Shown here: positions 1 to 64,000 of the stretch, one piece after another | How positions within the stretch are numbered: the first letter of the stretch is position 1 | Layout: every line of letters begins with the position of its first letter | IMG/VR virus record: IMGVR_UViG_3300043427_003402 | Strand: one strand, 5' to 3' | Origin: a virus | Length of the DNA stretch: 64,000 nt | The notes under the pieces: generated by a model | Told to the model about the DNA's origin: nothing | Databases searched by the model: none | What the model saw: the letters and a program-made list of their open reading frames with translations, nothing else | Translations under genes and position numbers: made by a program

Positions 1-407
1 AGCTGCCCGCTAAGGGGGGGGGTGCAGCGCGCGGTTCAAATCTCACTGAGCTGCGGCGTGCCACACTTGTGAAACTACCCCTACCTGACGAACCAGTTAA
101 ATGGGGGGGGGTAACGATTTGCTCAGTTCAACAACACATTACAGGCTGGCGCGCTGCGCGTGCAGCTTCCAAAACTCGAGCGTGCGGACTGAGTGAACTG
201 CTTACGCTTAGCTCTAAAAGCTTTTACCCCCTCCCCCAATATGGCGAGCTAAAACACCGTGTTTTTGAGTCAGGGTACGATTTTAGGGGGAGGGGTATAG
301 CTCAGGTAAGGTTAAATTTGCTTAACAATTCGGTATTTGAGCGAGAGCTTAAAAACTCAAACCGTTGCGTGGCAACAGTTTCAAGGTTTTACTGTTTGGC
401 GGTCTGT

Positions 408-701
408 TTTTTTTTTTATTTTCACTAACTAAAGTTATATAGGAAAAAGCAACTGAAAGAGAGGGGGGAGTGTATCACTCAAAGCAGGGTGGGGCTAAAC
501 TCCTTATATTATTATTATTATTGTTTAATAAAAAATAATATATATATATATATATAACTACGCGCACTCGTCTGACCCCCGTCTGTCTAGTGAGCACAGC
601 GGTGCTCACGGTTCATTGAGTACCCTCCCTCTATTAAATACCCTCCCCCCTCTTTTCAATTTCTCTATAGAACTTTAGTTAGTGGAAAAATAAAAAAAAA
701 A
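408..701. other. Putative replication origin: long imperfect inverted repeat enclosing an AT/(TA)n tract
   Basis: Arms about 408-475 and 638-701 (perfect core CACTAACTAAAGTT 423-436 / AACTTTAGTTAGTG 671-684); (TA)n run about 537-556; palindrome GTGAGCAC-N4-GTGCTCAC 590-609; directly upstream of the primase-helicase. Confidence 0.55.
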
Positions 702-741
702 TCCTCATGTCAAAACAAGCAGACTGCCTGCTTGTAGAAAG

Positions 742-771
742 TTGACAGCCCGCAGCGCACCGTGCTAGCCT
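742..771 (+). promoter_or_regulatory. Sigma70-type promoter for the primase-helicase
   Basis: TTGACA (742-747), 18-nt spacer, extended -10 TGcTAGCCT (763-771). Confidence 0.55.
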
Positions 772-824
772 ACGCTAAACGCGCGTGCGCGGTGTGGTTG
801 ACTTCGTTTCGTTTTGTTTAGTAG

Positions 825-3800
825 GTGAGAATGAGTTTTGACCGTATTCTGTACAGCGAGTCACCGAGCGCTCAAATGCGTGGCACGCACCGCTGCGACT
901 CGACAATTAGCGAGCTAGTTACCAAGTTAACCCGGCACATTGTGTCGGCCCGAAAAGATACCGTCGGCCTGTACTCTTTTTGCCTGTTCGATGGTATTGG
1001 GCGCAAAACTGTTAACGCCAAGTCGGTCGAAGCTATCGTATTAGACTTTGACAACACTGAGGTACGCCAAGCCGGAGGGATACCGAACGGCCAAGTCGCT
1101 AAGCTGGGAAACATGGTTGACCCTCCGGTAAATCCGGAACAACTCGAGGAGCTTTTACGTGCTCGGAACATTCACTCTATCGTGACTACGTCGTATAACC
1201 ACAAGCCAGAGTGGCCTAAGTTCCGCGTCATCGTGTTTGTTACTGAGTCGATTCCCGTGCACGCCTACCAACACGTGGTAGGGGACTTCCTTACCGCATC
1301 CGGCATCGCACAGGGCCAACTAATCACTGGGCTTGATCCGTCTTGTGTCCAGGCTACCCGGCTTTACTATTACCCTTCCTGCCCCGCTGAGCGCCTCGGC
1401 GACGCCTACGCTGTGTACATTGAGGGCGAGGACTACGCCCCCGACGCGACGCCCTTCATCAATCAGCCTCGCGGCACAATCGGCGGCTCACCCACCGCCC
1501 CCTCCAACTCCCGTTCACCCCAATGGACCCAGGACCAAATAGCAAGGTACTTCGACCGCGCTATGCCCCACTTAGCACCACGTGTACGCGAGGCACAGGA
1601 ACGCGGCGGCTCCGAGATCCGGGTTCCTTGCCCTATTCACCACGGTGACGGCAACAATTTCGCCTTCTCCACCGGCAACGGTCTTTGGCGGTGTTTCTCC
1701 CAGTGCCCTTCGATGGGCATCATGGGCGGCGGTATGTATGCCCTCCACTACTACTGGCGCAAGATGAACGCCCAACCCGGCACCCCCGAAATGCCTTACC
1801 GCGACACCCGCGTCGAACTGGACGCTTGGCTCGGTCCGCCTATCCGCCCCGATGCCCCGCAAGAGCTCCAATCCGTGGTGCACATCGCCGCCCCTAGTTC
1901 CGTCCCCTCGTCTGCGCTCGTTTCGATTACGACGCATTCCGCACCGCGCTCCGCCCCTTCCTTCCCTTCCACCGCTGTTGATGAGGACGACGTTACTGTG
2001 CCGTCTTTGGCTTCGCTCACTTCTTCGTACGCTTCCGCTTCCGCTTCCCGTCATGGCTCCCCTTCCATCCGCCTCCATTCCCTCGAAGACGGTGCCGCCG
2101 AACGCGCCGAACGCGTCTACGATCTTTTCGGCACCCGTATCAACACGGTCAAGCACGACCTTGACGAGAACGGGACGTACCTTCGTCAGCTGACGGGCTC
2201 CGGTGACCGCCAATCCATTCGCAACGTGGAGATTTCACCTCAACCGATTTGGATCAGCCGCGCCGGTAAAGACCCGAACACTGGTTTGAAGTGGTACAAA
2301 ATAAATTACCGCGACGGCTCCGGGACCGAATCAGCAGTTTGGACAAAGCTGGATGACCTAAATCGACAAGACTTTACAAAACTTAAAAATTTGGGTGTCG
2401 CAAGCAAGTATCGCCCCGACATCTCCGAGTACTTCAACAACGCAGCGCACGCTTACGACGAGGTCAACGATTACGTGCCAGTGACCGAAGCTTTCGGCTG
2501 GCAACCGCTTCCTGGTGCGAAGACGGTCACCGACGCAGCGCTCGTCCTCTACAACGGGGACGCGGACACTGGCGCTTGCCCGATGACGGTGGTAGCCCCT
2601 TCCATCCTCACTGCTTCTCAAGGCGACCGTGAGACGTGGGTCAACCTGCTACGGGATATGGCGGCTGAACCCTTCCACGACTTTTGCGTGGCGTGGGCCT
2701 TCCTTGGTCTCTCCGCCGCCTCTCCGATCGTCAGCCGCCTCCAGATGCGCAACCCCTTGCTAATGTGCGCGTATCGCACCAGCGCGGGTAAGTCTACGCT
2801 CGCCAACTTGGCCCTCGCTTTGTGGACCAACCCGACCGACAGCACGTTGCCTGCTGACACGACCAACAAAGGTGCTGAGGACCTCATTGTAAAGCGCCCT
2901 GAGCTGCCCGTCCTCGTCGAGGAGTTTCAGCGCGTGGCCCGTGACAACCCCAAAGACGTCAACCGCTTCCTTTACGCCATGGCCAACGGCCAGCGCCGCG
3001 TCACCTCGAGCCGTGACTTGCAGCACCGGGGCGGTGAAGTGCGCAAGGGGTCTGTGCTGTTCGTCACCGAAGATGATCTAAGCAGTCAATTTCAGCAAGG
3101 CGCCAGCGTGCGTGTGTTGGTCATGACGGATCGCCCTTTGCCAGAGAAGACAGGCGCACACTGGTCTCAAAGAATTAAAGCGGTCGCTGACCGGCACTTC
3201 GGCGTGCTGGGCCCCGAGCTGGAGGCGCAGTATACTCGCAACTTGCGCATGTACTTGATCGAACACCAATCGCTGGTCAATCGGGTACGTAAAGAGGACG
3301 CACCGTTTGACGGGGATGATGTGAGCGCGATTGCCATGATGGGTTTTGGCCTGCGCCTTTTGTCGCGTTTGACGGGCGTAACGTTACCGGCAGAGGAAAC
3401 AATGCAGTACTTAATTGACACGGTGCGTGGCACGCGTGCAGTTGAGCGCGAAAATACGGATCTTAGGGATCAAATCTTCGCAGAGTTGATAATGTCAATA
3501 ACACAGTCTGACTGGTTGTCGATGGACGGAACGACTGAAGTTGCTTATGTGCCCAACCGAGGTCCTATAGCGGTACGGGGCAGGCAACTGATGCACCCGG
3601 ACGTGAGCGAGATGGAAATCTTCCTTCAAAGCGCACTGTTCCAAGACCTCATACGAAGACATCAAATTCACAACGTCAACAAGTTGGTTGACGCCTGGCT
3701 TCAAAAAGGTTTTCTTGCGGCGAACCCTGCTCGTCAAAACACCCGCGCCAGGTGGCACCGCAAGAACATCAACGGTCTCAGCAAGACAGATTTCAAGCAC

Positions 3801-3860
3801 GAAGGCGCCTACGTCTATCTTGTCACACCTTTGGGGATGCAGTTCGCCGATAGACATTAG
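825..3860 (+). CDS. Primase-helicase: N-terminal AEP-like primase, CHC2-type Zn finger, DUF927-like region and SF3-like helicase
   Basis: LDFDN and TTSYNH..KFRV primase-like motifs; CPIH..WRCFSQC; Walker A YRTSAGKST, Walker B VLVEE, NG-x-RR motif. Confidence 0.8.
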   Translation: MRMSFDRILYSESPSAQMRGTHRCDSTISELVTKLTRHIVSARKDTVGLYSFCLFDGIGRKTVNAKSVEAIVLDFDNTEVRQAGGIPNGQVAKLGNMVDPPVNPEQLEELLRARNIHSIVTTSYNHKPEWPKFRVIVFVTESIPVHAYQHVVGDFLTASGIAQGQLITGLDPSCVQATRLYYYPSCPAERLGDAYAVYIEGEDYAPDATPFINQPRGTIGGSPTAPSNSRSPQWTQDQIARYFDRAMPHLAPRVREAQERGGSEIRVPCPIHHGDGNNFAFSTGNGLWRCFSQCPSMGIMGGGMYALHYYWRKMNAQPGTPEMPYRDTRVELDAWLGPPIRPDAPQELQSVVHIAAPSSVPSSALVSITTHSAPRSAPSFPSTAVDEDDVTVPSLASLTSSYASASASRHGSPSIRLHSLEDGAAERAERVYDLFGTRINTVKHDLDENGTYLRQLTGSGDRQSIRNVEISPQPIWISRAGKDPNTGLKWYKINYRDGSGTESAVWTKLDDLNRQDFTKLKNLGVASKYRPDISEYFNNAAHAYDEVNDYVPVTEAFGWQPLPGAKTVTDAALVLYNGDADTGACPMTVVAPSILTASQGDRETWVNLLRDMAAEPFHDFCVAWAFLGLSAASPIVSRLQMRNPLLMCAYRTSAGKSTLANLALALWTNPTDSTLPADTTNKGAEDLIVKRPELPVLVEEFQRVARDNPKDVNRFLYAMANGQRRVTSSRDLQHRGGEVRKGSVLFVTEDDLSSQFQQGASVRVLVMTDRPLPEKTGAHWSQRIKAVADRHFGVLGPELEAQYTRNLRMYLIEHQSLVNRVRKEDAPFDGDDVSAIAMMGFGLRLLSRLTGVTLPAEETMQYLIDTVRGTRAVERENTDLRDQIFAELIMSITQSDWLSMDGTTEVAYVPNRGPIAVRGRQLMHPDVSEMEIFLQSALFQDLIRRHQIHNVNKLVDAWLQKGFLAANPARQNTRARWHRKNINGLSKTDFKHEGAYVYLVTPLGMQFADRH

Positions 3861-3869
3861 GAGGGCTCG

Positions 3870-4214
3870 ATGTCGCAGTGGCCGTCGTTCTTCAAGAAAC
3901 CCTTGAGTAGGCTCTTCGACAGCACCCCTGAAGTCACCCCAGAAGATGCCGAATTTTCTCCTCCCCGGCTCCGCCTCCTTCCCCGATTGACTGCCTTACT
4001 CAGCCACCCCTCAGCCCGGCCTCCATATCTGTTGTGGACGCTGATACTGACAGGGTGGCTGAGTTTGGGAGTCATCTTGGGCAGCTGGGGTACGATTCTC
4101 TTCCTGCTGTACATGCTTTTCGTACCGCGGCACCCTGCTCCGCCTGCTGCGCGCCCGCAGCCTCAGACGTTGAGCGTTTCGCTTCCAGCACAAAGTGCAA
4201 TTTGCACAAAATAA
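3870..4214 (+). CDS. Small hypothetical membrane protein
   Basis: AGGAGG SD upstream; two hydrophobic segments. Confidence 0.6.
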   Translation: MSQWPSFFKKPLSRLFDSTPEVTPEDAEFSPPRLRLLPRLTALLSHPSARPPYLLWTLILTGWLSLGVILGSWGTILFLLYMLFVPRHPAPPAARPQPQTLSVSLPAQSAICTK

Positions 4215-4217
4215 GTA

Positions 4218-4247
4218 TTGCATTTAGCCCAGCCTTTTTGCTAGCTT
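4218..4247 (+). promoter_or_regulatory. Sigma70-type promoter for the omegaRNA-tnpB unit
   Basis: TTGCAT (4218-4223), 18 nt, TGcTAGCTT (4239-4247); predicted start about 4253-4255, at the first base of the upstream scaffold. Confidence 0.5.
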
Positions 4248-4254
4248 AAGGCTT

Positions 4255-4348
4255 GGCCGGCCGGGCGGGTCGACCTCAATGCTCGCGGAGAGGGTAACCT
4301 CGAACCGAGAACCCAAAAGGGACGCCAACCTCAGGTTTTGCGCCTTAT
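4255..4348 (+). ncRNA. Upstream TnpB omegaRNA-like scaffold (4255-4328) plus first guide segment
   Basis: 62/74 nt identical to the scaffold overlapping the tnpB 3' end (5481-5554); substitutions are mostly in loops or compensatory. Confidence 0.75.
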
Positions 4349-4397
4349 GGGAAGCCGAAGAGCGGATCTGGCCACAGCGCGCCTTACGGGAAGCCAA
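4319..4397 (+). CRISPR. Miniature CRISPR-like repeat-spacer array upstream of tnpB (non-canonical)
   Basis: GGGACGCCAA (4319), GGGAAGCCGA (4349), GGGAAGCCAA (4388); 17-nt GCGCCTTAYGGGAAGCC at 4340-4356 and 4379-4395 separated by a unique 22-nt segment. Confidence 0.5.
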
Positions 4398-4402
4398 ACT
4401 TT

Positions 4403-5566
4403 GTGTATCAAACCTTCAAGTATCGACTCGAGCCTACCGAAGCGCAAAGAAGCACCTTTGCTCGTTTTGCGGGCAGCCGCCGTTTTATCTATAACTGGGC
4501 GCTTGCGGAGCGGATTGCCGTGTACGAACGTGATAAAGCGTCCTTGTCTTTTTTCAGCCAAAGCGCCGAGCTAACTAAGCTCAAACAGGAAGAAGACAAG
4601 GCTTGGCTAAACGAAGTGGACCGCAGAGTGCTGGTCTCGGGGCTCAAAGACTTGGACCTTGCTTTCCAAGCTTTCTTTCGACGGTTAAAGTCCAGCGAGA
4701 CGCCAGGCTTTCCGAAATTTAAAAAGAAATCACGCCGCGAGTCGTTTCGCTATGCGACAGGCGTCAAGGTACAGGACAATCGCGTTTATTTACCGAGTAT
4801 TGGCTGGGTCAAGCTGCGGCTTTCTCGCCCGGTGAAGGGTAAAATTTGTCAGGCCACGGTGCGGCAAGACGGCGAGCACTGGTTCGTTTGCCTCATCTGT
4901 GACGTACCTGCGCCCGAAGTAACCTCTGCGCCTACTGACGACGTGGTTGGCGTGGACGTCGGTATTAGCAGCTTTGCTCACCTGTCCGACGGCACGCAAA
5001 TCGAAAACCCGCGCTTCTTAGAGAGGGCTTTGGAGAAACTACAGGCGGCTCAGCAGGACTTGAGCCGCAAGACGCTGCGCTCGAATCGGTGGCGCAAGCA
5101 GGCCGCGAAGGTGGCGAAGCTGCATCGCAAAGTGCGAAATTCACGAACGGACTTTCTGCACAAGACATCCACTGACTTGGTCAAGCGCTATGACGCGCTT
5201 GCAGTCGAGACTTTGAGTATTGAAGATATGACGGTGACGGCTCACAGGAACCGGTCGCGAGCGATCGCTGACTCTAGCTGGGGCGCCTTCTTCGATAAAC
5301 TCGAATACAAAACTAAGTGGGCGGGTAAGCATTTGGTTCGCGTGGACCGGTACTACCCAAGCACTCAGTTGTGTTCATCTTGCGGTGCCCGCAAGGCCAT
5401 GCCCACCGACGTGCGCACTTATAAGTGTGACGCGTGCGGTTTGGTCATGGACCGCGATTTGAACGCAAGCCTAAACCTCAGGGCGGCAGGGCATGCCGTC
5501 CTTAATGCTCGCGGAGAGGGCGACCTTGAACCGAGAACCCGGAAGGGACGCCAATTGAACCTGTGA
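4403..5566 (+). CDS. tnpB: IS200/IS605-family RNA-guided endonuclease TnpB
   Basis: N-terminal FKYRLEPT..RFIYNWAL HTH; RuvC-I VGVDVG, RuvC-II VETL, Zn finger CSSC..CDAC, RuvC-III DRDLNASLNL; catalytic D/E/D all present. Confidence 0.95.
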   Translation: MYQTFKYRLEPTEAQRSTFARFAGSRRFIYNWALAERIAVYERDKASLSFFSQSAELTKLKQEEDKAWLNEVDRRVLVSGLKDLDLAFQAFFRRLKSSETPGFPKFKKKSRRESFRYATGVKVQDNRVYLPSIGWVKLRLSRPVKGKICQATVRQDGEHWFVCLICDVPAPEVTSAPTDDVVGVDVGISSFAHLSDGTQIENPRFLERALEKLQAAQQDLSRKTLRSNRWRKQAAKVAKLHRKVRNSRTDFLHKTSTDLVKRYDALAVETLSIEDMTVTAHRNRSRAIADSSWGAFFDKLEYKTKWAGKHLVRVDRYYPSTQLCSSCGARKAMPTDVRTYKCDACGLVMDRDLNASLNLRAAGHAVLNARGEGDLEPRTRKGRQLNL

Positions 5567-5614
5567 CCTACCCGCGTCAATTTCGGGAAGCCAATTGCCA
5601 TCCATCTCTTAACC
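5481..5614 (+). ncRNA. Downstream omegaRNA scaffold overlapping the tnpB 3' end, with guide, extra repeat and second guide
   Basis: Canonical position; hairpins GGGCGGCA/UGCCGUCC, AGG-GCGA-CCU, CCC-GGAA-GGG; GGGACGCCAATTG (5545) recurs as GGGAAGCCAATTG (5585). Confidence 0.75.
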
Positions 5615-5734
5615 AAAAGTAAACATTTGTTAACTTAATCTTTACTCTATTGACCTGCTGTCCCACTACTGTTAGTATGCTGAAAGGTTGGATTTGGTAG
5701 AATTTATTGGTTAAATTGCCTGTAGCGTGGTAGG

Positions 5735-7966
5735 GTGTTTTGGGCCGCGCTACGGGGTAGCGAGAGAGGTTTGGGTATGGTGCTGCAAACTGCGTCGGAA
5801 CCTGCTGACTTAAGCCCGCAGGGGGCTGTGGTTCCCCCTTACATTCAGGTGGTGTACGACTTCTCGTTTCTGCGTTTGTTTTTCAACGCTAACGCCCGCT
5901 GGGTAGGGCCGGCGGTCAGTGGGTTCGACATCGAGACCGAAGGCTTGTTGAATCCCCACGACGGCGAGGTAGCGACAATCCAGATTGAGATGTCTGGCCG
6001 GTGCTGGGTGGTGCACGTCCGGGCACCGGGTACTTTGTTGGACGTGCCGGATGTAGAATTGCTGCGCGCGTACCTTGAGGCGAACGAGGTGTGCAAGGTC
6101 ATCCACAACGCCAAGTTCGAGTTGAAGTGGATGATGAAGTACTTCGGCCTCGGCCTGCACGTGGACAACTTCCACGACACGATTATTGCCGAGTACATTT
6201 TGGCGGCGGGCTTCGGCTTCGGCGTACCATCGACGACCAGCTTCGAGTTTGACAGCAGCATCCTCGGCTTGGGCCAAGTGATGGCGCGCCGGTATAGTGT
6301 TGAGATGGACAAGGATGAAGCGCTGCGGGTTAGTTTCCGGCGCCACGGCTTGCTGGAAACCATACCGGCACCCAAGGACCCGTTACGGGACCGCAGCGAA
6401 ACTTGCCAAGTGGATGACTGCCCACGGGCACCGCGGTGGTTGGCGGGCGGCGCTCGGCAGTATCAGATTTGTGATTATCACCGCGAGAACAAGCACGAGG
6501 TCAAGGCTTTGAAGGCCTTGCGCCGGTGGGATGACTACCCAGAAAGGCCACAGCCGGGGGCCAAGATGTTTGGTGACTTGAGCGCTCGGCAGGTGTTGTA
6601 CGCGGCCTTCGACGTGCTGTATATGCCGCAGCTGTACGTTGCGCAGGTGCAAGAGATGAACAACCACGTGGGCTTGCGGGGTGATCGCCCGTATCCTGCG
6701 CTGTTCCGTTTGGACTGCCAAGTGGCAGAGTGTTTGGCGCGTATGGAACTGCGGGGTATCCCCATCGACCGGCGCCAGGCGTTTAAGACGCATCGCACGC
6801 TGATGTGGCAGGCGGACACGTTGCGCCAAGAGATTGTAGAGGCGTTGCGGTTACCGGGTGATACGGAAGACATCAATCCTGGTAGCCGGGATCAGATGTT
6901 ACCGCGGCTGGCGCAGTTGGGGATCAATCTGCCGGATTACCGCAGCGCCAGCTTGGAGCGCGCGGCTAGCCACCCGGTGATTCGTAAGTTGTTGACGTGG
7001 AAGCAGGTCGAGAAGCTCAGCACGTTCACCAAGACGCTGTTGTTGGAAGCGCACCCGAAGACGGATTGTGTGCACAGTAACTTCAACCAGACCAAGACCG
7101 CCACGGGTCGCTTGAGCAGCAGCGCGCCCAACTTCCAGAACATCCCAAGCAAAAGCAAGCTGTCTGCGGAGATCCGTAAGTGCGTAATGGCGCGTCCGGG
7201 ACGCGTTTTGGTCATTGCGGATTACAGTAACATCGAAGTGCGAATAATTGCAGAAGTGACACGCGACGAGAATCTGGTGCGCTTGTTCAACGAAGACAAG
7301 GACATGCACTGCATGACGGCGGCGTATATGATGGGGGTCTCGTACGACGAAATGTACCGCAAGTACAAGATTGAAAAGCTGCCGGAGTTCATCAAGGCGC
7401 GTAACAACAGCAAGGTGCCTAACTTCGGGTTGGGGTACAAGGCTAGCGTGGACAAGTTGCGTACAATGGCGTGGGTGCAATACGGGCTGGACTGGACTGA
7501 GGCAGAGGCCGCCGAACAGCACCGCAAGTGGTTTGAGTTGTACCCTGGCGTGGGTCACTGGCACACACGGGAGCAGGCGACAGTCCGTGACGGGAAGGGC
7601 CCGGTCACGGTTGAGAACGCGTTGGGCCGTCGCCGCACGATGCAGCGCCGGATCACGGTGACCCCGAACGCCAAGGCACTCGAACGCGGCGAGCAGCCGT
7701 ACTCGAAGGGCGCGTTGCCGGCGGTGTTGAACTTCCCGATTCAATCGGCGTCGGCAGAGATGACCAAACGCGCGATGGCGACGTTGAGCCGGGAAGTGGA
7801 CGTGATCCTGCAGGTGCATGACGAATTGGTTGTGGAGTGTGATGAGGCGGACGCAGACCGCGTGTCGCAGCTTGTGCACGACGCGATGGTCAAAAGTGGT
7901 GAGGGCATCCTGACGGTCGTTCCAAACGTGGTCGAACCGATGGTGAGTAAGTTCTGGAAGAAATAG
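5735..7966 (+). CDS. polA: Family A DNA polymerase with 3'-5' exonuclease (likely start ATG 5777)
   Basis: ExoI FDIETEG, ExoII HNAKFE, ExoIII YAAFD; TGRLSS..PNFQNIP; motif A ADYSNIE; motif B R..SKVPNFGLGY; motif C QVHDEL. Confidence 0.95.
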   Translation: MFWAALRGSERGLGMVLQTASEPADLSPQGAVVPPYIQVVYDFSFLRLFFNANARWVGPAVSGFDIETEGLLNPHDGEVATIQIEMSGRCWVVHVRAPGTLLDVPDVELLRAYLEANEVCKVIHNAKFELKWMMKYFGLGLHVDNFHDTIIAEYILAAGFGFGVPSTTSFEFDSSILGLGQVMARRYSVEMDKDEALRVSFRRHGLLETIPAPKDPLRDRSETCQVDDCPRAPRWLAGGARQYQICDYHRENKHEVKALKALRRWDDYPERPQPGAKMFGDLSARQVLYAAFDVLYMPQLYVAQVQEMNNHVGLRGDRPYPALFRLDCQVAECLARMELRGIPIDRRQAFKTHRTLMWQADTLRQEIVEALRLPGDTEDINPGSRDQMLPRLAQLGINLPDYRSASLERAASHPVIRKLLTWKQVEKLSTFTKTLLLEAHPKTDCVHSNFNQTKTATGRLSSSAPNFQNIPSKSKLSAEIRKCVMARPGRVLVIADYSNIEVRIIAEVTRDENLVRLFNEDKDMHCMTAAYMMGVSYDEMYRKYKIEKLPEFIKARNNSKVPNFGLGYKASVDKLRTMAWVQYGLDWTEAEAAEQHRKWFELYPGVGHWHTREQATVRDGKGPVTVENALGRRRTMQRRITVTPNAKALERGEQPYSKGALPAVLNFPIQSASAEMTKRAMATLSREVDVILQVHDELVVECDEADADRVSQLVHDAMVKSGEGILTVVPNVVEPMVSKFWKK

Positions 7967-8617
7967 GTGTCTGGCATGTCTGAAGAATCTGCTAAAGAGT
8001 GTGCATCCTGCGACGAGCTTATTCGCGAGCTGGAGCTCGTCGAACTGGAGCTTAACGAGCAGACAGACATCATTGATAAGCTGCTAGAGGTATTGATGGG
8101 CGTCGAGGGTTTAGACTTTGCGCAACTGGGTTGGCTGCCAACTGACCTGCCACGCGTTGTGTCTGGGCTGCTAGGGTATATGAAAAGCCTTGAACAGTCC
8201 GCATCGGCTTCGGCGACGCTTGATAGCAGGCTATACGCAATCGAGGTCTGCGAAGCAGGGGAAGCGTGCGAGTTGGCGCGCGTGCAACTTGAGTCTGTGA
8301 AGGAAGAAGTCGTAGGCTTACGCGGCGCGTGCAAGACCATGAAGCGCGAACGCGACGCGGCTTTGCTGCGCAGTGCGCGGGACTTGGAGGCGTTGGCCGA
8401 CTTTAGGGCGGCAAGCGTACAGGCTCACCGCCTGATTAAACATCTTCGGTATTTACTGGGTGTCTCCAAGCAGGCGACTGACGAGACCGTGTTGTTCGAG
8501 GTAATTGATTTGTTAAGCGCTTTAAACCTCAAAGACGAAGCGACAGCGTTTGAAGAACTGGCCGTCTTCGACGACAACGCGGAGGCTGAAGAGGATGACG
8601 GAGCCGGTAGTACCTGA
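7967..8617 (+). CDS. Hypothetical acidic coiled-coil protein
   Basis: ORF abutting polA; heptad-like composition. Confidence 0.6.
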   Translation: MSGMSEESAKECASCDELIRELELVELELNEQTDIIDKLLEVLMGVEGLDFAQLGWLPTDLPRVVSGLLGYMKSLEQSASASATLDSRLYAIEVCEAGEACELARVQLESVKEEVVGLRGACKTMKRERDAALLRSARDLEALADFRAASVQAHRLIKHLRYLLGVSKQATDETVLFEVIDLLSALNLKDEATAFEELAVFDDNAEAEEDDGAGST

Positions 8618-8867
8618 GGCAGAAGCCTGCGGTGTCGCACCAGGGGATGTAGTTCAACTGCGGCCTGACACCGCGTACCCGTATTGTTACATGGTTGTTT
8701 TGGAAGCTAGGAGGGAAAGTGCGTTAGGCTACGTGTGCGTTCCGCAGTCGCAAGGAAAGTTACCGGGGCGCGCGTTTCTGCGCGTTCGGCACAACGAAAT
8801 GGTAGTCATCGGTAAACAGGTGTGGGTACCACCATTTTTTGAGGAGGAGAGAACTCGAAATGGCTAA
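8595..8867 (+). CDS. Hypothetical protein (SH3/KOW-like)
   Basis: PGDVVQL motif; overlaps neighbours in the operon. Confidence 0.55.
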   Translation: MTEPVVPEAEACGVAPGDVVQLRPDTAYPYCYMVVLEARRESALGYVCVPQSQGKLPGRAFLRVRHNEMVVIGKQVWVPPFFEEERTRNG

Positions 8868-9042
8868 AGATAAACCTATTGTGCAGATTTTACATATCCC
8901 TTCCGGGATATGCACGCGTTGCGGCGACGTGCGCGCAACCGCTGACTTGTGGCCTGCGTACGGCTCATCCGGCGCAACCTTTGACAACATGGCGTCAGGC
9001 GTGTGTGGGACATGCGTGAACGAGCAGGCGTCACGGGCGTAA
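8860..9042 (+). CDS. Small Zn-finger-like protein
   Basis: GAGGAG SD; CTRC..CGTC. Confidence 0.55.
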   Translation: MAKDKPIVQILHIPSGICTRCGDVRATADLWPAYGSSGATFDNMASGVCGTCVNEQASRA

Positions 9043-9052
9043 GGAGTTAGGC

Positions 9053-9334
9053 GTGTCACAACAAGAGTTGGTTGCGGCGAAGACCGAGATTCGCCGACAG
9101 CTGCAGGAGATTCGGCGGCGCGAGAACTTGCAGCGCTTGGAGCTGTTGACGGAGTTGTCGCGTCGGTTTTTCAAAGAGTTTGAGGTTGTGCAGGCGCGCT
9201 GCGCCGAGACAGGCCACAAGTGGCAAGAGACATCAATTCCTTTCCGGGTTTACTCACCTGTGCAAGAGATCTGCACGTGGTGCGACATTGAGCGCCCGGA
9301 TGAGGAAGTTGACGCCGCGCAAGCGGATTCCTAA
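9053..9334 (+). CDS. Hypothetical protein
   Basis: AAGGAG SD; C-x4-H..C-x2-C. Confidence 0.6.
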   Translation: MSQQELVAAKTEIRRQLQEIRRRENLQRLELLTELSRRFFKEFEVVQARCAETGHKWQETSIPFRVYSPVQEICTWCDIERPDEEVDAAQADS

Positions 9335-9529
9335 TTGTTAAGTTGAAGCTCTGTTATATTTAGGTGAAAGGTAGAACAGTGACCCACCGAGCCCCTCTCC
9401 ACACGCCCGAAAAACCATGGCGCCCCGCGGATGGCCACCACCCGCTCCCTCCAGTTACTAACCCACAAGTGAAGACCGGCACGGAGGGTTCACCTGTTCC
9501 TGCGGGCGGTTCCACTGTTTCGACGGAGG

Positions 9530-10468
9530 GTGCGCCCCGTGCCTAACCCGCTGAACGAGAGCTTGGATCTCTTACTGGAGCACCCCTTTCGCGTGTTAGG
9601 TGGTGCGGGCTTTGTGCGGTTGGTTGGCTACTACGGTACCGACGCAACCGTTGTACAAGCCGCCCGTGTCAGCTACGGCGAAGGCACGAAGACAGTCCGC
9701 GAGGACCAGGGGTTGATTAACTATCTGCTGCGTAATGCGCACTCGTCGCCGTTCGAGCAGTGCAATATGACGTGGCACATCAAGCAGCCGATATTTTGCG
9801 AGCGGCAGATGGGTCGTCACCGCACGGCTCGGCGCAATGAGATCAGTGGGCGGTACAGCGTGATGCGCGACGAGTTCTACTTGCCCGGCGCTACGGGGCT
9901 ACGTGCACAAGGCAAACGCAACAAGCAAGTAGGCGAGGGCGCGTTGCCAGAACGGGACGCCACGATTGCAGCGGACGACTTGGCTCGCCAGGCGCAGGCA
10001 GCGTATGCCGAATATGAAGGGCTGCTTGAACGGGGCGTGTCACGGGAGCAGGCACGTATGGTCTTGCCTCAGAATTTGCTGACGGAAGGGTACTGGCAGT
10101 TTGACTGGAGTAACCTGATGAAGATGCTGGCCTTGCGGTTGGATGCGCACGCGCAGGCAGAGATTCGTGAGATCGCTGAGGTGATGTTCGCGCACTTCTG
10201 TTTGGCGGCACCGTTGACCAGCGCAGCTTTCAAGGAATATGTGCTGCACGCGGCAAATATGTCGCGCAGCGAGTTGAAGGTGATTGCACGGTGGCACGAG
10301 TTACTGCTTTCCAGGTTCGATCCGCACTTCGTCTATTGCACCATCTTGAAAGACATGCGCGAAGACAGGTACGCCCAAGAGTTTCTGGACAAATTAGCCA
10401 AGTCCGCGCAAGATTACTTGGACGATGACGTCAGCGACCCCATGTGCGAGACGGACGAGCAGGAGTAA
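9530..10468 (+). CDS. thyX: FAD-dependent thymidylate synthase (likely start GTG 9539)
   Basis: AARVSY, HSSPFE, RHRTARRNEISGRY signature, AQAEIR. Confidence 0.95.
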   Translation: MRPVPNPLNESLDLLLEHPFRVLGGAGFVRLVGYYGTDATVVQAARVSYGEGTKTVREDQGLINYLLRNAHSSPFEQCNMTWHIKQPIFCERQMGRHRTARRNEISGRYSVMRDEFYLPGATGLRAQGKRNKQVGEGALPERDATIAADDLARQAQAAYAEYEGLLERGVSREQARMVLPQNLLTEGYWQFDWSNLMKMLALRLDAHAQAEIREIAEVMFAHFCLAAPLTSAAFKEYVLHAANMSRSELKVIARWHELLLSRFDPHFVYCTILKDMREDRYAQEFLDKLAKSAQDYLDDDVSDPMCETDEQE

Positions 10469-11106
10469 TTATTGTGCAGGATCTTTTTTCTGGGGCGGAC
10501 CTTCCGTACTTGATCGCGCTGGAAGGCCTAGACGCGTGCGGCAAAGGTACGCAGGCGCAACTGTTAGCTGACACCTTAGACGCCAGCCTGTTTAAGTATC
10601 CCGCGTACGAAACCGAGACCGGACAAGCAATCAAACGCGCGTTCGCCAACCCGCACCCGGACCCGCAACTCGCAGCGTACAGCTTGCAGGCGCTGCAGAC
10701 GGTCAACCGCTTAGAAACATCCGAGTTCTTGTGGAAGCTACTGAGCTACGGCTCGGTGGTACTGGACCGCTACACGGCGTCGGCGTACGCTTACGGGGTG
10801 GCGGACGGGCTGTCGATGGATTGGCTGCGTGGCATCGAACCCAGCAGCCTGCCGCAGCCTTCATTGCAGATTTACATCGACATCTCGGTGGAAGAGTCGT
10901 TCAGGCGGCGGCCGGAACGGGACGACCGCTACGAGGCAGACCGCGTACGGATGCAGCGGGTGCGCCAGGCTTATGTTGACTTGTTTGACAACCCGCCGCG
11001 CGCGCTGCAGTTCAACCGGCCGGATGAACCGACCGCTTGGCTGATAGTTGACGGGCATGGTACAATCGACGAAGTTCATCAGCGCATTTTAGCTTGCTTA
11101 CCGTGA
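10444..11106 (+). CDS. tmk: Thymidylate kinase
   Basis: LEGLDACGKGTQ P-loop; VLDRY..S..AYG. Confidence 0.9.
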   Translation: MRDGRAGVIIVQDLFSGADLPYLIALEGLDACGKGTQAQLLADTLDASLFKYPAYETETGQAIKRAFANPHPDPQLAAYSLQALQTVNRLETSEFLWKLLSYGSVVLDRYTASAYAYGVADGLSMDWLRGIEPSSLPQPSLQIYIDISVEESFRRRPERDDRYEADRVRMQRVRQAYVDLFDNPPRALQFNRPDEPTAWLIVDGHGTIDEVHQRILACLP

Positions 11107-11150
11107 TCCCTTGGTTTGGCTTGGTTGAATTTGTTAGGAGGTAGCAACAA

Positions 11151-12335
11151 GTGGCATTCTACTCATTCTCAAAGTTGTCCACGTACAACAAATGCTCTTA
11201 CTTTTTCTGGCGCTTTTACGTCGACCAGAGCTTACCGCGGCCTGACACGGACACGTTCAGCACGGTGCTGGGTAACCTGTGCCACGACGTGCTTGAAGCG
11301 TACTACTTGCAGTTCGCTGAAGAGCCGCCGCTGTTGGCCACCAAGACAGTCGACCAGCTCCTTGACGAGCATTGGGTGAAGCGGCTGACCGAGGATGGCA
11401 TCTTGCCGTTGCTAGACAGCTTGAAGGCGTACGAACAGAACGTCGCCTGGTTGTATTACCGAGCGTCTGAAGCGTGCACCACTCCGGACGCGATTCGGTC
11501 GGGCAAAGGCGCGTACCGCAAGGTACCCACGAAGCCCGAGATGACGAGTGACTGGAAGAAGGCGTGGGTAGAGATGGGCTTGGACGAAGCGAGCACACGT
11601 ATTCAGCAATACGCTGCCGCGGTAGCACAGCAGCGCGAGAACGAGCGGGCAGCGGCCATGGCGGCAGACCCTGAAGCGAAGCCTGCACGGTTGAAGAGTC
11701 GGCACTGGCTTAAGCTTAGCTTGCAGGAAGTGTACGCGCAGTCGTATAAGATTCTGCGCGGGTATCGCGACCCGGTACTGGGCACGCTGATTACGGCGGT
11801 CGAGTACCAGCTCAGTCGCTATGACGAGGACTTCAAGCACATGGAGAACGCGGTGCAGCTGCGTCCCGCTAAAGGCGACGGTCGGCCAACTTACTTGACC
11901 GGCTTCATTGACTTGATAGTGACCGATGCGCACAACCGTGTTTACATCATTGACCACAAGACCAGTAAGGGCGAGGCACCCAGCGAGTACAAGGTGCGGC
12001 ATTGGGAGCAGCTGTTGCTTTACGGCTGGGCGTGGACGCAGCTGACGGGCAAGGCCCCGGACTTCATTTGTATCAATCACTTGCGGTCACGGACGCTGGT
12101 GTGCGCGCCATTTGACCCGAAGCTGGCCGAGGGCGCACTGGGCCGGAAGCTGGCGGCCGTGAAAGGCATTGACGCGGAGGTGTTCATTCAGAGCAACCCT
12201 GCGGACTTCAACACCCCGTGCATCGGCTCCGACGGCGAGCCGTGCGGGTATTTGTACGACTGCCACCCCGAGTTCTTTGCAGCCTATACGGCTGACCGGG
12301 CGAAGCAGTCACAGGAGGCGACAACGAGTGTTTAA
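11151..12335 (+). CDS. PD-(D/E)XK nuclease, Cas4/RecB-like
   Basis: SFSKLSTYNKC; GNLCH; GFIDLI..IIDHKT; QLLLY; C-terminal Cys cluster. Confidence 0.85.
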   Translation: MAFYSFSKLSTYNKCSYFFWRFYVDQSLPRPDTDTFSTVLGNLCHDVLEAYYLQFAEEPPLLATKTVDQLLDEHWVKRLTEDGILPLLDSLKAYEQNVAWLYYRASEACTTPDAIRSGKGAYRKVPTKPEMTSDWKKAWVEMGLDEASTRIQQYAAAVAQQRENERAAAMAADPEAKPARLKSRHWLKLSLQEVYAQSYKILRGYRDPVLGTLITAVEYQLSRYDEDFKHMENAVQLRPAKGDGRPTYLTGFIDLIVTDAHNRVYIIDHKTSKGEAPSEYKVRHWEQLLLYGWAWTQLTGKAPDFICINHLRSRTLVCAPFDPKLAEGALGRKLAAVKGIDAEVFIQSNPADFNTPCIGSDGEPCGYLYDCHPEFFAAYTADRAKQSQEATTSV

Positions 12336-12666
12336 TTACCGATTGTTTCTGTACCGGCTGCGGGTAGCGTTGCAGTTTGGCGTTTGCAAAGCCGGTTTGT
12401 CGTTGTGCAAACCGCGCTTAGTGGCGACGCTGTTGGCGTTCTTGGGTTTAGCGATGGTGTGTTTAGCCGTGTACCTGCTTACCCCCAGGCCGGATAAGTT
12501 AAGCGGTTTAAAAGTGGGCACAGTCTACATGGTGTCAACAGGCGGCAGAATCCGGATTGGCGACTTCAAAGGCTCGCCGCGCTTCGAGGCAGGCGTATTC
12601 ATTTGGCGGGACGGTCGCGGGATGGAATACCGGACGGTTGCCCCTGTGCTGTTTGAGTCGCGCTGA
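12328..12666 (+). CDS. Hypothetical membrane-anchored protein
   Basis: AGGAGG SD before GTG 12328; one hydrophobic segment. Confidence 0.5.
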   Translation: MFNYRLFLYRLRVALQFGVCKAGLSLCKPRLVATLLAFLGLAMVCLAVYLLTPRPDKLSGLKVGTVYMVSTGGRIRIGDFKGSPRFEAGVFIWRDGRGMEYRTVAPVLFESR

Positions 12667-13322
12667 TGAGCGTGGTTGTAGGGATTGACCCGTCCATCCG
12701 AAGCACTGGCGTTTGTGTGCTGGGCGCAGAGGCGGATGTAGAACTGAGCCAGATTTCGTTTCCCGAGTTGCGAGGGGTAGCGCGACTGGTTCAAGTGGTC
12801 GACCGCTTGCAAGAGATTCTCAAGGAAAACTTAGGGGAGCACCCTGATAGTTGTTTGGTGGTGATTGAAGGTTACGCAACTCGCGGCGGAGAAAACAATT
12901 CTCTTGTTGAACTTGGCGGGTGTATACGTTATCATCTTCACCGGGCAGCGTTGCCTTTTGTCGTAGTGCCGCCGTCGTCACTAAAAAAGTTTGTGACGGG
13001 AAAAGGTAATGCGGATAAAGTCACTGTATGCCAGTATATCGAACGTCGTTACGGTCGTCAGTTCTTGCGCCCTTGGCCTGGTAAGGATCATCCTAAGCGA
13101 CCCAAAACCATGCCAGCTACCTGGGGAGCAAATCCTGCCCACTACCGTAATGATGAGGCTGATGCTTTTGCGCTGGCACATCTAGGGTACGCTCTGCTAC
13201 ATGACCGTCTACCGGCTTCCTCGCAACTTACGGCCCACGAACGGGAAGTGCTCGCTGGTTTGCGACTCGACCCGACGGGTGACCTGCTTGCGGAGGATGC
13301 TTTGCGTAAACTGCCTGAGTAG
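12666..13322 (+). CDS. ruvC: RuvC-like Holliday junction resolvase
   Basis: VGIDPS..TG; VIEGY; PSSLKKFVTGKGNADK; DEADA. Confidence 0.85.
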   Translation: MSVVVGIDPSIRSTGVCVLGAEADVELSQISFPELRGVARLVQVVDRLQEILKENLGEHPDSCLVVIEGYATRGGENNSLVELGGCIRYHLHRAALPFVVVPPSSLKKFVTGKGNADKVTVCQYIERRYGRQFLRPWPGKDHPKRPKTMPATWGANPAHYRNDEADAFALAHLGYALLHDRLPASSQLTAHEREVLAGLRLDPTGDLLAEDALRKLPE

Positions 13323-13342
13323 CTTGGTATAGGAGTCCACTC

Positions 13343-13948
13343 TTGCAGTCTCGCATCTTTTGTTTCGACCTTGAGACCACTGGCTTACCTACGCTGGGGC
13401 TTCCGGTAGTACCGGTTCAGATTGCCGGGGTGGTGCTCGATCCGAACGTTCCCGGCCTGCCTGAGATCGGGGAATTTCACGAGTTTATGCAGGTCCCGGC
13501 TTACGCCCATTTCGACCCCGAGGCCATCCAGATGCACGCCGCTAAGGGCCGCACACCGGAATGGTATCAGATGAACGGGAAGCCGCCGGCGGAAGTCTAC
13601 CGGGCACTGGACGCTTTCTTGCGGGGGTTCATGCGGCACAAGTGGGACATGCCGTATCCTGCTGGGCATAATGTTGCCTCCTTTGACATCCCTATTTTAA
13701 ACCGTGAGATCGCTATGCAGTTGGGCAAAGATTACAGATTTCCTTTGCGGTATCATATCTTGGATACAATGGGCGAATGTACTTGGCGCAAGATGTTGAC
13801 GGGTGCCCCCGATAAGTTGAAATTAAGCGAGGTCGCACGGCACTTCTCAGTTCCATTGAATGAGGAAGAGGCGCACGACGCGTTGGTAGACGTCAAGGCG
13901 ACAGCCGAGATCCTGCGGCGTATCTGGACAGAACGTAAGGCAAGCTGA
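13343..13948 (+). CDS. DEDDh 3'-5' exonuclease (DnaQ-like)
   Basis: FDLETTGL; GHNVASFD; HDALVD. Confidence 0.9.
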   Translation: MQSRIFCFDLETTGLPTLGLPVVPVQIAGVVLDPNVPGLPEIGEFHEFMQVPAYAHFDPEAIQMHAAKGRTPEWYQMNGKPPAEVYRALDAFLRGFMRHKWDMPYPAGHNVASFDIPILNREIAMQLGKDYRFPLRYHILDTMGECTWRKMLTGAPDKLKLSEVARHFSVPLNEEEAHDALVDVKATAEILRRIWTERKAS

Positions 13949-13964
13949 TATACTTGTTGGGCTT

Positions 13965-14055
13965 AACGGGAGCCGACGCGAACTGATAAAACCTAGCTAA
14001 TGCCTTATAGACCTCGCTAGGTTTTATCATTGGCGTCCTTTGTGAGGTTCCCGTT
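13965..14055. ncRNA. Long intergenic stem-loop (candidate structured RNA or regulatory hairpin)
   Basis: Stacked stems AACGGGAGCC/GGTTCCCGTT, GACGC/GCGTC and perfect 14-bp TGATAAAACCTAGC/GCTAGGTTTTATCA. Confidence 0.5.
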
Positions 14056-14165
14056 TCAGCGTCTGCAGCTGCTGTCTTGGGCGTTTCAAAGCCGCGTCAC
14101 CCACCCGGCTAGGTTTAACTTAACAAAAAGATTTAGCTAAGTATAGTACGGTTGTTTAGTTTGAG

Positions 14166-15644
14166 GTGAATATGTTCGTTCCTTCTGCCTACCAGCAGCA
14201 GATATTCGACTTTATCGAGCACGACGTCGGTAACGGCTTTATTCGTGCGGCTGCTGGTTCCGGTAAGACCACGACCATTATCCAGGCGTTGAACTACGTG
14301 CCACCTCACCTGAGCACGTTGTTTTTGGCTTTTAACAAGAGCATCGCGGATTCTTTGGCCGAGCGGCTGCCGGCGCACACGACTGCGATGACAGTGCACA
14401 AGCTGGGCCTGACGCAAGTGCAGCACGCGTTTCCACACGCGACGATTGAGCAGTACAAGTACAGTGGAATTGTCGAGGCGCTGGTCCGCAAGGTGCACCA
14501 GCCTCGGTTCAAGGTGTCTAAATACTATTTGCGTAATCTAATTTTAGACTACGTCCATTTTGCACAGGTGACGCTCACGGACCCGCGCAACGAGGACATG
14601 ATTGAAGAGCTGGCGTTGCGGTACGGCCTCTCCACGCAGTTTCGCACGCGCATGTCGGAGTGGGTGACAGAAGTGCTCAACCGCGGTTACGAGGACGCGG
14701 TGGTGAAGGGTTCGATTGCGTTTAATGACATGTTGTGGTTGCCGAATGTGGTGCCGATGGTGTGCCCCCAGTACGACTTGGTGCTGGTCGACGAGGCCCA
14801 AGACCTTAGCCGCGCGCAACGCGAGGTGGTGCTACGGGCGGTCAAGCCCACAGGCCGCGTAATTTTTTGCGCCGACCCGGCCCAAGCGATTTACGGCTTC
14901 AGCGGTGCCGACACGGACAGCGTACAGGCGTTACGCGAGTTACCGATGATGACGGAGCTTCCGTTGTCGATTTGTTACCGGTGCCCCACCAGCCACTTGG
15001 CACTTGCGCAGGAACTTGTGCCTGACATCGAGGCCGCGCCCGACGCGGTAGAAGGGCACGTGGAACACATTCAGGTGGCTTCCGTGCCGCAGCTGGTACG
15101 GCCGTATGACTTGGTTTTAAGCCGTACAAATGCCCCATTGTACCAGACGTACTTGGACCTGATGACGGCGGGCATACCCGCGCAGATCCAAGGTAAGGAC
15201 GTGCTGCGGGAGTTCGGGTCGCTACTGAGTTTTGCCGAGACGTTTATGTCCAAGCATAAGGCGACGTTAGCGGAAGCCTGCAAGGCGTACATTGAATCGC
15301 GCGAAGCGGAGCTACGCGCATACGAGGACGCGGAATTGCAACTTGAGATGGTACGGGACCAGGCTGAAGTCGTGGCCGCTATGGCGGAGCGCAAGGGCTT
15401 GACGACTGCGGCGCAAGTGACGGTGCTGCTGAAAGAAATGGCGGCGGATAAGCAGGGCGCAGTGCTGTTGTCTTCGATTCACCGGGCGAAGGGGTTAGAG
15501 GCAGAACGCGTGTTTTTGCTCTTTCCGGATATGCTGCCGCACCCCAAGGCGACGCAAGACTGGGCGAAGGTGCAGGAATTTAACTTGAAGTACGTGGCGT
15601 TGACCCGCGCGAAGCAGGACCTGTTTTTTGTGTGGCGTGACTAG
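14166..15644 (+). CDS. UvrD/Rep-like superfamily 1 helicase
   Basis: AAAGSGKTT; LVDEAQD; QAIYGF; YRCP; SSIHRAKGLE; YVALTRAK. Confidence 0.92.
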   Translation: MNMFVPSAYQQQIFDFIEHDVGNGFIRAAAGSGKTTTIIQALNYVPPHLSTLFLAFNKSIADSLAERLPAHTTAMTVHKLGLTQVQHAFPHATIEQYKYSGIVEALVRKVHQPRFKVSKYYLRNLILDYVHFAQVTLTDPRNEDMIEELALRYGLSTQFRTRMSEWVTEVLNRGYEDAVVKGSIAFNDMLWLPNVVPMVCPQYDLVLVDEAQDLSRAQREVVLRAVKPTGRVIFCADPAQAIYGFSGADTDSVQALRELPMMTELPLSICYRCPTSHLALAQELVPDIEAAPDAVEGHVEHIQVASVPQLVRPYDLVLSRTNAPLYQTYLDLMTAGIPAQIQGKDVLREFGSLLSFAETFMSKHKATLAEACKAYIESREAELRAYEDAELQLEMVRDQAEVVAAMAERKGLTTAAQVTVLLKEMAADKQGAVLLSSIHRAKGLEAERVFLLFPDMLPHPKATQDWAKVQEFNLKYVALTRAKQDLFFVWRD

Positions 15645-15659
15645 CTAGGAGCATGAAGC

Positions 15660-16385
15660 TTACCGCCCGGACTTAGACCAGTGGTTATCTTCTCTGCTCC
15701 CCGCGACCCTCGCGTAGAGCCCGTTTTTATTCATGATTGCCAAGACCCGCGGATTGGTGCGACTGCCTTCCGGTGAAAGGTCGATAGCAACTCCGCGCCT
15801 ATGATTACTTGTGTTACCGTCAGCGGCGCTCGGGTTTGTTTTTGCCGCCGCGATCTGGGCCGCTAAGGTCCGGTAACCGCTCACGATACGCGCGTGTATG
15901 CCCTCGTCGTGCAGCTCTGTCAACGCCTTAATAACCTTGAGCGCAAACTCGGCCTCCAAGGCCGCGGGCTTATTCGTGCCACCTGCACGCTTCTTAACGC
16001 TGTCGTCTAGGAAACGTGCAGGGATCGTACAGAGTTTAAGCACCTGTGGGGGATCAAAGTCATTGTCCGGCCACTCGTATACTTCTAGCCCACCAACCGC
16101 ACGCACCTTAATGAGTGTTGCCGCGTCTTTGGCGGCTTCTTTGATCGTCCCAATCAGGGCTTCAATCTTTTCCGCGTCGTTGTCCCATTTTGACACAAGC
16201 TCACTGCTGTAATAACTTCCGTTGGCACCGTGCCGCGCGGCGTATATCGCAGCAAATAGCTTGTTCGCGCCGACATCTCCGGGCTTTACGCTCGCCTCGC
16301 CCTCGTCATTCGGCGGCGCAAGCGGCGAGCCGATGTCTATAAGTAACTCTTTAAAGTCGTCGATTAGTTTATCTGGCGTGCTCAC
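15660..16385 (-). CDS. Peptidase M15-type (VanY-like) peptidoglycan hydrolase
   Basis: SGYRT, SNHRRGVAIDL, EDNHW zinc-peptidase motifs. Confidence 0.75.
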   Translation of the reverse strand: MSTPDKLIDDFKELLIDIGSPLAPPNDEGEASVKPGDVGANKLFAAIYAARHGANGSYYSSELVSKWDNDAEKIEALIGTIKEAAKDAATLIKVRAVGGLEVYEWPDNDFDPPQVLKLCTIPARFLDDSVKKRAGGTNKPAALEAEFALKVIKALTELHDEGIHARIVSGYRTLAAQIAAAKTNPSAADGNTSNHRRGVAIDLSPEGSRTNPRVLAIMNKNGLYARVAGSREDNHWSKSGR

Positions 16386-17935
16386 AGCGTTACCTTAATG
16401 ATCTCGGTGGTGACTCCGGTGTCTTCATCGTACGCAAGGATTGTATAACCCTCGTCGCCTAGAAGCTGCTCTTCCTCCAAGTCAATAGTTGCCCCTAAGG
16501 TCGGAAGCTCGCGTATACCGTCCGGAAACGCTGCGCCCATTATCAGCCCGGAGTTTAGGATGTCTTGCCCGCCCTCAATGCGGTGCGTGTCGGTTAATTC
16601 AAAAGTTGCGCCCAGCGTAACCTGGTCATGCGCCGTGTCGAACAAACTGGAGGGGTCGCTGTTCAGCACCGCTAACGAATTGAGCGCTAGGTTTCGCCGC
16701 TCCGTGAAATAGTCTGCGTAGTCTGCCGTGTCGCCGTCTTGTAGCCCGCGGGTAAGCGCGATTGTTGCCACGGCCTCTATTTCGCTGTCGTCGGGCAGGT
16801 CGAATACTAGCTTCACCAAAAAGAATGAATTGACGTAAGGGGACGTGTAAGAGGGTTTGACGTCAAATACTAACCCGAAAAACTGCTCGACGGCGTCAAA
16901 TGACTGCAGGGCTAAGGTGTTCACGCGCATACCGAAGACGTGGTACTTCAGGTACGTGTTGAACAGGTGGTCAATGACGTCCGGGTCATCCCGCTTTTCA
17001 AGCGCCAAGACGGGAACGAGGGATTCGGGCAGGTAGTTTACGACGCGTTCGTCAGCAACTGTGTTAGTGGGTCCGCCTTTCCACCACTCAGGCTCGGAGA
17101 TGTAGTCCATGACGCGGATGTCCTTGATAAAGGTTTCCATGACTCGAATCTCGCTGTCGACGTCGACGATCAGCTCCGCCGCAATCGGGATGCGGTATTC
17201 AAGGTTCTTGACCGTTCGGATAACGTGATGGGTAACGGTGCGCGTGATACCGATGATACGGTCGTTCTCTCTGGCCACGGGGTAGCCCGCCGCCAAGTTT
17301 AGCCCGGCGTTTACTAGGAAGAGGATCGGCCCGCGCGCGTACAGCGACATGGCCCCTTTAATCAGCTGACGGTACTGCTCGCTGGAGGGCTTTACGATCT
17401 TGACTAGGTCCCCGAACCGCTGCTCCAAGTCGTCCGCGTCGACTAAAACTTTCGGGGCGAAGAACAGGATCGCTTTACTTTGCCCGACTTGGCTGATTGG
17501 GTAAGCGGTGTTTAAGAATGGGTCCTCTGCGAAAACAATTCGCGTGTACTCGGCTTCCTCCCCCGCGTCTTGCCCCGCTGGGGCCTGCTCAAGCTCATAG
17601 TGGACGCCTTCCCGCAACACGAGCGTCGGGTTAAACATTTTGTTATACAGGAAAGGAATCGCTTCGTAGCGCGCGGCTAGCGCGTACTTGTACGGCTCGT
17701 TACCGGCTCTTGCTTCAAGCGTGCCTTCTTCAAACGTGATTAGGTTCCAGAAGTCTTCTTGGAAAAGGCTCAACGAGTCGATAAAATCGGGCGCGGCCGC
17801 TCGCACCGCTTGCAGGTACATTCTGTACAGCAGCTCGGTCTGTGCACCGATCGCAGCGGACAGAAGCTGCTTATCTTGCCACACCGTAGTCCAGAAGTCG
17901 CTCAGGAAATTTAAAAAAAGACTTCCGTCACGCAT
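16382..17935 (-). CDS. Probable baseplate wedge protein
   Basis: YRQLIKG..LY..GP motif and VKPSYT resemble wedge proteins; acidic; myophage context. Confidence 0.5.
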   Translation of the reverse strand: MRDGSLFLNFLSDFWTTVWQDKQLLSAAIGAQTELLYRMYLQAVRAAAPDFIDSLSLFQEDFWNLITFEEGTLEARAGNEPYKYALAARYEAIPFLYNKMFNPTLVLREGVHYELEQAPAGQDAGEEAEYTRIVFAEDPFLNTAYPISQVGQSKAILFFAPKVLVDADDLEQRFGDLVKIVKPSSEQYRQLIKGAMSLYARGPILFLVNAGLNLAAGYPVARENDRIIGITRTVTHHVIRTVKNLEYRIPIAAELIVDVDSEIRVMETFIKDIRVMDYISEPEWWKGGPTNTVADERVVNYLPESLVPVLALEKRDDPDVIDHLFNTYLKYHVFGMRVNTLALQSFDAVEQFFGLVFDVKPSYTSPYVNSFFLVKLVFDLPDDSEIEAVATIALTRGLQDGDTADYADYFTERRNLALNSLAVLNSDPSSLFDTAHDQVTLGATFELTDTHRIEGGQDILNSGLIMGAAFPDGIRELPTLGATIDLEEEQLLGDEGYTILAYDEDTGVTTEIIKVTL

Positions 17936-17987
17936 GTTTATGACTCTCTGGCGATAATTAAAACGGACATCTTAGGAGAATTATAGC

Positions 17988-20111
17988 ATGCGCCTGCCTT
18001 TAAACCCTGGACAGTGGGGTGCGTACATCCTTCAAGCAGTGATTCAGCAGTTGCCGATCATTGAGCCGTACGTGCAGTACACGCAGACCCTCGGTTCGGA
18101 CTCCGAGGGTAACGGGTACGGCATCATTCCGGTGAACAATTCTTTTATTCCGTTCGTTGTGCGCGCGTTCGAGTTGAAACCGTTTGACATTTTGATCCGC
18201 GAGCAGAACGGCGAACACAAGTTTTGCGCGCTCTCGGAAGCCAATTTGCTCACCGCGTTTAACAACGTGACGATGGGTGAGGCCGTGGAGCGCCTGCCGC
18301 AAGCTATTGACCGTGACGTGTTCCTAGATATGATTCCGCCGTACGCCGCGGCAGGCAGCAGTTTCGGCGCTACTCGCCGCGGGGCGTCTGGCGTTCAGCG
18401 CTCGTACTCCCAAGTCAAGTTGAGCAGCCTGATCCTCGACTTGCCGGACGCACACGTTGCGCGTATCTTCGATGCAATGAAGACCGCCTCTTCGACCGTG
18501 GCCCCGTTCGCCCTGCGCTGCATCCTCGACGCTTCGCGCACCAACACGCCACTGGCACCTGCGCACAGCACGGTGAAGGCCGCGCAGGATGTTAACAAGC
18601 TAGTCACACTGGAGCTACGCCCGTCCGGCGAAGTGCAAGTGGGTATGAATAACCACTTCGAGAACGTGACGTTGAAGACCGCGTCAACCTTGGTGCAGGC
18701 GGTTAATGGCGATGACTTGCCCCGGCTGTTTGCGGGCGAGCTTTTGATTTATGATTACCGGCCCGGCTTCCGAAGCAAGCAAGCAACCGAGTTGGGTATC
18801 GGCTACGGCGACGGGCAGCCCATCAAGGCGCATACGATTTATGAGGATCAACGCCAACGCCGCGACTTCATGGCTCACTCACGTTACGGTACGCTGTCTC
18901 AACCAGGCTGGTACGAAATGCCCCGTAGCTCGCGCACACAGCCACGCAAGTGCCGAGTGTTCAACACGCGGCAGTTGACCGGCCGGCCCAGCACGCGGCA
19001 ACTTTTTGTGTTCGACGACGGCTTTGCGTTGCACACCACTACTTCGGGAGTCCGGTACATACCGGTCAACGCTCCGCTGTCCGATCAGCTCTCACTGTTT
19101 TACCGCAAAGCGCACTTTAAGCCCGGTGAACTGTGCTTCTTGGTTTACCACGATAACGGAGAGGCCAGCGTGCCGTTCCGCGTGAACTCGGTAAACTTGA
19201 CCAACACCGACGTGACGACACTGCAGGTGACCCCGTTGCAGCCGGTTCCGGATATGGATGAAATTATCACATTGAGCTTTGGCTCGAACCGTCACCCGTA
19301 TACCCTGTCGCGCCACGAGATCGCGCTGCCGCGCGAAGGCTGCACGGTGTTTAGCCTGCGCAACCGTGACGTCTCGACGGAGATGGCAGACGAGTGCGCG
19401 TGCGACACGACTATCCCTACGGTGCAGGTGAAGGTGTACCGGGGCGGCGGCCTGTTTCGTGTGCAGGAGCAGCAGCGGCACCCTACCGAGCCGATGACCC
19501 GTGGCCAATTTGTACAGATGTTGATGGCGCGCTACGGTATGGACACGGATACCGCAATGAAGACGCTAGACGACATTTCGTCGTACAAGTACGATACGTT
19601 TGCTGCGCCCGTGTTCGAGGAGGCGCCCGCAGAGGCAGTTGCACATCAGATCGCTACAGAGCCACTCAAGCTGGCAATGGACATGTACGGGCTGCTCAAA
19701 GCGGCCGAGGGAGCGATGGATAATTCGGCAGACGCCACCGCCGCGTCCCAGCCCGACGCCAACGCGCAGACTATGGACCAATCAGGCAGGGGCGCGCCGG
19801 GAATGCTCGACACCAGTGCCGGGGTTGCACCACAGGTGCCAGGCGTACAAGACGTAGCGGACGTGCTGATGGGTTACGCAACGTCCGTCGCCTCGGACGA
19901 GGAGCTGACAGACATGAACCAAAGTCTGATCACGGGACTTGCTGACGCGATTGACACGGTCGGACGCCTTCTTCTGCTCGCACGGCTTGGTAAGTTAAAA
20001 TTCCTCACCGAGTTGGAGCTCCAGCGGATGCTGCGGGAATGCGACAAGTTCCGTGCTAATTTGATTAACGTGGCTGTTGCACGCGGCGAGTTTTTATCGG
20101 CAGGCGCTTGA
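17988..20111 (+). CDS. Hypothetical virion/head-associated protein with K-x-A motifs
   Basis: AGGAG SD; MKTAS, LKTAS, SKQAT, LKLAM, LKAAE. Confidence 0.55.
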   Translation: MRLPLNPGQWGAYILQAVIQQLPIIEPYVQYTQTLGSDSEGNGYGIIPVNNSFIPFVVRAFELKPFDILIREQNGEHKFCALSEANLLTAFNNVTMGEAVERLPQAIDRDVFLDMIPPYAAAGSSFGATRRGASGVQRSYSQVKLSSLILDLPDAHVARIFDAMKTASSTVAPFALRCILDASRTNTPLAPAHSTVKAAQDVNKLVTLELRPSGEVQVGMNNHFENVTLKTASTLVQAVNGDDLPRLFAGELLIYDYRPGFRSKQATELGIGYGDGQPIKAHTIYEDQRQRRDFMAHSRYGTLSQPGWYEMPRSSRTQPRKCRVFNTRQLTGRPSTRQLFVFDDGFALHTTTSGVRYIPVNAPLSDQLSLFYRKAHFKPGELCFLVYHDNGEASVPFRVNSVNLTNTDVTTLQVTPLQPVPDMDEIITLSFGSNRHPYTLSRHEIALPREGCTVFSLRNRDVSTEMADECACDTTIPTVQVKVYRGGGLFRVQEQQRHPTEPMTRGQFVQMLMARYGMDTDTAMKTLDDISSYKYDTFAAPVFEEAPAEAVAHQIATEPLKLAMDMYGLLKAAEGAMDNSADATAASQPDANAQTMDQSGRGAPGMLDTSAGVAPQVPGVQDVADVLMGYATSVASDEELTDMNQSLITGLADAIDTVGRLLLLARLGKLKFLTELELQRMLRECDKFRANLINVAVARGEFLSAGA

Positions 20112-20390
20112 TTGCTTTGGCTTCCGCGACACCCTTTTGACGACCCCGACGCGATCACGCAGACCGCGATGTACGACTTGCGCGACGAGCGCGAGTTCAA
20201 AGCGTACAACGAGTTGCTACGCGAGGACGGCCACACCCTGCGCATAGTGGACACCCAACACAAGTACGTATCGGAAAAGGTCACCTTTGACCGCACGGGC
20301 GCCGAGCTGGACCGCATCCCCGAGAAGTACTACGTCATCGTGACGTACAGGAAAAAACCGGAAGCGCCCGCCCGTAAACCGGAGGCTTGA
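20112..20390 (+). CDS. Hypothetical protein
   Basis: Operonic ORF with phage-like codon usage. Confidence 0.6.
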   Translation: MLWLPRHPFDDPDAITQTAMYDLRDEREFKAYNELLREDGHTLRIVDTQHKYVSEKVTFDRTGAELDRIPEKYYVIVTYRKKPEAPARKPEA

Positions 20391-21214
20391 GCGACATGCT
20401 GACACCTCGGCACCGTTACAACCGCGCGGCCATGAGTGTCGGCCTGCCCCCGGATCTTGACGGTTTAACTAACCGAGCAGCACCCGACGCGCTGACGCAA
20501 ATGGTAGAGACCGGCTTACGCGCGTGTGTTGGTGGGCAAGCCACGCGCAAACCGAAAGCCAAAGACAAAGCCCGGGGTAAGCTTATCGTTGGGCACGCAG
20601 ACTTCGCCCGCGCGTACGATCTCTACAAACAACCAGGTGCGCGCAAAACGTTCGATGCCGTGCTGCTAGCGACCTTGAGTGTAACGGACGCCGCAAACGT
20701 GCTGCGCGAAAAGGAAGCGTTTGTGCAGCTCTACGCCGACTGCTTTTTTGACATTTCGGTTTTCGAGGGCCCCACGGATCGGTTGACGTACCTCGATGCG
20801 GTCTACCGCCGCGACCCGCAGTACGCCCAGTTGCTGCGCAACATGCTGTCGGTGCCGCTTGAGCAGTTGCTGTTTATTGCAAATAGTTCGACAGGCGAGC
20901 GCTTGGACCCCAAGACGGTACTTGAAGCGGGCATGTCTTTGCATTACAATTTCATGCGGTTGTTCTCGCAGGTGAAACTAGAGACAATCATGTCGGCAGA
21001 CACGGACTCCGAAGATTACCGGCGGTTCAAGGAGATGTTCTCGATGGCGGTCACCGCGTCGAACTTGGCGCACAAGTTTGCTGACTCGCTGCTGAAGTAT
21101 GACTTGGATAAGGACCGCACCAACTTCTTGGACGAGTTTATTCTTAACCTGAGCAAGAGCAACCTTGCAGAGCACGTTTCTTTACCCGAAGCCGAAGACT
21201 TTGATATAATCTAA
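20387..21214 (+). CDS. Hypothetical protein
   Basis: GGAGG SD; overlaps the upstream stop codon. Confidence 0.65.
   Translation: MSDMLTPRHRYNRAAMSVGLPPDLDGLTNRAAPDALTQMVETGLRACVGGQATRKPKAKDKARGKLIVGHADFARAYDLYKQPGARKTFDAVLLATLSVTDAANVLREKEAFVQLYADCFFDISVFEGPTDRLTYLDAVYRRDPQYAQLLRNMLSVPLEQLLFIANSSTGERLDPKTVLEAGMSLHYNFMRLFSQVKLETIMSADTDSEDYRRFKEMFSMAVTASNLAHKFADSLLKYDLDKDRTNFLDEFILNLSKSNLAEHVSLPEAEDFDII
21202..21210 (+). promoter_or_regulatory. Consensus extended -10 promoter element
   Basis: TGATATAAT directly upstream of the orphan omegaRNA and HU-like gene. Confidence 0.5.
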
Positions 21215-21382
21215 GGGTCGGGCGATAACCAAGTCCGGCAACGGTAGAAATAAAATGGTATACCGCAGGGCATGCGGGAATTTAAGCTCGCGGAGAGGCT
21301 TAGCATTAGCGGCCTTGTCGAAACGAGAATCCCCCTGATTTAGCTGGGGGGGGGAAAGTCAAAGAGCTCTTATAAATTACGA
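21215..21382 (+). ncRNA. Orphan TnpB omegaRNA / non-autonomous IS200/IS605 right end
   Basis: Shares GCAGGGCATGC, GCTCGCGGAGAGG and GAANCGAGAA with the tnpB scaffolds; ends GAAT-CCCCC-loop-GGGGG-AAAG-TCAA (21362), the IS608-type right-end layout. Confidence 0.7.
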
Positions 21383-21389
21383 GGTTTGT

Positions 21390-21941
21390 ATGCCGCCACG
21401 TTTTTCCCTGTACAAGGCGCCCGTCACTCTCGGGTTCACCGAGGTGGAAGCGATCCTATCCGAGCGCACCGGTATCCGCCGCGACGACATCCGCCTTGTG
21501 CTGGACGAATTTTTCTACCTAGTCTTCGAGGCACTGCGCCGCGGGCACAACATTCGCTTGGCGCACATAGGCTTCTTCAACATCGTACGCACCTGGCCCC
21601 GGCTGTCGTGGAACTCTACGACCGGCAAACTGCAGTTCGTGCCGTCCGTGCATCAGGTCGGTTTTCGCGTGGCGCGCAGTACGTTGAATAAGATATTCGC
21701 TTACTTTACCAAGGGCCTTGAGCCAGTGGCACGTGAAGACTACGCTGAAGAAGTGTTACCTTATCACCTTGAGTACGCACTGCGTTCTGCGGACAAGCGG
21801 CTGTCACGAAACATGTTGGTCGATATGGAGGACTACGCGTTTTTGAAGCAGCTCGTAGAAGAGCTAAAAGAAAAAAGCCCAGAACCACCATCCTCTACCT
21901 CGTCCGAAGACGAGGTAGAAGGTGAGGAGTTGGTTACCTGA
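21390..21941 (+). CDS. HU/IHF-like DNA-binding protein with C-terminal extension
   Basis: LSERTGI..V..VLDEF..L..G..IRL..IGFF..R..WNSTTG...V.FR. Confidence 0.75.
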   Translation: MPPRFSLYKAPVTLGFTEVEAILSERTGIRRDDIRLVLDEFFYLVFEALRRGHNIRLAHIGFFNIVRTWPRLSWNSTTGKLQFVPSVHQVGFRVARSTLNKIFAYFTKGLEPVAREDYAEEVLPYHLEYALRSADKRLSRNMLVDMEDYAFLKQLVEELKEKSPEPPSSTSSEDEVEGEELVT

Positions 21942-21958
21942 AGGCCAAGTTAGATAAT

Positions 21959-22363
21959 TTACCGTCCGGTTAGTTTAAACGCGCACTTACCTTTAATAAC
22001 CACCGTGTCCCACACTAGGGTGTCCTCGTAGTAGTCCAGTTTGGCGTTCTCTGCGCCTATCCCGATGGTCACCGAGTCGCAGTGCCGCCACGCGTCCGCG
22101 AGTTCAGGATGCGTACCTTCCACGTAGAAAACTTCGGGGCCGTCGTATTCGACCGATTCGTAGTCAACGAAGCGCGGCGACCCGTCGTAACACAGGCCGC
22201 CGATCCCCGTCTCTTGGATCAAAGAGACTTCGTTCTCTACAGCCTCATTGAGCGCCTGCACAACCTTCTCGAATTGCGCGTTCCACAACTTTTCAATTTC
22301 CGGATCGTCGAAGTCGATCTCTTTATCGACCGGCATGTCAATCCTACCAATTACGTTTTGCAT
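21959..22363 (-). CDS. Acidic hypothetical protein
   Basis: AAGGAG SD before ATG 22363. Confidence 0.65.
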   Translation of the reverse strand: MQNVIGRIDMPVDKEIDFDDPEIEKLWNAQFEKVVQALNEAVENEVSLIQETGIGGLCYDGSPRFVDYESVEYDGPEVFYVEGTHPELADAWRHCDSVTIGIGAENAKLDYYEDTLVWDTVVIKGKCAFKLTGR

Positions 22364-22431
22364 TTTTATCTCCTTTACTGCGCGCCTCACATCTTGCGAG
22401 TCTATACCGAACGCTGGCTTAGAATGATTGA

Positions 22432-22641
22432 TTAGATTTCCCAGATTTCAGTCCCGTCCCCAAGCTGCCCAATATACCGAGGAGTTTTGCCGGTCGCCTC
22501 AATAACAGCTGCTTCAGCTGCGTTTGACGGGCGGTAATTGTATGAAATAAATTTTGAAATCTTAGGGTGATCAAAAATGACTACGCGAAAGCCCGAACCC
22601 CTCGCGTTGGTCGGTCCCTTGTATTTAGTTGTCACCATCAT
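22432..22641 (-). CDS. Hypothetical protein (TKYKGPTNARG family)
   Basis: AGGAG SD; paralogous motif shared with 22657, 23240 and 30905 ORFs. Confidence 0.65.
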   Translation of the reverse strand: MMVTTKYKGPTNARGSGFRVVIFDHPKISKFISYNYRPSNAAEAAVIEATGKTPRYIGQLGDGTEIWEI

Positions 22642-22656
22642 TGTTTGTACTCCTTT

Positions 22657-22941
22657 TTAGTATGCGGTAGCCGTCGCCATCTCTTGTTGTTTACGGACCA
22701 GTACAATCCAGTGATACGACCTTTCTTTCAAGGCCTCGGTGGGCGCGAGCCCGGTAAGCGTTTCAAACCACGTCGCCGGTCCTGCCGGCGATGCTTCGTA
22801 GGGGTACGGGTACATTCGCCATTTACCAGTTTGGTCATCGCGGATGCCGACCCGCGCACCCCGGCGGTCAGTTGGCGCGTGCAGCGTCAACCGGTACGTG
22901 TTGTACGGTTCCAGCACCGGATCTTTTTCACGGCGTTTCAT
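22657..22941 (-). CDS. Hypothetical protein (paralogue family)
   Basis: YRLTLHAPTDRRGARV motif; GGAGG SD. Confidence 0.65.
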   Translation of the reverse strand: MKRREKDPVLEPYNTYRLTLHAPTDRRGARVGIRDDQTGKWRMYPYPYEASPAGPATWFETLTGLAPTEALKERSYHWIVLVRKQQEMATATAY

Positions 22942-23214
22942 TTAACCCTCCTTCTTCGTACAGCAGCCGTCGCCTAACCCGCAGTCTACCCCGTCCCCTA
23001 AACACCCTGGGCATCCTCGACTTGGCCCGTGGAGCTCGTCCTCGAGCACCCACACCTGCTTATGTGTGTGATGATAGAGGAACCCCTCTCGGTGCATACT
23101 CACAATGAGTTGAATAGCGTTACCGCGCGGGATAGCGTGGGCTGCGGCGACTGCGTTGACCACCGCGTTTAACCTCTGGTACGTCCTGAACCCCTTGTAC
23201 TCTTTAATTGGCAT
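22942..23214 (-). CDS. Hypothetical protein with Cys-rich C-terminus
   Basis: GGAGAGG SD; CPGC..DCG. Confidence 0.6.
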   Translation of the reverse strand: MPIKEYKGFRTYQRLNAVVNAVAAAHAIPRGNAIQLIVSMHREGFLYHHTHKQVWVLEDELHGPSRGCPGCLGDGVDCGLGDGCCTKKEG

Positions 23215-23239
23215 TCTGCCCTCCCTTTCTCAGTTTGCC

Positions 23240-23497
23240 TTACTGCGCGCGCCCGATCACGATAAAGCTTCGCTCGCTCACTTCGTACCACGAAGCACAA
23301 GGCACGCCTGTTAGTTGTGTAAACATCTCGCCAACATTCCGCGCACCGCGCGGCTTGGTTCGCGCCACTCGTTCAAATGTGTCCAAGTTAAGGACCTCGA
23401 CGCGGTCTTCACCCGCTGAACTAGCGGGCAGCAGGGTCAGGCGGTGTAGACTCACCCTCCGATGCAGGCTCCTCCGCGAATTCGCTGCGGCGCTCAC
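23240..23497 (-). CDS. Hypothetical protein (paralogue of 22657)
   Basis: HRLTLLPASSAGEDRV; F.QLTG shared. Confidence 0.6.
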   Translation of the reverse strand: MSAAANSRRSLHRRVSLHRLTLLPASSAGEDRVEVLNLDTFERVARTKPRGARNVGEMFTQLTGVPCASWYEVSERSFIVIGRAQ

Positions 23498-23520
23498 TCT
23501 TTCCTCCTCTCATAGCCGCA

Positions 23521-23553
23521 CGCTAAGGCCCCGCTAGCAGCGGGGCCTTAGCG
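23521..23553. terminator. Perfect 15-bp hairpin (terminator or processing site)
   Basis: CGCTAAGGCCCCGCT-AGC-AGCGGGGCCTTAGCG; no clear U-tract. Confidence 0.45.
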
Positions 23554-23568
23554 TAGTGAATTTACTTG

Positions 23569-23835
23569 TCAGGTGTTGCATTCCACATCGTAGATAACTT
23601 GCTGGCGGTAAAGGTGCAACAGCTGTTCAATGAACTCAAACCGTTCCGCCCGGAACCGCTTGAATGCCTCCCGGTCGTCTTTAAACTCATTCTCGAAGAT
23701 CGGGTGGTTACGGTCCGCGAGGCACTGGAACTCTGCCGCCAGTTGCCGCAGAATTGCATCGCCCATTCCGTCGTATTCCGGCCCTCGGTACTGCAACGCT
23801 GCCCTTGTCTGTTTCATTGCGTACTCCTTGTCCAT
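23569..23835 (-). CDS. Hypothetical protein
   Basis: AGGAGG SD; operonic. Confidence 0.6.
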   Translation of the reverse strand: MDKEYAMKQTRAALQYRGPEYDGMGDAILRQLAAEFQCLADRNHPIFENEFKDDREAFKRFRAERFEFIEQLLHLYRQQVIYDVECNT

Positions 23836-23836
23836 T

Positions 23837-24403
23837 TTAGAATCCTCCTTTTTGCTTCATCATTTCTTTTGCTGTATCTGCCCCCAGTCCGACGATTTTC
23901 CATTCGCCGTCCGCTTGTTGCGCCATTTCACACACAAACACTGACGGCACACCGGCCCTGTCTTCCTTTATCACAGCTGTCGCCGAGCTGCCCGTTACGC
24001 TTATGCTGTCTAGGCTGAACGTCCCGGAGCTCAACAGTTCGTCTTTAATCGCGCCATCGAGCATCTTCTTGACGGCAGGCTCCAGCACCACGAGTAGCCC
24101 CTCCGCCAGGCTCTTACCCAGTTCATACCCGGCTTTACTCCACACGTCGGTTGGTACAGGGGCTTTCGCCATTTCTTCCTGTACGCTGTCGCGCATCGTT
24201 TGCACGAGGCTTGCTGCAACTGCGTCAGTGTCTACGTAGTGGTTGAACTTTTCCAGATCGTGTTGCCGTACTGCCTGCTGTAGTTGCCACAGTGAGTACT
24301 CGGGCCGTGACTTGGCGTATGATGTTCCGCCCCACATTACGCCGATCGCTAGCGCGGCTATAGCGACGTGTTTTTTAGCGATTTTGAAATCGGGTGAAAG
24401 CAT
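23837..24403 (-). CDS. DUF2939-like exported/membrane-anchored protein
   Basis: N-terminal hydrophobic anchor; PEYSLWQLQQAVRQHD..F..YVD; WKIVGL. Confidence 0.65.
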   Translation of the reverse strand: MLSPDFKIAKKHVAIAALAIGVMWGGTSYAKSRPEYSLWQLQQAVRQHDLEKFNHYVDTDAVAASLVQTMRDSVQEEMAKAPVPTDVWSKAGYELGKSLAEGLLVVLEPAVKKMLDGAIKDELLSSGTFSLDSISVTGSSATAVIKEDRAGVPSVFVCEMAQQADGEWKIVGLGADTAKEMMKQKGGF

Positions 24404-24422
24404 AAGTCCTCCTGTGTACACA

Positions 24423-24445
24423 CGCCGGATTACCCGCCGGCTCGG
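24423..24445 (-). repeat. 23-bp hairpin motif, copy 1, upstream of RBS
   Basis: CGCCGGATTACCCGCCGGCTCGG, identical at three loci. Confidence 0.85.
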
Positions 24446-24481
24446 GTGGAAACTTGGTTGACGATTACCCGTGTTTCTACC

Positions 24482-24853
24482 TCAGCATTTAGGGGCGGCA
24501 ATCCAGCTTGCAGCCTCCGCCGCACGTTTAACGTTCAGGCCCTCAATAGGCCCCTTTAAGCGGCCCATGAGTTCAGCCAAGACCACTCTTAAAAGTTCAG
24601 GACTTGTGTTCTCCGGGAGGCCCGTGCAGTAACTGCCGTCTTCAATTTGGACCCACTCGTGCGGGTCTGCCATCGGCGAACGGTCAGTTAATAGAAAAGG
24701 GCGCTCAAGGTATTCAGCCCTCAAGCGCCCCTTCACGTAGCAGCTAAACCGTAACAGTGGTGTGTCGTCCGGGTCGTCTTCGTTGTAGAACCCGTTCAGG
24801 CCCTCACCCAGGCTTTCAAGCTCGATGAGGACGTCGTCTTTTTGAAGTTGCAC
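24482..24853 (-). CDS. Hypothetical phage protein
   Basis: GEG..G.YNEDDPDDTPLLRF..DGSYCT motif; AAGGAG SD. Confidence 0.65.
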   Translation of the reverse strand: MQLQKDDVLIELESLGEGLNGFYNEDDPDDTPLLRFSCYVKGRLRAEYLERPFLLTDRSPMADPHEWVQIEDGSYCTGLPENTSPELLRVVLAELMGRLKGPIEGLNVKRAAEAASWIAAPKC

Positions 24854-24863
24854 GCTTTTCTCC

Positions 24864-25235
24864 TTAGTAGTGATGGATTCTGCCGTCGTCATCCGCCCAC
24901 AAATGCACTTCGCCGTACACATGCGCCGCCTTGGTGAGGCGGTCGGCCACATCTTGCGGCCAATGCCCGTCCCAAAAGCCCGCCCCGTGCCGGTTACGGG
25001 TCAACCAGAAGTCCTGCGCTGCTTGCACTAAGTCATCTTTGATTAGTTCGGCATTGAGCTTGCGAAAGTCCTCCCAATCTTCCCGCATCTTTTGCACGGC
25101 CTCGTCCGTGAGGTGGTGGGCGTACAGCTCATCTTCGCCGTCAACATGTGACGACCAACAAGCTGCATCCAAGTAAGCAGCGAAAGCTGCATCGTGTGGT
25201 GACACAATAAAACCGGTGCCTTGATACTGTGGCAT
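24864..25235 (-). CDS. Conserved hypothetical phage protein
   Basis: AYL.AA.WSS and DFWLTRNRHGAGFWD motif. Confidence 0.7.
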   Translation of the reverse strand: MPQYQGTGFIVSPHDAAFAAYLDAACWSSHVDGEDELYAHHLTDEAVQKMREDWEDFRKLNAELIKDDLVQAAQDFWLTRNRHGAGFWDGHWPQDVADRLTKAAHVYGEVHLWADDDGRIHHY

Positions 25236-25247
25236 TGTGTTCTCCTT

Positions 25248-25448
25248 TTAAAGCCAAGGCTTTGCAGCAATGGCGGCATCAATGACTTCCCACCCGCGCT
25301 CAACAACGTGGTTCTCGAGGGCACCGCGTACCGCTTTAATGACTGCGTTCAGCGCCGTTTCGGTCGGCTCAATCCCTACGCTTGACATGGCGTCGGCAAG
25401 ATCCTGCGCGGTCCATTTGACGCCGCAAATTTCTTCGTTAAGGTTCAT
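25248..25448 (-). CDS. Hypothetical protein
   Basis: Operonic; SD present. Confidence 0.55.
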   Translation of the reverse strand: MNLNEEICGVKWTAQDLADAMSSVGIEPTETALNAVIKAVRGALENHVVERGWEVIDAAIAAKPWL

Positions 25449-25914
25449 TGCTGTTTCCTTTCAAAGCTTCGTCACAGCTCCACTCGTCTACGCGCAAGCA
25501 CTCAAACTCGTAGACTTCTTCTACATCTTGCTCAAGCTTCTGGCTCTCTATTGAAAACCTCTCGCGCGCAATTTCTTCTGCTTCTTCCTTACAGCCAGCC
25601 TGCATGCAGAATGTTTTGGTTATTACAACCTGGACCGTTACTTCAAACTTCCGTTCTGCGAATACAGTTTTTTCTTGTACGTAGCCGCTGCCCACAGCTA
25701 CGTCTTGAAAGAGAGTCAATACGTCTAAAATGAATTGCGTCCGGACTGCCTCCTCTAAGTCCCCTTCCTCCTCTATGTCGCTAACCAGAACTTTTAAATC
25801 GGCTACTCGCTCATTTAAAAGCGCCCAGTTCATTCTGTCGAACAGAATGCTTTCAATTGAACACCCTTGGTTAAACAGTTCTTGTACGGTTTTTGTTTTA
25901 TCCGTGTGAAGCAT
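25438..25914 (-). CDS. Acidic hypothetical protein
   Basis: AAGGAG SD. Confidence 0.6.
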   Translation of the reverse strand: MLHTDKTKTVQELFNQGCSIESILFDRMNWALLNERVADLKVLVSDIEEEGDLEEAVRTQFILDVLTLFQDVAVGSGYVQEKTVFAERKFEVTVQVVITKTFCMQAGCKEEAEEIARERFSIESQKLEQDVEEVYEFECLRVDEWSCDEALKGNSNEP

Positions 25915-25940
25915 AAAATCTCCTTTCTGCTAAATTGTAA

Positions 25941-25970
25941 AAACACGGCGGCTGCGAAGCCGCCGTGTTT
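25941..25970 (-). terminator. Rho-independent terminator-like hairpin
   Basis: AAACACGGCGGCT-GCGA-AGCCGCCGTGTTT; T-run on the minus strand. Confidence 0.6.
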
Positions 25971-25980
25971 AGCCGGGGCG

Positions 25981-26211
25981 TCACAACCTCCGTATTTTGG
26001 ATCTTAGGCACGCGCTGCTGTAGCCATAGCCCCAGCCGTCTTCATCGTGGTTAAAACCACTGCCGTAGCCGCCACCGCCACTGTCACTGTAGCCGTCGTT
26101 ATAGCCGTCGCCGCTCCCTTCTTCGCAGCTGTCGCGGTATACACAACCCGTGCCGGTATAACCGGCGCCGTCGCCGTCGCCCCTACCAACTGGTGCAAAA
26201 CTTGGAGTCAT
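25981..26211 (-). CDS. Gly/Asp/Tyr-rich low-complexity protein
   Basis: GDG/GYG repeats; duplicate of 26208 ORF. Confidence 0.6.
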   Translation of the reverse strand: MTPSFAPVGRGDGDGAGYTGTGCVYRDSCEEGSGDGYNDGYSDSGGGGYGSGFNHDEDGWGYGYSSACLRSKIRRL

Positions 26212-26504
26212 GACAACCTCCGTAGCCCGGATCTTAGGTCCACACTGATGTAGCCGTAGCCGTCGCCGTCTTCATCGTGCCTAAAACCACTACCGGAGCC
26301 GCCACCGTCACCGTCACTATAGCCGTCGCAGCTGTCGTCGCCCCAGCCGTCGCAGCTGTCGTCGTAACCATCTCCGTAACCGTCACCGCCACTGTCAGTA
26401 TAACCGTGGCCGTTGCCCCAGCCATAACCGTAGTCGTTGCCCCAGCCGTAGCCCCAGCTGTAGCCGCTGCCGACCATCTTAAACGGGGGCATTACAGCCC
26501 CCAC
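26208..26504 (-). CDS. Gly/Asp/Tyr-rich low-complexity protein
   Basis: GYGWG/GDGYG repeats. Confidence 0.6.
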   Translation of the reverse strand: MGAVMPPFKMVGSGYSWGYGWGNDYGYGWGNGHGYTDSGGDGYGDGYDDSCDGWGDDSCDGYSDGDGGGSGSGFRHDEDGDGYGYISVDLRSGLRRLS

Positions 26505-26791
26505 CCGTCATTGACGGGCACCTTGAAAATGACTGAACCCGCAGGAACTTCCACCGGCTGTGTCATCTTGCGCAGCTCAACCCGCGAGTCAGACGGGTCG
26601 GCGATGACGCCGTCAAAGCCGACCTCGCTCCACCGGAACACCCACACCGCGTTGTTGAGGACCAAGTGGTTGTCCTCCTGGGTGACGTCGCCCGCGAAGA
26701 TCCAGCCGCGGTCGATGACGACCACCGCGCGATTGCCGGCCGGCGCTGCTGGCACGTACTTGACACCGTTGATCATGATTTCGTTTTGCAT
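26492..26791 (-). CDS. Hypothetical phage protein (DUF6948-like)
   Basis: INGVKYVP..VVVIDRGWIFAG..L.NA...RW; a type often found next to Gly-rich ORFs. Confidence 0.6.
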   Translation of the reverse strand: MQNEIMINGVKYVPAAPAGNRAVVVIDRGWIFAGDVTQEDNHLVLNNAVWVFRWSEVGFDGVIADPSDSRVELRKMTQPVEVPAGSVIFKVPVNDGWGL

Positions 26792-26832
26792 TTGTTTACT
26801 CCTTACTAATCTGCGCTACACTTTACTACAAC

Positions 26833-27123
26833 CTAGAACGGGAATTCATTTTCCTTGTACACTGTGCCGCAGCGCTCTACCGAGAGCCGGTCCTCGACCA
26901 TACGGCCCGTCTCGCACCACTGGCACACAACGGGATCGTCCTCCGGATCGTGGAACCCTGCCTCACACGAGCACTGCCGCTCCCATACCTGTATGGCTTT
27001 GGCCCCTGCTTTTGACAGCACAAGCACCTCGTCGAGAAGCTGCCGTGCTGCTACTACTTTTGGTTGCGGTGGGTCCTTAGACCCCGGCAACGTGTATGCT
27101 AACATAAATACTTTTTCTTGCAT
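26833..27123 (-). CDS. Zn-ribbon hypothetical protein (paralogue of 30654)
   Basis: VWERQCSCEAG..CQWCETG. Confidence 0.6.
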   Translation of the reverse strand: MQEKVFMLAYTLPGSKDPPQPKVVAARQLLDEVLVLSKAGAKAIQVWERQCSCEAGFHDPEDDPVVCQWCETGRMVEDRLSVERCGTVYKENEFPF

Positions 27124-27150
27124 TCTGCCTCCTGTTTGGTTTAGGTACCG

Positions 27151-27345
27151 TCAGTCACAGTCTTCACACTCGCTGTCGCCGGTCACGCCGATGCCAATGA
27201 GCCTGATACCGTTTAACAGCAACTCTTTGGGTAGGTCTTTGTTTGCTTTAAGCGCCTCGTTGAGGGCGTCCGATACTGTGTCTTGGTTGCCGTCATTCCG
27301 GTCATATTCCAGAATGATGTAGGCATAGAAGCCGGTGCGTTTCAT
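27151..27345 (-). CDS. Hypothetical protein
   Basis: AAGGAG SD. Confidence 0.55.
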   Translation of the reverse strand: MKRTGFYAYIILEYDRNDGNQDTVSDALNEALKANKDLPKELLLNGIRLIGIGVTGDSECEDCD

Positions 27346-27365
27346 GCTTTATCTCCTTTTAAGTA

Positions 27366-27722
27366 CTAGATGGTGATGCCCTCAAGCGTAATTTTTGCCA
27401 CACCTGCACGGCCCACAGGGTAGCCGTCGGGCCAACGCTTGAGAACGACTTCTGCCTCTGGATTACTCGGACCAGGGTCCCACTCTTCGGTAAAGCAGTT
27501 TCGGCCGAACGGGTTGTACTTTACCTTGCGCCCTTCTACAGGCCCTGGGTCACTAATTAAGAACCCTTCAATCCACGCGTTAGTTTTGCCTACACCCACT
27601 TGAAACCGCACGTCAACCAGTGTGATCGTGTCGGTCTGGTCAACTGTTTTCCAGCGCCCGTTAATTTTGCGCTGTACCGACAGGGATTTGTTATTTATGC
27701 GCACTCGCACCCATGTAGTCAT
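27366..27722 (-). CDS. Hypothetical phage protein
   Basis: AGGAGG SD; L.DVRF.V..AWIEG..V.YNPF motif. Confidence 0.65.
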   Translation of the reverse strand: MTTWVRVRINNKSLSVQRKINGRWKTVDQTDTITLVDVRFQVGVGKTNAWIEGFLISDPGPVEGRKVKYNPFGRNCFTEEWDPGPSNPEAEVVLKRWPDGYPVGRAGVAKITLEGITI

Positions 27723-27734
27723 CGCGCCTCCTTT

Positions 27735-27757
27735 CGCCGGATTACCCGCCGGCTCGG
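27735..27757 (-). repeat. 23-bp hairpin motif, copy 2
   Basis: Identical to copy 1; abuts AAAGGAGG SD. Confidence 0.85.
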
Positions 27758-27766
27758 AAGTCTAGT

Positions 27767-28087
27767 CTATCGCGAGTTTTTCTCAGTGATGTACAGAATT
27801 TGCGAAAGGCTTATGTCGTTGTTACTGAAACGTTCCCCTAATGTGAAGCCGTCTTCATCGCGCATTGCCGCTTCGGCCGGCGTGCAGCCGTTTGCAGCAA
27901 GAAGAAACGCGCTTCGCGCGTCCCAACACTTAGCGTCAATGTAGTCTTCGATTGTGTCGACATCAAGATTAGTCTCGTACCATTCTTGGATGGTCTCTTC
28001 GACCTGCCCGCCATGCAGCCAGTCGCCGCCTTGTTCAACAATTCGCTCAATTTGGCTTCGCCTGTTTAAATTCAAGTAAGACGTCAT
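27767..28087 (-). CDS. Acidic hypothetical protein
   Basis: GAGGAG SD. Confidence 0.6.
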   Translation of the reverse strand: MTSYLNLNRRSQIERIVEQGGDWLHGGQVEETIQEWYETNLDVDTIEDYIDAKCWDARSAFLLAANGCTPAEAAMRDEDGFTLGERFSNNDISLSQILYITEKNSR

Positions 28088-28099
28088 TGTTGCTCCTCA

Positions 28100-28122
28100 C
28101 GCCGGATTACCCGCCGGCTCGG
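28100..28122 (-). repeat. 23-bp hairpin motif, copy 3
   Basis: Identical to copy 1; abuts GAGGAG SD. Confidence 0.85.
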
Positions 28123-28243
28123 GCTCGCTCTTAACCTACCGCTTCTTCCTCGTCCAAGACCTCGGCACCGTTTGCGTTTTTAACTGCGATTAGAACTTGC
28201 CGCATAAAGTCGCTACAGGTGATTTGAACGGCTTCCTCTTCGT

Positions 28244-28516
28244 TTAGTATTTGGCCGTCTCCTTTTCAACTAAGCGGAAGAACGCTTCCCAGTCAGCGCC
28301 CTCCACATTGTTGCCACATACCAAATGCGCCAAGTGCGACAGCGTCACCTGAATCGCAGGGTGCGACGAAGACTGCTGGTGCCGCGAAGCAGCGCGCAGC
28401 ATGTCGTGCAGGACCCCCGCCACGGCAATCGGGTTGCACGCCCCTTGCGTGACGTTGTCCGCGTCTTTGACCATTTTGCTTTCCACTTCTTCCCAAGGCA
28501 TATCAGCGTATCTCAT
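28244..28516 (-). CDS. Hypothetical phage protein
   Basis: QGACNP..V..HPA motif; AAGGAG SD. Confidence 0.65.
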   Translation of the reverse strand: MRYADMPWEEVESKMVKDADNVTQGACNPIAVAGVLHDMLRAASRHQQSSSHPAIQVTLSHLAHLVCGNNVEGADWEAFFRLVEKETAKY

Positions 28517-29049
28517 TGTTGTTTCTCCTTAAACAAGCGCCGAAACGTGAACGGCGCACACGTGCGGGCATTCAGCTCGCACTCCCACCCCGTGTCAGCG
28601 TACGCAGAGCGCACACCGTGCTCGCACTCTGCACACGGAACCTTATTTGCAAACCGAGCTTGCGCCGCTATCGTTTCCGCCGAGACAGCCGCGAACTTTT
28701 TCGGCCTGTTTGCAACGGTTGCCGCTGCCGCGGCGCACACCGCAGAGCAGACTTTTTCCGCAGCTATAAGCCCCCGGAACTTTTCGCCACATACCAGACA
28801 GCGCCGCGTAGAAGACCGCGCCTTAGCAGCTTCTTCTCGTGCACACGCTTGGCACATTCCCCTGTGCGTCGCTCGCGCGACCACCTGTGCGGAAAGGGTG
28901 TATGTAGCGCCGCATTCACATTGCTGCTCCACCCTCTCCGTTCTTTTACTGTGCACGTACGCCTTCTGGCACTCTCTGGTGCAGAACCTTTGGCGCACAG
29001 CCCCCTTGACGAACAGCGCGCCGCAATGCGGGCATGTTTCCTCACTCAT
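28513..29049 (-). CDS. Multi-Zn-finger protein
   Basis: Repeated CxxC..F..FCxxxC units. Confidence 0.6.
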   Translation of the reverse strand: MSEETCPHCGALFVKGAVRQRFCTRECQKAYVHSKRTERVEQQCECGATYTLSAQVVARATHRGMCQACAREEAAKARSSTRRCLVCGEKFRGLIAAEKVCSAVCAAAAATVANRPKKFAAVSAETIAAQARFANKVPCAECEHGVRSAYADTGWECELNARTCAPFTFRRLFKEKQQ

Positions 29050-29374
29050 CGGCGCCCGCCTTCTCCTTCGCGGCAACGGTAAGTCGGTACGCAATCGCCT
29101 CCGCCGCACGGTAGACCGCCTTGGCCCGGAAGTCTTGGAAACTGGTGACGCCGTTCGCCCGGTCCAAGAATTCCAACACTGATTCCTCCGAATCGTACGT
29201 CACATCGTCCAGGACCTCCCATATCTCGTCCTCAAACGCGTTGAATAGCTTGTCGATGTCCGCGTAGTAGCACATTCCGTTGTAGCCGGTGTCCGCCCCG
29301 TGTTCGTGCATGTCTTTCAACTGATCGGTGTCAAACTCTTTGCTTAACCACTTTTCAAATGTCAAAGCTTCCAT
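29042..29374 (-). CDS. Small acidic protein (HG..G...YY.D family)
   Basis: HGADTGYNGMCYYAD..F..FEDEI; strongly acidic. Confidence 0.65.
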   Translation of the reverse strand: MEALTFEKWLSKEFDTDQLKDMHEHGADTGYNGMCYYADIDKLFNAFEDEIWEVLDDVTYDSEESVLEFLDRANGVTSFQDFRAKAVYRAAEAIAYRLTVAAKEKAGADE

Positions 29375-29446
29375 CTTTTACTCCTTAAAAGGGCCCGTCG
29401 CAAAACGGGCCCGAGGGGACTGTTGCGCTGCACATTTTGCGCGGCG

Positions 29447-30262
29447 TCAGTGAACGTTAAGCACCAGATCCACGCTTGTTTTCCAGCACCCGCCGCAGTC
29501 AATACACGTGACAATCTTGCCACCTGTGGTCTTTGCAGCTTTTCTGGTTATTTGTTCCGGGCAAAAGAACTTACGAGCTGGCTCAAGTTCTTTTGGGCCA
29601 AAGAACGCCTGCGCCACATCCGGGTGCAGCCGCTCGTGGAAGTCCTCGTCCGTGCTTTGCCGGATTTTCAAGTTCGGCAGGCCCGCACGCAGATAAGCCT
29701 CAAGGATTACTGGGTCTGCGAAGCTTCTTGTGTACCCGTAGAACGCAACACCCGGGAACACCCTCGCAAGGTGTATGTAGCCTTCCATGTGCGGGAGGTT
29801 TGCTATGTCCCCCGCTTCGTGTATCCGAAACACGAAGGGCTCATCAGGGTACTTGGCCATAAGTGTTGCGAGGTCCCGACTCAGCTTGATCATCAGCAGC
29901 CTTGGCTTGTACCGCGCCAAGTACGAGTATAACCGCGGGACAAAATGGCCAGCGTGTAGCCGTAGAGGTGTCACGCCGTCTGCTTCAACATCCCACTTTC
30001 CAGCATTCCAGAGCTGGTCTTTAATCAGCGCGTAGCAGACCGCCGCACACGCTTTGGTAGCAAAAGGACAGTCGTGTAGCGGCAGGCCCTTTGTGCGCAC
30101 CAGCCGGCCAAACCGCCCCTTTATGCCAGTCTTGGTGTTCCCTTCAATAACTAGCGGCAACCAGTCGTCGAAAGGGACTTCCGAAATGTATTTCGCGGCC
30201 CAGGTGTCCACCCGAGCCGCGAAACTTTTAAACTGTCTGTCTGTGTATTCGAGGTACTTCAT
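29447..30262 (-). CDS. GP88-like Cys-rich phage protein
   Basis: CPFATKACAAVCYA; FRIHEAGD; YGYTR; CPEQ..CIDCGGCW. Confidence 0.7.
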   Translation of the reverse strand: MKYLEYTDRQFKSFAARVDTWAAKYISEVPFDDWLPLVIEGNTKTGIKGRFGRLVRTKGLPLHDCPFATKACAAVCYALIKDQLWNAGKWDVEADGVTPLRLHAGHFVPRLYSYLARYKPRLLMIKLSRDLATLMAKYPDEPFVFRIHEAGDIANLPHMEGYIHLARVFPGVAFYGYTRSFADPVILEAYLRAGLPNLKIRQSTDEDFHERLHPDVAQAFFGPKELEPARKFFCPEQITRKAAKTTGGKIVTCIDCGGCWKTSVDLVLNVH

Positions 30263-30639
30263 TGTACCTCCTTACGGAGGTCGTCCGGATCTGTTACGTC
30301 TTCGTAGTAGAGTATCCAGTCCTTAGCCGGCGCAAGCCGTCTGCCCCTGCGCCAGACAAAGAATTCTGTCTCGGGTTCGTCCACCGGCGTTAAGACCTTC
30401 CGCCCGATCGCGCCTTCCGGAAACCGGGTCAAGTGGATGTGTAAGCGGTCTGCCGCTTCGAGCGCCGTCCCGCTGACGAACACTCGCCATGGTGCTTCGT
30501 AGCTCCCCGCGTCGATGTCGACGCAGGTGACAGGGTGACCCAATTTTACCGCCATTTTCAGCAGGCTCAACGACGTCTTCTCGCCGTTAGGGCCCACCGA
30601 CCCGAGATATTGATAGTCTTGGTAGTCTTTGTCTATCAC
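30259..30639 (-). CDS. Hypothetical protein (paralogue of 31513 N-terminus)
   Basis: YLG..G...SL..VT.VDI..Y..P.RV..LAPA.DW.L shared. Confidence 0.65.
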   Translation of the reverse strand: MIDKDYQDYQYLGSVGPNGEKTSLSLLKMAVKLGHPVTCVDIDAGSYEAPWRVFVSGTALEAADRLHIHLTRFPEGAIGRKVLTPVDEPETEFFVWRRGRRLAPAKDWILYYEDVTDPDDLRKEVQ

Positions 30640-30653
30640 GCTCTACTCCTTCC

Positions 30654-30911
30654 TTAGAATGGTATATAGTCTTCCGGGTGCTCTCGTACCCACAGTTGCT
30701 TACCTGTTAGGCAACTTGAGCAGATGTAGGTTTCACCTTCCGCGTCAAGCGCCCAGCCCGCGTCACAGCTGCACTCTGGTTCCCATACCTTAATGTTTGT
30801 TGCGCCGGCTGCAGCAAGCTTGTCAACCTCGGCTAAGACCTCGCTGAAGTCCACCGTGACGAGCTCTTTTTTATCGCCCATAGTGAACGATAGCAATCGC
30901 AGCATTAGCAT
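30654..30911 (-). CDS. Zn-ribbon hypothetical protein (paralogue of 26833)
   Basis: VWEPECSCDAG..CSSCLTG. Confidence 0.6.
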   Translation of the reverse strand: MLMLRLLSFTMGDKKELVTVDFSEVLAEVDKLAAAGATNIKVWEPECSCDAGWALDAEGETYICSSCLTGKQLWVREHPEDYIPF

Positions 30912-31153
30912 CGCGCGCCTGCCAAGGCTACGAACGCGACCCAGTCTACGTCACGGCCCCCAATGTTCTCCACGATGCTCTCTACGCGCACCGCTTCAAA
31001 CCCGGCCGCTTGCGCAGCCTTTAAGGAGATTTCGTGCTTGCCGGCACCTTCCGGCAGCGGTACCGTTTTCCACCGGCCCATGTGGGCTTGCAACTTAACC
31101 CGTGGCGGGTGCTTCTCCGTTGGAGGAAGCACCCGAAAATACATTAGCAGCAT
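30905..31153 (-). CDS. Hypothetical protein (paralogue family of 22432)
   Basis: YFRVLPPTEKHPPRVKL; GGAGAGG SD. Confidence 0.55.
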   Translation of the reverse strand: MLLMYFRVLPPTEKHPPRVKLQAHMGRWKTVPLPEGAGKHEISLKAAQAAGFEAVRVESIVENIGGRDVDWVAFVALAGARC

Positions 31154-31497
31154 TAGCACCCTCTCCTTTCCAGCAAGCCAGCGGCTGCAAAGATTCGTCG
31201 CAGCTGGTGCGCCGTCGGCCGGCGCCCATTGATTTTGTGGATGTGCACCGCCTCCTCGGTACTGTGCCCAGTCCGCGGGTCTAAGTGCGCTTCCATGCAC
31301 GCCCACGTGTGCGCCCACGCGCCCTCCGCAATGATCGGTCCCGAGCACGATAAATGCGTGCACTCTTTGAGCTCGTCTATCAGTTGTCGGAAACTGAGCT
31401 CGTGGTCCTCGTACACGTACCCGTGCGCGGCAAAGTCACCGTGCTCTGCGCTTTCTGGGGTTACTGTTGCGAATGTCCTAGAAACAATGAACTGCAT
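31153..31497 (-). CDS. Conserved hypothetical phage protein
   Basis: VTPESAEHGD motif. Confidence 0.65.
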   Translation of the reverse strand: MQFIVSRTFATVTPESAEHGDFAAHGYVYEDHELSFRQLIDELKECTHLSCSGPIIAEGAWAHTWACMEAHLDPRTGHSTEEAVHIHKINGRRPTAHQLRRIFAAAGLLERRGC

Positions 31498-31512
31498 CGG
31501 TCTTTCCTTTCT

Positions 31513-32145
31513 TTACGCGTTCTTGTGCGCAGCAATTTCGGCTGCACCTGCCAACTGCCGCCACGCCAGCTCCCAAGCTTTTGCGGCCTGCAGTGCCGGG
31601 GCCAAGTCTTTGGGCGCTGCGGGGAAGCTCATCTCCGCTACGCCGTTCGGCCTATTATACGGTGGCGCCCATCCGTACACCCAAGCGTTCCCGTTCTCCC
31701 AAGACAGTTCGAGGTCGTAACCCGGCGCCAACCGCCGCGCCAACCGCCGACATTCACCACCTGCTTCCGTTACCAGCAGCGCAGCGTCTTTGACCTGCTC
31801 CACTGCCAGAAGCCAGTCTTCGGCCGGCGCCAGTTTTTTATTGTTATGGCGAATGATGAATGGCACGTACTCCTCCGCGTCGTCGTCTACCTCCATCAGG
31901 AACATCCGGGCAATCCGCCCGCCCGGATGTTTTTGGCAGTGATCGCGCAGCACTTCGTCCGCCTCGAAAGGAGAGGCGGCCAGCAGCACCCTGTAAGGTT
32001 TGCTATAGCACGCAGGGTTGATGTCAACGGCTGTGACATCGAATCCCGCTCGGAACTCCGCTCGGATCTCCTTCAGCGAGATCCGGTCGCCGTGGGCGTT
32101 AAAACAACCCAGGTAGTAGAACTCGCCGCTTAATCGTCTTTGCAT
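31513..32145 (-). CDS. Hypothetical protein
   Basis: N-terminal domain paralogous to 30259 ORF. Confidence 0.65.
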   Translation of the reverse strand: MQRRLSGEFYYLGCFNAHGDRISLKEIRAEFRAGFDVTAVDINPACYSKPYRVLLAASPFEADEVLRDHCQKHPGGRIARMFLMEVDDDAEEYVPFIIRHNNKKLAPAEDWLLAVEQVKDAALLVTEAGGECRRLARRLAPGYDLELSWENGNAWVYGWAPPYNRPNGVAEMSFPAAPKDLAPALQAAKAWELAWRQLAGAAEIAAHKNA

Positions 32146-32167
32146 TGCTGTTTCCCTTTCTGCCGCC

Positions 32168-32467
32168 CTATTGGGCGGCGGTCTCCTGTGTTGCAGCGGT
32201 TTCGCCGTTAAGGATGCGCGTGGTTTCTGGCCACTCCTTAATCGGCGCGTAATTTATTTTGTCGCAGCGCTTGGCGAAAAATATCGACCGCGCCAAAGCA
32301 ATACCGAGTTCCAATGAGCTCAGGCCCGTAGAGGCGCCGTCCGCCTTATTGTTCGTGAGATACTCAATGCGGTAGTAAGCGTTACCCCGCATCCGGCACT
32401 CGAATGCCTTGATCTGATATTTGCCGCCGCGCGTGGCGTAGTGTGCCACCAAGATGTCGTCAGCCAT
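32168..32467 (-). CDS. Hypothetical protein
   Basis: GGAGG SD; operonic. Confidence 0.6.
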   Translation of the reverse strand: MADDILVAHYATRGGKYQIKAFECRMRGNAYYRIEYLTNNKADGASTGLSSLELGIALARSIFFAKRCDKINYAPIKEWPETTRILNGETAATQETAAQ

Positions 32468-32645
32468 TACTTGCCTCCTCCTCTGCGCAAGGGTTTTCCT
32501 CTACGACGCGGTTCCACACCGCAACGACCCCATCATCAAAAGCGGCTGCCCCTACTGGAGCAGCCGACATGATGGCGAACATTTGCCGTTGCGCCTTTTC
32601 AACCGCCGCACAGTTTGCGCAGCGGTTGCACCTTTTATTTTGCAT
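32460..32645 (-). CDS. Small hypothetical protein with CxxCxxC
   Basis: AGGAG SD; CNRCANC. Confidence 0.55.
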   Translation of the reverse strand: MQNKRCNRCANCAAVEKAQRQMFAIMSAAPVGAAAFDDGVVAVWNRVVEENPCAEEEASNG

Positions 32646-32881
32646 TATTTTTCTCCTATAAAAACCGTATACACCACCACGATCTCTACCCCTTCTGGCC
32701 ACGGGGCCCTGACCACCACCAACGCGCCTTCGCACTCAATGGTGTAACTGTTGCGTGGCAACTTCCTGCCGTCGTAGTAAATTGCCACGTTGCTGGCGCC
32801 CGGAATGTCCGGGAAGCCAGCAGGTTTAATAAACGAGGTCTGACCCTCGTTTGTTTCCACCGCTATTTCGTGCCACTCCAT
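32645..32881 (-). CDS. Hypothetical beta-rich protein
   Basis: Stop/start overlap on both sides. Confidence 0.55.
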   Translation of the reverse strand: MEWHEIAVETNEGQTSFIKPAGFPDIPGASNVAIYYDGRKLPRNSYTIECEGALVVVRAPWPEGVEIVVVYTVFIGEK

Positions 32882-33336
32882 TATTCGACCTCCTGAGCGG
32901 CCACCTGCGGTCTTAGGTTCGGTGGCAGTGCCGGCAAGCGCTTGTATAACTGCGCAAACAGCTGGACGGCTGGCTGCCAGTCTTCGTACTCGCCGTCAGA
33001 CGATACCTCGATGTACTGCGGCGCGTAGTCGTACGCGATCAGCAACACGAGGCACACCATGACATCGTACGGCCTGTGACCCGTCTTGCAGAACGCAAAG
33101 CTCTGCTCAGGCTTGCGCTCGAGCAGAAACGTTTCGTAGTCGTCGGGCGCGAGCCCGTTAAACGCGATCACGTTGTCGTCCAACTGCGGTTTCGTACCTA
33201 ATTCGCCAAAATTACCAGCGAGGAGCAGGGGGCTACCGATCCCCCTGCTCAGAATTTTGTTCACGTCCGTGACCAGCGCCGCCCAAGCAACCTTGGGATA
33301 GGCGCGCTTCTGTTCCCAGTAATGTGTGTAGCCCAT
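32881..33336 (-). CDS. Conserved hypothetical phage protein
   Basis: MGYTHYW..FNG..ETF..FCKT..PYD..V.SDG motif. Confidence 0.75.
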   Translation of the reverse strand: MGYTHYWEQKRAYPKVAWAALVTDVNKILSRGIGSPLLLAGNFGELGTKPQLDDNVIAFNGLAPDDYETFLLERKPEQSFAFCKTGHRPYDVMVCLVLLIAYDYAPQYIEVSSDGEYEDWQPAVQLFAQLYKRLPALPPNLRPQVAAQEVE

Positions 33337-33542
33337 TACTTGACCTCCTTCGACATACGCGCTACCCGCGCTTCGTACACGGCACGCGGATCGGTTTCCT
33401 GCTCGTTCAGCAGCTTTGCGATGTACTCAGCCATCGCGTCCGCATAGCCCGGGTACGTCTCACCCTCCCGGCCTATGCTGATGAACTTTTCTCCGTTGCG
33501 GTATATGTGCCGCCCAGGTTCGATTGTATACACGTTTTGCAT
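33336..33542 (-). CDS. Hypothetical protein
   Basis: AAGGAG SD before ATG 33542. Confidence 0.55.
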   Translation of the reverse strand: MQNVYTIEPGRHIYRNGEKFISIGREGETYPGYADAMAEYIAKLLNEQETDPRAVYEARVARMSKEVK

Positions 33543-33559
33543 TATTCGTCTCCTTTCCG

Positions 33560-33808
33560 TTACGCGGCGCCTTGCTGGACGACCGGATCGAGCGTCCAAA
33601 TTTCAAATTCACCGTACCCTTCGTCTCGGCCGTCTGTTTGTTTCAGCTTGGCCGCCTCACCGGGCCACAGCGCGAGCTCTAACAGCTCATAACTGTCGCC
33701 TAACCAGACGTCAGTTTGCGCGTCGTACACGCGCCTTTTTATAACTTGGACCCAGTACCCGCGCCGCCGCAGCTGTTCCGCTAGATCGCGGTCGTCCCGA
33801 ATAGGCAT
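33560..33808 (-). CDS. Hypothetical protein
   Basis: AAGGA SD before ATG 33808. Confidence 0.55.
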   Translation of the reverse strand: MPIRDDRDLAEQLRRRGYWVQVIKRRVYDAQTDVWLGDSYELLELALWPGEAAKLKQTDGRDEGYGEFEIWTLDPVVQQGAA

Positions 33809-33914
33809 TTTAGCTTTCCTTTCTAAGCCGCGGTCCGCCTTGAGGCAGGGCCGCTGTTGCTCCCTAAATTTCAAATTTCAAATTCGTGCTCGGTGTCCTT
33901 GCTCGCTAGACGGA

Positions 33915-34262
33915 TTAGCCACGGGGCACCTTCGGGTAAATGTGCAGGGACCATGCGTAGCCCTGCTCAGAGTACAGGCCAAGCGCCGCTAGGGCTTGGT
34001 CTATTTTTGTTTGAAGAGAACCGTAGTTCATCTCGGTATACACTGCGCCCTCAAACGTGAGGGTGAGGCACGCCCCGCGCCCGAGCCGCTCGGCGTTAGG
34101 GCTGGTCCCCCATTGGGCCGCGGAGTAGAGTTTGACCATCTCCAGGTCCGCCGGGAAGAAATCCTCCGAGAGGATCTTCCAGACGGCTTTAGCCGCCGCA
34201 GCGGTCTTTTTCGTCTCTGCGGTAATCGCAGCGACGGGGTTTGCTGTTTTAACAGTAGCCAT
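33915..34262 (-). CDS. Hypothetical protein
   Basis: AAGGAG SD. Confidence 0.65.
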   Translation of the reverse strand: MATVKTANPVAAITAETKKTAAAAKAVWKILSEDFFPADLEMVKLYSAAQWGTSPNAERLGRGACLTLTFEGAVYTEMNYGSLQTKIDQALAALGLYSEQGYAWSLHIYPKVPRG

Positions 34263-34572
34263 TTTTTGTGCTCCTTTCTAGTTCGGTTAAACCCTCAATC
34301 ACAAGCGCGGTGCAGCGCACTGGCACAAACCGTGCAACCGCAAAGGTGGGCGGCACCATCTCGCACGCCGCCACCACCTCCGCAGTCACCGTGCGGTATG
34401 CGCTAACCGGTAGCACGTGGGCATGGTACTTCACGCAGTCTAGGTATTGCTGGATCACAGATTGCAATCCACGTAACCCGTTCCGCGCGTCCGCGTGCTC
34501 CCCGCACAATGCTAACGCGGCCTGCAGCTGCCGGTGAAACTGCAGCGCCCCAGTGAGGTTAGGGGACGTCAT
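34249..34572 (-). CDS. Hypothetical protein
   Basis: Overlaps both neighbours. Confidence 0.5.
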   Translation of the reverse strand: MTSPNLTGALQFHRQLQAALALCGEHADARNGLRGLQSVIQQYLDCVKYHAHVLPVSAYRTVTAEVVAACEMVPPTFAVARFVPVRCTALVIEGLTELERSTKNGYC

Positions 34573-35060
34573 TTGCCGCCCCCTAACTTGCAGCTGAATG
34601 CCCACACCGTTTTGGTTTCAGTTAGAACGTGCCCGTCCAGCTGGTCTAGGGTGTCCGGGGCTAGCGTTTTGTGCTTGACGCCCAATTTGACTAGGTCGCG
34701 CAACGCCGCCGCATCGACCTTTTCGGCGACCACTTGAGAATAGAGTTGGGGTGCCAATTCCCGGACGGCCGCTGGGTCGTACACCTTGGTTTCACGAGCG
34801 GTGTAACCCACCGTGCCGTAGGGCGTGTGAGTTATGCCCTCACCTTTCTCGCAGAGCTTCCGCAGCTCTTCGTCAGCGCCTTTCAGCGCTTTTTGGAATT
34901 CTGCCAGTTTTTGGCCGACCGGGGTGGCGTCGATGACCGCCTGCAGCTTGGCTGCCTCGGCCGACAACTCGGCCACCTCGGCCATCAGGGCCAAGATTTT
35001 CTCTTGCGGCGTTACCGGTGCCGCTTGTTCTATCGCCTTCTTTTTTGTTTTCGTGACCAT
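34569..35060 (-). CDS. Coiled-coil protein, possibly Gam-like host-nuclease inhibitor fold
   Basis: AGGAGG SD; N-terminal coiled coil, then TPYGTVGY..K.D...L. Confidence 0.45.
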   Translation of the reverse strand: MVTKTKKKAIEQAAPVTPQEKILALMAEVAELSAEAAKLQAVIDATPVGQKLAEFQKALKGADEELRKLCEKGEGITHTPYGTVGYTARETKVYDPAAVRELAPQLYSQVVAEKVDAAALRDLVKLGVKHKTLAPDTLDQLDGHVLTETKTVWAFSCKLGGGK

Positions 35061-35074
35061 GGTTTCCTCCTTCT

Positions 35075-35212
35075 CTAAGGGAACATCCTGCGGTAGCCGT
35101 CGGCTACCTCTTTGGCGACCGCCGGAGGTACGCCGTCCGCCTTCGCCGACTCTTCGATGACGACGGGCAGCACGTGTTTTGCGACTGCGTAGATCACGGC
35201 TAATAAGTCCAT
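35075..35212 (-). CDS. 45-aa hypothetical protein (not in ORF track)
   Basis: MDLLAVIYAVAKHVLPVVIEESAKADGVPPAVAKEVADGYRRMFP; fills the gap in the operon, purine-rich SD. Confidence 0.5.
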   Translation of the reverse strand: MDLLAVIYAVAKHVLPVVIEESAKADGVPPAVAKEVADGYRRMFP

Positions 35213-35383
35213 TACCTTTTCTTCCTTTCAAACTCCACGCACGCTTGTGTCGTGGGCGTATTACCAAACGCGCTGCACGGTTTGTCGCATTCAAGCAGAG
35301 CGATCACCTCCGCCGTCAACGACCCGATCCCGTGCAGCGCGATTGGGGCCTTCTCTAAATACACACAGTCGCCGCAGCTGCGG

Positions 35384-35872
35384 CTACCCTTGGCCGCGGG
35401 TGGCCGTTTCTGCATCCACGGCAACCGCCGTTTTAGCCGGCCGACCCCGCCGGGGGAGGACGCCGAGCGCTTGCGCGCTTTTGGCGTCCAACTCGAGCGG
35501 CACCCCCTTAGCCGCTCTGACTTTGACCTTTATCTGGGGCAGGGGTGGCGCCTCGGGCGTTTTACCCGCCAGTACATCCTCGACGTACTGGAGGTAACGA
35601 ACTGCCAATCGCTGGTACTCCAGCAACTTGGCGTGATCAACACTTGCACTCACCCCAGGATGTTTCAACGCCTCTTGGATGCTGGCCCAGTCGGCGTCGA
35701 ACGCCGGGTCTTGGAGCATCGCGACCAAGCCCTGCGCCAATTTCTTGGCGTCAGCCAGGTTTGCTGCCTCAGCAGACCCCTTTTCCGGCCGCGTCACCAT
35801 CGCGGCCTCAATCGTCGCCCACGCCTCAGCAGCCCTGCCGCCGAGGCTTAAGAGTTTTTGCTTAACAAGCAT
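35384..35872 (-). CDS. Hypothetical protein with C-terminal RRGRP (AT-hook-like) motif
   Basis: GGAGG SD; PRRGRPAK. Confidence 0.6.
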   Translation of the reverse strand: MLVKQKLLSLGGRAAEAWATIEAAMVTRPEKGSAEAANLADAKKLAQGLVAMLQDPAFDADWASIQEALKHPGVSASVDHAKLLEYQRLAVRYLQYVEDVLAGKTPEAPPLPQIKVKVRAAKGVPLELDAKSAQALGVLPRRGRPAKTAVAVDAETATRGQG

Positions 35873-36272
35873 GCTTGACCTCCTCTTTTACCAAGGCGGA
35901 CATCGCCGCCCACATCGCCCGCAGAGCCGGGCTACGCCGCACCACACCGATCCCGGCAGTGGTGCGAACTGCGTTACGCAGCTCACCCCCGAGCCCAAGC
36001 ATTACCGCTGCGGGCCCGACCACCGTGAGCACTTCCAGCGCCCACATAGTGTAAGCCTCCGGCGTCCACGCCACCACCGGCATCCCGAATGGCCCAAAGA
36101 GCCACTCGCGCAAAACCTTTTTGCCCCCACCCGGGGACGGGGAAGCGGCAGCTTTTTGCAGCTGGGGCACCAGTTCCTTGGCTAGCAGTTGGAACTCCGC
36201 CAGCCGATCCACCGTGATCAGCCCTTCGTTGATTGCCGCTTCGATTGCTTCACCTGCGTATGCGTTGACCAT
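35862..36272 (-). CDS. Hypothetical protein
   Basis: GAGGAGG SD. Confidence 0.6.
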   Translation of the reverse strand: MVNAYAGEAIEAAINEGLITVDRLAEFQLLAKELVPQLQKAAASPSPGGGKKVLREWLFGPFGMPVVAWTPEAYTMWALEVLTVVGPAAVMLGLGGELRNAVRTTAGIGVVRRSPALRAMWAAMSALVKEEVKHAC

Positions 36273-36353
36273 TTTACGACCTCCTCGCCCCTTGGGGCTG
36301 TATCACGCAGCATTTATTACGCGCCCTGCGCTGGCGCCGGTAACTGTTTAGCC

Positions 36354-36794
36354 TTACCCTATCACAAGCGCCCCGTCGGGCACTTGCTCCATGAACGAGT
36401 CAAATGCCACTTGCATGCGCCCCATGGCGTGATCAGGCACCGGGTTTGTCCGCACCAAATTCCGCGCACGGCAAACGTCGTGCGGTGTGTTGAACACCAC
36501 CAAGTTGACGGCGTAACCGGCCGCCGTCAACTTACTGATTAACGCTTCGCGAAACTGCGGGTGCAGGTTCGTATCGCTGACGTAGAGCGGCACGCCTTGC
36601 CCGATTACCGCGTCAACCAACGCGGTGTGTAACGCCACAGCTTGCGGCGTGCACGCTTGGTTTGTGGCGTCCCCCGACACCGCATGGCGGCAGTCATCGA
36701 GGTTAACGTTAACCCCGCCATTTTGCGCCACCTGATTTGTGGCCCAGTACGTTTTACCGGAACCAGGAATACCGACCGTGATGAATGCTTTCAT
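36354..36794 (-). CDS. Polynucleotide kinase-like P-loop protein (T4 PNK kinase domain / AAA_33-like)
   Basis: VGIPGSGKT; D..R; DTNL; C..RN..R...VP. Confidence 0.8.
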   Translation of the reverse strand: MKAFITVGIPGSGKTYWATNQVAQNGGVNVNLDDCRHAVSGDATNQACTPQAVALHTALVDAVIGQGVPLYVSDTNLHPQFREALISKLTAAGYAVNLVVFNTPHDVCRARNLVRTNPVPDHAMGRMQVAFDSFMEQVPDGALVIG

Positions 36795-36814
36795 TACTTC
36801 TCCTTTCCGCAAAC

Positions 36815-37370
36815 CTAAAGGAAAAACCTTATTTCGCCGGCGCGAGCTGGCGATGAGGGAAATAACCATCACGCACACACACGCTCCCTACTAAGGAAGT
36901 GAATGTGAATGATAGTTATTCCCCTCATCGCCAGCCCGCGCTGACTCAGGGTGCCACGTATTTATCCTGCGCCCGTGACGGCGCGGAGCTAAAGGAAAAA
37001 CCTTATTTGCCAGCGCGAGCTGGCGACGAGAAGAATAACCATCACGCACACGCGCACGCACATACTCCCTCTTAAGGAAGTAAATGTGAGTGTGAATGTG
37101 AATGATAGTTATTCCCCTCATCGCCAGCCCGCGCTGACTCAGGGTGCCACGTATTTATCCTGCGCCCGTGACGGCGCGGAGCTAAAGGAAAAACCTTATT
37201 TGCCAGCGCGAGCTGGCGACGAGAAGAATAACCATCACGCACACGCGCACGCACATACTCCCTCTTAAGGAAGTAAATGTGAGTGTGAATGTGAATGATA
37301 GTTATTCCCCTCATCGCCAGCCCGCGCTGACTCAGGGTGCCACGTATTTATCCTGCGCCCGTGACGGCGC
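36815..37370 (-). ncRNA. Three tandem 174-193 bp units, each a long rod-like hairpin RNA
   Basis: Units start at 36815, 36989 and 37182; units 2 and 3 identical; 37 contiguous bp with 7 G.U pairs only on the minus strand. Confidence 0.7.
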
Positions 37371-37375
37371 AAAAA

Positions 37376-38269
37376 TTAGATCAATTTCTTTTCGAGCATC
37401 TCCTTTCGTGCCCTTTTGGCGGCACTGAGGCTGCCACCAAGGCAGCCGTGCGCTTTCGCGATGTTCGCGATTTGCTGCGCTTGGTCCCTTGATAAGGACC
37501 GACCACTCCATTTTATTTCACCTTGGTCCCTCTCCGGGACCAAGGTGAATCCGTAGGCCGTTGGCCCAACCCATAACACAGTTGCCTCGCCCGGTCCGTT
37601 CCGGACCGCGGTCCTTAAGCCGACCGCTTCTTGCGCCCGAGCACAGGCGCTTTGCGCGGCTTCCGCCGCACCGAAGGCTTTTGTCCGGCTTTCGCCGGAC
37701 AAAAGCCAGGCGGCCTTTTCGGCCGCTTCTTCTGCCTGGCGGAGGAGGCTGACAGCCTCCTCCGCGTCTTCGACGGCCGCTTTGCCGTCGAGGACGCCCC
37801 AATCAACTTGGTCGGCGACCCCCGCCGCCGTTAGCGCGTCGCGGAACGCGCTCAGGTGCCGACTTCCAAACCCTTGTTCACGGGTCAGGGGCCCGTCTAA
37901 ATCGTATGGGTCGTAACACAACACCACGCACGACTCCGCCGCCGCGCCCCGCCCCCGACGCGCCCCGCCCGTGGGGCGATGGATCTCGACCCGGACTTGC
38001 CCGTCCGGGTAGACACACCATCGAGTCCGCCCGGTGCTTGTCTCGTGGTAAACTGCGTGGTCCTCATTAAAGTGGTCAAACCGGTATGCGGGACCCCATG
38101 TCCCGTGGCTCATGCCACAGGCCGCCATAGCGGCCGCCGCTATGGCGGCTTCCGTTTTAAGTTGGAGCACCTGCTCCAGCGCTAGGCTTGTCGCCCACTC
38201 GTGCCCGAAGGCACGGGCCACTTTGTAGGCCGTCTCTAATTGTTTTTCTGTGAATCCTTGGAAACCCAT
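37376..38269 (-). CDS. Hypothetical protein (first gene of the minus-strand cluster)
   Basis: Long ORF; AAGGCGG before ATG 38269. Confidence 0.6.
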   Translation of the reverse strand: MGFQGFTEKQLETAYKVARAFGHEWATSLALEQVLQLKTEAAIAAAAMAACGMSHGTWGPAYRFDHFNEDHAVYHETSTGRTRWCVYPDGQVRVEIHRPTGGARRGRGAAAESCVVLCYDPYDLDGPLTREQGFGSRHLSAFRDALTAAGVADQVDWGVLDGKAAVEDAEEAVSLLRQAEEAAEKAAWLLSGESRTKAFGAAEAAQSACARAQEAVGLRTAVRNGPGEATVLWVGPTAYGFTLVPERDQGEIKWSGRSLSRDQAQQIANIAKAHGCLGGSLSAAKRARKEMLEKKLI

Positions 38270-38357
38270 GATTAACCGCCTTTTGCTCGCGACCGTTAGC
38301 CGTGCTGACGCCAGCACGTTTACACCCCGCACCACGTGTAGGTGGTCGCTTGCGGGG

Positions 38358-38560
38358 CTAAGCAAGTTAACGTCATGCTCAGGACGGGTTGCTTACTGGT
38401 CAGACTCACCACGTCTGACAGGAGTAGTCGATCAGTCAAGAGGTCATTGCGACTACTCTAAGCAATGACTTTGGAGCAGCTTTAACGTCGTACTCAGGAC
38501 GCCCCTTTACAGCTCAACCCCTAAATAGCGAATCACCCTGCACGCAAACACGTACAGGGA
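38358..38560 (-). promoter_or_regulatory. Structured 5' leader with two H-type pseudoknots and intervening hairpins
   Basis: CGUC-CUGAGYAY-GACG-UUAA..UGCU at 38358-38386 and 38474-38501. Confidence 0.55.
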
Positions 38561-38706
38561 TCCTCAACTATATATACCGGAAATATGGCCCCATTATGGG
38601 CCACCCCCACGGGTAGGGGTGCGCGCCTACTCCCAGCGTGCTAATTGCAGCTATCGACGAAAGCAGCTTCGATTACGTGCTACCCCACCTGTGGGGTACG
38701 GGGCCG

Positions 38707-39408
38707 TCAGCCGCGCCGCTGTGCCTGGTAGGCGGTCGGCACTAGGCTCCCACCCGGTGGGGTGGTGGCCGACGCGACCCGGCCGTGGGCCTCTACCGTA
38801 AACCGCGCCGGGTCTCTGTATAGCAGGCTCCGTGCGTGGTTCCAGTTTCGCCGGTGCGAGTACACGATGTGGGTGATCCCACCCGTGGGGTCCTGCAGGG
38901 TTGCCACGGGCAGGTACCCACTGGTCTGGGCCGTGAGGTGGGGCTGCAGCCCGTCCGCGTTACCGATGACCCGCAGGTCTAATGCAGGGGCCGCGTCAAC
39001 CGCGGGGGCGACCGGTGCGTCATCCGCTTGTTTCATCATCAGGTAGATTTGGTAGGGCCCCATGCTCGTTTGCCTCGCTATCTTCTCGACCGCAGTGGGC
39101 CGATTGAAACCGTAGTCTAATACCTTTTGCTTTTCCGACCCCATGATTGTCGGCTCTCCGTGCTTGACGTAAGGGCGCACGTACGCCGCGAACCTGATCA
39201 TGTCGCCTGGCTTGAACGGCTTAAATTCTTGCGTGTGGGGAAGCCAGACGTGATCCGTTACGTGCTCGTCCGTGTCTGTAGTGCGTACGTTCTCCAGCAC
39301 CACGGTGCGTCCGTTCGAGCCGTAGCGCCCGATCCGTGCTTGGTACGTTAAAGGGGTTGCGTCGGGGTGCCGCTCTAGCGGCGCGCGTTGCGCTAAGAAC
39401 TCGCGCAT
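38707..39408 (-). CDS. Hypothetical protein (OB-fold-like N-terminus)
   Basis: TDHVW..GD.I.F.A.V.PY.K motif. Confidence 0.6.
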   Translation of the reverse strand: MREFLAQRAPLERHPDATPLTYQARIGRYGSNGRTVVLENVRTTDTDEHVTDHVWLPHTQEFKPFKPGDMIRFAAYVRPYVKHGEPTIMGSEKQKVLDYGFNRPTAVEKIARQTSMGPYQIYLMMKQADDAPVAPAVDAAPALDLRVIGNADGLQPHLTAQTSGYLPVATLQDPTGGITHIVYSHRRNWNHARSLLYRDPARFTVEAHGRVASATTPPGGSLVPTAYQAQRRG

Positions 39409-40886
39409 TAGCTGATGCTCTCGATCGTGATCGCCTCGTTTATAAAACAGGCGACACGGGGGCTAAACCCTTTAGTTAAATTCTCGGGGAACGACAGTAC
39501 GTACGGGCTGCTGGTATTGAAGATCGTCCCGTCCCCGTACAGCACCTGCGCGAACAAGTCGTAGTCTTGAATGACGTTGACGGCCCCGGCGGCGTGCACG
39601 GCGGCGGTAACTTGCGAGACTGCCACGTTCTCCTCGACCTGTAGGCCGTCCAGATAGCTCTGAATGTTGGCGAGAGCTTGGTTTTTCTGGTCCGTCGACA
39701 GCCCTTCGGCATAGACTGTGCCAGCAAGCCAGACGGGGTGGAAGTAACGCACCAGCGTATTCGCGCAGATGACGCGGTTAATCGGGTCGTTGACGTAGTC
39801 GTCGATTCGCACCACGTCCGGGGCGTAAGAGATGTCTACCAGCAACGTTTCGTTCGTTACACCGGGGTCAACAAAAAGGTACGCCGGGTCTTTCGCCGAG
39901 AACCTCAAGCTCGGGGTGCTGCCTTGCAGGTCAAAGAACGGCGCGAGTTCAGGCTTCCCTTTTACTTTTACGCTGTGCACTTTCAAGACTGCGCGGTACG
40001 CTTCCAACGAAACCAGCGCCTCACCCGCCGCAACAAAAATTTCAACGGTGTCGCGCACAATCGGTGTTTTGACGTAGATGTCGGTGTGCCCGCCGATCGC
40101 CAGCGTTATCGTCCCTGCGACTGGGTCGTCTACTGTAATTTGATCGCGTTTCATTTCCGGGTCTTGGTAGCCGGCCACCGCCAAACGCGAAATCGTACTA
40201 GGGAACTGCCCGTACAGCACTTTTTCAATCGACAGCCGGTTTACCAAGTTGGCCACAACCGGCGCGGTGCGAATACGCTCGGCGTACGCTGCGGCGGACT
40301 CCTGATCCCGGCCGCCGATCATTGGCGCCACAGAAATAATCTCAATCACGTTGGTGTTGCTGCTAAGTGCAGCAGACGTAAATAACGTGCCTACCGCCGC
40401 AACATACTGCGAACCCGGTTCAGCCGCGCGCAGTTGAACGCGCGTGTAAAAGTAGCCAAACGTCGGATCCTCTACTAATTGTTCCGGCGTTACTGACACA
40501 TCAGCTTGCGGATAGTAGACCAGACCGTTCTGCTCGAACATATCGTTTGTAGTTAGCTGCACGCTCTGCCGCACCACGAACTTTATCGCCACGGTACCCG
40601 ACGCCGCTTCCCCCGCACTACGCGTCACGAAAAAGCGGTCACCCACAGCAGCCAGCTCCGAATCCGTTAACTCGTCAGCGGCAAGCAGCGTCGTTTTACG
40701 AGCAGCAGTGTTAATCATGTCAATAATCTGCGCCACCACAGGCAACTGCGCCCGAACAAACAAGTCATACTGCGGGGTACCGGAGCGCAGGTCGAGCTCG
40801 TCACCGGTCGTCGACAGGTAGTTTGCTTTGATCGCCTCGACAAGAAACTGCTCTGCTTGCTGCAAAACAATATCGGTTACCGCCAT
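39408..40886 (-). CDS. Baseplate J-like / wedge protein
   Basis: DLRSGT..DLFV; R..G..ASG.V; AAEPG..Y; GGRDQES...Y..R. Confidence 0.85.
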   Translation of the reverse strand: MAVTDIVLQQAEQFLVEAIKANYLSTTGDELDLRSGTPQYDLFVRAQLPVVAQIIDMINTAARKTTLLAADELTDSELAAVGDRFFVTRSAGEAASGTVAIKFVVRQSVQLTTNDMFEQNGLVYYPQADVSVTPEQLVEDPTFGYFYTRVQLRAAEPGSQYVAAVGTLFTSAALSSNTNVIEIISVAPMIGGRDQESAAAYAERIRTAPVVANLVNRLSIEKVLYGQFPSTISRLAVAGYQDPEMKRDQITVDDPVAGTITLAIGGHTDIYVKTPIVRDTVEIFVAAGEALVSLEAYRAVLKVHSVKVKGKPELAPFFDLQGSTPSLRFSAKDPAYLFVDPGVTNETLLVDISYAPDVVRIDDYVNDPINRVICANTLVRYFHPVWLAGTVYAEGLSTDQKNQALANIQSYLDGLQVEENVAVSQVTAAVHAAGAVNVIQDYDLFAQVLYGDGTIFNTSSPYVLSFPENLTKGFSPRVACFINEAITIESIS

Positions 40887-41341
40887 TATGCAATCTCCGT
40901 ACTAAAAGGGATGCTCATACCAACGCTTTGACCTGCCGCGTTTGTCACTACGGCCGTCACTGTCAACATCGACTGCGTCTTATCTATTTCGATTGAGTCC
41001 GCGATTAACCGTTGCAACCGCTGGTCGTCAGGCAGCTGCTGGTCCCGCTGCCGCGCCATCAGCACCGCTTGCGCGCGGTTGAACTCCACCTGTACAAAAT
41101 TCTGCAACTCTGTCACGTCGTTGACCGAGACCCGCCCCACCATCGCCGGTAGCAGTGTACCGAACTCTTCATCTGACGGTATAGAGCCCAGCGTGGTAAG
41201 CAGGCAGTAAATAACTTCAAACACTAACTTGTCTGCGCCCGTACCGTAGCGTGCGTCTGCGAAACCGCGCCGGACGTCGATGCTGTATAGCCCAAGACCG
41301 AGCTTTTCGTACACTCCGGCTGCAAATCCGAACGTTGCCAT
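40886..41341 (-). CDS. gp25-like baseplate protein (sheath initiator)
   Basis: KL...LLT..GS.P...FGT motif; adjacent to baseplate J. Confidence 0.75.
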   Translation of the reverse strand: MATFGFAAGVYEKLGLGLYSIDVRRGFADARYGTGADKLVFEVIYCLLTTLGSIPSDEEFGTLLPAMVGRVSVNDVTELQNFVQVEFNRAQAVLMARQRDQQLPDDQRLQRLIADSIEIDKTQSMLTVTAVVTNAAGQSVGMSIPFSTEIA

Positions 41342-41352
41342 GCGCTACTCCG

Positions 41353-41694
41353 TCAAACCCGCCCCGTCGCGTGGCGCTTTACGCGCCCATCTTCATAATT
41401 ATCGACCTGCTGACGTGCAGCACGGGCGTCCTGTACATAATCTAAGAAGGACTTGTTCCGCAGCTCCACAGCGCGCTTTGACGCGGCGATGCAGTCCAGA
41501 GCCTGCTGTTCTACTGCCAGTAACCCCGGTGCCCTCGTGTCTTTTATCGCCGCCTCCAACGCTTTCGGCGCGTGCAGCGCTGCCACCACAGTTTCTGCGT
41601 AGGGTGTGAAAGTTAAATTTTCTACTGCTTGACGGTACGCCTTCCGGGCGGTTACAAATTTCTGGAACTCAAGGTTCGGAGCAGAGTCAGCCAC
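41353..41694 (-). CDS. Hypothetical protein
   Basis: GAGAGG SD; operonic. Confidence 0.55.
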   Translation of the reverse strand: MADSAPNLEFQKFVTARKAYRQAVENLTFTPYAETVVAALHAPKALEAAIKDTRAPGLLAVEQQALDCIAASKRAVELRNKSFLDYVQDARAARQQVDNYEDGRVKRHATGRV

Positions 41695-41711
41695 AGTAGG
41701 TACCTCTCAGC

Positions 41712-42839
41712 GTGAAGATTCAAAAACCTAGTAAAACCGCGTACGATGACCACCGGAAAGCAAGTGCGGATCGGCATTACGCAACTGTTCTGACGGTGGA
41801 CCCCGTCAGGCATACCGCAACCGTGCTGACTTCCGACAACCGCGTGCTGCGGGATATACCAATTATAAAAGATACGGGCGGGCACGGCGCGGGCGACTTC
41901 TCAACGCCTGAACCAGGGTGGCAGTGCGTGTTAACCCAAGCTATAGGCGTCGAAGCGATTGATTTCTGCTTTCCAGCGGCCACTTATTTCTCGGACGGGC
42001 AGCCCCCGGAGCACGACGAGAACACACAAGCGGTGAACACGTTCTTGAGCCTGACGGGCGCGCCCGCGCCTTACCGTAAAGTAGAGAACCCCACTAAAAG
42101 TTTTCGCGGTCGCCGGCCGTATGATCTGATCGCAGGCGATCAAGGCTTCCGTACGTCTGAGGGCGCATCGGTGTTCGCCCTGCGCGGCGGCGTCGCGGGC
42201 ATCAAAGTTGACGACTTGTGCCAGATCCTACTGAACCAGGTCGACCACTTGACACGCGTCGTTTCTCGGCAATTCGAGCTGATGACCGACGCCGGGATTA
42301 TTCAGAGCGAGAATGACAAAGGTAAAACTTCCTTTCGCGTACGCGCGAACAGCGCTGCCCGTAACACTTACTCCGACGCTTACGAGTTCGATCTCAAGGT
42401 TGGGGCTAACGCAAGCAAAGCGTTCATTGACTACGAGCTGCGCTCACCCGACACAAGGGAACGCTCGGCGTCGCTTAAGATGGATCAGACCGGGACAAGT
42501 GTCGCGTACCAGCGCGGGGATGACCTCCGTGAGGTGGGCGGAAGACAAGGCTTAGGTGTTGCAGGTAATCAAAAAATTATCGTTGCGGGAAATCAGGATA
42601 TTGAAGTTGACGGTAATCATCGTCTAAAGTGTGGAAACGTTAACTTGGGCGATAACGGCGGGGAAAAAGCGCCAATGGGAGAACAGCTTCAAAGGTACCT
42701 GGATGAGCTGAAGTTCTTTCTTGACACACAGCTCATGGTGATGACGTCTATGGGCCCCAGTACACCCGGCGCGTTCATGAAACCTTCCCCCACAGTACCG
42801 CGCTTGCTTTCAGACGTCGTCAAGTATATCCAGCGGTAG
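41712..42839 (+). CDS. Baseplate central spike (gp5/gpV-like)
   Basis: N-terminal OB fold with PEPGWQC; C-terminal VxGNxxxx beta-helix repeats; GE.L..YL..L tail. Confidence 0.7.
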   Translation: MKIQKPSKTAYDDHRKASADRHYATVLTVDPVRHTATVLTSDNRVLRDIPIIKDTGGHGAGDFSTPEPGWQCVLTQAIGVEAIDFCFPAATYFSDGQPPEHDENTQAVNTFLSLTGAPAPYRKVENPTKSFRGRRPYDLIAGDQGFRTSEGASVFALRGGVAGIKVDDLCQILLNQVDHLTRVVSRQFELMTDAGIIQSENDKGKTSFRVRANSAARNTYSDAYEFDLKVGANASKAFIDYELRSPDTRERSASLKMDQTGTSVAYQRGDDLREVGGRQGLGVAGNQKIIVAGNQDIEVDGNHRLKCGNVNLGDNGGEKAPMGEQLQRYLDELKFFLDTQLMVMTSMGPSTPGAFMKPSPTVPRLLSDVVKYIQR

Positions 42840-42853
42840 TTAAGGAGTACAAA

Positions 42854-43054
42854 ATGCCTTCAGCTTCGATAGCAGCGTTTAACATTTCAGAGCCCGCCGC
42901 AATGGCAGCACTGGTGCTGGCGCTGCAGGACGCGCTGCAGCCGCGCGATACAAACCAAGTGGACCTGCAAGCCATCAAGTTGGCGAACGCCATATCGACG
43001 TACGTGAAGGCGGCGATGCTGCCCCCGCTAGGCGTTATCGACCTTTCGCCTTAA
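42854..43054 (+). CDS. Small virion-associated hypothetical protein
   Basis: AAGGAG SD; LANAISTYVK motif; follows the spike gene. Confidence 0.6.
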   Translation: MPSASIAAFNISEPAAMAALVLALQDALQPRDTNQVDLQAIKLANAISTYVKAAMLPPLGVIDLSP

Positions 43055-43066
43055 AGGAACTACACC

Positions 43067-45790
43067 GTGCCACCCACCGAGGAACAAATTCGCCTGGTCA
43101 CGAAAGGCCGCTTTGACTCTGGTTTCCAGGGTCTAGACGCGCTGATTCAACCTTTAGACGCAGTCGCCGAACTATTCGGTAAGATTTCGCCGCTGTTAAT
43201 GGCCGCAGAGGGGCTGATTACCGCGTTTAAGCTTGCTGTGCAGATTGTACTCGGTCCCATACTGTTTTTCATGGGCCTCGTGGCCGATGCTACGGGCTTT
43301 ATGCGCACGGCCGCGCAGCAGATAAAAACGAAGCTCGCGGAGTTCTTGGCCGCGGTAGACTTCGACATGGCGCAGGCCGCTTACCGCGGACCGGTCGCGC
43401 AGTTCCCGAATGCGGTTACGGCGTACTTCACCCCATACAACTCGCAGACCAGCGCCGACGCGAACATTCACGCGCACCCGGCGGAGACTGACGTGACGGC
43501 AGTGATTATCGTCACGACCGATAAGGTGGCGGCAGTCGCGCTCTCGCCCGATAACTTTTGTGTCCCGATTGTCAGGCCCCAAAATAGTCCGACACTCCAA
43601 GCCGTAGCGGGGCCGCAGGCGGCCTTTGTCGCCGCGCCCGCCACCTCCGCCACGCTTTACGCGGCTTACGCAATCGCGTATAAGCCCGGTACCTCAGACG
43701 AGATCGAGACGCCCGCCTCGCCTGCCGCGCGCGTGGTGGTGAAAGCCGGAGAGGCCGTACGGATCACGCTACCGGAATCCGAACTCACGCTCCCGGGCGC
43801 GCCCCCGCGTAGCCGCTACGTGTATTTAGGGACGTCCGAAATTACGATGCGCCGCGTAGGGGCGTTGACAGGCTCGGACGCCATGCTGACGGTGCAAACG
43901 CTACCGCCAACCACCGCACAGCTGCCAGTGGGTGCCACCGGAGAACCGCCTGCTGCGCAAAACAAGATTACAAACGCGCAAATTGCAGCGGACGCGGCAC
44001 TCGGCGTCACTTGGAAGTCTGCCGCATCCGCGTCTAAAACTTATAGGCTAGCGCTGCTCAAGAAGCGCGCTGAACCGCGCCCAGCAGGCCCAACCAGCCC
44101 GGTCTCCGTTGCCCCGGCTGGCCTTGGCGAGCAGTTTAAAGCCAACGAGACGTACGAGTTTAGCTACTCGTACATGGGCTTGATAGCAGACCCCGCGCGC
44201 CCAGAACAGCCGCCCCGAGAACTCGAGACGGCAGTTGCCCCGTGGCAAAAGTTCACGACCACGGACGCCACGAGTGGCCTGACCGTGACGGTGCCGGCCG
44301 TCAGCGCGTTTATCACTCTCGTGTATATGCGCCACCCGGATCGCCCCGACACGATGTACCGCGTGCAGACGCTGATGGCGGGCAACGACACTGTTACGTG
44401 GGCGCCCACGGGCCCGCTGACTTGGGCGCACATGCAAACCGCGTGGCCTGTTGACCCAAACTGGGACAGGTTTGAACAGAAGTTTGTAACCGAAGCCGGC
44501 GAAGTACACGCGTTTGCGTTCCCTCAAGCAGGCGTGCTCAAGGGCGAATACCGCGTTGCAGTAGCCTCCGAAGACTCGGAAATGCTGTCGCACAACGTAC
44601 CTTACGAAGGCGCAAAGTTTTTCGAGACACGTACAAAAGAGACAGTGCTTGTTGACTTTCAGAGCGAGTCGGTGGTCGACGTGCAGTTTAAAACAAATTG
44701 GCTGCCTGACGCCACCGTGGACCCGTACGTCAAAGTTAGCCTAAAGGACCCGGCTGACGGCGCCCTTTACGAGAATTCTTTATCCTACGCAGACCAAGAG
44801 TTTTCCCGCTCGTCCGACGGCTTGATCACTCACCGGTGCACCCTGCCGGACGGCGCTAGCTTCGCAGCAGGCGCCAAGTACAAATTGGTGCTGGAGCTTT
44901 TGCAGCAGGGCCAAGCGCAGGACAGCGTGCTTATTGAAGGTATAGTGTACACACCGGACTTCTTTACCGACCGCACGCCACAGGCGCTAACTGTTCAATT
45001 TACGAGCAGCACACAGGCTTCAGTCACCGGGAGAGTAGGCGCGGCGTGGGCAAGCGTACCGAACGGCACTTCGATTAAGTTCAAGTTTGAGGTCCGGTCT
45101 ACTGTACCGGCGGGCACGATGTTTACGGCGCAGGCCCCTTGGACAGGCGGCGCCGTGAGCCCTTCGACCGGAACGACGGCGGTCACGCAGCAAGTCTTAT
45201 TAACAACTCCGCACCTGTTTGCGCAGGGCTCAACCTACGAATTTGTAATTACGCCTGTCGTCAATGGGGAAGAACTTGTCGCGCAGCGGCTAGAAGCGGC
45301 CAAGACGTACGGTACGGCCGCGGCCCTCGCCCCGAGTATGGGCCCGTTGTGGGTGCTGCCTTTTCTGAAGGTATTTTATATTTTAAACCCTGTTAAAGAT
45401 TTCTTAGGGCAAGTTGACAGCGTTCTTGAGCGCGCGTTTTCCGTGTTGAAGGAGACCGTCGATAAGGCAAGCGAGCGTAAAGCTGGTATCGAGGCAATGC
45501 TGAAGTTTTTCGACGACCTGCTCGAGAATGTGCGCAGCGCGTCTAACTCCGTGCAAGGCGCAGTCACGCGCCTGTTCTCGTTCAAGGCGTCTTTCAAGGC
45601 GGCTTTGAAACTCGGGCCCGTTTGTATATTGAAGTACGACGGTAAAGTCGGGAACCTTGGCGCGGCGTTGGCAGCCAACGACCAGTTTGCCACGTTAGTT
45701 GACCTTGGGGCTGACACAGAGATTTACGCCACCATCTACATCGCGCAGGGCTCCGGCCGTGCGTTCGTTAGTTCGTTGCTGGGAGGCTAG
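43067..45790 (+). CDS. Large structural protein with Ig/FN3-like middle
   Basis: ET.AS/ETAV beta modules; helical ends. Confidence 0.6.
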   Translation: MPPTEEQIRLVTKGRFDSGFQGLDALIQPLDAVAELFGKISPLLMAAEGLITAFKLAVQIVLGPILFFMGLVADATGFMRTAAQQIKTKLAEFLAAVDFDMAQAAYRGPVAQFPNAVTAYFTPYNSQTSADANIHAHPAETDVTAVIIVTTDKVAAVALSPDNFCVPIVRPQNSPTLQAVAGPQAAFVAAPATSATLYAAYAIAYKPGTSDEIETPASPAARVVVKAGEAVRITLPESELTLPGAPPRSRYVYLGTSEITMRRVGALTGSDAMLTVQTLPPTTAQLPVGATGEPPAAQNKITNAQIAADAALGVTWKSAASASKTYRLALLKKRAEPRPAGPTSPVSVAPAGLGEQFKANETYEFSYSYMGLIADPARPEQPPRELETAVAPWQKFTTTDATSGLTVTVPAVSAFITLVYMRHPDRPDTMYRVQTLMAGNDTVTWAPTGPLTWAHMQTAWPVDPNWDRFEQKFVTEAGEVHAFAFPQAGVLKGEYRVAVASEDSEMLSHNVPYEGAKFFETRTKETVLVDFQSESVVDVQFKTNWLPDATVDPYVKVSLKDPADGALYENSLSYADQEFSRSSDGLITHRCTLPDGASFAAGAKYKLVLELLQQGQAQDSVLIEGIVYTPDFFTDRTPQALTVQFTSSTQASVTGRVGAAWASVPNGTSIKFKFEVRSTVPAGTMFTAQAPWTGGAVSPSTGTTAVTQQVLLTTPHLFAQGSTYEFVITPVVNGEELVAQRLEAAKTYGTAAALAPSMGPLWVLPFLKVFYILNPVKDFLGQVDSVLERAFSVLKETVDKASERKAGIEAMLKFFDDLLENVRSASNSVQGAVTRLFSFKASFKAALKLGPVCILKYDGKVGNLGAALAANDQFATLVDLGADTEIYATIYIAQGSGRAFVSSLLGG

Positions 45791-45795
45791 AAGTT

Positions 45796-47301
45796 TTGCC
45801 CGATACATCATCTGCACTTCCTTATTGGGTCTCATCAGAGCCTATCCAATGGCAACCGCTTAACAGCTCTTTCGCTACTTTGATGACCGCAACCGCAACT
45901 TTCGTGGCAGGAGCGATCGCCATAACCGATAACTCGCGCCTGGCTGCCGAAGCCGTTAACGCGCGGCTGCTTAGCTGGTACCAGTCTGAGATACAACCTC
46001 AAGTCGCCGCCGCACAAGACCTCGCGACCGCCGCGGCCAACTTTTTAGAGGACGTTTTCGCTTCTGGCCTACACTGGTACGTGATGCCGCCCAGTTTCGG
46101 CGGGTTCGGCGCCGTGGAAGACACGGTGCTGCCCGGGCTGTCCGATCCCACTATACCGGACGCGCCCCGCTTCTCCGAAGACATGTACGCTGGTGGTATC
46201 TTGGTGCTCCTGACTGGCCCGCCTTACGTTTTGTACGAAGTGTCCAGTTTGCTCATCAGCACACTTGCAGCGCGACCGGCCACTGCGCAGCGCGCGTTGC
46301 AGCAGCTCAGCACACAAAGCGCGGTCGCCGGCCCCGCCATGGCGGCGCTCACGGATTTGGCCGTACTCCCGCAGGCAGCGTGGAGCGACAGCACCACAAC
46401 TTTTAAAAACATGTTCAACGCCACGCCGGTAGCACAGATTCTCAAGTCCGCATCCGAGTTCCCACAGAAATGGGTACAGAGCACCGAGGTCGAAGTGGCA
46501 CGACTCGAGCCGGATGCGGTACGCGTGCGTACGCCGTTTACGCTGCAGTTATTTGGCCGGGGGTTCCTGGCTACGGACCGCGTCCGCATAAACAACGTTC
46601 TCTACACGCCGGCGGTTGCAGACGACGGTAGCGGTATGCAGGTTGAGCTGCCGGCGACCGCCTTGACTACTGCAGGGCAAACTCGGGTGGCGGTTGCGCG
46701 GGCAGGTGCCGACGCTGCGTGGCGCGACCTGACCGTAGAGCAGCCGCAAGTGCTCGAAACTTTAGCGGAGTTATCCGGCTCCGAGCTCTACGGCTGGCAT
46801 CAATTTGATATATGGGCGCCTTTTTCGGGCCTAGACCCGTGGAAAGGCGTCGCGCAGTTAATACCGGGTGCCGCGCAGATCGCAAGCGCGGTAACCGCGA
46901 CACTTGACGCCGTAGGCGATCCGGCAACCGGTGCCGCCGTAAATAATTTCGCCACGTCAGCGCTACGCGCCTCAAGCCGCTCAGTCACGAGCACTGCCAC
47001 TCGTGCCCGAACCGACCTGCAGCGCCTGCAAAGCGGCATACAGCAGCTGTCAACCGCAACCGCCGCTCTCGGGGCTTCAGTCTTAGTCGTACCGCCAGTT
47101 TTAGGTGGCAACCACCAACTCGGATACGCTTTGCGCCAAGGGCTGAACGGCTACGCACTGAACACGCCCCTCGTCGATCCGGACGCAGCAGTCGCAGGCA
47201 TGTTTATTTGCGCTGGCGACACTGACCGCGCGCGCGTCATCGCGGCGCTAAACCAAGTTTCCTCGGTCTTGCAAATGGTCCCCTGGTCCCCGCTCGCATA
47301 G
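45796..47301 (+). CDS. Structural protein with IPT/TIG-like Ig domain
   Basis: LEPD....TL.LFGRGF..V.IN..LP...L..AG. Confidence 0.6.
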   Translation: MPDTSSALPYWVSSEPIQWQPLNSSFATLMTATATFVAGAIAITDNSRLAAEAVNARLLSWYQSEIQPQVAAAQDLATAAANFLEDVFASGLHWYVMPPSFGGFGAVEDTVLPGLSDPTIPDAPRFSEDMYAGGILVLLTGPPYVLYEVSSLLISTLAARPATAQRALQQLSTQSAVAGPAMAALTDLAVLPQAAWSDSTTTFKNMFNATPVAQILKSASEFPQKWVQSTEVEVARLEPDAVRVRTPFTLQLFGRGFLATDRVRINNVLYTPAVADDGSGMQVELPATALTTAGQTRVAVARAGADAAWRDLTVEQPQVLETLAELSGSELYGWHQFDIWAPFSGLDPWKGVAQLIPGAAQIASAVTATLDAVGDPATGAAVNNFATSALRASSRSVTSTATRARTDLQRLQSGIQQLSTATAALGASVLVVPPVLGGNHQLGYALRQGLNGYALNTPLVDPDAAVAGMFICAGDTDRARVIAALNQVSSVLQMVPWSPLA

Positions 47302-47311
47302 GAGAAACGAA

Positions 47312-47722
47312 ATGTTGAACATCCAGTACACCTCCCAGTACAACCAACCCGAGCACGTCAAAACGGCGATTTCGGAGCTGTTGCCCTTGGTGGACTTTAG
47401 GACACGCTTTGTTCTGAAAGCACCCGACGACCCGACGTTCCAGCCTGACCAAGACGACGACACCTTGCAGGTAATCAAACTAGACGCTGCGAGCGGCCAA
47501 ACGACGCAGCTGCTGACCGACGGCGACGCTCAGTACGGCCGCCCTTACAAGTTCGGCGACGGCACCAGCCAAAAAGTGACACTACGCAACTGGAACTACG
47601 TGCTGCTGACCAACGAAATCCGCGGAGCCGATAATCAATATAGCTCGGTAAAAACGTGCTATATTAAAGACCGCGAAGTATTTGCCGGGTTGCGCGTAGC
47701 CGTCGGTTTAGCCGCATTTTAA
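47312..47722 (+). CDS. Hypothetical protein
   Basis: AGGAG SD. Confidence 0.65.
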   Translation: MLNIQYTSQYNQPEHVKTAISELLPLVDFRTRFVLKAPDDPTFQPDQDDDTLQVIKLDAASGQTTQLLTDGDAQYGRPYKFGDGTSQKVTLRNWNYVLLTNEIRGADNQYSSVKTCYIKDREVFAGLRVAVGLAAF

Positions 47723-47731
47723 GGGTGAAGC

Positions 47732-48823
47732 ATGCACATTGATTTTTACGACGATTCCACCGGGGCGATGCTACGCGACATCTTTCGCGAAGTCGGCCCG
47801 GCCAACGTTCCCGCCTTCGTCAAGTCCGCGCAGTTGGTACCCAGCGAAGAGTTTCGCCGGGACCGCTTCATCTTTGCCGACGACGCCTTAAACAAGTTCG
47901 CCTGCGACACGCCGCAGGACACGTGGTTGTCCGGCGTGTACTTTCTTAAGCAGGCCTCAAGCATGGCACCCGAGGCCCGCGAACGAATCGGTCAGATGCT
48001 GTGGGACATGCACGAGGTTCACGGCTTGGACCCCAGCTATCTGAACGAGAAGCAGGCCGCCGTTTACGAGCAGCCGGAGTATTTGATCACCAGCGCCACC
48101 GCGCCTACTGATTACATTGACCTGAGCTTGCTGCCCGTGCACACCAAAGAAGCGGTAGAAATGTCAGCCCGCGCTTTCAGCCCCGAGATACTTCCGCCCG
48201 ACGAAGTGGTCAACGCTGCAAAGTTTGCAAACACCCTAGTGTCCTTGTGCGAGGATTACAACCTGCCTGTACCGGGCAGCTTGGCGTGGTACTCACAGCC
48301 CGTCAAACGCTCGCACGTTATCGACTCGGTGCGCCAGCGCATCGGGTTCGTGCTGTCCGCCAACGACGCCTATGACCACCAAGCCGGCCTGCAGAAGGCA
48401 GCAGCAGCGCGCGGTGTCGACCTTCCGTACGCGCCGCTGCCGTACGAACGATTTGATCCCAAGGTGCTGCAGGCCTACGACGAGCTGCAAAAAGCGGCGT
48501 ACACCGCAGACTTGGACCAAGAGTTCTGGCACATGTACTACACGCTAGACAAATTGGCTGGCTTGGAACAGCACCCAGGCATGGCACCCGTTTACACGAT
48601 GGCCGGCCGCCCCGTGGTTGACGATATTTACGAAAATTCTATCAAGCTGGCGGGGGTGCAGGTTCTGCTGCACGAACTCCAGAAAATTGCTGACGACACG
48701 CTGACCGACATCGCCCCTGAGGCTGCCGCGCACAGGCACAACCCTGTTAAGTTTGCAACCGCGTTACGCGATCTGCATCCTACGCGGCAGCACGCCATCG
48801 TGGTGCAGCTGCGTGGTGTCTGA
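47732..48823 (+). CDS. Head-associated hypothetical protein rich in K-x-A motifs
   Basis: DFYDD..G; VKSA, LKQAS, EKQAA, QKAA, DKLAG, IKLAG, QKIA. Confidence 0.6.
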   Translation: MHIDFYDDSTGAMLRDIFREVGPANVPAFVKSAQLVPSEEFRRDRFIFADDALNKFACDTPQDTWLSGVYFLKQASSMAPEARERIGQMLWDMHEVHGLDPSYLNEKQAAVYEQPEYLITSATAPTDYIDLSLLPVHTKEAVEMSARAFSPEILPPDEVVNAAKFANTLVSLCEDYNLPVPGSLAWYSQPVKRSHVIDSVRQRIGFVLSANDAYDHQAGLQKAAAARGVDLPYAPLPYERFDPKVLQAYDELQKAAYTADLDQEFWHMYYTLDKLAGLEQHPGMAPVYTMAGRPVVDDIYENSIKLAGVQVLLHELQKIADDTLTDIAPEAAAHRHNPVKFATALRDLHPTRQHAIVVQLRGV

Positions 48824-49601
48824 GGAAGAGGAGCTCACGCCTGCCCAGCAGGCTGAGCGCGAGGCAAAGGTTCGACGAATCGTTCAAGGCTTCAAGGTGT
48901 TTGCCGACATCGGTACCAACGCCAAAAGCCGCGGCGACTTGGTCCAGCGCCTAGCTTCCAACGTAGCTGCAAGGCACGTGCTAAACGCGCAACAGCACCC
49001 CGAGCAACAGCAGCCTGTTTTAAAGACAGCAAGCGAAGTGCTTGCAGATTGGGAACCGGTCGCGTTAGCCGCAGCGGTAGAGCACCATGCAGGACCTGAT
49101 TGGACGGACTACGAGCCCGAGACGTTGGCGGACGTCACAGGGTTGTCTTCCGATTTAATCACCCGCGCGTTGTGCGCGCGGCACATTCTCCATTCAAATT
49201 CCCCGTTTACAGACTGGCATATTTTTGAGAAGATGGCGGTTGCGTGTAACGGGCGAACAATCGACTTCGAGCACGGACAAGAGCTTGAACCCCACGAGCT
49301 AGCTTGGGCGGTTGCGCAAATGCGGCTGATAGATCCGGTGTCAACGTTCAGCAACGAGGTTAGTAACTATGTTGCTTTCCTGCTTTGGTCCGCCGGAATG
49401 GTGCGCAGTCCGATAGGGTTGGAGTGTTGTGAGCCGCATTTGCTTAAATTACTTAGCGACCATGGGCACGCCGTCCGCAAGGATTACGAGGCCGGCCGCA
49501 TCACGGACGCGACGGAACACCAAGACTGGCTTAGGCGCGTCTGTTCGCGCTACGTATCGCGCAAGTACGATAAGCTAACAAAGGAACTCGAGGCACTATG
49601 A
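48816..49601 (+). CDS. Hypothetical protein upstream of portal
   Basis: W.DYEPETL; PF.DWHIFEK; likely GTG start at 48816. Confidence 0.6.
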   Translation: MSEEEELTPAQQAEREAKVRRIVQGFKVFADIGTNAKSRGDLVQRLASNVAARHVLNAQQHPEQQQPVLKTASEVLADWEPVALAAAVEHHAGPDWTDYEPETLADVTGLSSDLITRALCARHILHSNSPFTDWHIFEKMAVACNGRTIDFEHGQELEPHELAWAVAQMRLIDPVSTFSNEVSNYVAFLLWSAGMVRSPIGLECCEPHLLKLLSDHGHAVRKDYEAGRITDATEHQDWLRRVCSRYVSRKYDKLTKELEAL

Positions 49602-51598
49602 GTTGGCTCCAGCCGCAACACGACGACATGACCGGCGATTACTTCTCCGGCGGTTCACAGGGTTTGCTGCAGCAGACGTTGATGGGCCAGTCTCAGTTCT
49701 TTAACTTTGAAGGGTTCTTTCTCCCTTCGACAGTTAAGGAACTTTTCAAGTACAGCGCGTACACGGTCCTGACTAGCTCGTCCGTAAATCCTGTTGTCGA
49801 GAAGATGGCGGAGTACCCTATCACGGACTTCGTTTTCCAGCCTTACGTGGATGAGGATTTAGACGAAAAGGACCAGCAAGCATTTCTGGACGCAAATAAA
49901 GCCCTCGTGGAGAAGTGGCAAGAGATAGCACGAGAACTACGCTTTAAAGAATTTGCGATGACCGCCGCCATGAACTACCAGACGTACGGTAATGCCTTTT
50001 CGGGCGTCTATCAGCCATTTGACCGGCACCTAGTGTGCAAGCTTTGTAAAAACGAGGAACGCGCCAAAACTGCCAAATGGGACTGGGATAAAGGTTCGCT
50101 GCAGTTCATCCTGACGTGCAGCGCGTGCGGCAAGAAAAAGGCGGCCGACGTGCACGATGTGATGGTGAGCGACTGGCGCCGCGTCAACCTTATTCCTTAC
50201 TACCCTGGCCATTTTGACATCGACTACGACCCGTATTCGGGTGTCACGGAGTACTATTACACTATCCAAGAAAACGAGCTCGACAAAATTAAAAAGGGCG
50301 ACCGCCTGCGCCTTATCCACACGCCGATAGACGTGATCGACGCTGCGCGACTCGCGCGCGGAGGCCGCGCAAAGACGCCGCGGGTCAAGTTTTACAAGAA
50401 CAACGTGTACCACCTGCCTCGTGCGTCGTTCAACCTGCCTGGCACAGAGACGCCTTGGGGCATCCCAAATACGATCGCCGCGTTACGCGACATGTTCTAT
50501 TTGAACATGATGAAGCGCGCCCAGCTCGCGTTGCTGCTTGAGCATATCGTGCCCTTGCAAATCATATTCCCTGCTGTTGACGTCGGCGTAAACACGACGA
50601 TTCCGATTAACTTGAACGACTGGCGCAAGACTTACCAGAAGGAGCTAATCAAGTGGAAGCGCGACCCGCTTTACAAGATCCTGTCGCCTATCCCACTGTC
50701 TAGCACGCAGCTGGGCGGCCAGGGCAAGGCCCTGATGCTTTATCCGGAGATGGAGCAAACCGAAAACTCGATTGTAAACGCCCTGAACGCGCCGATCGAG
50801 TTTATTCGCGGCGGCTTGACTTACACCGGGTCCAGCGTGAGCCTGCGCATGTTAGAGAATTCGCTACTCAACCAAGTAGCAGGGCTCACGCGCATGTTTC
50901 AGTGGATCGTTAACAACATCTCTAACATCAGCGGCTTGAAGCGCGTGAAGGTTAGCTTCAAGAAGTTCAAGATGGCGGACGACATCCAAGGTAAGCAGTT
51001 GTTGACGACGCTTTATCAGCTTGGGCTAGTGTCCGGCGAGACGTTGCTACGGTCGCATGACCTTGACTACGAGTACGAGACCAAGACGCGTACGGCGGAG
51101 AACCTTGAAAAGGCGCTCACGGACGCCAAGGCGCAGGCGCAAGCTGCCACTAACTTGCAGGCGCTGCAGTCGATCCTAACTAACGCCCTTCCGCCGGAGA
51201 CGACGATCGCCGCGCCGACCATCCCCGCCAACCAAGTCGAAATGCTGTTCGAGACGTTCCAGCGGATGCAGCCCGCTCAGGCACAGAAAGCGCTGCAGAC
51301 ACTCAGCGAACAGAGCCCTGAAGCTGCCCGCGCGCTGCAGACGCGGCTCAGTACTGACCCCGGCGCGGCAGCTAACCAAACAAAGCAGCTGATGACAATG
51401 GCGCCGGAGCAGCGCGACATGGCTTTGCAGGATCTCAGCCAGCAAAACCCGGTTATGGCGGCCATCGTCGAAAATATGATGGCGCAGTTTGGGCCGGCTA
51501 CGGTCCAGCTGGGCCAGCAGCCGCAAGGTAACGGCAAGGTAGAGAAGGCGATGCCCGAGCAGCGCCCGCCCACCCGCGCAGGGGGAAGTCCGGTCTAA
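49598..51598 (+). CDS. Portal protein with Zn-ribbon insertion
   Basis: V.KMAEYP.T; Y..YGNAF; WG.P; I..AL..P.EF..GG..Y.GSSVSLRMLEN; Q-rich tail. Confidence 0.8.
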   Translation: MSWLQPQHDDMTGDYFSGGSQGLLQQTLMGQSQFFNFEGFFLPSTVKELFKYSAYTVLTSSSVNPVVEKMAEYPITDFVFQPYVDEDLDEKDQQAFLDANKALVEKWQEIARELRFKEFAMTAAMNYQTYGNAFSGVYQPFDRHLVCKLCKNEERAKTAKWDWDKGSLQFILTCSACGKKKAADVHDVMVSDWRRVNLIPYYPGHFDIDYDPYSGVTEYYYTIQENELDKIKKGDRLRLIHTPIDVIDAARLARGGRAKTPRVKFYKNNVYHLPRASFNLPGTETPWGIPNTIAALRDMFYLNMMKRAQLALLLEHIVPLQIIFPAVDVGVNTTIPINLNDWRKTYQKELIKWKRDPLYKILSPIPLSSTQLGGQGKALMLYPEMEQTENSIVNALNAPIEFIRGGLTYTGSSVSLRMLENSLLNQVAGLTRMFQWIVNNISNISGLKRVKVSFKKFKMADDIQGKQLLTTLYQLGLVSGETLLRSHDLDYEYETKTRTAENLEKALTDAKAQAQAATNLQALQSILTNALPPETTIAAPTIPANQVEMLFETFQRMQPAQAQKALQTLSEQSPEAARALQTRLSTDPGAAANQTKQLMTMAPEQRDMALQDLSQQNPVMAAIVENMMAQFGPATVQLGQQPQGNGKVEKAMPEQRPPTRAGGSPV

Positions 51599-51601
51599 CG
51601 C

Positions 51602-53122
51602 TTAGCGATAGAGGAACGTTAAAACGTCTAGCGCTTTAACAGGCACCACCGCGTCGTGGTACAGCACCGCGTTGTCGTTCACGATAAATTCCGTAGGTTG
51701 CACGATCCGAGCACCGTTTAAGGCAGCGATGACCGCACTCGGTTCAACGGGTGGCCGCCGCAACGAATAAACTAATGGTTTACCGCTCTCTGCTACGGTG
51801 ACCTGGTGCGTCTCTAACGTCAACCGCGCGGCCAGCATCAGGCTCTTAAAAAACACGACCGTAACGCGGTCTGTTGGCAGCAACGGGAAAGGGCCGGCCC
51901 ACGTCACTTGTCGATTACTGGGAAACTGCAAAAACGGGCTTCCCACGTACATCTCTCCACCGTACGTTTCGCCAGCAGAGACTACAACGAGCGACTTGCG
52001 AATATCGGCCGCTTTTTCGTTCAGGTCGAAAGTTGGAAACCCAGAGTAACCTGTAAATTCAGCAAACTTTACCGCGTCGGCCGCGGGCTGCTCTACAAAT
52101 CCTAATAGGGAGAGCACGTCGCCTACGCCGATGTTTAGCGCGTCGTCCCAGGTCAACGCGCCTTGCGAGAGCGTGTACCCGGATCCCTGTACGTACACCA
52201 AGCCGTTGACTGATAGCAGCGACTTCTTTGACGGGTTGTCGATCGGCAACGGTCCGGTAAGCGGTGCGCTGAGCGCCCGCGTCGTAGTCCTGAACACCTG
52301 CCGGCCTAAGCGCCCCGTTTCATTTACTTTCTTGAAGTATGTCGAGTCTGCCAAGTGCGCAAACGTCACCAGCTCACCGTGACTCGCCTGCAGGGGTGTC
52401 AGCAGTGACACGTCGTCGCCCGCCACCGCGTAGTCCGAATCGACGAAGTAACGCAGCCCACGGAAGTACACGCGGCTGCTATGCGGTTGGGTGGCTTGTA
52501 AACTGAGACGGAAGTTATTAGGTGACGAGGGCTGTACAGGCACAGCTTCATAGTGTTGCAGCTCAGCGCCCTCCGCAGTACGGGCCAAGATGATTACTAG
52601 CCGGTCTGTGGGCTTTAACCCCCCGGATGCCCACTCCAAATAATTTTGCCGAATACGGAACGCCCCTGACGCGTTGCCGAAGAAGAATCCGTTAAGAAAT
52701 ACTTCCACATCGTAGCCCCGCGGCTCGGTTAGTAACTCAAACCTACGTTGGCCTACGTGTGTGATAGGCAAAACTTGCTTGTACCGGTGCTGTTGCTCCG
52801 CGCCTACGGCTTCAAATGTTAAGACCGTACCCACGGGCAGCACCCCGAGCTGCCATATCAGGGCTTTCTTTTCGATCCGAAAATCGGGTTCAAAATAGGT
52901 TTTACGGTTGATGACCACCGAACGAATGCTGCCCGCTGGCGGCTCTTGGGCAAGCCCGAAGCGCGTCTGGTGCAGCAGACCGACCGTCAGCACTTCACGC
53001 TGGGTCGGGTACGCCGTGGTTTCGTTGGCTATGACCGGAACCTCAAGAAACGAGGGCAGGTGGTTGCCTGAGCGGTTAATGCCGGACTCCGAAATATGGA
53101 CGTCGCGTTCGTTAAAGCTCAT
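51602..53122 (-). CDS. Virion protein with repeated beta domains
   Basis: About six repeats of the V.lNG..Y...DY.......L...D.L type. Confidence 0.6.
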   Translation of the reverse strand: MSFNERDVHISESGINRSGNHLPSFLEVPVIANETTAYPTQREVLTVGLLHQTRFGLAQEPPAGSIRSVVINRKTYFEPDFRIEKKALIWQLGVLPVGTVLTFEAVGAEQQHRYKQVLPITHVGQRRFELLTEPRGYDVEVFLNGFFFGNASGAFRIRQNYLEWASGGLKPTDRLVIILARTAEGAELQHYEAVPVQPSSPNNFRLSLQATQPHSSRVYFRGLRYFVDSDYAVAGDDVSLLTPLQASHGELVTFAHLADSTYFKKVNETGRLGRQVFRTTTRALSAPLTGPLPIDNPSKKSLLSVNGLVYVQGSGYTLSQGALTWDDALNIGVGDVLSLLGFVEQPAADAVKFAEFTGYSGFPTFDLNEKAADIRKSLVVVSAGETYGGEMYVGSPFLQFPSNRQVTWAGPFPLLPTDRVTVVFFKSLMLAARLTLETHQVTVAESGKPLVYSLRRPPVEPSAVIAALNGARIVQPTEFIVNDNAVLYHDAVVPVKALDVLTFLYR

Positions 53123-53124
53123 GC

Positions 53125-56100
53125 TTACTCCACGTAGTTCGCGTCGCAGTACGTCACAAATGCTTTGGCGGGGTCGCTGATCGAAAAGGCGTTGTCCTGT
53201 GAGACGTAGGCCAACACCCGCACGTTACGCTGGTCTTTGACTAAGCACGCCCACGCCAAGAAGCCGGCACCGGGAGTACCGACGCCCAGCCCGAAGTCAA
53301 CCGAACCATCAATACCAAACTGCGTCCCTTCGACTGGCAGCAGCCCCCGCGATTGCAAGGTTACGGGGTCATTAAACACGGTCTCCGGGTCGGCAGCGCC
53401 GAGCCCGAGCACCGCACCTTTAACGCCAGGAAGCTTTTCAGCAAGCGGCGCAAAGTAATTAGGGGAGCGGTTTGCAGCGCTGCTGTTACTCGCAATCACA
53501 AGGCCACGGTGCAACAGCTCAAACTGCTCGCCTCCCGCAATCGGTGCAAACGGGTGGCTGGCGTAAGCATACAGTATGCGCAGCTGGTCCGTAGGCGCAA
53601 GCGCTGCCGACCACAAAATGGCAAGCTGCAAATTAAACGAGCCGGCGTTTAAAATGTAGTAACCCTGCACCGGATCAAGCTGCCATTTTCCTTGTTGAGT
53701 GACAGGCAGCGCGGCAAAGTCCGCAGCGCTCAGCGTGAGATTGACCTGCACAAAGTTACGGTCCACCCCGGTTACTGTGGCAGGGTAAAGGTACCCGTCA
53801 AGGAATGCGCCCTGCACCGTCGCGGAGTTCGCCACGCGCACAAAGTTGTACACCCCGCGCAAGACTCTGCCCTCTGGCAGCGCAACGCCATATACTGGCC
53901 GCTCACCCAGCACCGTTGTACTGTGAAGCACGGCCTCTGCGAAATCCGTAACCGCGCGGTTTTCAGGTATGATGTTGCACACCCTACCCGCCATCAACAA
54001 CTCGAGCCGCGCTTCGTCTCCGGCGGCTACCGCCGCGGTCAAAACTACGGAATGATTTGCACCGCCGAGCTGCACAGTCTTAATACCCAATACGGCATCG
54101 TCGGCCACCCGCACGACACTGCGCACGCCAATAACAGCAACTCCGCCGATTTCGGCCGGCACGCTTAGCAGCGACGTACCGTCCGCCACGGCCACGAGGT
54201 TGACAGTAAAAGCCCCGCACGCGTCCACCGGGCCTACCGGCCGCAGTTGCGCGGGTAAGCTGTTAAACGTGAAATTTTGCGCGGGCCCGGGTGTCGCAGC
54301 GTTCAACGGCGCCCCGTTCAGCGTCACTTCTAAAATCTGTGACGGAACGTTACTCAGGAACGCCTCAGGGCGCTGGGTGGCGGCAAAAGAGACCGAGATT
54401 AAGCCTGCGGCCTGGAACGTCGCAGCGGAAGCGTCCACCGTGCCGACTGCGCTTACAGCGTCCGCGCCAACCGTCCACGGTCCTGTGAGTTGTACGGGTT
54501 GCCCCGTCGATACCCACACCAGCTGCACTACCGGCTGCACGCCGCCGGCTCCGCCTAGGAAAAGGTTTGCACCCGACGGCGCATTAAGCGTCAGCGCGCG
54601 GGTACCGTCTTCAAAAGCAATCACCGGCCCCGTCGCGTCCAAGTTTGCCACAAAATTAGCGCCGACCCAGTAAACTGCCGACGCCGCCGACCAGTCACGC
54701 CGCGCACCGTCCGGCGCGCCGAACATGTGCGCACCCGCAAGCACCGTGCCTGCAAGAGCGTCGAGTTGTACAGGACGCTTGCTTCGGTACCAAGGCAACT
54801 GCGTAGCGGCCCCGAGCTTGTTCGGGTGCGCACCGCGCAGAATGGCCTGCAGCGCACGGCCGAAAGCAGCAGCGTGGTTTAACCCGTGCTGGCGCAGCAC
54901 CGGCCCTGGCAACTCAACCTCGTCCATGTGAATAAAATTGTGCTGCTTACCGTCAGGTCTCGTAGCGGCTGCGCCGCCCGTTAAATTCGTGTCGGCAAAC
55001 GGGGCCTGATTGAATCGGTACACCAGCGCCAAAGGCAGCGCATAGCTCTTACCGTCAGCTGCGTCGGCGTAGGAGCTGAAGAAGTGCCCATCAGCCGCCC
55101 GTGCGAATGTGCCGCCCCCAAGCCCCGTGATGTTGGGCTGGAGCATTAGCACCTGTGCGTCCGCGTACTGTACGCCCGGCACTACAACGAGGCGCGCGCG
55201 CGCGACGATGTAGCCCCCACCGGGCACTGCTTGGAAAAACTCGCCATTTACAGGCGGGGAAGGCTCTACCCGGCGATACAGCTCTACAAAGAGCAAGTCT
55301 AGCCGTCCGTCCGTAGTTGGTGCGTCGGGGAAGCTCACCGGCTGTTCTGGGATGTTATACTCAACACCATCCACCACCGCGACGTTTTGATGCAAGAGCA
55401 GATACTTCTGTACCAGAGCTGAGGTACTGACACGCACGGGGCGCACAAACCCTGACGGCAATGTCATATTTTGGACAACGATCGAGGTCCCGGACTGGGG
55501 ATTGGAGTCCGTGGTCTGCGAGGCGAGCACCCACCTGACTACCTGTAACCCGGTAGCGCCGAACGGCACATCGCCGTAGGCCACCAAGATACCCGCTCCG
55601 GGAATGTACGCCAGCCCTGCCTCTACCTCGCCGGATGCCGGGTTAACCCAAATGTAGATGCGTTCGCCGATAATCGCGGGTACGTCGTAGGTAAATGTGT
55701 AGTCTGTTTTGGTCTCAATAACGGTGTAGGCTACGCCCTGCGGTGTCAGGTACCGCCGCAGGACCCGCACAGGGTGAACGGTCAAGGTCGGCCCAGAACC
55801 TTCAATATCTGACGCGCGCGCGACAACGAAGTTAAACTCGTCGCTATTACGTGCCACCACTTCGCCCTGCAGCACTTCACCCAGCACAGAGAAGGCGATC
55901 AGAGGCTTGTTAAATTCGGCATCGCCAAACCGCATGCCCGCTGTGTACAAGTCTTGCGCGTCCAGCGGGTTGTAGCTCGTGAGCAAGCGCGACACTTGCC
56001 GCTCATCAAACGACAAAGAGAGTTGCTGCAGGGCGGTCGCGCCCGCGGGCCAGCTAACCTTGGCAAGCACAATAAATCCGGTGGTCGGCTCGGCAATCAA

Positions 56101-56391
56101 GGTGATGTCGTTAGTGACCGCGGCGTCGAACGCTACGAATGCGTGCCCTGCCTGCGCGGAGATAAGCAATGTGTAAATAGGCGCGTCTAAGGGTGACGGC
56201 CGGGTTGCAGAGAAGGAAAAGGGGGACTGCAGCTGCCCAAATTGCACGACAACTTTTCGGCCCGGTGCACCGAACCCCAAATTGCGCCCGTCCTCAGTCC
56301 GCACAGTCATCGCGGTGACGTCAATACCGGTCTGCAACGTGTTTATGGTGACGTTACCGCCGTGAAATACGCCATACGATCCTACTTGCAT
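53125..56391 (-). CDS. Tail fibre / baseplate-associated large protein
   Basis: R.DL.FVE..R and YALPLA.V.R.N..RPDG motifs; Ala/Gly/Val-rich. Confidence 0.6.
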   Translation of the reverse strand: MQVGSYGVFHGGNVTINTLQTGIDVTAMTVRTEDGRNLGFGAPGRKVVVQFGQLQSPFSFSATRPSPLDAPIYTLLISAQAGHAFVAFDAAVTNDITLIAEPTTGFIVLAKVSWPAGATALQQLSLSFDERQVSRLLTSYNPLDAQDLYTAGMRFGDAEFNKPLIAFSVLGEVLQGEVVARNSDEFNFVVARASDIEGSGPTLTVHPVRVLRRYLTPQGVAYTVIETKTDYTFTYDVPAIIGERIYIWVNPASGEVEAGLAYIPGAGILVAYGDVPFGATGLQVVRWVLASQTTDSNPQSGTSIVVQNMTLPSGFVRPVRVSTSALVQKYLLLHQNVAVVDGVEYNIPEQPVSFPDAPTTDGRLDLLFVELYRRVEPSPPVNGEFFQAVPGGGYIVARARLVVVPGVQYADAQVLMLQPNITGLGGGTFARAADGHFFSSYADAADGKSYALPLALVYRFNQAPFADTNLTGGAAATRPDGKQHNFIHMDEVELPGPVLRQHGLNHAAAFGRALQAILRGAHPNKLGAATQLPWYRSKRPVQLDALAGTVLAGAHMFGAPDGARRDWSAASAVYWVGANFVANLDATGPVIAFEDGTRALTLNAPSGANLFLGGAGGVQPVVQLVWVSTGQPVQLTGPWTVGADAVSAVGTVDASAATFQAAGLISVSFAATQRPEAFLSNVPSQILEVTLNGAPLNAATPGPAQNFTFNSLPAQLRPVGPVDACGAFTVNLVAVADGTSLLSVPAEIGGVAVIGVRSVVRVADDAVLGIKTVQLGGANHSVVLTAAVAAGDEARLELLMAGRVCNIIPENRAVTDFAEAVLHSTTVLGERPVYGVALPEGRVLRGVYNFVRVANSATVQGAFLDGYLYPATVTGVDRNFVQVNLTLSAADFAALPVTQQGKWQLDPVQGYYILNAGSFNLQLAILWSAALAPTDQLRILYAYASHPFAPIAGGEQFELLHRGLVIASNSSAANRSPNYFAPLAEKLPGVKGAVLGLGAADPETVFNDPVTLQSRGLLPVEGTQFGIDGSVDFGLGVGTPGAGFLAWACLVKDQRNVRVLAYVSQDNAFSISDPAKAFVTYCDANYVE

Positions 56392-56404
56392 GTTTTAGCC
56401 CTTT

Positions 56405-56923
56405 TCAGATGAAACGGATCTGCCAGTTCACCGAGAGGCGAAGCTGCTGGAATTTGTAAACTCCGGGAAACTTAAACCGGGCAAACAGAAGCCCCCCTGC
56501 AGACTTGAGGCCGACTTCCGTATACGTGTAGCCCGTACCGACGTCACGGGGCAGGGTGCTTGAAAACACGACGCTGTCTTCCTCGGCGGGATACCCGACA
56601 GGGCGAATGATGTTCGACGCGATGATCTCGTTATTCAGCGCGGTGTCTGTCCGCAGAGGCTCGGTCGTAGTACCATCTGCTTGCCCGACGCCCCACGCCA
56701 CGGTCGCAATCGGCCCATCCGTTTCACCCGCGAGCGACCGCGCCATAATTTTCCGTGCGCTGTACGTGATCGTATTGAACCGGTGGTAAGAAACCACCTT
56801 ACCGTGATCGGGGCTGGTAGGGTCGTCGATTGTCCCCTCAATTCCGACGATACCGAAGTAACCCGTGTCGACGTGCTCGATCTTTTTCAGGATCTCCGCC
56901 TCGGAGGGTGGTTTATCGTGCAT
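56405..56923 (-). CDS. Tail-collar/fibre protein
   Basis: N.I...R; G.G...P..TDTAL; TEVGL...LFAR..F; V.W.I.F. Confidence 0.7.
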   Translation of the reverse strand: MHDKPPSEAEILKKIEHVDTGYFGIVGIEGTIDDPTSPDHGKVVSYHRFNTITYSARKIMARSLAGETDGPIATVAWGVGQADGTTTEPLRTDTALNNEIIASNIIRPVGYPAEEDSVVFSSTLPRDVGTGYTYTEVGLKSAGGLLFARFKFPGVYKFQQLRLSVNWQIRFI

Positions 56924-56927
56924 GAAC

Positions 56928-57803
56928 TTAAAGTCCTATATCGTGCAGAACGTCGCCCATCTCGGCCGCTATTCGTTTACGCAGCTGTAACAGCGTCTCT
57001 TCTAAGTCTTTACTAATCTGATTATAGCTCCGACCGATCTGTACGCCAAAGCCATTAACCCCAGGGACCAGTTCACCGTCTTCAATTACTGTTAGCTTAC
57101 CTGTAATCGCTCGTTTGTTGTGCTCGGCGTCTTCAAAGTAGATTCCAAGGTACTGGCAAACCAGAACACCCTCTACCGCAGGCAGTTCCGCAAGCAGCTC
57201 CAGTATCTCCTTTGTGAGGGCTGCGGAGACGTACTGGTTCTCGGCCGAACCTGAAACGAGTTGCGCGTCGGCGGCCAGCGCCGCGACCGCGGAGAAGTCA
57301 TCGTCGGTAGTATCGGTGCCAGTTTCGTACTGCCTGAAGTTAGGGGCGTCAAACGACCACGTGCCCGCGGCCAGCGCACGAAGTTGAAACTTGCTGAACT
57401 TTTCGTAACTTTTACGCTCCGCTTCCGTCACGCTGTTGGGGTCGCGCTCCAGCTTGTTCAAGTGCGTCTTCAGCTCAACGAGCTTCAGGAAAGGAATGGT
57501 AGCCATGTAACCCATTTTGCTCATGTGATCCGTCAACGCGCGCTTAATAATCCAAAAGGCATACGTTATCAACTTGTTCTTGCAGGTCAGGTCGAACGTT
57601 TTGATAGCCGTCATCATGCCGATGTTGGCCTCTTGCATGACGTCTTCCATCGCCACCCAATCTGGGTACGTGATACGGTTAACGAGCATCTTTATAAAAG
57701 AGCGGTGCCGCTTCAGCAGCGCCATCATCGCATCGCCATCTCCGGACTGCGCACGGCGGATGAGTTCAAGCTCGTCAGTCTTTTCTTTGCTCACTCTGGG
57801 CAT
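56928..57803 (-). CDS. Phage-encoded sigma70-family RNA polymerase sigma factor
   Basis: ELELIRRAQSGD..A...L; EDVMQEANIGMMTAIKTFD..TYAFWII (region 2). Confidence 0.85.
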   Translation of the reverse strand: MPRVSKEKTDELELIRRAQSGDGDAMMALLKRHRSFIKMLVNRITYPDWVAMEDVMQEANIGMMTAIKTFDLTCKNKLITYAFWIIKRALTDHMSKMGYMATIPFLKLVELKTHLNKLERDPNSVTEAERKSYEKFSKFQLRALAAGTWSFDAPNFRQYETGTDTTDDDFSAVAALAADAQLVSGSAENQYVSAALTKEILELLAELPAVEGVLVCQYLGIYFEDAEHNKRAITGKLTVIEDGELVPGVNGFGVQIGRSYNQISKDLEETLLQLRKRIAAEMGDVLHDIGL

Positions 57804-58185
57804 TCGTCTTTATCCTGTACTGTACTGTAGGGTCATTCTGGTAAGACAACACGGCACGTCGGACTACTAATGAGTGAGTGTCGTGCAACTGCTTTGGCGC
57901 GCAGACCATCAGGATAGTTCTACTGAGATCAGTTAGGTCAAAATTCTCGGGCCGTTCCGCCGTGGCGGCTAACGCCTCAAACTCTAACCGGTTCTCATCA
58001 AAGGTTAAGCTGAAGTCACGGCAAAAGCAACCGTTTTCTGCAAGCAGAATTAACGATGTTTCAACAGCCACACAAAATTCTAAAAAGTTCATTGCTTTTT
58101 CTGCGCTCGCCTGCGCAAGCATTTCCTGTACGGCGGCAGTCGCCTGCGTTGTCAAGTCGCACTCGGAAACTTTTTCGGAAATCAT
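57775..58185 (-). CDS. Hypothetical protein
   Basis: AAAGG SD; overlaps the sigma gene start. Confidence 0.55.
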   Translation of the reverse strand: MISEKVSECDLTTQATAAVQEMLAQASAEKAMNFLEFCVAVETSLILLAENGCFCRDFSLTFDENRLEFEALAATAERPENFDLTDLSRTILMVCAPKQLHDTHSLVVRRAVLSYQNDPTVQYRIKTNAQSEQRKD

Positions 58186-58251
58186 CGCGCACCTTTCTGT
58201 AGAATTAGAATGTTTAGGTGATAACTATAATGAGCACCCAAGGAGGACACT

Positions 58252-60192
58252 ATGGCAGTACAGAGAATGATTCGACCTGGCGTCGAAATTCAACAAGAGT
58301 TCGCATCCCAGACAGCTTCGCTGTCAGCGGCCCCGCTCCTCCCGACGGTAATCGTTGGGGTGAACGTGCAGTCCGTCGCCGGAGCGTCTGCTGGTGATTA
58401 TACTGGTACCAGCTTGGTTTTTGCATACCCAAATTTGGAATTTGGCGCAGTCGTCGACCTTAGCTCGGTCGCGGTCACGTTGAAGAACGTAAAGCTGCGC
58501 GTTTTGGCTCGCGCCACCGTCGACACGACTTTCACGAACGACGTTGCCACCAGCAGCTCAAGTAACTTCCTGACGGCCAACGTTGCGCCCGACGACTTGT
58601 TTATTGCCACTTCTGGTAGCATCTCGTACACCGCTAAGGTGCTGGCGGTCGTGTCCGCGACAGAATTGAAACTCGATCGGTACCTGCCATTCGCGACCGC
58701 TTCGTTTAAGATCCTGCGCGCTTCGTCCGACCTGCAGGTGGCCGCCGCGAACGTTACGGCCGACACCTCGACGGTCACGGTTGCCGCGAGCTTGGCGGTC
58801 GGCGGGTTGCCGATTGACGCCGGCAACGTCTTCGTGTCGTTTGACGCCGTGCGCACCTTGACGCAGAACACGCTGACCGAAATTACAACGGCCGCCGAGA
58901 TTACCGGTAAGCTGGGCGCTCCGTCGCTGAAGAACAAGTTGGCGCTCGGGGTACAGTGCGCGAAGGGCAACACGATCACGCCTGTTTACGCCCTCGCAAT
59001 CGCCAACGAGTCGCCCGCCGCGTATTTGGAAGCTTTCGACTTTTTGACCAACAGCCAGGCCGGTACGGACGGCATTTACACTATTGTTGCCTTGACGCAG
59101 GACACCACTGTTGCCTCGATGCTCAAGCAGCACGTTGAGCAGATGGCCGACCCGGTGCGGTCTAAGTTCCGTACGGCCATCGTCAACTTGCCGCATCCGA
59201 CCGAAGCCACCGTTATTCAGCAGACCGAAGTAGGCAGCTTGACACGGGCGTCTGGCTTCGTTACGTTGGCCCACCCGACGGCCAGCTTTAGCGGCGTCGT
59301 GAACGTCGGCGATTACGTGACGGTCTCGGCGCGTACGACTACTGCGCCGCTGACGGCCAATGCGGCCCGTGCCGGCGTGTACCGGGTGTTGGCGGTTCAA
59401 AGCAACGGCGTGTTGCAGTTGGACAGCCAGTTTTACACGGGCGGCAACGGCAACTACGTTACGGGCGCAGCGATCGCAGCCGATTTCGCAGCAGACTCGG
59501 TGGACTTCAAAATTATTCGCGTACTGGATAAAGCCGGCCAAGCGCAAGCGATCGCTGAGACCGCTTCCTCCTTCGGTAACCGCCGCATCATCTACGTGAC
59601 CAACGCCACCTGCACGCTGACAATCGGCACAGCAGACGTACAAGTCCCTGGCTACTATTTGGCAGCCGCCATCGCGGGCATGTCGTCCGGCAACCAGCCG
59701 CATCAAGGCTTCACCAACCTTGGCCTGAGCGGTGTCAAAGCCGTGCAATTTGGCAACACCTACTTTAAAGAAGACCAGATGGGTCTGATTGCGGGCTCTG
59801 GCGGGTTCTTGGTGGAGCAGCGCTCGCCGACTGCGCTTCCGACTGCGTTCTACCAGACCACCACGGACACCAGCCGCTTGGAGACCAAGGAATACTCGAT
59901 CACCAAGACTGTTGACTACTTCTGCATCGGGCTCAAAGCGCAGCTGCAGCGCCAGATTGGCATCGCAAACGTGTACGCCGGGACTCTGGCGGCGTTGGCG
60001 AACGCGGTCGAAGCGTGGCACACGTACTTGAAGGACCGCTCATTCCCCTTGATCGGTTCGCCGTTGCTCGACGCCAAGCTGTCCTCAGTCGTGCAAGATC
60101 CACTGCAACGCGACACGGTTATCATCGTGGATGACATCACTGTTCCGACCCCCCTGAACCGCGTCCGCGTGCGCGTACGTGTAGCCATCTAA
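58252..60192 (+). CDS. Tail sheath protein
   Basis: RPGVEIQQEF; H...M....R; VPGYYLAAAIAG..P.QG.TN; E.SI....DY; PLN..... Confidence 0.9.
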   Translation: MAVQRMIRPGVEIQQEFASQTASLSAAPLLPTVIVGVNVQSVAGASAGDYTGTSLVFAYPNLEFGAVVDLSSVAVTLKNVKLRVLARATVDTTFTNDVATSSSSNFLTANVAPDDLFIATSGSISYTAKVLAVVSATELKLDRYLPFATASFKILRASSDLQVAAANVTADTSTVTVAASLAVGGLPIDAGNVFVSFDAVRTLTQNTLTEITTAAEITGKLGAPSLKNKLALGVQCAKGNTITPVYALAIANESPAAYLEAFDFLTNSQAGTDGIYTIVALTQDTTVASMLKQHVEQMADPVRSKFRTAIVNLPHPTEATVIQQTEVGSLTRASGFVTLAHPTASFSGVVNVGDYVTVSARTTTAPLTANAARAGVYRVLAVQSNGVLQLDSQFYTGGNGNYVTGAAIAADFAADSVDFKIIRVLDKAGQAQAIAETASSFGNRRIIYVTNATCTLTIGTADVQVPGYYLAAAIAGMSSGNQPHQGFTNLGLSGVKAVQFGNTYFKEDQMGLIAGSGGFLVEQRSPTALPTAFYQTTTDTSRLETKEYSITKTVDYFCIGLKAQLQRQIGIANVYAGTLAALANAVEAWHTYLKDRSFPLIGSPLLDAKLSSVVQDPLQRDTVIIVDDITVPTPLNRVRVRVRVAI

Positions 60193-60202
60193 GAGGTGAC
60201 CA

Positions 60203-60976
60203 ATGGCGGATAAAATTAGCGATCTCCTTAAACGTCTCGACGCGCTGTACCCTGTCGTTAAGAACACGGACGACCTCAACCCTTGGGATAAAATGGTTCA
60301 GTTCGAGGACGACGCAAATAAAGTGGCGTCGGGCGACACCACGATTGCGTTTTCGGGGCCGCCTATCTTCAGAAAGGGCGGCAACACGACGATAGACATT
60401 GCGACGTGGGAGCAATTCTTGGTTCCCATCGGGGCGCTCCAAGGCTTCTCGGACAACTCGACTAACAACGTCGTGCCGTTTCCGGAAATCGGAAGCCGCC
60501 TGAAGCGCGCTGCGCGCGGCCAAGCCAGCTATCAGCTTAGCATCCAGCGGGTACTCACCTACCACTCTAACATTATGCACGCGTGTTACGCGTGGTTGAA
60601 GAACATGACAAACACGGCGGGCGGAGTTGATCTCCACCGGTTCCCTAGCGAAAAGAAGCGGCCAACAGACTCCGGGTCAACGTCCCCCCATTTCACCACG
60701 TTCGAATCCGAGTTGTTTGGGGTGCCGTTCGGGCTGCTGCTGGCGACGCTGACCGCTGACGGCACCGTTATGTGTCAAGAGTATTACGAGCGCTGCTACC
60801 TCTTAAACCACGGCAAGCAAGTGGGGGCAGGCCAGCCTATGATCCAAGAGGCGGTCAGTATAATGGCGAGCCGCAAGGTGCCAGCCGACGATCTGACACT
60901 CTCGATGGAGGCTACCGCGCTAAGCACCTACAACTGGCCAGATCCGGACGCGGGCACCACGACCACCGCTATATAA
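60203..60976 (+). CDS. Tail tube-like protein
   Basis: Follows the sheath; PIG.LQ.F...EIGS; SELF.VPFGL; YYE.C. Confidence 0.75.
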   Translation: MADKISDLLKRLDALYPVVKNTDDLNPWDKMVQFEDDANKVASGDTTIAFSGPPIFRKGGNTTIDIATWEQFLVPIGALQGFSDNSTNNVVPFPEIGSRLKRAARGQASYQLSIQRVLTYHSNIMHACYAWLKNMTNTAGGVDLHRFPSEKKRPTDSGSTSPHFTTFESELFGVPFGLLLATLTADGTVMCQEYYERCYLLNHGKQVGAGQPMIQEAVSIMASRKVPADDLTLSMEATALSTYNWPDPDAGTTTTAI

Positions 60977-60989
60977 CGGGTAATTTATC

Positions 60990-61754
60990 TTGGCTAGCAG
61001 CCTGCACACTATCCTTGGGCAGTTGTTGGGATACACCGCCACCACCGGTAAGCCCGCAGCCGCCCAAGACAAAGACTACGTCGGTACACCGGAGACGCCT
61101 CTACTTCTGGCGTCTCCGGATCATACATTCATTTGCGCCGGGCCACCGCTTCTCCGCCTAGTGCCAGCTTATGCGCCCGTTCCGATCGGCCTCATCAGCG
61201 GCTTTGTTGAAACCAACCAGCGCCCCAGTATGGCGGTTACGGAGTTCGGCGCAAACTACCGGCAAACTCTCAGTGGCGTGGCGTCGCACAGCTTGACGCT
61301 GCAGCGCGTGATCGGCCTTTACGCAAACTTAGTTGGCGCGCTTTACGCGTGGCTCCCAAAAGACGTCGTTTTTGACTTGGAGCCGAATGTAGCCGGCGCG
61401 CAAGCTGGCCAAAAGGTTAGCTTCACCAGCGACTTGCTGCACGTGCCCTTTGGTTTGTATGTATGCCAGACAACCGAAGCACTAGAGTTTATCAGCGCGA
61501 CCTACTACGAGAATTGTCTCATTTCAGGCCGCGGCCGGGCGATTACCGCCGGCGAAGCGGTTATTACCGAGAATGTGCAGTTGGCTTTTGAGCGCGACCT
61601 CCCCGCACAAAACCTTCTAACAAAACTTGGTACCCACGCGTTTAACTTCCCTGCCACCGCCGGCCCGCACGCGCCTAGCGCCCCGGAGGATTTCGCGGCG
61701 GCGGCACCACCGGTCCTGCTTGCCCCCCGTTCAGGCGCGCCGCCGAACCCGTAG
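60990..61754 (+). CDS. Second tail tube-like paralogue
   Basis: PIGL..F..EFG..L.LQRV..LYAWL..SDL.HVPFGL..YYENC, shared with 60203. Confidence 0.7.
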   Translation: MASSLHTILGQLLGYTATTGKPAAAQDKDYVGTPETPLLLASPDHTFICAGPPLLRLVPAYAPVPIGLISGFVETNQRPSMAVTEFGANYRQTLSGVASHSLTLQRVIGLYANLVGALYAWLPKDVVFDLEPNVAGAQAGQKVSFTSDLLHVPFGLYVCQTTEALEFISATYYENCLISGRGRAITAGEAVITENVQLAFERDLPAQNLLTKLGTHAFNFPATAGPHAPSAPEDFAAAAPPVLLAPRSGAPPNP

Positions 61755-61756
61755 GC

Positions 61757-62731
61757 TTACTGGTAGTAGCCAGTGATTGGATCTTTTTGTCCAGGTGCAC
61801 GTGGAGCTGCTGGAGCAGGTTGTTCGTCGGTGGTGGGGGCAGCAAATGCGCCCGTATTTTCCTTAGAAAATTCATCGCTTAACCTCGCAAACATCGCGTC
61901 AAAGTCTTCGCCCTCCCAGTTCTGAAAGAATACGTCTTTGCGATCAGGGAAGGCGAAGTCGGTAGGGATTGGCAGGAAGTTAATCACGTTACCGTGATCG
62001 ACCTCGTTGACCGTCAGCAGCTGCCGAACCGCCGAACGATAACGCTCACTAAGTTGAACGCCTGTAACGCGCCAGAACGTGTTAGGTGGAACCATCTCAA
62101 CGATTACGTCTTCGGGCGTTATAATTGTCCAGTTTGATGTCCACATATTAGAGTTTGCGCTTTCCTTGACACGGTTGTCCATCAAGTTAGACCCCTTTGC
62201 CGTCAGCGCCTGCTTTGCGAGGTATATAGGGGACGGACGGTAGTAGCCACCCTCCATACCGGTGCCGAAACACAGTTTACACTCGATGCCCATGTCGCCT
62301 AGCGGCGCCACCGTGCTCGTGCAGCGCGGGCAAGGCGGCCCCGACCGCCTCCGTGTGTAGAGAAACGCCGGTACGCCGTCGAACTTGGCGAGTTTAAACC
62401 GTTCGCGTTTCTGCAACCGCAGGACGTCATTGTTCGGCGCGTTAAGCAAGCTCACCATGTTAGACCTTACTTCACTGCCGTCCGGCGCGGTGTAGCTGCA
62501 GTAATAGTACAGGGACTTGTACTTCGATTGGTTGTTAATCGCGTCAACATGCGCCAGCTTGTCGGCATGCTGTAGCACAGGCTCAAAGCCGCCCGCAGCC
62601 GACTCAGAACGCCACAGCGTAAACCGAACTGGGAATAGGATGTTCTCTGAAAACGACCAGCGCAGTGCAATTCGGTCGAAAGCGACAAATAAGGTTTCCA
62701 GCTTAAACGCGGACATACTTAGAGTAACCAC
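61757..62731 (-). CDS. Neck/head-closure protein with FN3-like N-terminus and Zn finger
   Basis: L.WS..F.LWRSES..GF; GPPCPRC..CKLCFGTGMEGGY. Confidence 0.6.
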   Translation of the reverse strand: MVTLSMSAFKLETLFVAFDRIALRWSFSENILFPVRFTLWRSESAAGGFEPVLQHADKLAHVDAINNQSKYKSLYYYCSYTAPDGSEVRSNMVSLLNAPNNDVLRLQKRERFKLAKFDGVPAFLYTRRRSGPPCPRCTSTVAPLGDMGIECKLCFGTGMEGGYYRPSPIYLAKQALTAKGSNLMDNRVKESANSNMWTSNWTIITPEDVIVEMVPPNTFWRVTGVQLSERYRSAVRQLLTVNEVDHGNVINFLPIPTDFAFPDRKDVFFQNWEGEDFDAMFARLSDEFSKENTGAFAAPTTDEQPAPAAPRAPGQKDPITGYYQ

Positions 62732-63186
62732 AACGGCGAGCTAACGCCCGCGCCACCCAGCGCCTGCGCGATGTTGATCTGTGTCTTGAGCCGGTCCATG
62801 CGCAAGTCCAGCTTTGCGCGAACGTTCTCCGCGATCTGCATCAGCGGCTGCCACTGTTCGTGGATGGGCACCTCTAAGCCGGCGTCAGAGGCAGAGAACT
62901 GGTTGCGTGCATGCCACATGTAAAGCTGCTGCAACGACTCGTACACCGCGGCATCTAACAACATATACCGGTCAGGGAAGTCGTACGCTGAATAGTTTGA
63001 GACAAACGGCGGGCGCAGGTTAAAGTCGTTCATCGCGCGCAAAATGTTCTCAAGGTACTCTTGGTCCGTTAAGTCTTGGGCAATAATTTCGTTAAATTTT
63101 GGAAGGTCACGCAACCGCGCGCGTACCATCGGCACATGCACTGCTACGTTGGGCGCCCCGTTCAGGATGTCTTCTTCCATACCCAT
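62719..63186 (-). CDS. Head-tail adaptor-like protein
   Basis: R..LRD.P..N; D.......A..DFN..PP; RNQ...SD.G; downstream of the capsid gene. Confidence 0.6.
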   Translation of the reverse strand: MGMEEDILNGAPNVAVHVPMVRARLRDLPKFNEIIAQDLTDQEYLENILRAMNDFNLRPPFVSNYSAYDFPDRYMLLDAAVYESLQQLYMWHARNQFSASDAGLEVPIHEQWQPLMQIAENVRAKLDLRMDRLKTQINIAQALGGAGVSSPLWLL

Positions 63187-63243
63187 AATAGACCCCCATA
63201 AAAATAAACCGCCAGCCTTCGCCAGCGGTTCAGGCACCTATGC

Positions 63244-63627
63244 TTAACGCCGTTTACGCTTCGAGCCGTGGGCTTCAGTTTCAGTCTCGGTTTCGGGCTT
63301 TGGCGCCGAGTCATCGGCTGCCGCCGGGGTGTCCGGTTGTGCGTCAGGCTCGGCTTCCTCAATCGAGGGGGTAGTAGGCACAGTGAAGGCGTCCGGCACC
63401 GTCTCCTCCACGGGACGGGCAGGCGCGATGACGCCGCCGTTCAGGGGAGCTTGCGCTTCTGCGTGGATTTCTGCTATCATACCTGCGTCCAGCAGCCGGT
63501 GTCCGCCACCATTAAACCATTTGGTGTAACGCACCTGTTCCACGTTGCGCATTTCGCCTGGTGGAATATGTGTGAAGGCCACTACCGCCGTTGCATCTTG
63601 CATGTTATTCTTGATGATCACGAACAT
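63244..63627 (-). CDS. Hypothetical protein with acidic Pro/Thr tail
   Basis: AGGAG SD; follows the capsid gene. Confidence 0.6.
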   Translation of the reverse strand: MFVIIKNNMQDATAVVAFTHIPPGEMRNVEQVRYTKWFNGGGHRLLDAGMIAEIHAEAQAPLNGGVIAPARPVEETVPDAFTVPTTPSIEEAEPDAQPDTPAAADDSAPKPETETETEAHGSKRKRR

Positions 63628-63685
63628 CGTTTCTCCTACTGATTGGGGGTGAGCCGGTAACTATGCGAGCATTGTTTAGCACGAA

Positions 63686-63714
63686 CGGCTTTCCGGCTGT
63701 TAACCGAAAAGCCG
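63686..63714 (-). terminator. Hairpin after the capsid gene
   Basis: CGGCTTTCCGG..CCGAAAAGCCG inverted repeat just past the stop codon. Confidence 0.4.
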
Positions 63715-63740
63715 CTCGCTCATCCCGTTCACTACCGATG

Positions 63741-63998
63741 TTAGGCCAAGGTTTGCTTGATAGGACCACGAGGATTGAGGATATTACGGGCGACGATTTC
63801 ACGGGTGTTAGTCCGCAAGATGCCGTCACGGAACTCCAAGAACTGCTCGGCGTCGGCCAACATGTAGGCCACGCCCAAGAACCGCTGCGGCGGCAAGTAG
63901 TACAAGATGTTCTCGGGGATGACGTCCTCGTTGTTGGTCAGAACCCACTTGAGGCCGAACCACGACTTGTACTTGAACTGCTCGCCCTTAGGCCCGAA
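63741..63998 (-). CDS. Major capsid protein, 3' fragment (runs off the window; not in ORF track)
   Basis: Manual translation FGPKGEQFKYKSWFGLKWVLTNNEDVIPENILYYLPPQRFLGVAYMLADAEQFLEFRDGILRTNTREIVARNILNPRGPIKQTLA*; resembles an HK97-fold C-terminus; strong codon bias; upstream of adaptor genes. Confidence 0.7.
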   Translation of the reverse strand, partial: FGPKGEQFKYKSWFGLKWVLTNNEDVIPENILYYLPPQRFLGVAYMLADAEQFLEFRDGILRTNTREIVARNILNPRGPIKQTLA

Positions 63999-64000
63999 TT

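Follow-up and report, generated by a model that had tools for sequence, protein, structure and literature searches.

A transposase-less phage tnpB with a second copy of its omegaRNA scaffold upstream of the gene

The tnpB gene described here is carried by a roughly 160-kb myovirus, located between the primase-helicase and DNA polymerase genes, and has a scaffold of the omegaRNA family on each side. The window, i.e. the whole stretch of DNA that was analysed (64,000 nt of IMG/VR record IMGVR_UViG_3300043427_003402), holds a third, orphan scaffold. In addition, the guide position downstream of tnpB is occupied by an antisense tRNA T-arm, a scaffold-terminus repeat follows it, and two more such repeats lie upstream of the gene. 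We read the whole module as a transposase-less IS605-family tnpB with solo right-end/omegaRNA derivatives that would act as a selfish homing nuclease, and give this reading a probability of about 0.5. The features, all on the plus strand, are as follows.

4218-4247, plus strand: promoter-like TTGCAT-N18-TGcTAGCTT, weak, proposed in the first-pass annotation
4240-4328 (core 4255-4328), plus strand: upstream omegaRNA-like scaffold, short form, recognized by its identity to the downstream copy, a covariance match and its conserved pairs
4329-4339, plus strand: upstream guide-position segment, 11 unique nt, after which a terminus repeat begins
4340-4358, plus strand: R1, scaffold-terminus repeat (GCGCCTTATGGGAAGCCGA), assigned to repeat family D2
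4359-4378, plus strand: S1, unique 20-nt segment between R1 and R2, defined by sequence
4379-4397, plus strand: R2, scaffold-terminus repeat (GCGCCTTACGGGAAGCCAA), assigned by repeat family and sequence
4403-5566, plus strand: tnpB, GTG start, 387 aa, TGA at 5564-5566, ISDra2-like RNA-guided nuclease
5465-5554, plus strand: downstream omegaRNA scaffold, short form, covering the last 100 nt of tnpB, covariance match
5555-5572, plus strand: downstream guide-position segment, 18 nt, exact antisense of the conserved tRNA variable-loop/T-arm (TAGGTCACAGGTTCAA)
5574-5594, plus strand: R3, scaffold-terminus repeat (GCGTCAATTTCGGGAAGCCAA), in which GGGAAGCCAATTG repeats GGGACGCCAATTG 40 nt upstream
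5595-5614, plus strand: flank, which would serve as the guide with a scaffold end at 5594, defined by sequence
21246-21365 (feature 21202-21365), plus strand: orphan long-form omegaRNA scaffold, GAAT-hairpin-AAAGTCAA, covariance match

The protein has the three Pfam domains HTH_OrfB_IS605 (PF12323), OrfB_IS605 (PF01385, RuvC) and Cas12f1-like_TNB (PF07282, zinc-ribbon), with E values of 3e-15, 6e-30 and 7e-23, respectively, all of which pass the curated cut-offs, and it matches PDB entries 8bf8/8exa with an E value of 2e-83. The alignment with ISDra2 places D185, E269 and D352 on D191, E278 and D361, confirming the earlier statement that the RuvC catalytic residues are intact; judged from its sequence, TnpB looks catalytically competent. 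The closest TnpB found is 58% identical, and a metagenome scan gave just one relative above 45% identity. No second tnpB was found in the 64-kb window by tblastn. The reading frame runs through the short scaffold, and that of the relatives stops at a TAG within a longer stem 3.

The direct repeat 4255-4328/5481-5554 is identical at 62 of 74 positions without gaps, as the first-pass annotation had reported, and all of the differences that it named were found: an A-U to C-G change at stem positions 8/14, a GCGA to GTAA loop on AGG/CCT and a GGAA to AAAA loop on CCC/GGG. Its claim that the differences preserve the fold holds for 20 of 21 base pairs over the 12 substitutions (P = 0.009-0.03); the pair at positions 3/19 is lost, where the annotation missed a change from G-U to C-A. 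The polarisable stem-1 changes fall on the branch of the upstream copy itself. Clustering of the substitutions between the copies was considered as a sign of constraint and rejected (P = 0.13-0.40). The upstream scaffold consists of stem 1 with a pseudoknot-acceptor loop, stem 2, a minimal stem 3 (AGG-GTAA-CCT), a minimal stem 4 (CCC-AAAA-GGG) and the tail ACGCCAA. Relatives with tnpA (L177 and L084, see below) define the scaffold family independently, with common stems and covariation in 10 of 32 pairs. A covariance model trained on five distant relatives and the orphan of the window, with neither tnpB-flanking copy in the training set, recovers the downstream copy at 5465-5597 with 55 bits (E = 3e-15) and the upstream copy with 37.4 bits (E = 1e-9), which supports the retention of the family fold in both. 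By this model there are exactly three scaffolds in the 64 kb, namely the two flanking tnpB and the orphan, itself a training sequence; the remainder of the window gives no match with an E value under 0.5.

The right end of the downstream scaffold was set as ...GGGACGCCAA at 5554, homologous to GGGGAGTGTCAA of the relatives, because the origin of the sequence switches at 5554/5555, where a tRNA-derived stretch starts. The scaffold overlaps the 3' end of tnpB, but it stops 10 nt short of the stop codon and does not span it, which weakens the earlier description of an overlap with the stop region. A long terminal hairpin ending at 4358 or 5594 was rejected, since its folding energies do not reach significance and the short end is favoured by the tRNA junction; the covariance model itself aligns the downstream copy with the long hairpin. 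An exact-pattern scan of viral contigs gave no close relatives of the scaffold, and a search of 185,579 species genomes gave five matches, all by chance in GC-rich coding DNA. Consequently, no example of conserved scaffold-tnpB-scaffold synteny was obtained, as neither the viral contigs nor the species genomes hold a relative with this scaffold. Among 78 viral tnpB loci, only this one has a right-end scaffold copy directly upstream.

The ends of the element were compared with those of its relatives. The Y1 transposase TnpA of an autonomous IS200/IS605 element was not found in the 64-kb window, as previously noted; tblastn with the TnpA of relative L177, which encodes both a Y1 transposase and tnpB, gave a best E value of 0.33, and another relative, L084, retains a tnpA remnant. 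The IS608 TnpA guide and cleavage motifs are GAAT/TCAA at the right end and TTAC with AAAG at the left end. The relatives with 54-58% TnpB identity and the orphan share this arrangement, with GAAT-hairpin-...TCAA at the right end, and so does the left side of relative L176, where TTTAC is followed by AAAG and a hairpin. Both tnpB-flanking scaffolds differ in having GAAC and CCAA and a hairpin reduced to 3 bp (at the downstream copy GAAC-CCC GGAA GGG-ACG-CCAA, bearing out the report of a shrunken right end), and tnpB has no left-end hairpin before it. The lack of a recognisable left end was likewise upheld: 4200-4402 contains nothing like the TTTAC...AAAG-CCCCCGCC...GGGG of L176, and shuffled sequences fold as well as its sole hairpin (4354-4389; z = +0.5). 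The missing tnpA does not in itself justify the term 'domesticated', since the majority of tnpB genes are without one (PMC10055086).

The homology of the upstream copy to the downstream one begins about 15 nt before stem 1, at about 4240, and takes in tnpB 3' codons, with a 23-aa in-frame match to the tnpB 3' end at 78%. Therefore, the upstream copy derives from the 3' end of a tnpB and not from a left end; its interpretation as a left end was rejected on account of this homology to the 3' coding end and right end. Other viral contigs contain tnpB genes in tandem pairs (L054 and L011-L013), so tandem insertion is a realistic source.

The tail sheath, baseplate protein, helicase and PolA genes in the window support the view that the element is phage-borne, and the composition of tnpB is similar to that of the phage genes. 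Phages with 63-65% identical PolA lack tnpB next to the polymerase gene; neither these nor phages with 49% identical PolA have a tnpB, scaffold or tRNA at the polymerase site, in DNA too diverged from the locus for insertion boundaries to be placed. No unoccupied allele of the module was found among these PolA-related phages. The locus matched no public phage genome at the DNA level and no Rfam family, and ARAGORN found no tRNA gene within the 64-kb window. The genes of 825-7966 form a block in one direction, with tnpB and the upstream scaffold on the same strand. The promoter at 4218-4247, described earlier as sigma70-like and placed to initiate at the upstream copy, is weaker than claimed: it matches 3/6 and 3/6 positions with a TGn, is uncalled by a sigma-70 scan and is in part homologous to tnpB 3' coding sequence. 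Read-through of the co-directional block would transcribe the upstream scaffold anyway. Because this copy is co-directional with tnpB and keeps every element of the minimal scaffold, TnpB probably still binds it.

The orphan is intergenic, 5' of a DNA-binding-protein gene, is preceded by TGaTATAAT at 21202-21210 and is 80% identical over 72 nt to the right end of L177. It scores 91.6 bits, but is one of the training sequences of the model. No tnpB was found near it by tblastn in the window. Its left side carries TTGAT and a hairpin, GTCGGGC/GTCCGGC, unlike that of its right end.

More than 119 IMG/VR contigs contain the 16-mer of 5555-5572, and most of the 40 contexts listed have it at the corresponding place of a recognisable tRNA; the full segment matches annotated tRNA-Lys and tRNA-Met genes of cultured phages at 18 of 18 positions on the opposite strand; the downstream flank is therefore of tRNA origin. 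A programmed guide and a relic of an earlier insertion site explain this segment equally well. The 16-mer starting at 4329 is matched 13 times in IMG/VR, in unrelated contexts and at background level, and S1 has three 16-mer matches, none longer than 17 nt, also background; four of the five guide-position 16-mers scanned against viral contigs, a set without 5595-5614, are at background frequency. Within the window, 5595-5614 has no second match and the guides match only themselves. The idea that the upstream and downstream flanks are two halves of one tRNA T-arm was discarded, as the joined sequence has no viral-contig match. The alignment score of R1 and R2 was equalled by 0 of 2000 shuffles and that of R3 by 3 of 2000. 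Three repeats of 19-21 nt accompany the two scaffold termini, and the spacers measure 11, 20 and 19 nt. The GGGAAG of R2 is located at the expected ribosome-binding site of tnpB (GTG 4403). Pairing of R3 with 5539-5552 would give a long alternative stem 4, a fold that is not significant (z = -1.6); hand pairing of the repeats with the scaffold sequence CCC(G/A)(G/A)AAGGGACGC gives 10-12 bp, with fold z values of -1.4 and -1.6, neither of them significant. The tRNA fragment and three terminus repeats, with no tRNA gene here or beside the PolA genes of related phages, point to a history of recombination and not to a clean design.

In the reading that we prefer, the module would be an IS200/IS605-family tnpB/omegaRNA unit without transposase or left end, with an ISDra2-like TnpB and IS608-like ends. 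The upstream 74-nt element would be a solo right-end/omegaRNA scaffold, paralogous to the downstream one, that may have come from an earlier tandem or nested insertion or from recombination with a diverged sister copy, and it would be of the same kind as the PATE-like orphan 16 kb off. Guided by the downstream omegaRNA, TnpB would cleave co-infecting genomes in which the TAM and flank sequence are present, and recombination after cleavage would then copy the module into the cut genome, a form of homing independent of TnpA. Such 'non-restorative' spread of IS605 elements, in which TnpB cuts unoccupied alleles, is documented in plasmids and has been suggested to occur in phages (PMC13565253). 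The fold-preserving changes may predate arrival in the phage, having accumulated between two diverged IS copies with working omegaRNAs. Several observations count against this account. The retention of 20 of 21 pairs could reflect ongoing selection for a working RNA. The upstream and orphan scaffolds are trimmed near the minimal 5' edge, each with promoter-like sequence, which looks neat for mere remnants in a streamlined phage genome. The locus stands alone among the viral tnpB loci in its upstream scaffold, and guide-sized unique segments (19-20 nt) between terminus repeats are not predicted by a debris model.

The same features can be read as a weapon, in which a phage-domesticated TnpB uses the upstream, downstream and orphan scaffolds as separate guides against host loci or competing phages. 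Three cognate scaffolds beside one intact nuclease, the fold of the upstream copy and the phage-like composition of tnpB agree with this, as does a downstream guide position that is an exact 18-nt antisense of the T-arm in many phage tRNA genes; with no tRNA gene in its 64-kb window, the phage would be spared by its own guide. However, ISDra2 reads TTGAT through residues that are altered or missing here, and the tRNA target would be preceded by AGGAN or GGGNN, which resembles no TAM of which we are aware. The upstream guide is unique over 11 nt only, most scanned guides are at background in viral contigs, no conservation of synteny could be demonstrated, and right-end guides are plain flanking DNA in every IS200/IS605-family IS. 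We consider the multi-guide account unlikely, and a selfish homing module more likely than a deliberately multi-guided weapon. Pure debris, with the upstream copy and repeats decaying and inactive and the fold kept from divergence as working IS copies elsewhere, would fit most of the evidence for the preferred reading, and the unclustered substitutions, the broken stem-1 pair and the weak promoter accord with it. Against it, every stem and the pseudoknot partners are intact, and same-strand read-through across 825-7966 would transcribe the copy beside a compatible TnpB, where binding would be hard to avoid; we regard complete inactivity as rather improbable.

The terminus repeats raise a further possibility, that of a nascent guide array, since R1-R3 copy the 3' strand of stem 4 and the pseudoknot tail, i.e. 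the crRNA-like part, with guide-sized spacers between them. The locus might then be an early stage in the split of an omegaRNA into tracrRNA and crRNA, as in TranC, and intermediates of this kind are described (Jin et al. 2025, cited in PMC13565253). The repeats are statistically real, two spacers are 19 and 20 nt and one of them is foreign (tRNA), each repeat can pair with the scaffold, and the stem-4 tetraloop of ISDra2 is a natural junction between crRNA-like and tracrRNA-like parts (PMC10097598). Yet there are just three short repeats with irregular spacing, the long-hairpin folds are not above shuffles, TnpB itself is of the ordinary kind, the four neighbouring ORFs scanned against Pfam showed no adaptation genes, R2 doubles as the tnpB ribosome-binding region, and recombination between a phage-borne and a host-borne IS would look the same. 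We give the array itself a slim chance and its placement on the path to a split RNA a similarly small one; equally improbable is the extended version, in which a lytic-type myovirus directs such an array, with its T-arm-antisense spacer and a third scaffold expressed elsewhere, against tRNA-bearing competitors or the host chromosome. Slimmer still is the chance that the upstream scaffold regulates tnpB in cis from within the leader, with TnpB binding it or processing it at the 5' side and so limiting its own translation. The scaffold lies 75 nt 5' of the tnpB start on the same strand, with R2 and the start codon just downstream; the RuvC domain of TnpB cuts its own mRNA at the scaffold 5' edge while the 3' flank stays attached, and tnpB mRNA feeds back negatively on cleavage (PMC10278001). 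No precedent is known, however, for a scaffold in a 5' leader, 0 of 77 other viral tnpB loci have one, and the orphan is an example of a solo scaffold at a distance from tnpB.

If the extra scaffolds were loaded into TnpB, the module would be a natural viral case of one minimal TnpB with several guide RNAs; if true, this would inform both the use of transposon nucleases by phages against each other and the way in which a transposon right end first gave rise to guide arrays. Should the extras be debris, what remains is an ordinary tnpB insertion with remnants and no transposase, a common situation that is already understood. Having lost stem 3b and all but 3 bp of stem 4 in nature, the short scaffold also provides a compact omegaRNA, ready-made, for a TnpB that is closely homologous to the ISDra2 editor.

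The module shares features with several known systems. Like free-standing phage homing endonuclease genes, it is a nuclease wedged between replication genes and absent beside the polymerase gene of related phages, and like these and IS605 homing it could in principle cut the unoccupied allele of a co-infecting genome; it differs in that recognition would use an RNA guide, and no unoccupied allele with a matching target was seen. PATE-like elements are non-autonomous IS200/IS605 elements with only an omegaRNA that need TnpB in trans (Meers et al. 2023, PMC10055086). The orphan and the upstream copy are similarly gene-less right-end/omegaRNA units with a full scaffold; unlike PATE-like elements, the orphan has no convincing left end and the upstream copy has none, and the units here are in a phage, where one directly precedes the only tnpB. 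TldR proteins are nuclease-dead TnpB-derived repressors, some of them phage-encoded, whereas the RuvC triad is not lost here. TranC systems are reported as transposon-CRISPR intermediates (Jin et al. 2025, as cited in PMC13565253; PDB 9jfo), in which the 3' part of the omegaRNA serves as a repeated crRNA-like unit, and the repeats here copy exactly that part. In contrast to TranC, there are three irregular repeats and no array, and the protein is a plain TnpB that matches LaTranC (PDB 9jfo) only over its C-terminal part with an E value of 1e-21.

ISDra2 is likewise among the closest known systems. The two TnpB proteins align over 359 residues (PDB 8exa, 8h1j; PMC10097598), and the RuvC D/E/D residues and the zinc-finger cysteines are present. 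The TAM-reading residues are different: F77 is replaced by R and Q80 by V, and T123/N124 are deleted, so TTGAT is an unlikely TAM. The scaffolds follow the layout of the ISDra2 omegaRNA (PMC10097598), with a pseudoknot acceptor in stem 1, stems 2-4 and a short tail that pairs back. They depart from it in the natural deletion of stem 3b, as in the engineered Trim2 RNA, in the reduction of stem 4 and in the presence of two additional copies of the scaffold.

The window is a piece of a tailed phage genome, encoding a tail sheath, a baseplate wedge protein, a helicase, a DUF927 primase-helicase and a family A polymerase. The features discussed here are as follows, with covariance-model scores for the omegaRNA scaffolds.

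825-3860 (+), primase-helicase gene
4240-4331 (+), upstream scaffold (37.4 bits, E 1e-9)
4340-4358 (+), R1, scaffold-terminus repeat upstream of tnpB
4379-4397 (+), R2, scaffold-terminus repeat upstream of tnpB
4403-5566 (+), tnpB (387 aa, GTG start), between the primase-helicase and polymerase genes
5465-5597 (+), downstream scaffold (55 bits, E 3e-15)
5735-7966 (+), polymerase gene
21246-21365, orphan scaffold, a member of the training set (91.6 bits, E 1e-26)

The tnpB product has all three Pfam domains of IS605-family TnpB and aligns with ISDra2 TnpB, for which a structure is solved, with an E value of 2e-83. The RuvC triad is intact, as had been annotated: D185, E269 and D352 fall on D191, E278 and D361 of ISDra2. 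The residues with which ISDra2 reads TTGAT are changed or deleted. The identical protein is on record in three contigs, the longest of 159,649 bases; the locus is known from one lineage only, and the single retrieved copy is identical across the 428 nt compared. Two further sites lie near the locus. A promoter-like TTGACC-17-TG-TAGTAT at 5650-5678, within the AT-rich spacer (40% GC) ahead of the polymerase gene, is the sole site called nearby by the promoter scan, and a small ORF upstream holds a 22-nt inverted repeat (3988-4074; arms 86% complementary, 43 nt apart).

TnpB relatives at 54-58% identity were retrieved together with their flanking DNA; among them, L177 carries a Y1 transposase gene and L084 a transposase remnant. 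A common fold of three helices and a tail is present at the 3' ends of these elements; in it, 10 of 32 pairs are altered on both sides yet still paired, and the ends terminate in GAAT-hairpin-...GTCAA. The fold has the same plan as the ISDra2 omegaRNA (PMC10097598): stem 1 and its pseudoknot-accepting loop, stem 2, stem 3a/3b, stem 4 bearing a tetraloop, and a back-pairing tail. A covariance model trained on five relatives and the orphan, run with filters off, gave exactly three matches within the 64 kb (next best E 0.55), including both tnpB-flanking copies. The repeat reported in the first-pass annotation is genuine: 4255-4328 and 5481-5554 are identical at 62 of 74 positions, gap-free.

The copies differ in length. 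The orphan (21202-21365) is the long form, GAAT-hairpin-AAAGTCAA, and is flanked by TGaTATAAT on one side and a DNA-binding-protein gene (21390-21941) on the other. Its guide would span the ribosome-binding site and start codon of that gene; TTGAT (21201-21205) stands immediately left of the orphan. Both tnpB-flanking scaffolds are shortened, with stem 3 reduced to AGG-GNRA-CCT, similar to the engineered Trim2 deletion of the ISDra2 omegaRNA, and stem 4 cut down to CCC-NNAA-GGG. In the relatives, the stop codon falls within the section of stem 3 that is missing here; tnpB therefore continues across the scaffold and stops at a TGA (5564-5566). TTGAACC occurs twice, at the junction after stem 3 (5528-5534) and at the very start of the flank (5555-5561), which may be coincidence or the trace of a duplication.

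The homology between the upstream and downstream copies begins about 15 nt ahead of stem 1 and takes in codons of the tnpB 3' end, with an in-frame match of 23 residues. This identifies the upstream copy as part of the right end of a tnpB element and rules out its interpretation as a left end. Tandem tnpB pairs, each gene with its own scaffold match, occur in other viral contigs (L054, 669-1906 and 3007-4080; L011-L013), so a tandem insertion with later loss of the upstream gene body is a realistic route. Among 78 viral tnpB loci, only that of the window has a scaffold copy directly ahead of tnpB.

Every base change named in the annotation is present between the two copies, along with an additional double change, G-U to C-A, that breaks one pair. 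With the stem pairs and the three pairs of the pseudoknot counted together, 20 of 21 are retained in the upstream copy; when 12 random substitutions were simulated on the downstream sequence, equal retention was reached in 0.9% (uniform) or 3% (transition-biased) of trials. In the alignment, the stem-1 changes that can be polarised with the relatives fall on the upstream branch, and spatial clustering of the substitutions was not significant. There is fair evidence, from comparison of the copies, that both sequences evolved as folded RNAs. The retention is nevertheless compatible with no present selection on the upstream copy: had a sister IS been the source, already 16% diverged at arrival, the compensating changes would predate its present state.

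A new result of the analysis is that the downstream guide position is antisense to tRNA. The 16 bases directly after the downstream scaffold are present in more than 119 viral contigs and, in the majority of 40 sequence contexts inspected, are the antisense of a tRNA variable loop and T-arm; in cultured phages, the match, identical at 18 of 18 nt, lies on the opposite strand within annotated tRNA-Lys and tRNA-Met genes. The 16-mers from the other four of the five guide positions scanned set the background level, with 3, 13, 18 and 0 matches to viral contigs, in unrelated contexts. No tRNA gene was found in the window or, in related phages, next to the polymerase gene. Because the sequence changes origin at 5554/5555, the right end is placed at ...GGGACGCCAA. 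A guide RNA from 5555-5572 on this strand would be complementary to tRNA genes and to the variable loop and T-arm of mature tRNA. The bases ahead of the tRNA target are not known to resemble any TAM.

The tRNA-like stretch is 18-19 nt long and gives way to R3, a copy of the scaffold terminus in which GGGAAGCCAATTG repeats GGGACGCCAATTG 40 nt upstream (score reached in 3 of 2000 shuffles). R1 starts 11 nt after the upstream scaffold, and R1 and R2, separated by a 20-nt unique segment, have a similarity reached in none of 2000 shuffles. Because these repeats match the 3' strand of stem 4 and the pseudoknot tail, the crRNA-like part of the omegaRNA (PMC10097598), it is tempting to read repeats and spacers as an array-like guide arrangement; however, the repeats are unevenly spaced, the alternative long hairpins do not reach significance and R2 overlaps the likely tnpB ribosome-binding site. 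Recombination between a phage-borne copy and a host-borne copy in a tRNA gene would be a simpler explanation: what it would leave behind is the new right end, a carried-over flank of 18-19 nt and the terminal 20 nt of the former right end. No close relatives of this scaffold were found in the viral contigs, species genomes and metagenomes searched.

The element looks immobile by the TnpA route. As annotated, no tnpA was found in the 64 kb. The region ahead of tnpB lacks a left-end hairpin of the kind present in the relative L176, and the right-end motifs of the flanking scaffolds have drifted to GAAC and CCAA from GAAT and TCAA. The sole hairpin ahead of tnpB folds no better than shuffled sequence. 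Absence of tnpA by itself is normal, as tnpB genes commonly occur without it (PMC10055086). On a 164-kb groundwater contig, a 55%-identical tnpB (L082, region 1990-2003) begins 8 nt past the stop of the preceding small ORF, leaving no space for a left end; this gene, too, may be immobilised, on a large and perhaps viral element. In a 54%-identical relative (L096), the 10 nt after the left TTAC (GCGGCGGTCG; 1290-1320) reappear after the right end, as GTCAA followed by GCGGCGGTCG (2675-2700), a pattern suggestive of a second left end directly adjoining the right end, or of a target copy that was kept.

The sigma70-like promoter proposed at the upstream copy is weak and was not called by the scan. 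All of block 825-7966 has the same orientation, so transcription of the upstream scaffold would not depend on this promoter. TnpB is able to cleave its own transcript at a scaffold's 5' edge, with the 3' side remaining attached (PMC10278001); with read-through transcription, binding of both flanking scaffolds would be expected. The downstream RNA would then carry the tRNA-antisense guide. A multi-guide weapon, as first suggested, is possible, but the altered TTGAT-reading residues and the unfamiliar bases ahead of the tRNA target speak against it. The best-supported role would be that of a selfish, TnpA-independent homing nuclease, a process described for IS605 elements on plasmids and proposed for phages (PMC13565253). 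Homing would fit a gene of near phage-like composition that lies between conserved replication genes and is missing beside the polymerase gene in the related phages examined.

All of the components are of known kinds, namely TnpB with its omegaRNA, solo omegaRNA units of the PATE type, to which the extra scaffolds are likened, and phage-borne tnpB. What is unusual is a scaffold on either side of a sole tnpB together with a cognate orphan, the natural minimisation of the flanking scaffolds, the terminus repeats R1-R3 and a guide position derived from tRNA sequence.

What the first reader, a model, noticed from the sequence alone, without database searches (positions are those of the whole stretch)
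4319..4402. Proto-CRISPR mini-array: repeats copy the omegaRNA 3' end and are separated by guide-sized spacers
Seen: the scaffold terminus GGGACGCCAA (4319-4328) recurs as GGGAAGCCGA (4349) and GGGAAGCCAA (4388). The two extra copies share a 17-nt repeat, GCGCCTTAYGGGAAGCC, around a unique segment (AGAGCGGATCTGGCCACAGC, 4359-4378). The repeated part is the 3' strand of the last hairpin (GGG, pairing with CCC) plus GCC, which can pair with the GGC loop of the first scaffold hairpin as a pseudoknot. Established: type V Cas12 arose from TnpB, and the crRNA repeat is thought to derive from splitting the omegaRNA into tracrRNA and crRNA parts. Inference: each repeat plus spacer may load as a crRNA-like piece on a tracr-like scaffold, making this a minimal TnpB-to-Cas12 intermediate that standard CRISPR finders would miss. 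The last repeat also supplies the only SD-like sequence (GGGAAG) for the tnpB GTG start, which could couple processing to translation.
Basis: partly seen in the sequence, partly recalled or inferred. Interest (0 to 1): 0.88.

Follow-up and report, generated by a model that had tools for sequence, protein, structure and literature searches.

The report
Phage TnpB with duplicated guide-RNA ends
A tailed phage carries a small RNA-guided nuclease (TnpB) whose guide-RNA end piece has been copied several times, and the short stretches behind each copy differ between strains; this looks like the raw material of a CRISPR array, but nothing shows that it works as one.

Summary
The 10-mer GGGAMGCCRA occurs five times in 64 kb against 0.8 expected. 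All five lie on one strand around tnpB (4403-5566): 4319, 4349, 4388, 5545 and 5585. Two of them end full guide-RNA (omegaRNA) scaffolds: the canonical one at the gene's 3' end (5467-5554) and an 86-nt copy upstream (4243-4328). Both scaffolds share two derived deletions, one of which removed the transposase hairpin. The upstream copy is therefore a local duplicate in an element that can no longer move.

A sister allele from another freshwater metagenome (L183) is 94% identical overall. The only windows at or below 75% identity are 4312-4412 and 5548-5579, which cover the stretches just behind the 10-mers.

The proto-CRISPR reading is only partly supported:
- The second upstream repeat is absent from the sister allele.
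- The repeats pair with the scaffold no better than shuffled sequence.
- No protospacer was found.
- No relative carries such an array.

My best reading is a domesticated phage TnpB with two or three full omegaRNAs and swappable guides. The short repeats would be duplication by-products that border the guide cassettes. Earlier entries of this scan note mini-arrays beside TnpB on other DNA, so the theme is not new here.

The parts
4243..4328 (+). Upstream copy of the short-form omegaRNA scaffold, ending GGGACGCCAA
   Evidence: The best-matching 74 nt (4255-4328) are 84% identical to 5481-5554. Covariance model R1 scores it 64.6 bits; the sequence was part of the model's seed. It shares the 13-nt and 17-nt deletions of the 3'-end copy. 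18 of 19 base pairs are kept.
4329..4348 (+). Segment S1: 20 nt behind the upstream scaffold terminus; candidate guide 1
   Evidence: The first 9-10 nt are replaced in L183 and in run X6 (CCTCAGGTT versus GCGGGGCAC), while the last 10 nt are 80% kept.
4340..4359 (+). Repeat copy A (20 nt), containing the terminus-like 10-mer 4349-4358
   Evidence: The 10-mer is kept in L183 at 9 of 10 positions.
4359..4378 (+). Segment S2, the 'spacer' between the two 20-nt repeats
   Evidence: No similar sequence elsewhere in the window. Identity with L183 over 4359-4397 is only 26%, with indels.
4379..4398 (+). Repeat copy B (20 nt), containing the 10-mer 4388-4397, directly before the tnpB leader ACTTT-GTG
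   Evidence: It is absent from the sister allele L183, which has ...GCCGCGCGAGGGT there.
4403..5566 (+). tnpB, 387 aa, with the RuvC D-E-D residues aligned to conserved positions
   Evidence: Pfam finds HTH_OrfB_IS605, OrfB_IS605 and Cas12f1-like_TNB. ISDra2 TnpB structures (8EXA, 8H1J) match at E = 2.4e-83.
5467..5554 (+). Canonical omegaRNA scaffold overlapping the tnpB 3' end, ending GGGACGCCAA
   Evidence: It aligns with the right ends of six relatives, and its stems are supported by covariation (9 of 32 predicted pairs carry compensatory changes). R1 scores it 70.1 bits; the sequence was part of the model's seed.
5555..5574 (+). Canonical guide position behind the true scaffold end (segment gB)
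   Evidence: 71% identity with L183, against 97% for the scaffold and 100% for the next 20 nt. Bases 5555-5572 match the antisense of tRNA T-arms 18 of 18.
5570..5594 (+). Small hairpin (CCCG/CGGG) plus terminus-like 10-mer GGGAAGCCAA (5585-5594); the outermost element-derived sequence
   Evidence: Bases 5575-5594 are 100% kept in L183, and the sequence diverges again directly behind 5594.
21257..21362 (+). Third, long-form orphan omegaRNA scaffold with a TGnTATAAT-like element upstream; it ends GTCAA
Evidence: R1 scores it 85.4 bits; the sequence was part of the model's seed. It aligns with the relatives and keeps the full terminal hairpin.

Best explanation
This is a domesticated TnpB/omegaRNA system in a tailed phage. 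It has no tnpA next to it and can probably no longer transpose.

Shown:
- The guide-RNA scaffold lost its transposase-binding hairpin. After that, its 3' module was duplicated locally.
- One full scaffold now lies in front of tnpB (4243-4328) and one at its 3' end (5467-5554). A third, long-form scaffold lies 16 kb away.
- Short copies of the scaffold's last 10-20 nt lie 20-30 nt behind the scaffold ends and behind one another.

Inferred:
- Each full scaffold is transcribed and bound by TnpB. The upstream one would form part of the tnpB leader.
- The 16-20 nt behind each scaffold terminus (S1 at 4329 onward, gB at 5555 onward) serve as guides for TAM-dependent DNA cleavage, probably of related phage or host DNA during co-infection.
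- The short terminus copies are by-products of the duplications. At most they act as conserved right-hand borders of the guide cassettes, giving homology for guide exchange or a stop for 3' trimming. They are not independent crRNA repeats.
For: - tnpB is intact, with the catalytic residues aligned to ISDra2-type TnpB.
- The scaffold structure is supported by covariation in relatives, and both window copies fit it.
- The upstream and 3'-end copies share two derived deletions that are absent from five relatives and from the copy at 21.2 kb. The upstream copy is therefore a post-deletion duplicate, not a second insertion.
- The upstream copy keeps 18 of 19 pairs despite 12 substitutions, including one A-U to C-G swap and a GNRA-to-GNRA loop change; P is about 0.08.
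- All 5 differences between the two alleles of the upstream scaffold lie in loops or linkers.
- In the 1361-nt alignment with the sister allele, the only 20-nt windows at or below 75% identity are 4312-4412 and 5548-5579. These cover the stretches that start just behind the scaffold termini and the 4349 repeat.
- Run X6 shows the alternative S1 again, followed by GGGAAGCCAA.
- The guide behind the true right end differs between alleles although the sequence on both sides is kept. It is therefore not simply the flank of a new insertion site.
- The window encodes baseplate, tail sheath, helicase and polymerase genes, so the carrier is a phage.
Against: - There is no RNA evidence of any kind.
- The promoter scan found no sigma-70-type site in front of the upstream scaffold.
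- Divergence of the upstream scaffold between alleles (about 6%) is close to my rough estimate for silent sites in tnpB (about 7%), so selection on it is not shown.
- The structure-conservation test is only suggestive (P = 0.08).
- Only two alleles could be read in full.
- No target or TAM was found for any candidate guide.
- The variable segments could come from recombination between short direct repeats and not from selection on guides.
Confidence: 0.45

Rival explanations
1. Neutral scars. A tandem duplication of the unit 'tnpB + scaffold + flank' was followed by deletion of most of the first copy and by slippage or short-patch gene conversion between the short direct repeats. Only the canonical 3'-end omegaRNA would work. 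The upstream scaffold and all short repeats would be decaying leftovers.
For: - The repeat at 4388 abuts the tnpB leader exactly as a tandem-duplication junction with 5585-5594 would (m2|ACTTT).
- That repeat is missing from the sister allele, so repeat number is unstable.
- Divergence of the upstream scaffold is near the neutral level.
- No relative has this architecture.
- An earlier entry of this scan (e1-5422267) judged a similar repeat-spacer-repeat in a TnpB locus to be a repair scar.
Against: - A 9-nt block replaced by an unrelated 9-nt block directly behind the terminus cannot be produced by slippage.
- 6 substitutions and 1 indel fall within the 20 nt after 5554, between a 97% identical scaffold and a 100% identical next 20 nt.
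- The stems of the upstream scaffold are largely preserved.
Confidence: 0.33
2. One reading: a working proto-CRISPR. Each short repeat (mini-hairpin, 3' stem strand and pseudoknot strand) with the spacer behind it would be cut out as a crRNA-like piece. It would be completed in trans by a scaffold acting as tracrRNA, as in a TranC-type intermediate between TnpB and Cas12.
For: - The repeats correspond to the crRNA-like part of the omegaRNA as defined on the ISDra2 structure.
- Element-internal spacers bounded by terminus copies do not fit the rule that the guide is the flank of the element.
- The segments behind the 10-mers at 4349 and 5585 also differ between strains.
- Splitting of the omegaRNA is the accepted route to type V systems (TranC; PMC13565253).
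- In the phage Cas12r system a single repeat is enough to make a guide (bioRxiv 10.64898/2026.04.20.719267).
Against: - Only about 3 + 3 bp could hold such a piece on the scaffold, and the computed duplexes are no better than for shuffled repeats (20-105 of 300 shuffles do as well).
- The 4388 repeat is absent from the sister allele.
- The 'spacer' behind 4388 would be tnpB's own start region.
- There are no protospacers and no related arrays.
- cas1 and cas2 were not specifically searched for; Pfam and PHROGs scans of the neighbouring and ten largest ORFs showed none.
Confidence: 0.12
3. The real scaffold ends lie one unit further out, at 4358 and 5594. S1 and gB would then be variable internal inserts of the RNA, and the true guides would be the sequences behind 4358 and 5594, the latter being ordinary phage flank.
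For: - 5594 is the outermost element-derived base. The sequence changes directly behind it (TTGC versus CAACAACAGTTTT), and a metagenome contig spans exactly 4238-5594.
- 5570-5594 forms a 4-bp hairpin followed by AAGCCAA, like an intermediate-length terminal hairpin.
Against: - Similarity between the two scaffold copies, and with all relatives, stops at 4328 and 5554.
- The unit at 4340-4358 has no convincing hairpin.
Confidence: 0.1

Closest known systems
ISDra2-type TnpB with its omegaRNA (IS200/IS605 OMEGA system; PDB 8EXA, 8H1J; PMC10097598)
   Same: The protein family is the same (E = 2.4e-83 to the solved structures) and the catalytic residues align. The guide-RNA scaffold overlaps the 3' end of the gene. 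The last bases before the guide correspond to the pseudoknot strand, preceded by the last stem.
   Different: - No tnpA lies in the adjacent ORFs.
- The terminal hairpin is cut down to 3 bp.
- A second full scaffold lies in front of the gene and a third lies 16 kb away.
- The guide position is followed by element-derived sequence, not by plain flank.
- The guides differ between strains at one and the same insertion site.
TranC (transposon-CRISPR intermediates) and type V systems with tracrRNA such as Cas12f (PMC13565253; PDB 9JFO LaTranC)
   Same: Repeats derive from the 3' part of the omegaRNA, next to a TnpB-sized nuclease, without nearby adaptation genes.
   Different: - The repeats are only 10-20 nt long, and at most three lie in a row.
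- They show no anti-repeat complementarity above chance.
- Repeat number is not conserved between two alleles.
- The protein matches LaTranC only weakly and only in its C-terminal part (E = 1.5e-21), against E = 2.4e-83 over nearly its whole length for ISDra2 TnpB.
Cas12r-CRISPR of Thermus Lalka phages (bioRxiv 10.64898/2026.04.20.719267)
   Same: A phage-encoded TnpB-like nuclease with a short array of degenerate repeats, and spacers that differ between related phages.
   Different: In Cas12r the array follows the gene. It has 29-bp repeats and 31-33-nt spacers with identified targets and a PAM, and its crRNAs were shown by sequencing. Here the repeats are much shorter, they are tied to full omegaRNA scaffolds, and no targets or RNAs are known.
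Guide-RNA-only derivatives of IS200/IS605 elements (PATE-like, orphan omegaRNAs)
   Same: The copy at 21.2 kb is a stand-alone scaffold that keeps the full right-end hairpin and the GTCAA end.
   Different: The upstream copy at 4243-4328 has no recognisable left end and lacks the transposase hairpin. It arose by duplication, not by transposition.

Membership tests
TnpB/omegaRNA (OMEGA) system | TnpB protein with a RuvC fold, D-E-D catalytic residues and a zinc-finger region | tested here: met
   Pfam finds three TnpB domains. The alignment to an ISDra2-like solved structure places D (GVDVG), E (AVETL) and D (DRDLN) at conserved positions.
TnpB/omegaRNA (OMEGA) system | Structured guide-RNA scaffold overlapping the 3' end of tnpB and ending at the element's right end | tested here: met
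   The alignment with six relatives gives a consensus fold in which 9 of 32 pairs carry compensatory changes.
Mobile IS200/IS605 element | tnpA, or at least intact left-end and right-end hairpins for a Y1 transposase | tested here: not met
   No Y1 transposase was seen among the ORFs at 825-8617. The right-end hairpin is reduced to CCC-GGAA-GGG by a 17-nt deletion relative to all relatives. No left-end hairpin of the kind seen in other loci was found.
Mobile IS200/IS605 element | The guide is plain flanking DNA outside the element | tested here: not met
   The 30 nt behind 5554 are followed by another terminus-like unit (5585-5594). The guide differs between alleles at the same site.
CRISPR array / TranC-type split guide | Several near-identical direct repeats separated by unique spacers of similar size | tested here: inconclusive
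   There are five 10-mers, two of them within 20-nt repeats, with spacers of 20, 29 and 30 nt. The repeats are far shorter than any known CRISPR repeat, and at most three lie in a row.
CRISPR array / TranC-type split guide | Repeats conserved and spacers variable among related genomes | tested here: inconclusive
   The spacers vary, and the repeats at 4349 and 5585 are kept. The repeat at 4388 is absent from the sister allele. Only two alleles were read in full.
CRISPR array / TranC-type split guide | Repeat pairs with an anti-repeat of a tracr-like RNA | tested here: not met
   RNAduplex energies of the repeats against the truncated scaffolds are reached by 20-105 of 300 shuffles.
CRISPR array / TranC-type split guide | Spacers match foreign DNA next to a shared TAM/PAM | tested here: not met
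   No match with up to 3 mismatches in the window. Only chance-level hits in 50,697 phage records.
CRISPR array / TranC-type split guide | Processed repeat-spacer RNAs bound by the nuclease | not testable with these tools
   No RNA run is listed for this DNA.

The most novel reading that the evidence does not exclude
A phage TnpB caught in the act of building an array without Cas1-Cas2. Copies of the condensed crRNA-like end of its own omegaRNA (mini stem plus pseudoknot strand) would bracket short cassettes. These cassettes would be exchanged between co-infecting phages by recombination in the conserved borders. Several of them (S1, S2, gB and the outer flank) would be used as guides, some supplied in trans to a scaffold. 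That would be a living intermediate between a single-guide transposon nuclease and a type V CRISPR array.
Probability: 0.12. Interest if true: 0.9.

Novelty: new variant of a known kind. Interest (0 to 1): 0.55.

Why it matters
How a transposon nuclease with one fixed guide became a CRISPR effector with many exchangeable guides is still reconstructed mostly from end states.

This locus shows several early steps in one natural phage population:
- loss of mobility;
- duplication of the guide-RNA module;
- element-internal guide-sized segments bounded by copies of the RNA's crRNA-like end;
- turnover of those segments between strains.

Even if the short repeats are only scars, a phage TnpB with two or three omegaRNAs and strain-specific guides at a fixed site would be a compact multi-guide weapon or homing device. 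It can be tested directly in a heterologous host.

Tried and rejected
- No whole genome is held for this window.
- The locus has no DNA match in the phage collection. An Rfam search of 3500-6500 gave nothing.
- A scaffold-pattern scan of the genome collection gave five chance hits unrelated to TnpB; the same scan of IMG/VR gave none.
- IMG/VR and metagenome scans with the TnpB protein gave relatives of at most 54% identity. Only L087 shares the scaffold.
- I looked for an empty site. The closest phages by polymerase (63-65% identity; L179, L180) have a different gene order and no similar intergenic DNA. Exact look-ups of the neighbouring small protein returned only identical loci.
- I considered the left-end hairpin idea. 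In ordinary TnpB elements the left end copies the right-end hairpin. Here the repeats copy the 3' strand plus the terminal heptamer, not the hairpin, and the hairpin itself is gone, so I dropped this as the main reading.
- I considered a tRNA gene at the right flank. ARAGORN finds no tRNA in the window, and the anticodon-arm register does not fit.
- No RNA holder is listed among the public runs.
- A scan for paired 10-mers in IMG/VR returned 120 loci. Many have spacings in multiples of three, which suggests coding repeats, and none encodes a TnpB.
- A search for N-terminal TnpB fragments that might carry further alleles found none.
- Two weak hits of the scaffold model at 32.5 kb and 37.7 kb (E about 0.05-0.07) do not look like scaffolds.

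Full report
**What is there**

The region lies in front of a 387-aa tnpB gene (4403-5566, + strand). The gene carries the three Pfam domains of IS605-type TnpB. It matches the solved ISDra2 TnpB structures at E = 2.4e-83, and the RuvC D-E-D residues align. Its neighbours are a DUF927 primase-like gene, a small ORF and a family A DNA polymerase. Further along, the window encodes a helicase, an exonuclease, a baseplate wedge protein and a tail sheath. The carrier is therefore a tailed phage. The same DNA occurs in several freshwater metagenomes.

**The observation**

The longer repeat is 20 nt with two mismatches (4340-4359 and 4379-4398). The 10-mer GGGAMGCCRA occurs five times in the 64-kb window against 0.79 expected, always on the + strand and always in this locus: 4319, 4349, 4388, 5545 and 5585.

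Two of the five end full guide-RNA scaffolds:
- The stretch 5467-5554 overlaps the tnpB 3' end.
- An upstream copy lies at 4243-4328. Its best-matching 74 nt (4255-4328) are 84% identical to 5481-5554.

**Is the scaffold end placed correctly?**

Six relatives whose TnpB is 54-58% identical were fetched. Their 3' ends align with the window's scaffold and end in a hairpin followed by GTCAA. This corresponds to CCC-GGAA-GGG-ACGCCAA in the window. The consensus fold has 32 pairs, 9 of them with compensatory changes. The two window copies lose all similarity directly behind GGGACGCCAA.

**Origin of the upstream copy**

It has the long form of the relatives, with a full terminal hairpin. The two copies beside tnpB share a 13-nt and a 17-nt deletion that are absent from all five relatives and from this third copy.

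The 17-nt deletion removes most of the right-end hairpin, which in IS200/IS605 elements is the transposase-binding site (established knowledge of the family). It follows that:
- The upstream copy is a duplicate made after the element lost that hairpin, so it arose by duplication and not by transposition.
- The short repeats carry GCCAA, not the GTCAA of the long form, so they also derive from the short-form terminus.

None of about 150 other TnpB loci compared, including the closest relatives, has an upstream scaffold copy. What ordinary elements share between their left and right ends is only a 19-30 nt hairpin.

**Strain variation**

Contigs from four other freshwater runs were laid on the locus. 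One sister allele, L183, could be read in full. It is 94% identical over 4238-5594.

| Segment | Identity with L183 |
|---|---|
| Upstream scaffold | 94% |
| tnpB up to the scaffold (4403-5466) | 97% |
| 3'-end scaffold | 97% |
| 5575-5594 | 100% |
| First 10 nt behind 4328 | 30% |
| 4359-4397 | 26% |
| 5555-5574 | 71% |

In the whole 1361-nt alignment, the only 20-column windows at or below 75% identity are 4312-4412 and 5548-5579.

Further details of the variation:
- Run X6 shows the alternative segment again: GCGGGGCACTTACGTCTGAT, followed by GGGAAGCCAA.
- Behind 5594 the alleles differ again, TTGC versus CAACAACAGTTTT.
- The repeat at 4388 is absent from L183, which has ...GCCGCGCGAGGGT in front of the same ACTTT-GTG leader.

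In short, sequence directly behind each terminus copy is variable. The repeat at 4349 and the hairpin-plus-terminus unit at 5575-5594 are stable, and the repeat at 4388 is specific to one lineage.

**Tests of the split-guide idea**

The ISDra2 structure paper describes a crRNA-like part of the omegaRNA: the 3' strand of the last stem, then the pseudoknot strand at positions -5 to -3, then the guide (PMC10097598). Four results count against it:
- The stem strand is only 3 nt long and the pseudoknot strand 3 nt.
- Duplexes between the repeats and the truncated scaffolds are no more stable than for shuffled repeats; 20 to 105 of 300 shuffles do as well.
- No candidate guide matches the window with up to 3 mismatches, and the phage collection gave only chance-level hits.
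- A scan of IMG/VR for paired 10-mers gave 120 loci, none of which encodes a TnpB.

**Is the upstream scaffold still functional?**

- It keeps 18 of 19 pairs despite 12 substitutions, including an A-U to C-G swap and a GCGA to GUAA loop change. Random substitutions do as well in 8% of trials.
- All five differences between the two alleles of this copy lie in loops or linkers.
- Its divergence (about 6%) is close to my rough estimate for silent sites in tnpB.
- The promoter scan found no site in front of it.

Function is therefore plausible but not shown.

**Reading**

The canonical rule for TnpB elements is that the guide is the host DNA outside the right end. That rule fails here. The guide position behind 5554 is followed by another element-derived terminus unit, and the guide differs between strains at one and the same site.

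I think the most likely picture (0.45) is a domesticated phage TnpB served by two or three full omegaRNAs. Their guide cassettes turn over between strains, and the short terminus copies are by-products that now border the cassettes.

The rival readings are:
- Neutral duplication scars (0.33). This reading explains the unstable repeat at 4388, but it does not explain the block replacements exactly behind the termini.
- A working split-guide mini-array (0.12).
- Scaffolds that really end one unit further out, at 4358 and 5594 (0.10).

**Comparison with what is known**

- The locus is a member of the TnpB/omegaRNA family.
- It is not a mobile IS200/IS605 element, because the tests for tnpA, the end hairpins and the flank guide were not met.
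- It is not a demonstrated CRISPR array.
- The closest described cases of the step it resembles are the TranC intermediates (PMC13565253) and the Cas12r arrays of Thermus phages, where repeats, spacers, targets and crRNAs are all established.
- Earlier entries of this scan report mini-arrays beside TnpB on other DNA, one of them judged a scar. I did not check those entries.

Noticed in passing
window 5555-5572: The 18 nt behind the true scaffold end (TTGAACCTGTGACCTACC) match 18 of 18 the antisense of the variable loop, T-stem and T-loop of phage tRNA genes: tRNA-Lys of mycobacteriophages and tRNA-Met of Enterobacter phage EcP1 (E = 3). The sister allele reads ...GAGTTCGA there, which is also T-loop-like but has no database match. 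No tRNA gene is found in the window. The segment may be a relic of an earlier insertion in a tRNA gene, a guide aimed at tRNA genes, or chance.
   Followed up: partly
window 21200-21400: A stand-alone long-form omegaRNA scaffold (21257-21362) lies behind a TGATATAAT element. It ends in GTCAA directly before the ribosome-binding site of the next gene, which would make that gene's leader its guide.
   Followed up: partly
window 4192-4208: Contigs from three runs enter the locus at 4192 from a different upstream sequence, and one contig leaves at 4208 into other DNA. The shared 17 nt contain the palindrome GTGCAATTTGCAC. This looks like a recombination joint or operator at the head of the tnpB module.
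   Followed up: no
window 3918-3929: Run X6 has a 12-nt insertion (GAAGTCACCCCA) behind 3929. It is a tandem copy of the preceding 12 nt inside the small ORF 3870-4214.
   Followed up: no
window 36899-37370: A 193-bp tandem repeat with 2.4 copies at 100% identity (Tandem Repeats Finder).
   Followed up: no
window 5650-5678: A promoter-like site (TTGACC, 17 nt, TAGTAT, with TG before the second hexamer) lies in front of the DNA polymerase gene, just outside the element.
   Followed up: no

Follow-up and report, generated by a model that had tools for sequence, protein, structure and literature searches.

The tnpB gene of a tailed phage was found to be flanked on both sides by minimised omegaRNA scaffolds, and behind each scaffold its last ten bases return in one or two further copies. 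The gene lies in a window of 64,000 nucleotides, the whole stretch of DNA analysed here (IMG/VR virus record IMGVR_UViG_3300043427_003402). We give roughly even weight to the interpretation of this locus as a phage TnpB cassette that has been domesticated and that encodes a guide RNA with alternative nested 3' ends.

PHROGs matches in the window included baseplate wedge, tail sheath, helicases and exonuclease. The tnpB gene (4403-5566, + strand) is intact, codes for 387 amino acids and is placed between a DUF927 primase-helicase (825-3860) and the family A DNA polymerase gene polA (5735-7966). Pfam assigned the domains HTH_OrfB_IS605, OrfB_IS605 and Cas12f1-like_TNB to the protein, which thus comprises the HTH, RuvC (D, E, D positions occupied) and zinc-ribbon parts of a TnpB. 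The catalytic residues of ISDra2 TnpB are D191, E278 and D361. When the protein was aligned with the ISDra2 TnpB chains 8bf8/8h1j (E = 2.4e-83), the catalytic columns were aligned with D, E and D. A TnpA-like match was not detected in the 64 kb window, although this was a weak test with a short query only, and a left-end hairpin was not found before tnpB. The third copy of the repeated motif ends 5 nt upstream of the GTG start codon and therefore leaves no space for a left end. The set of features typical of a transposon, i.e. a left end, a right end, TnpA and multiple copies or varying sites, was not found, and the site adjoining polA was the same in all three variants described below.

Variants of the locus were obtained from the members of the 90% clusters to which TnpB and PolA belong, and their contigs carry the same cassette adjoining polA. 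The samples containing them are JGI 3300047564 and 3300047510, SRR22077910 and ERZ23496966. Two contigs (L116 and L084) were identical to the window in the cassette region, one (L120) encoded a TnpB with 96% identity and three (L117, L118 and L119) a TnpB with 87% identity. The comparison thus comprises three haplotypes only, the window, L120 (the 96% variant) and L117 (the 87% variant). At the four-fold degenerate sites of tnpB 8.2% differed between the window and the 96% variant and 38.9% between the window and the 87% variant. The protein of the latter retained 87% amino-acid identity although 39% of the four-fold sites had changed, which shows purifying selection on TnpB. To the left of the cassette, genes were unrelated in the 87% variant (L117:310-1020 compared with window:825-4214), while polA on the right was common to both. 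The cassette therefore either moves together with polA or is located at a mosaic boundary.

The ten bases which close the tnpB omegaRNA scaffold at its 3' end, GGGACGCCAA (5545-5554), are found again at 5585-5594 as GGGAAGCCAA, differing at a single position. The match between the copies extends 3 bases past the ten-base repeat, and the recurrence of the 13-mer 5545-5557 at 5585-5597, put forward in the original prediction, was confirmed with a distance of 40 nt and a single mismatch (C5549 vs A5589). The motif GGGAMGCCRA occurred five times in the 64 kb, at 4319, 4349, 4388, 5545 and 5585, with an expectation of 0.79, and a count of five was reached in 0 of 100 shuffles. All five copies flank tnpB. 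Copies 1 and 4 (4319 and 5545) end the two 74-nt scaffold copies and have a C at the fifth motif position; the other three are extras and have an A. The C-to-A change which had been noticed as common to the downstream and upstream extra repeats therefore holds for all three extras. A Shine-Dalgarno reading of 5585-5594 was rejected, since no conserved start codon follows, and it was set aside together with an iteron reading because the motif is the end of an RNA scaffold. A tRNA reading of 5555-5625 gave no match with ARAGORN or Rfam.

The scaffold overlapping the 3' end of tnpB (5481-5554, + strand) was delimited by alignment to the right ends of relatives. It is a 74-nt direct repeat, with 84% identity, of the upstream minimised scaffold at 4255-4328 (+ strand), which ends in its own proximal tail at 4319-4328. 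In the downstream copy stem 1 is formed by 5481-5488 and 5494-5501 around the loop 5489-5493, and the last stem by CCC 5538-5540 and GGG 5545-5547, the latter being the beginning of the proximal tail 5545-5554. Six scaffold copies from the three phages aligned gap-free with 94.9% of the pair cells paired and with covariation in stem 1, and the four-base loops fitted GNRA in 5 of the 6. Relatives with TnpBs of 55-58% identity have right ends in which a stem of 8-9 pairs leads into about 8 bases that end in ...CAA. The scaffolds beside tnpB are cut down, their middle and last hairpins having each 3-4 pairs on a four-base loop. A structured scaffold is hence found to overlap the tnpB 3' end, with a sharp junction to variable sequence at ...CAA. 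No Rfam family matched the scaffold, and the folding energies of whole segments were no better than those of shuffles.

The tnpB frame (5478-5566) spans the whole scaffold and the proximal tail, and its stop codon (5564-5566) is located inside the first variable segment, the first candidate spacer. Since the frame runs through the scaffold, the last approx. 25 residues of TnpB are dictated by the RNA; these residues vary in length among the variants. Elsewhere in the window there is an orphan omegaRNA-like scaffold at 21200-21362 (+ strand), which has the long canonical form and a single end and provides a comparison within the same phage. It lies behind a TGnTATAAT-type -10 element, its single end reads ...GTCAA with no second tail after it, and the sequence 3' of it runs into a ribosome site and the start of an ORF at 21390.

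In the ISDra2 omegaRNA the nucleotides -5 to -3 pair with -103 to -105, thereby forming a pseudoknot, and -103 to -105 are located between the stem-1 strands -116 to -111 and -91 to -86 (PMC10097598). The nucleotides -6 and -2 are engaged in non-canonical pairs and stem 4 is positioned directly 5' of the pseudoknot strand; the crRNA-like region, as the authors call it, extends from the 3' strand of stem 4 through the pseudoknot strand into the guide (PMC10097598). The invariant letters of the five repeats in the window are the GGG that is the partner of CCC 5538-5540, one A, GCC at -5 to -3 and the final A, and the variable letters are at -6 and -2. Moreover, the stem-1 loop consists of GGGC and one further base in the six scaffolds, in the orphan and in the relatives, and its GGC is able to pair with GCC and, by wobble, with GTC. 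By homology with the ISDra2 omegaRNA the repeat would thus represent the 3' strand of the last stem together with the pseudoknot strand. The stem-4 and pseudoknot pairs never covaried; there was too little variation in the three haplotypes.

The region downstream of the proximal tail was divided by alignment of the variants. The segment directly after this tail, the first candidate guide (5555-5573, + strand), was delimited by alignment and a divergence test; its first 8-12 nt were hypervariable and its 3' half was fairly conserved. It is followed by a 21-nt distal unit (5574-5594, + strand), composed of an arm (5574-5584) and the tail GGGAAGCCAA (5585-5594), and then by the segment after the distal tail, the second candidate guide (5595-5614, + strand). 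In the distal unit 0 changes were found among the window, the 96% and the 87% variant (P ~3e-5 at the neutral rate from window to 87% variant). The proximal tail had one change in each relative. Across the three phages the extra tails read GGGAAGCCAA in 7 of 8 cases and GGGAAGCCGA in one. The segments after the tails behaved very differently from these tails: between the window and the 96% variant 24 of 63 aligned columns differed, compared to 15 of 183 four-fold sites (Fisher p = 2e-7). They accordingly diverge approx. 4 times faster than four-fold codon sites, and to the 87% variant they were unalignable. From the 21-nt identity and this excess of changes we concluded that the repeat is under strong constraint whereas the following bases turn over unusually fast. 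Both in the proximal and in the distal copy the edge of conservation is sharp at ...CAA, as it is at a scaffold-guide junction. Among the three variants the segments after the tails were hypervariable or replaced, several of them being homologous and fast-diverging rather than newly acquired. In the 87% variant the 11 nt at 5595-5605 were replaced by unrelated 29 nt, and near-identity resumed from 5606, where the block upstream of polA begins. This block of about 55 nt (5606-5660) was nearly unchanged between the window and the 87% variant despite the 39% difference at four-fold sites, and it contains the -35 element of a predicted polA promoter (5650-5655). It is likely a regulatory region.

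The original prediction had argued against a chance duplication, and had made the conservation of the repeat in relatives its test. Both points were borne out: a distal repeat follows both scaffolds and is strictly kept in two diverged relatives while the sequence behind it changes. Two further claims did not survive the comparison. The similar period on both sides of tnpB is coincidental to this phage, as the gap between proximal and distal tail was not conserved (30, 31 and 35 nt downstream in the variants, 20 to 34 nt upstream), and 5574-5584 resembles the upstream GCGCCTTAC only weakly, a resemblance that is not retained upstream in the 87% variant. The same conservation speaks against a neutral relic, i.e. 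a now functionless remnant of either a tandem right-end duplication or related elements inserted into one another. A duplication of this kind does occur, as in an unrelated viral TnpB locus (L078:4108-4193) in which the last 41 nt of the right end, the last stem and the tail, are duplicated head to tail with no spacer. In the window 5555-5561 is moreover a repeat of 5525-5531, as a module duplication would leave behind. A relic is however disfavoured by the conservation of the repeat, with 21 nt unchanged among variants in which 39% of the four-fold sites differ, right beside segments changing faster than four-fold sites, and by the presence of the arrangement after both scaffolds in three phages. 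We regard it as very improbable.

On the upstream side a promoter-like block (4215-4249, + strand) precedes the scaffold, with TTGCAT at 4218-4223 and a TG-extended TAGCTT at 4239-4247. It was not called in the consensus promoter scan. Between the window and the 87% variant it had one aligned difference, where the four-fold sites differ at 39%. The scaffold is followed by extra tail copy 2 (4349-4358, + strand), which reads GGGAAGCCAA in both variants, and by copy 3 (4388-4397, + strand), which the 87% variant retains and the 96% variant has lost. Upstream too, the promoter-like block and the scaffold were thus conserved and the tails kept as GGGAAGCCAA, with unrelated segments between the tails in the 87% variant. 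The upstream scaffold and its two extra tails (4215-4402) lie within the tnpB leader, behind the conserved promoter-like block, and this leader is possibly autoregulatory.

The position of the upstream tails in the leader, the third only 5 nt from the start codon, would fit an explanation in which the tails are conserved cis elements: TnpB binding sites regulating the expression of tnpB or polA, signals for RNA processing or stability, or right-end-like sites for an IS200/IS605 transposase of the host. In IS608-type elements the right end is cut directly 3' of such a ...CAA position. Nicking after ...CAA by a transposase would lead to fast mutation of the adjacent bases, and the hypervariability is indeed concentrated directly 3' of each ...CAA, the IS608-type cut position. 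A possible local hairpin before each distal tail is also in line with such sites. On the other hand, a tnpA-like sequence was not found in the window, in what was a weak test, and the match of the repeat to the pseudoknot and stem positions of a guide RNA is left unexplained by a site acting at the DNA level. We consider cis elements an unlikely explanation.

The flanks before the distal tails differ in sequence, and their common feature is complementarity to the end of their own scaffold. Downstream, the arm 5574-5587 is complementary to 5538-5551 with 12 pairs and a 2x2 internal loop, with 36 of 36 cells paired across the three variants. This long helix has four substitutions in its 5' strand, all of them one-sided changes that keep the pairing with the invariant 3' strand. 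The same 3' arm can close a local hairpin of 4 pairs, in which two pair-keeping changes were seen. For all 8 distal tails the 17 nt 5' of the tail together with its GGG paired better with their own scaffold end than GGG-ending 20-mers from the rest of the window did. The p-values were 0.011-0.31, combined 4e-4, for cases that are not independent, namely the three downstream ones and some related upstream ones. This might be a repeat/anti-repeat pairing, a possibility supported by modest p-values and one-sided changes.

Since pairing with the scaffold end is possible for the bases preceding the distal copy, a single scaffold could offer either of two guides. In the model of nested ends each ten-base repeat would be the part of the omegaRNA just before the guide, comprising GGG, one A, the GCC pseudoknot strand and the junction bases. 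In a first fold the short stem 5538-5540/5545-5547 would close on the tetraloop, and the proximal tail would present the sequence from 5555 onward as guide. In a second fold 5574-5587 would pair with 5538-5551 to give a last stem of 12 pairs, 5555-5573 would be looped out, and the distal tail 5588-5594 would present 5595 onward as guide. Alternatively, a processed scaffold might pair with the distal unit in trans, like a tracrRNA with its repeat. TnpB would presumably load both registers, with the variable segments as guides. The proximal register may be weak, since the short last stem has 3 pairs compared to 8-9 in relatives. Counting against this model are the conserved 3' half of the first segment, which is not expected of a free guide, the variable stretch after the distal tail, which is only 11 nt long in the window, and the third upstream tail, which would present the tnpB start region as guide and is dispensable in the 96% variant. 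The repeat-spacer unit originally described at 5545-5614 hence stands as a non-chance, conserved arrangement found after both scaffolds. A nested alternative 3' end belonging to one and the same scaffold describes it better than a CRISPR-style repeat with spacer, because the first segment is partly conserved and 5574-5587 can pair with the scaffold end.

The long helix can also be taken as the only last stem. The distal copy would then be the sole true scaffold end, with the last stem 5538-5551/5574-5587, the apical loop 5555-5573 and one guide from 5595, and the proximal GGGACGCCAA would merely be part of the 5' strand of the helix. Its 12 pairs equal the last-stem length of relatives and of ISDra2, where the short stem has 3; the distal unit is conserved more strictly than the proximal tail; and an apical loop would be free to vary in sequence and length, as observed. 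However, the proximal ...CAA is invariant in the six scaffold copies and directly borders the hypervariable bases, which a loop would not require. The single-guide reading also leaves unexplained the GNRA-fitting tetraloops in 5 of 6 copies and why the 5' strand copies the tail, it would make the tnpB start the guide of the most distal upstream tail, and for one upstream unit of the 87% variant the helix is poor. We find one guide per scaffold doubtful, and this applies equally to the proximal tail as simple helix strand. We keep nested ends as the preferred reading.

Targets of the candidate guides were searched in the window, related loci, cultured phages and IMG/VR, and none above chance were found. 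In IMG/VR one 18-mer match was obtained where approx. 3 were expected by chance, and a 14/16 match of the first segment inside tnpB was estimated to be at chance level. A spacer match to foreign DNA beside a PAM or TAM was likewise not detected in these searches, and 5595-5614, originally proposed as a second guide, is a candidate only.

The scaffold patterns gave chance matches only in IMG/VR, metagenome and genome collections, and the 21-nt unit was absent from IMG/VR. TnpB relatives in IMG/VR were at most 40% identical, the TnpB protein search returned no match between 58% and 100% identity, and close PolA relatives were not found in IMG/VR. Phages with a PolA of 63-65% identity carried neither the cassette nor the motifs. 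Pairs of GGGAAGCCAA at 36 loci in IMG/VR were rejected as coding repeats, the spacing being a multiple of three in 70 of 75 cases. Among 73 other TnpB loci right-end repeats at 25-60 nt were not enriched over the control (44 vs 63), the one true case being L078. Another TnpB of this subfamily, likewise carried by a phage, is encoded between genes for tail fibre and holin (L110:2600-2700, also L111 and L112); its scaffold tail ends in ...GAGCCAA, with a second GCCAA 3 nt further.

On the way from TnpB to Cas12, least is documented about how a single fixed transposon guide became a repeat-spacer array, and in the published intermediates full-length repeats and separate tracrRNAs are already present. 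What is repeated here are, by ISDra2 homology, the bases completing the last stem and the pseudoknot. If both registers load, the locus would show how an array can start, with several guides per compact scaffold, and would have practical relevance to TnpB multiplexing. Should a single register load, the locus is still a clean natural case of an omegaRNA minimised to 74 nt beside a domesticated phage tnpB. Arrays have been proposed to arise by serial duplication of omegaRNA segments (PMC10691335). We propose, tentatively and with less confidence than for the nested ends as such, that this phage lineage has, in the absence of CRISPR machinery, derived a device for several guides from a single TnpB guide RNA, by means of nested ends and rapidly evolving guides. 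If true, the birth of an array through serial duplications of an omegaRNA end could be observed here in a living system, together with a new way of encoding multiple guides. By its sequence the locus resembles a CRISPR array at a very early stage and of the phage's own making, with a presumed use of the guides.

The cassette is closest to the ISDra2/IS608-type TnpB-omegaRNA systems (PMC8612924, PMC10097598), with which it shares the TnpB family, a scaffold overlapping the 3' end of the gene and an end composed of a stem, a short strand able to form the pseudoknot, ...CAA and the guide. It differs from them in that no tnpA and no recognisable left end were found and in its 74-nt scaffold with two hairpins of 3-4 pairs on tetraloops, as well as in the second scaffold upstream of the gene, the extra copies of the terminal ten bases after both scaffolds and its fixation in a phage lineage. 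Standalone omegaRNAs and irregular omegaRNA-like arrays (PMC10691335) similarly provide extra guide-bearing RNAs with a sharp conservation boundary between scaffold and guide, but those arrays repeat more than 60 bp of the scaffold and here only its last 10-21 nt are repeated. The Cas12r-CRISPR systems of Thermus Lalka phages, which are used in conflicts between mobile elements, are alike in having a phage-encoded type V-like nuclease (bioRxiv 10.64898/2026.04.20.719267); they possess a full array with spacers matching known elements, whereas here neither a usual array nor a spacer match was found. An array of at least three repeats of about 23-40 bp with regular spacing and unique spacers is not present in the cassette, which has two to three tails per scaffold. 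With the TranC intermediates (Jin et al., Cell 2025, as described in PMC13565253 and bioRxiv 10.64898/2026.03.27.714800) and type V-U* (PMC10691335), the cassette has in common a TnpB-sized nuclease and repeats derived from the 3' part of the guide RNA, the scaffold corresponding to a tracr-like partner and the repeat to a crRNA-like part, and some of these systems are phage-borne as well. The TnpB matched LaTranC in the C-terminal third only. The TranC arrays have repeats of 32-38 bp in 3-20 copies with regular spacing. The cassette described here has a 10-nt core (21 nt downstream) that is copied once or twice more at distances varying between 20 and 35 nt, nested on the scaffold with no separate array. 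Distinctive of this locus are thus the very short repeat, its nesting on the scaffold and the two sets of scaffold plus tails around one gene.

Follow-up and report, generated by a model that had tools for sequence, protein, structure and literature searches.

A candidate non-autonomous IS608-like element carrying a TnpB guide RNA, polymorphic among sibling freshwater phages

Free-standing homing endonucleases and marker exclusion are known from the T-even phages. The right-end tetranucleotides of IS608 have been given as TCAA (CR) and GAAT (GR) (PMC5934647), and the omegaRNA of ISDra2 has been reported to contain four stems (1-4), with bases -5 to -3 and the loop of stem 1 forming a pseudoknot (PMC10097598). 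PATEs that bear an omegaRNA and need TnpB in trans have already been described (Meers et al. 2023, PMC10055086). Moreover, non-restorative homing of transposons, independent of TnpA and including homing between co-infecting phages, has been proposed (PMC13565253).

In this study, we analyzed a 64-kb window (the whole stretch of DNA, 64,000 nt), which comes from the genome of a tailed phage in freshwater metagenomes and encodes a baseplate wedge, tail sheath, DUF927 primase-helicase, PolA and UvrD helicase. Three repeat regions were recorded elsewhere in the window, namely three tandem copies of a 193-nt unit at 36899-37477, two identical and the third 63% alike (D2); dense 12-nt periodic repeats resembling GCCGTAGCCGCC at 25983-26476, split into two blocks with 230 nt between them (D1, D3-D5), which probably code for a repetitive protein; and a 40-nt motif ending in CGCCGGATTACCCGCCGGCTCGG with a short palindrome inside (24406-24445, 27718-27757 and 28083-28122; D7), which may be a regulatory or terminator element. 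An earlier note, made from the sequence of the window, had pointed to an orphan omegaRNA just upstream of an HU-like gene. The segment and its neighbors are listed below, all on the plus strand.

20387..21214, plus strand: conserved phage gene, function not assigned, with its last four codons replaced by the element
21202..21362, plus strand: inserted element, 161 nt, gene-less, left edge +/-2 nt
21202-21210, plus strand: extended -10 promoter-like motif TGATATAAT, 10/12 with TG in the promoter scan, putative promoter function
21217-21223 with 21233-21239, plus strand: 5' hairpin GTCGGGC/GTCCGGC, folding into 7 pairs, 2 of them G-U
21263..21277, plus strand: omegaRNA stem 1 (CCGCA/TGCGG) with loop GGGCA, ISDra2-type architecture (PMC10097598)
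21269-21271, plus strand: loop bases within the stem-1 loop, 5' strand of the pseudoknot
21287..21327, plus strand: omegaRNA stem 2, CTCG at 21287-21290 with CGAG at 21324-21327, covarying CG/UA pairs in the model alignment
about 21293-21319, plus strand: long omegaRNA stem 3, enclosed by stem 2 in the model alignment
21327..21362, plus strand: IS608-type right end, made up of GAAT, a subterminal hairpin and then AAAGTCAA
21327-21330, plus strand: GAAT, directly 5' of the terminal hairpin
21331-21354, plus strand: terminal hairpin, which is also omegaRNA stem 4, CCCCC at 21331-21335 with the nine-G run at 21346-21354
21358-21360, plus strand: 3' strand of the pseudoknot, GTC, pairing with 21269-21271 (GGC)
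21359-21362, plus strand: cleavage tetranucleotide TCAA, with the element boundary exactly after 21362
21363..21382, plus strand: guide-equivalent right flank AGAGCTCTTATAAATTACGA, also the 5' UTR of the HU-like gene
21390..21941, plus strand: gene for an HU-like DNA-binding protein (Pfam PF00216)

The arrangement of these parts suggests that the element consists of a single complete TnpB guide RNA and its promoter, with no protein gene, and that it is a relative of the IS608-type elements. The GAAT-hairpin-TCAA right end and the 20-mer directly after it, as described in the earlier note, were all found at 21327-21382, and the two tetranucleotides agree with the published GR and CR of IS608 (PMC5934647); GAAT, a hairpin, 8-12 nt and then TCAA follow each other in the same way in the right ends of the relatives. 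The proposed 5' hairpin also folds as described, into 7 pairs. The TGnTATAAT that had been placed just upstream of the element is present, but it forms the first nine bases of the element itself, and a transcript start near 21217 is predicted from this extended -10 promoter-like motif. When both strands of the window were scanned, TGNTATAAT was present only twice, one occurrence being the left end of the element. The segment had further been called intergenic, which is correct only in part, as it overlaps the end of the ORF at 20387-21214 and supplies its stop codon.

Logan contigs from four freshwater runs were aligned to window 20300-22300. In a 910-nt contig of a sibling with ~97% identity, 21199 is joined to 21363, with 163 nt skipped and CT between. 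The same junction, reading GAAGACCT directly followed by AGAGCTC, occurs in a 910-nt contig fetched via the HU-like protein (L206), presumably the same contig. The 20 nt equivalent to the guide are identical at 20/20 positions in this empty-site allele, with GAAGACCT just before them. Judged against the empty allele, the right edge of the insertion lies exactly after TCAA, and the element has neither a target-site duplication nor terminal inverted repeats. In three more distant relatives, with HU-like proteins 74, 63 and 59% identical, no element is present and the two genes are separated by 7-14 nt, as against 175 nt in the window. No relatives of the HU-like protein were found in IMG/VR or the JGI metagenomes. 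The upstream protein ends in DFDII* in the filled allele versus DLELL* in the empty allele, and in ELDLV* and PLELV* in relatives; the C-terminus L[ED]L[LV]* is thus common to the empty allele and the relatives with available DNA (L207 and L208). Because the distant relatives keep both the short gene spacing and this C-terminus, the empty state is ancestral. Looking for empty-site alleles in related phages had been put forward in the earlier note as a check on the locus, and this gave a clear result, with an empty allele in the 97% sibling and the segment absent in distant relatives. The element is a recent, discrete insertion that is polymorphic among sibling phages.

A second copy was found on a 30-kb contig from the same run as the empty-site contig, at greater depth and with unrelated flanks. 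This copy corresponds to 21205-21349, shows 9 differences in these 145 nt (~94% identical) and ends in GTCAA; its left end is TGTTATAAT, with the extended -10 motif preserved, and its flank at the left is GCGTTCTG. One of the differences, 21270 G>A, changes a G-U pair of the pseudoknot to A-U. The boundaries of both copies are equal within 1-3 nt and the flanks diverge immediately outside. An empty site together with a copy in other flanks with the same GTCAA end bears out one of the two options offered earlier, that of a non-autonomous mini-IS. Only these two copies of the element are known, and no further copies were found in IMG/VR, the JGI metagenomes or INPHARED. In two other runs, the filled alleles lack 1 nt of the 5' hairpin, and their G run is shorter by 3 nt; these indels could reflect relaxed constraint. 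Two Logan contigs of the same strain (L002 and L004) have their position 1 inside the element, at ~21250, and the contigs of another run end at 21189 and resume at 21363; the assembly graphs branch at the element, which is the expected behavior where an element is repeated or polymorphic.

The identity of the RNA was examined with a covariance model (R1) that was built only from the tnpB-linked omegaRNAs of L223, L220 and L222, with the element left out. The model matches exactly three places in the 64-kb window. The top match is the element (21259-21362, 56.3 bits, E 2e-10, full length), and the other two are scaffold B, inside tnpB (41.9 bits), and scaffold A, upstream of tnpB (26.3 bits). 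The covariance-model scan and the search for further copies, which had been suggested beforehand, therefore returned three omegaRNA places with the element scoring best, and by this measure window 21202-21362 is the third omegaRNA scaffold copy in the window. In an alignment of 20 family members fitted to the model, 91.7% of cells pair, versus 41-45% with slid partners, and 31/36 pairs change on both sides. The pseudoknot helix, which is absent from the model, is 95% paired with 3/3 pairs covarying in the 20 sequences. Helices 1-4 and the pseudoknot are all intact in the element. Unlike the usual omegaRNA, the element does not overlap any tnpB 3' end, and the sole tnpB of the window is 15.6 kb away. 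The tnpB 3' ends of L223, L220 and L222 nearly read like the element, with the core, a long stem 3 (beginning GGCTTAGCAATGGCGGC), GAAT, a CCCC(N10)GGGG hairpin after it and, last, AnnGTCAA. Model matches in L016 and L059 were considered as other orphans and rejected, as both lie at the 3' end of a tnpB.

Database searches were carried out at several levels. An Rfam scan of the element gave nothing at gathering scores and nothing relevant at permissive thresholds, the sole match being a viral pseudoknot on the terminal hairpin at chance level (E 0.94). No match to the element was obtained from INPHARED phages in near and distant modes, and scans of IMG/VR with motifs from the core, the 5' module and the right end in its long form gave none either. 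A motif scan of genome contigs gave 120 matches, about the chance number and none beside tnpB, and a JGI metagenome scan with a tighter motif gave 8 matches, which had no flanking structure or tnpB; all of them were rejected.

Blocks common to the element and both tnpB scaffolds had been noted earlier, and they are present and collinear in all three copies. By window search, GCAGGGCATGC (21265-21275) has a second occurrence at 5486, GCTCGCGGAGAGG (21286-21298) has further occurrences at 4281 and 5507, and GAANCGAGAA (21320-21329) has further occurrences at 4302 and 5528. For GAANCGAGAA, 4 matches were counted versus 0.6 expected, and at least 4 were reached in 0/100 shuffles. The core of the element, the part in contact with the protein, is 80% identical to scaffold B, versus 59-70% to the scaffolds of the relatives. 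The features of the tnpB locus, again on the plus strand, are as follows.

4250..4328, plus strand: compact omegaRNA scaffold A, upstream of tnpB (model alignment, repeat families D8 and D9)
4403..5566, plus strand: tnpB, ISDra2-like, the sole one in this window, candidate partner in trans
5476..5554, plus strand: compact omegaRNA scaffold B, inside the tnpB 3' end (model alignment, repeat families D8 and D9)

The window TnpB aligns to ISDra2 TnpB over 359 residues (E 2e-83) and contains the RuvC D-E-D triad and the zinc-finger cysteines. Its triad aligns with D191, E278 and D361 of ISDra2. A TldR-type nuclease-dead repressor with a guide was considered and ruled out, as the RuvC catalytic residues are kept. 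The nearest public TnpB relatives are 55-58% identical, and three of their loci were fetched, L223 (tnpA + tnpB), L220 and L222 (Stenomitos MAG). L223 carries a Y1 tnpA, so the TnpB family does have one. In the 64-kb window no tnpA was found; the search for other tnpB and tnpA genes, also advised in the earlier note, ended with the single tnpB at 4403-5566 and no tnpA. The longest contig carrying the window TnpB is 159 kb. The protein differs from its nearest relatives at the positions equivalent to the ISDra2 TAM contacts K76, F77 and Q80, and its TAM is therefore not inferable from the relatives; judging from these residues, TTGAT is unlikely to be the TAM of the window TnpB.

Scaffolds A and B are shorter forms of the same RNA. 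In both, stem 3 has been cut to 3 pairs below a GNRA tetraloop, which is GTAA or GCGA, and CCC-NNNN-GGG is all that is left of stem 4; in scaffold B the stem-3 loop is GCGA and stem 4 is CCC-GGAA-GGG. As L223, L220 and L222 all have a long stem 3 and a long terminal hairpin, like the element, the outgroups show the long form to be the family norm, and A and B are the trimmed ones. The element had been proposed to show the ancestral long form, which is supported at the level of the family; descent of the compact scaffolds from this very copy would go beyond that result. With stem 4 cut to three pairs the TnpA-binding hairpin is gone, and given this loss the window tnpB is probably immobile. Engineered ISDra2 Trim2 (PMC10097598) shows the same kind of stem-3 change. 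A sibling tnpB locus with 94% identity came from a run in the accession series that also contains the empty allele. In this sibling (L224:1-152 versus window 4238-4402) scaffold A is kept and the following ~70 nt are largely replaced and 13 nt shorter, and the tnpB coding region and scaffold B are ~95-99% alike to the window. Model R1 prefers scaffold B ending at the second GGGAAGCCAA (5585-5594), with 5546-5582 as a stem-4 insertion; given this alternative end (window 5476-5594), the right end of the tnpB unit is ambiguous. The tnpB at L220:1205-2684 (55% identical, on a contig of 164 kb) directly adjoins the ORF before it and has no recognizable left end, yet its long-form omegaRNA is complete and its GTCAA end is present; it may be another immobilized TnpB.

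The left end of the element is less regular than its right end. In L222, L020 and L033 the left and right hairpins match and the left hairpin is 16 nt from the target; L222 has AAAG before the left hairpin and a TTAC flank, as in IS608. The left hairpin of the element (GTCGGGC/GTCCGGC) is unlike its right-end CCCCC/GGGGG hairpin, and it lies 15 nt from the left edge, a left-end-like geometry when set against the 16 nt of the relatives. The 5' 61 nt of the element showed no similarity above shuffles to the left ends of the relatives or to tnpB coding sequence, and on the same ground the 5' half was rejected both as the decayed remnant of a tnpB 3' end and as a left end that has diverged. TTAC, the target suggested by L222 as the closest full element, does not precede the insertion; in the empty site the guide is preceded by GACCT. 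With this GACCT flank, and with the flank of the second copy different again, TnpA targeting and TnpB TAM recognition are not assured. Two other signs were examined and dismissed. TTAC at 21182-21185, 16 nt before the insertion point, was considered as a trace of TnpB cutting, and the second copy has no TTAC there; TTGAT at 21201-21205, considered as an ISDra2-type target, cannot be reconciled with the empty allele or with the conserved end of the upstream protein. The mode of transposition is taken to be that of IS608 because the right end is IS608-like and there is no duplication and no inverted repeat.

Based on the above, we put the probability at roughly 0.55 that the element is a non-autonomous, gene-less, IS608-like derivative of the IS200/IS605 family, PATE-like in character, which homes through its RNA with TnpB supplied in trans. 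A selfish mini-IS with a trans TnpB is favored because of the 20/20 guide match, the intact TnpB, the 80% core identity and the precedents. The element recently entered the final codons of a conserved phage gene, just ahead of the HU-like gene. According to this proposal, its own promoter would drive a ~146 nt scaffold transcript reading into the right flank, of which the first 16-20 nt would act as guide. The RNA would be bound by a TnpB provided in trans, and the most obvious candidate is the intact TnpB encoded at 4403-5566 of the same phage, which has no tnpA in the window. The complex would cut alleles that lack the element, whether these belong to a sibling phage in the same infection or have arisen by excision. 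The cut allele would then receive the element through recombinational repair, resulting in homing or retention, and a Y1 TnpA encoded elsewhere would be required for transposition to new sites. The trans-acting guide, the other option offered in the earlier note, may thus be how the mini-IS benefits. We infer the expression of the element, its loading onto TnpB, the TAM fit, cleavage and the transposase. The weak link of homing is the TAM, as acceptance of GACCT by the window TnpB is not derivable from the sequence. A stronger version, in which the omegaRNA and the phage TnpB would act as an RNA-guided gene drive, using a non-TTAC TAM to cut element-less siblings and giving TnpA-independent homing or marker exclusion, seems unlikely. 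If it were true, the element and the surrounding genome would spread during co-infection, and the element with scaffolds A and B would form a small detachable set of guide cassettes for one nuclease.

Other explanations deserve consideration. The insertion may be that of a real mini-IS whose omegaRNA is no longer used by any TnpB, an inert hitchhiker with a changed upstream C-terminus, 161 extra bases and perhaps a new promoter before the HU-like gene as its effects. The left flank has no TTAC, so that the empty allele would escape a TnpB of the TTAC type, and the non-canonical left end, the small indels in the 5' hairpin and G run of other populations and the window without tnpA point in the same direction; yet an unused RNA is hard to match with intact helices and pseudoknot, a model score above that of the tnpB-embedded scaffold, a promoter motif preserved in both copies, a second copy whose one known loop change improves a pseudoknot pair, and core blocks letter-identical to the scaffold of the resident TnpB. 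We regard disuse as unlikely for these reasons. Another possibility is that scaffolds A and B and the element are exapted guide cassettes which, with the transposase-less TnpB, would serve as a weapon or a means of exclusion against related phages, the element being retained because its guide targets siblings that lack it. Such a function would be consistent with a guide equal to the empty allele of the sibling (20/20), with an intact TnpB conserved together with scaffolds A and B in the 94% sibling where the sequence after A is strongly different, and with a tnpB that has trimmed ends and no tnpA. However, an element that is polymorphic and also present in an unrelated contig resembles a selfish mobile element and not a fixed host function, its guide is simply its flank, as for any insertion of the IS605 family, and the TAM-contact residues of the window TnpB differ from those of the relatives, so that its TAM is not inferable. 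Exaptation thus appears quite improbable.

Transposition itself may also be questioned, as the canonical left end and the TTAC target are both absent, and a tnpB right-end fragment could have been placed here by illegitimate or homologous phage recombination, and the second copy likewise. This would leave the sharing of two boundaries within 1-3 nt by copies whose flanks differ immediately outside, the right boundary exactly at an IS608-type cleavage site, and a hairpin 15 nt inside the left edge, where L222, L020 and L033 have 16 nt, to be explained otherwise, and we consider such an origin very improbable. The homing mini-IS therefore remains the reading that we prefer.

The locus offers a guide-RNA-only transposon derivative with a filled allele, an exact empty allele and a second copy, all in freshwater phages. 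Its genome has an intact TnpB and no transposase in the window, which makes the idea of TnpA-free homing by TnpB and omegaRNA testable on defined sequences. The full-length omegaRNA beside two trimmed ones is a natural comparison useful for work on minimal scaffolds, and the natural trimming partly resembles engineered ISDra2 Trim2, with stem 3 cut back to a tetraloop.

Compared with known systems, the element is closest in form to the ISGst PATEs of Geobacillus stearothermophilus (PMC10055086), which likewise have no protein gene, combine transposon ends with an omegaRNA for a TnpB encoded elsewhere, and are non-autonomous, with TnpA needed in trans (as we also infer for the element). It differs from them in being phage-borne, in a left end unlike the right, in an extended -10 that forms its first 9 nt, in not lying beside a TTAC target, and in the presence of both filled and empty alleles in natural populations. 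With Helicobacter pylori IS608 it shares GAAT 5' of a subterminal hairpin, TCAA ~10 nt 3' with the boundary after TCAA, and the absence of target duplication and inverted repeats, whereas it has no tnpA or tnpB inside and lacks the left-end AAAG and the TTAC target. Like the ISDra2 TnpB-omegaRNA (PDB 8EXA, 8H1J; PMC10097598), its RNA has stems 1-4, a pseudoknot and a guide right after the scaffold; in contrast, the RNA gene is 15.6 kb from tnpB with its own predicted promoter, and the TAM-contact positions of the window TnpB differ. The T-even homing endonucleases are comparable in the proposed outcome only, in which a nuclease cuts the element-less co-infecting allele and repair copies the element; recognition here would be RNA-guided rather than by protein, and homing is a proposal. 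Guide-only IS elements are already known from bacteria, and the element is a clean natural example of them, not a new type of system; what is unusual here is the odd left end and that the filled and empty alleles have both been captured in nature.
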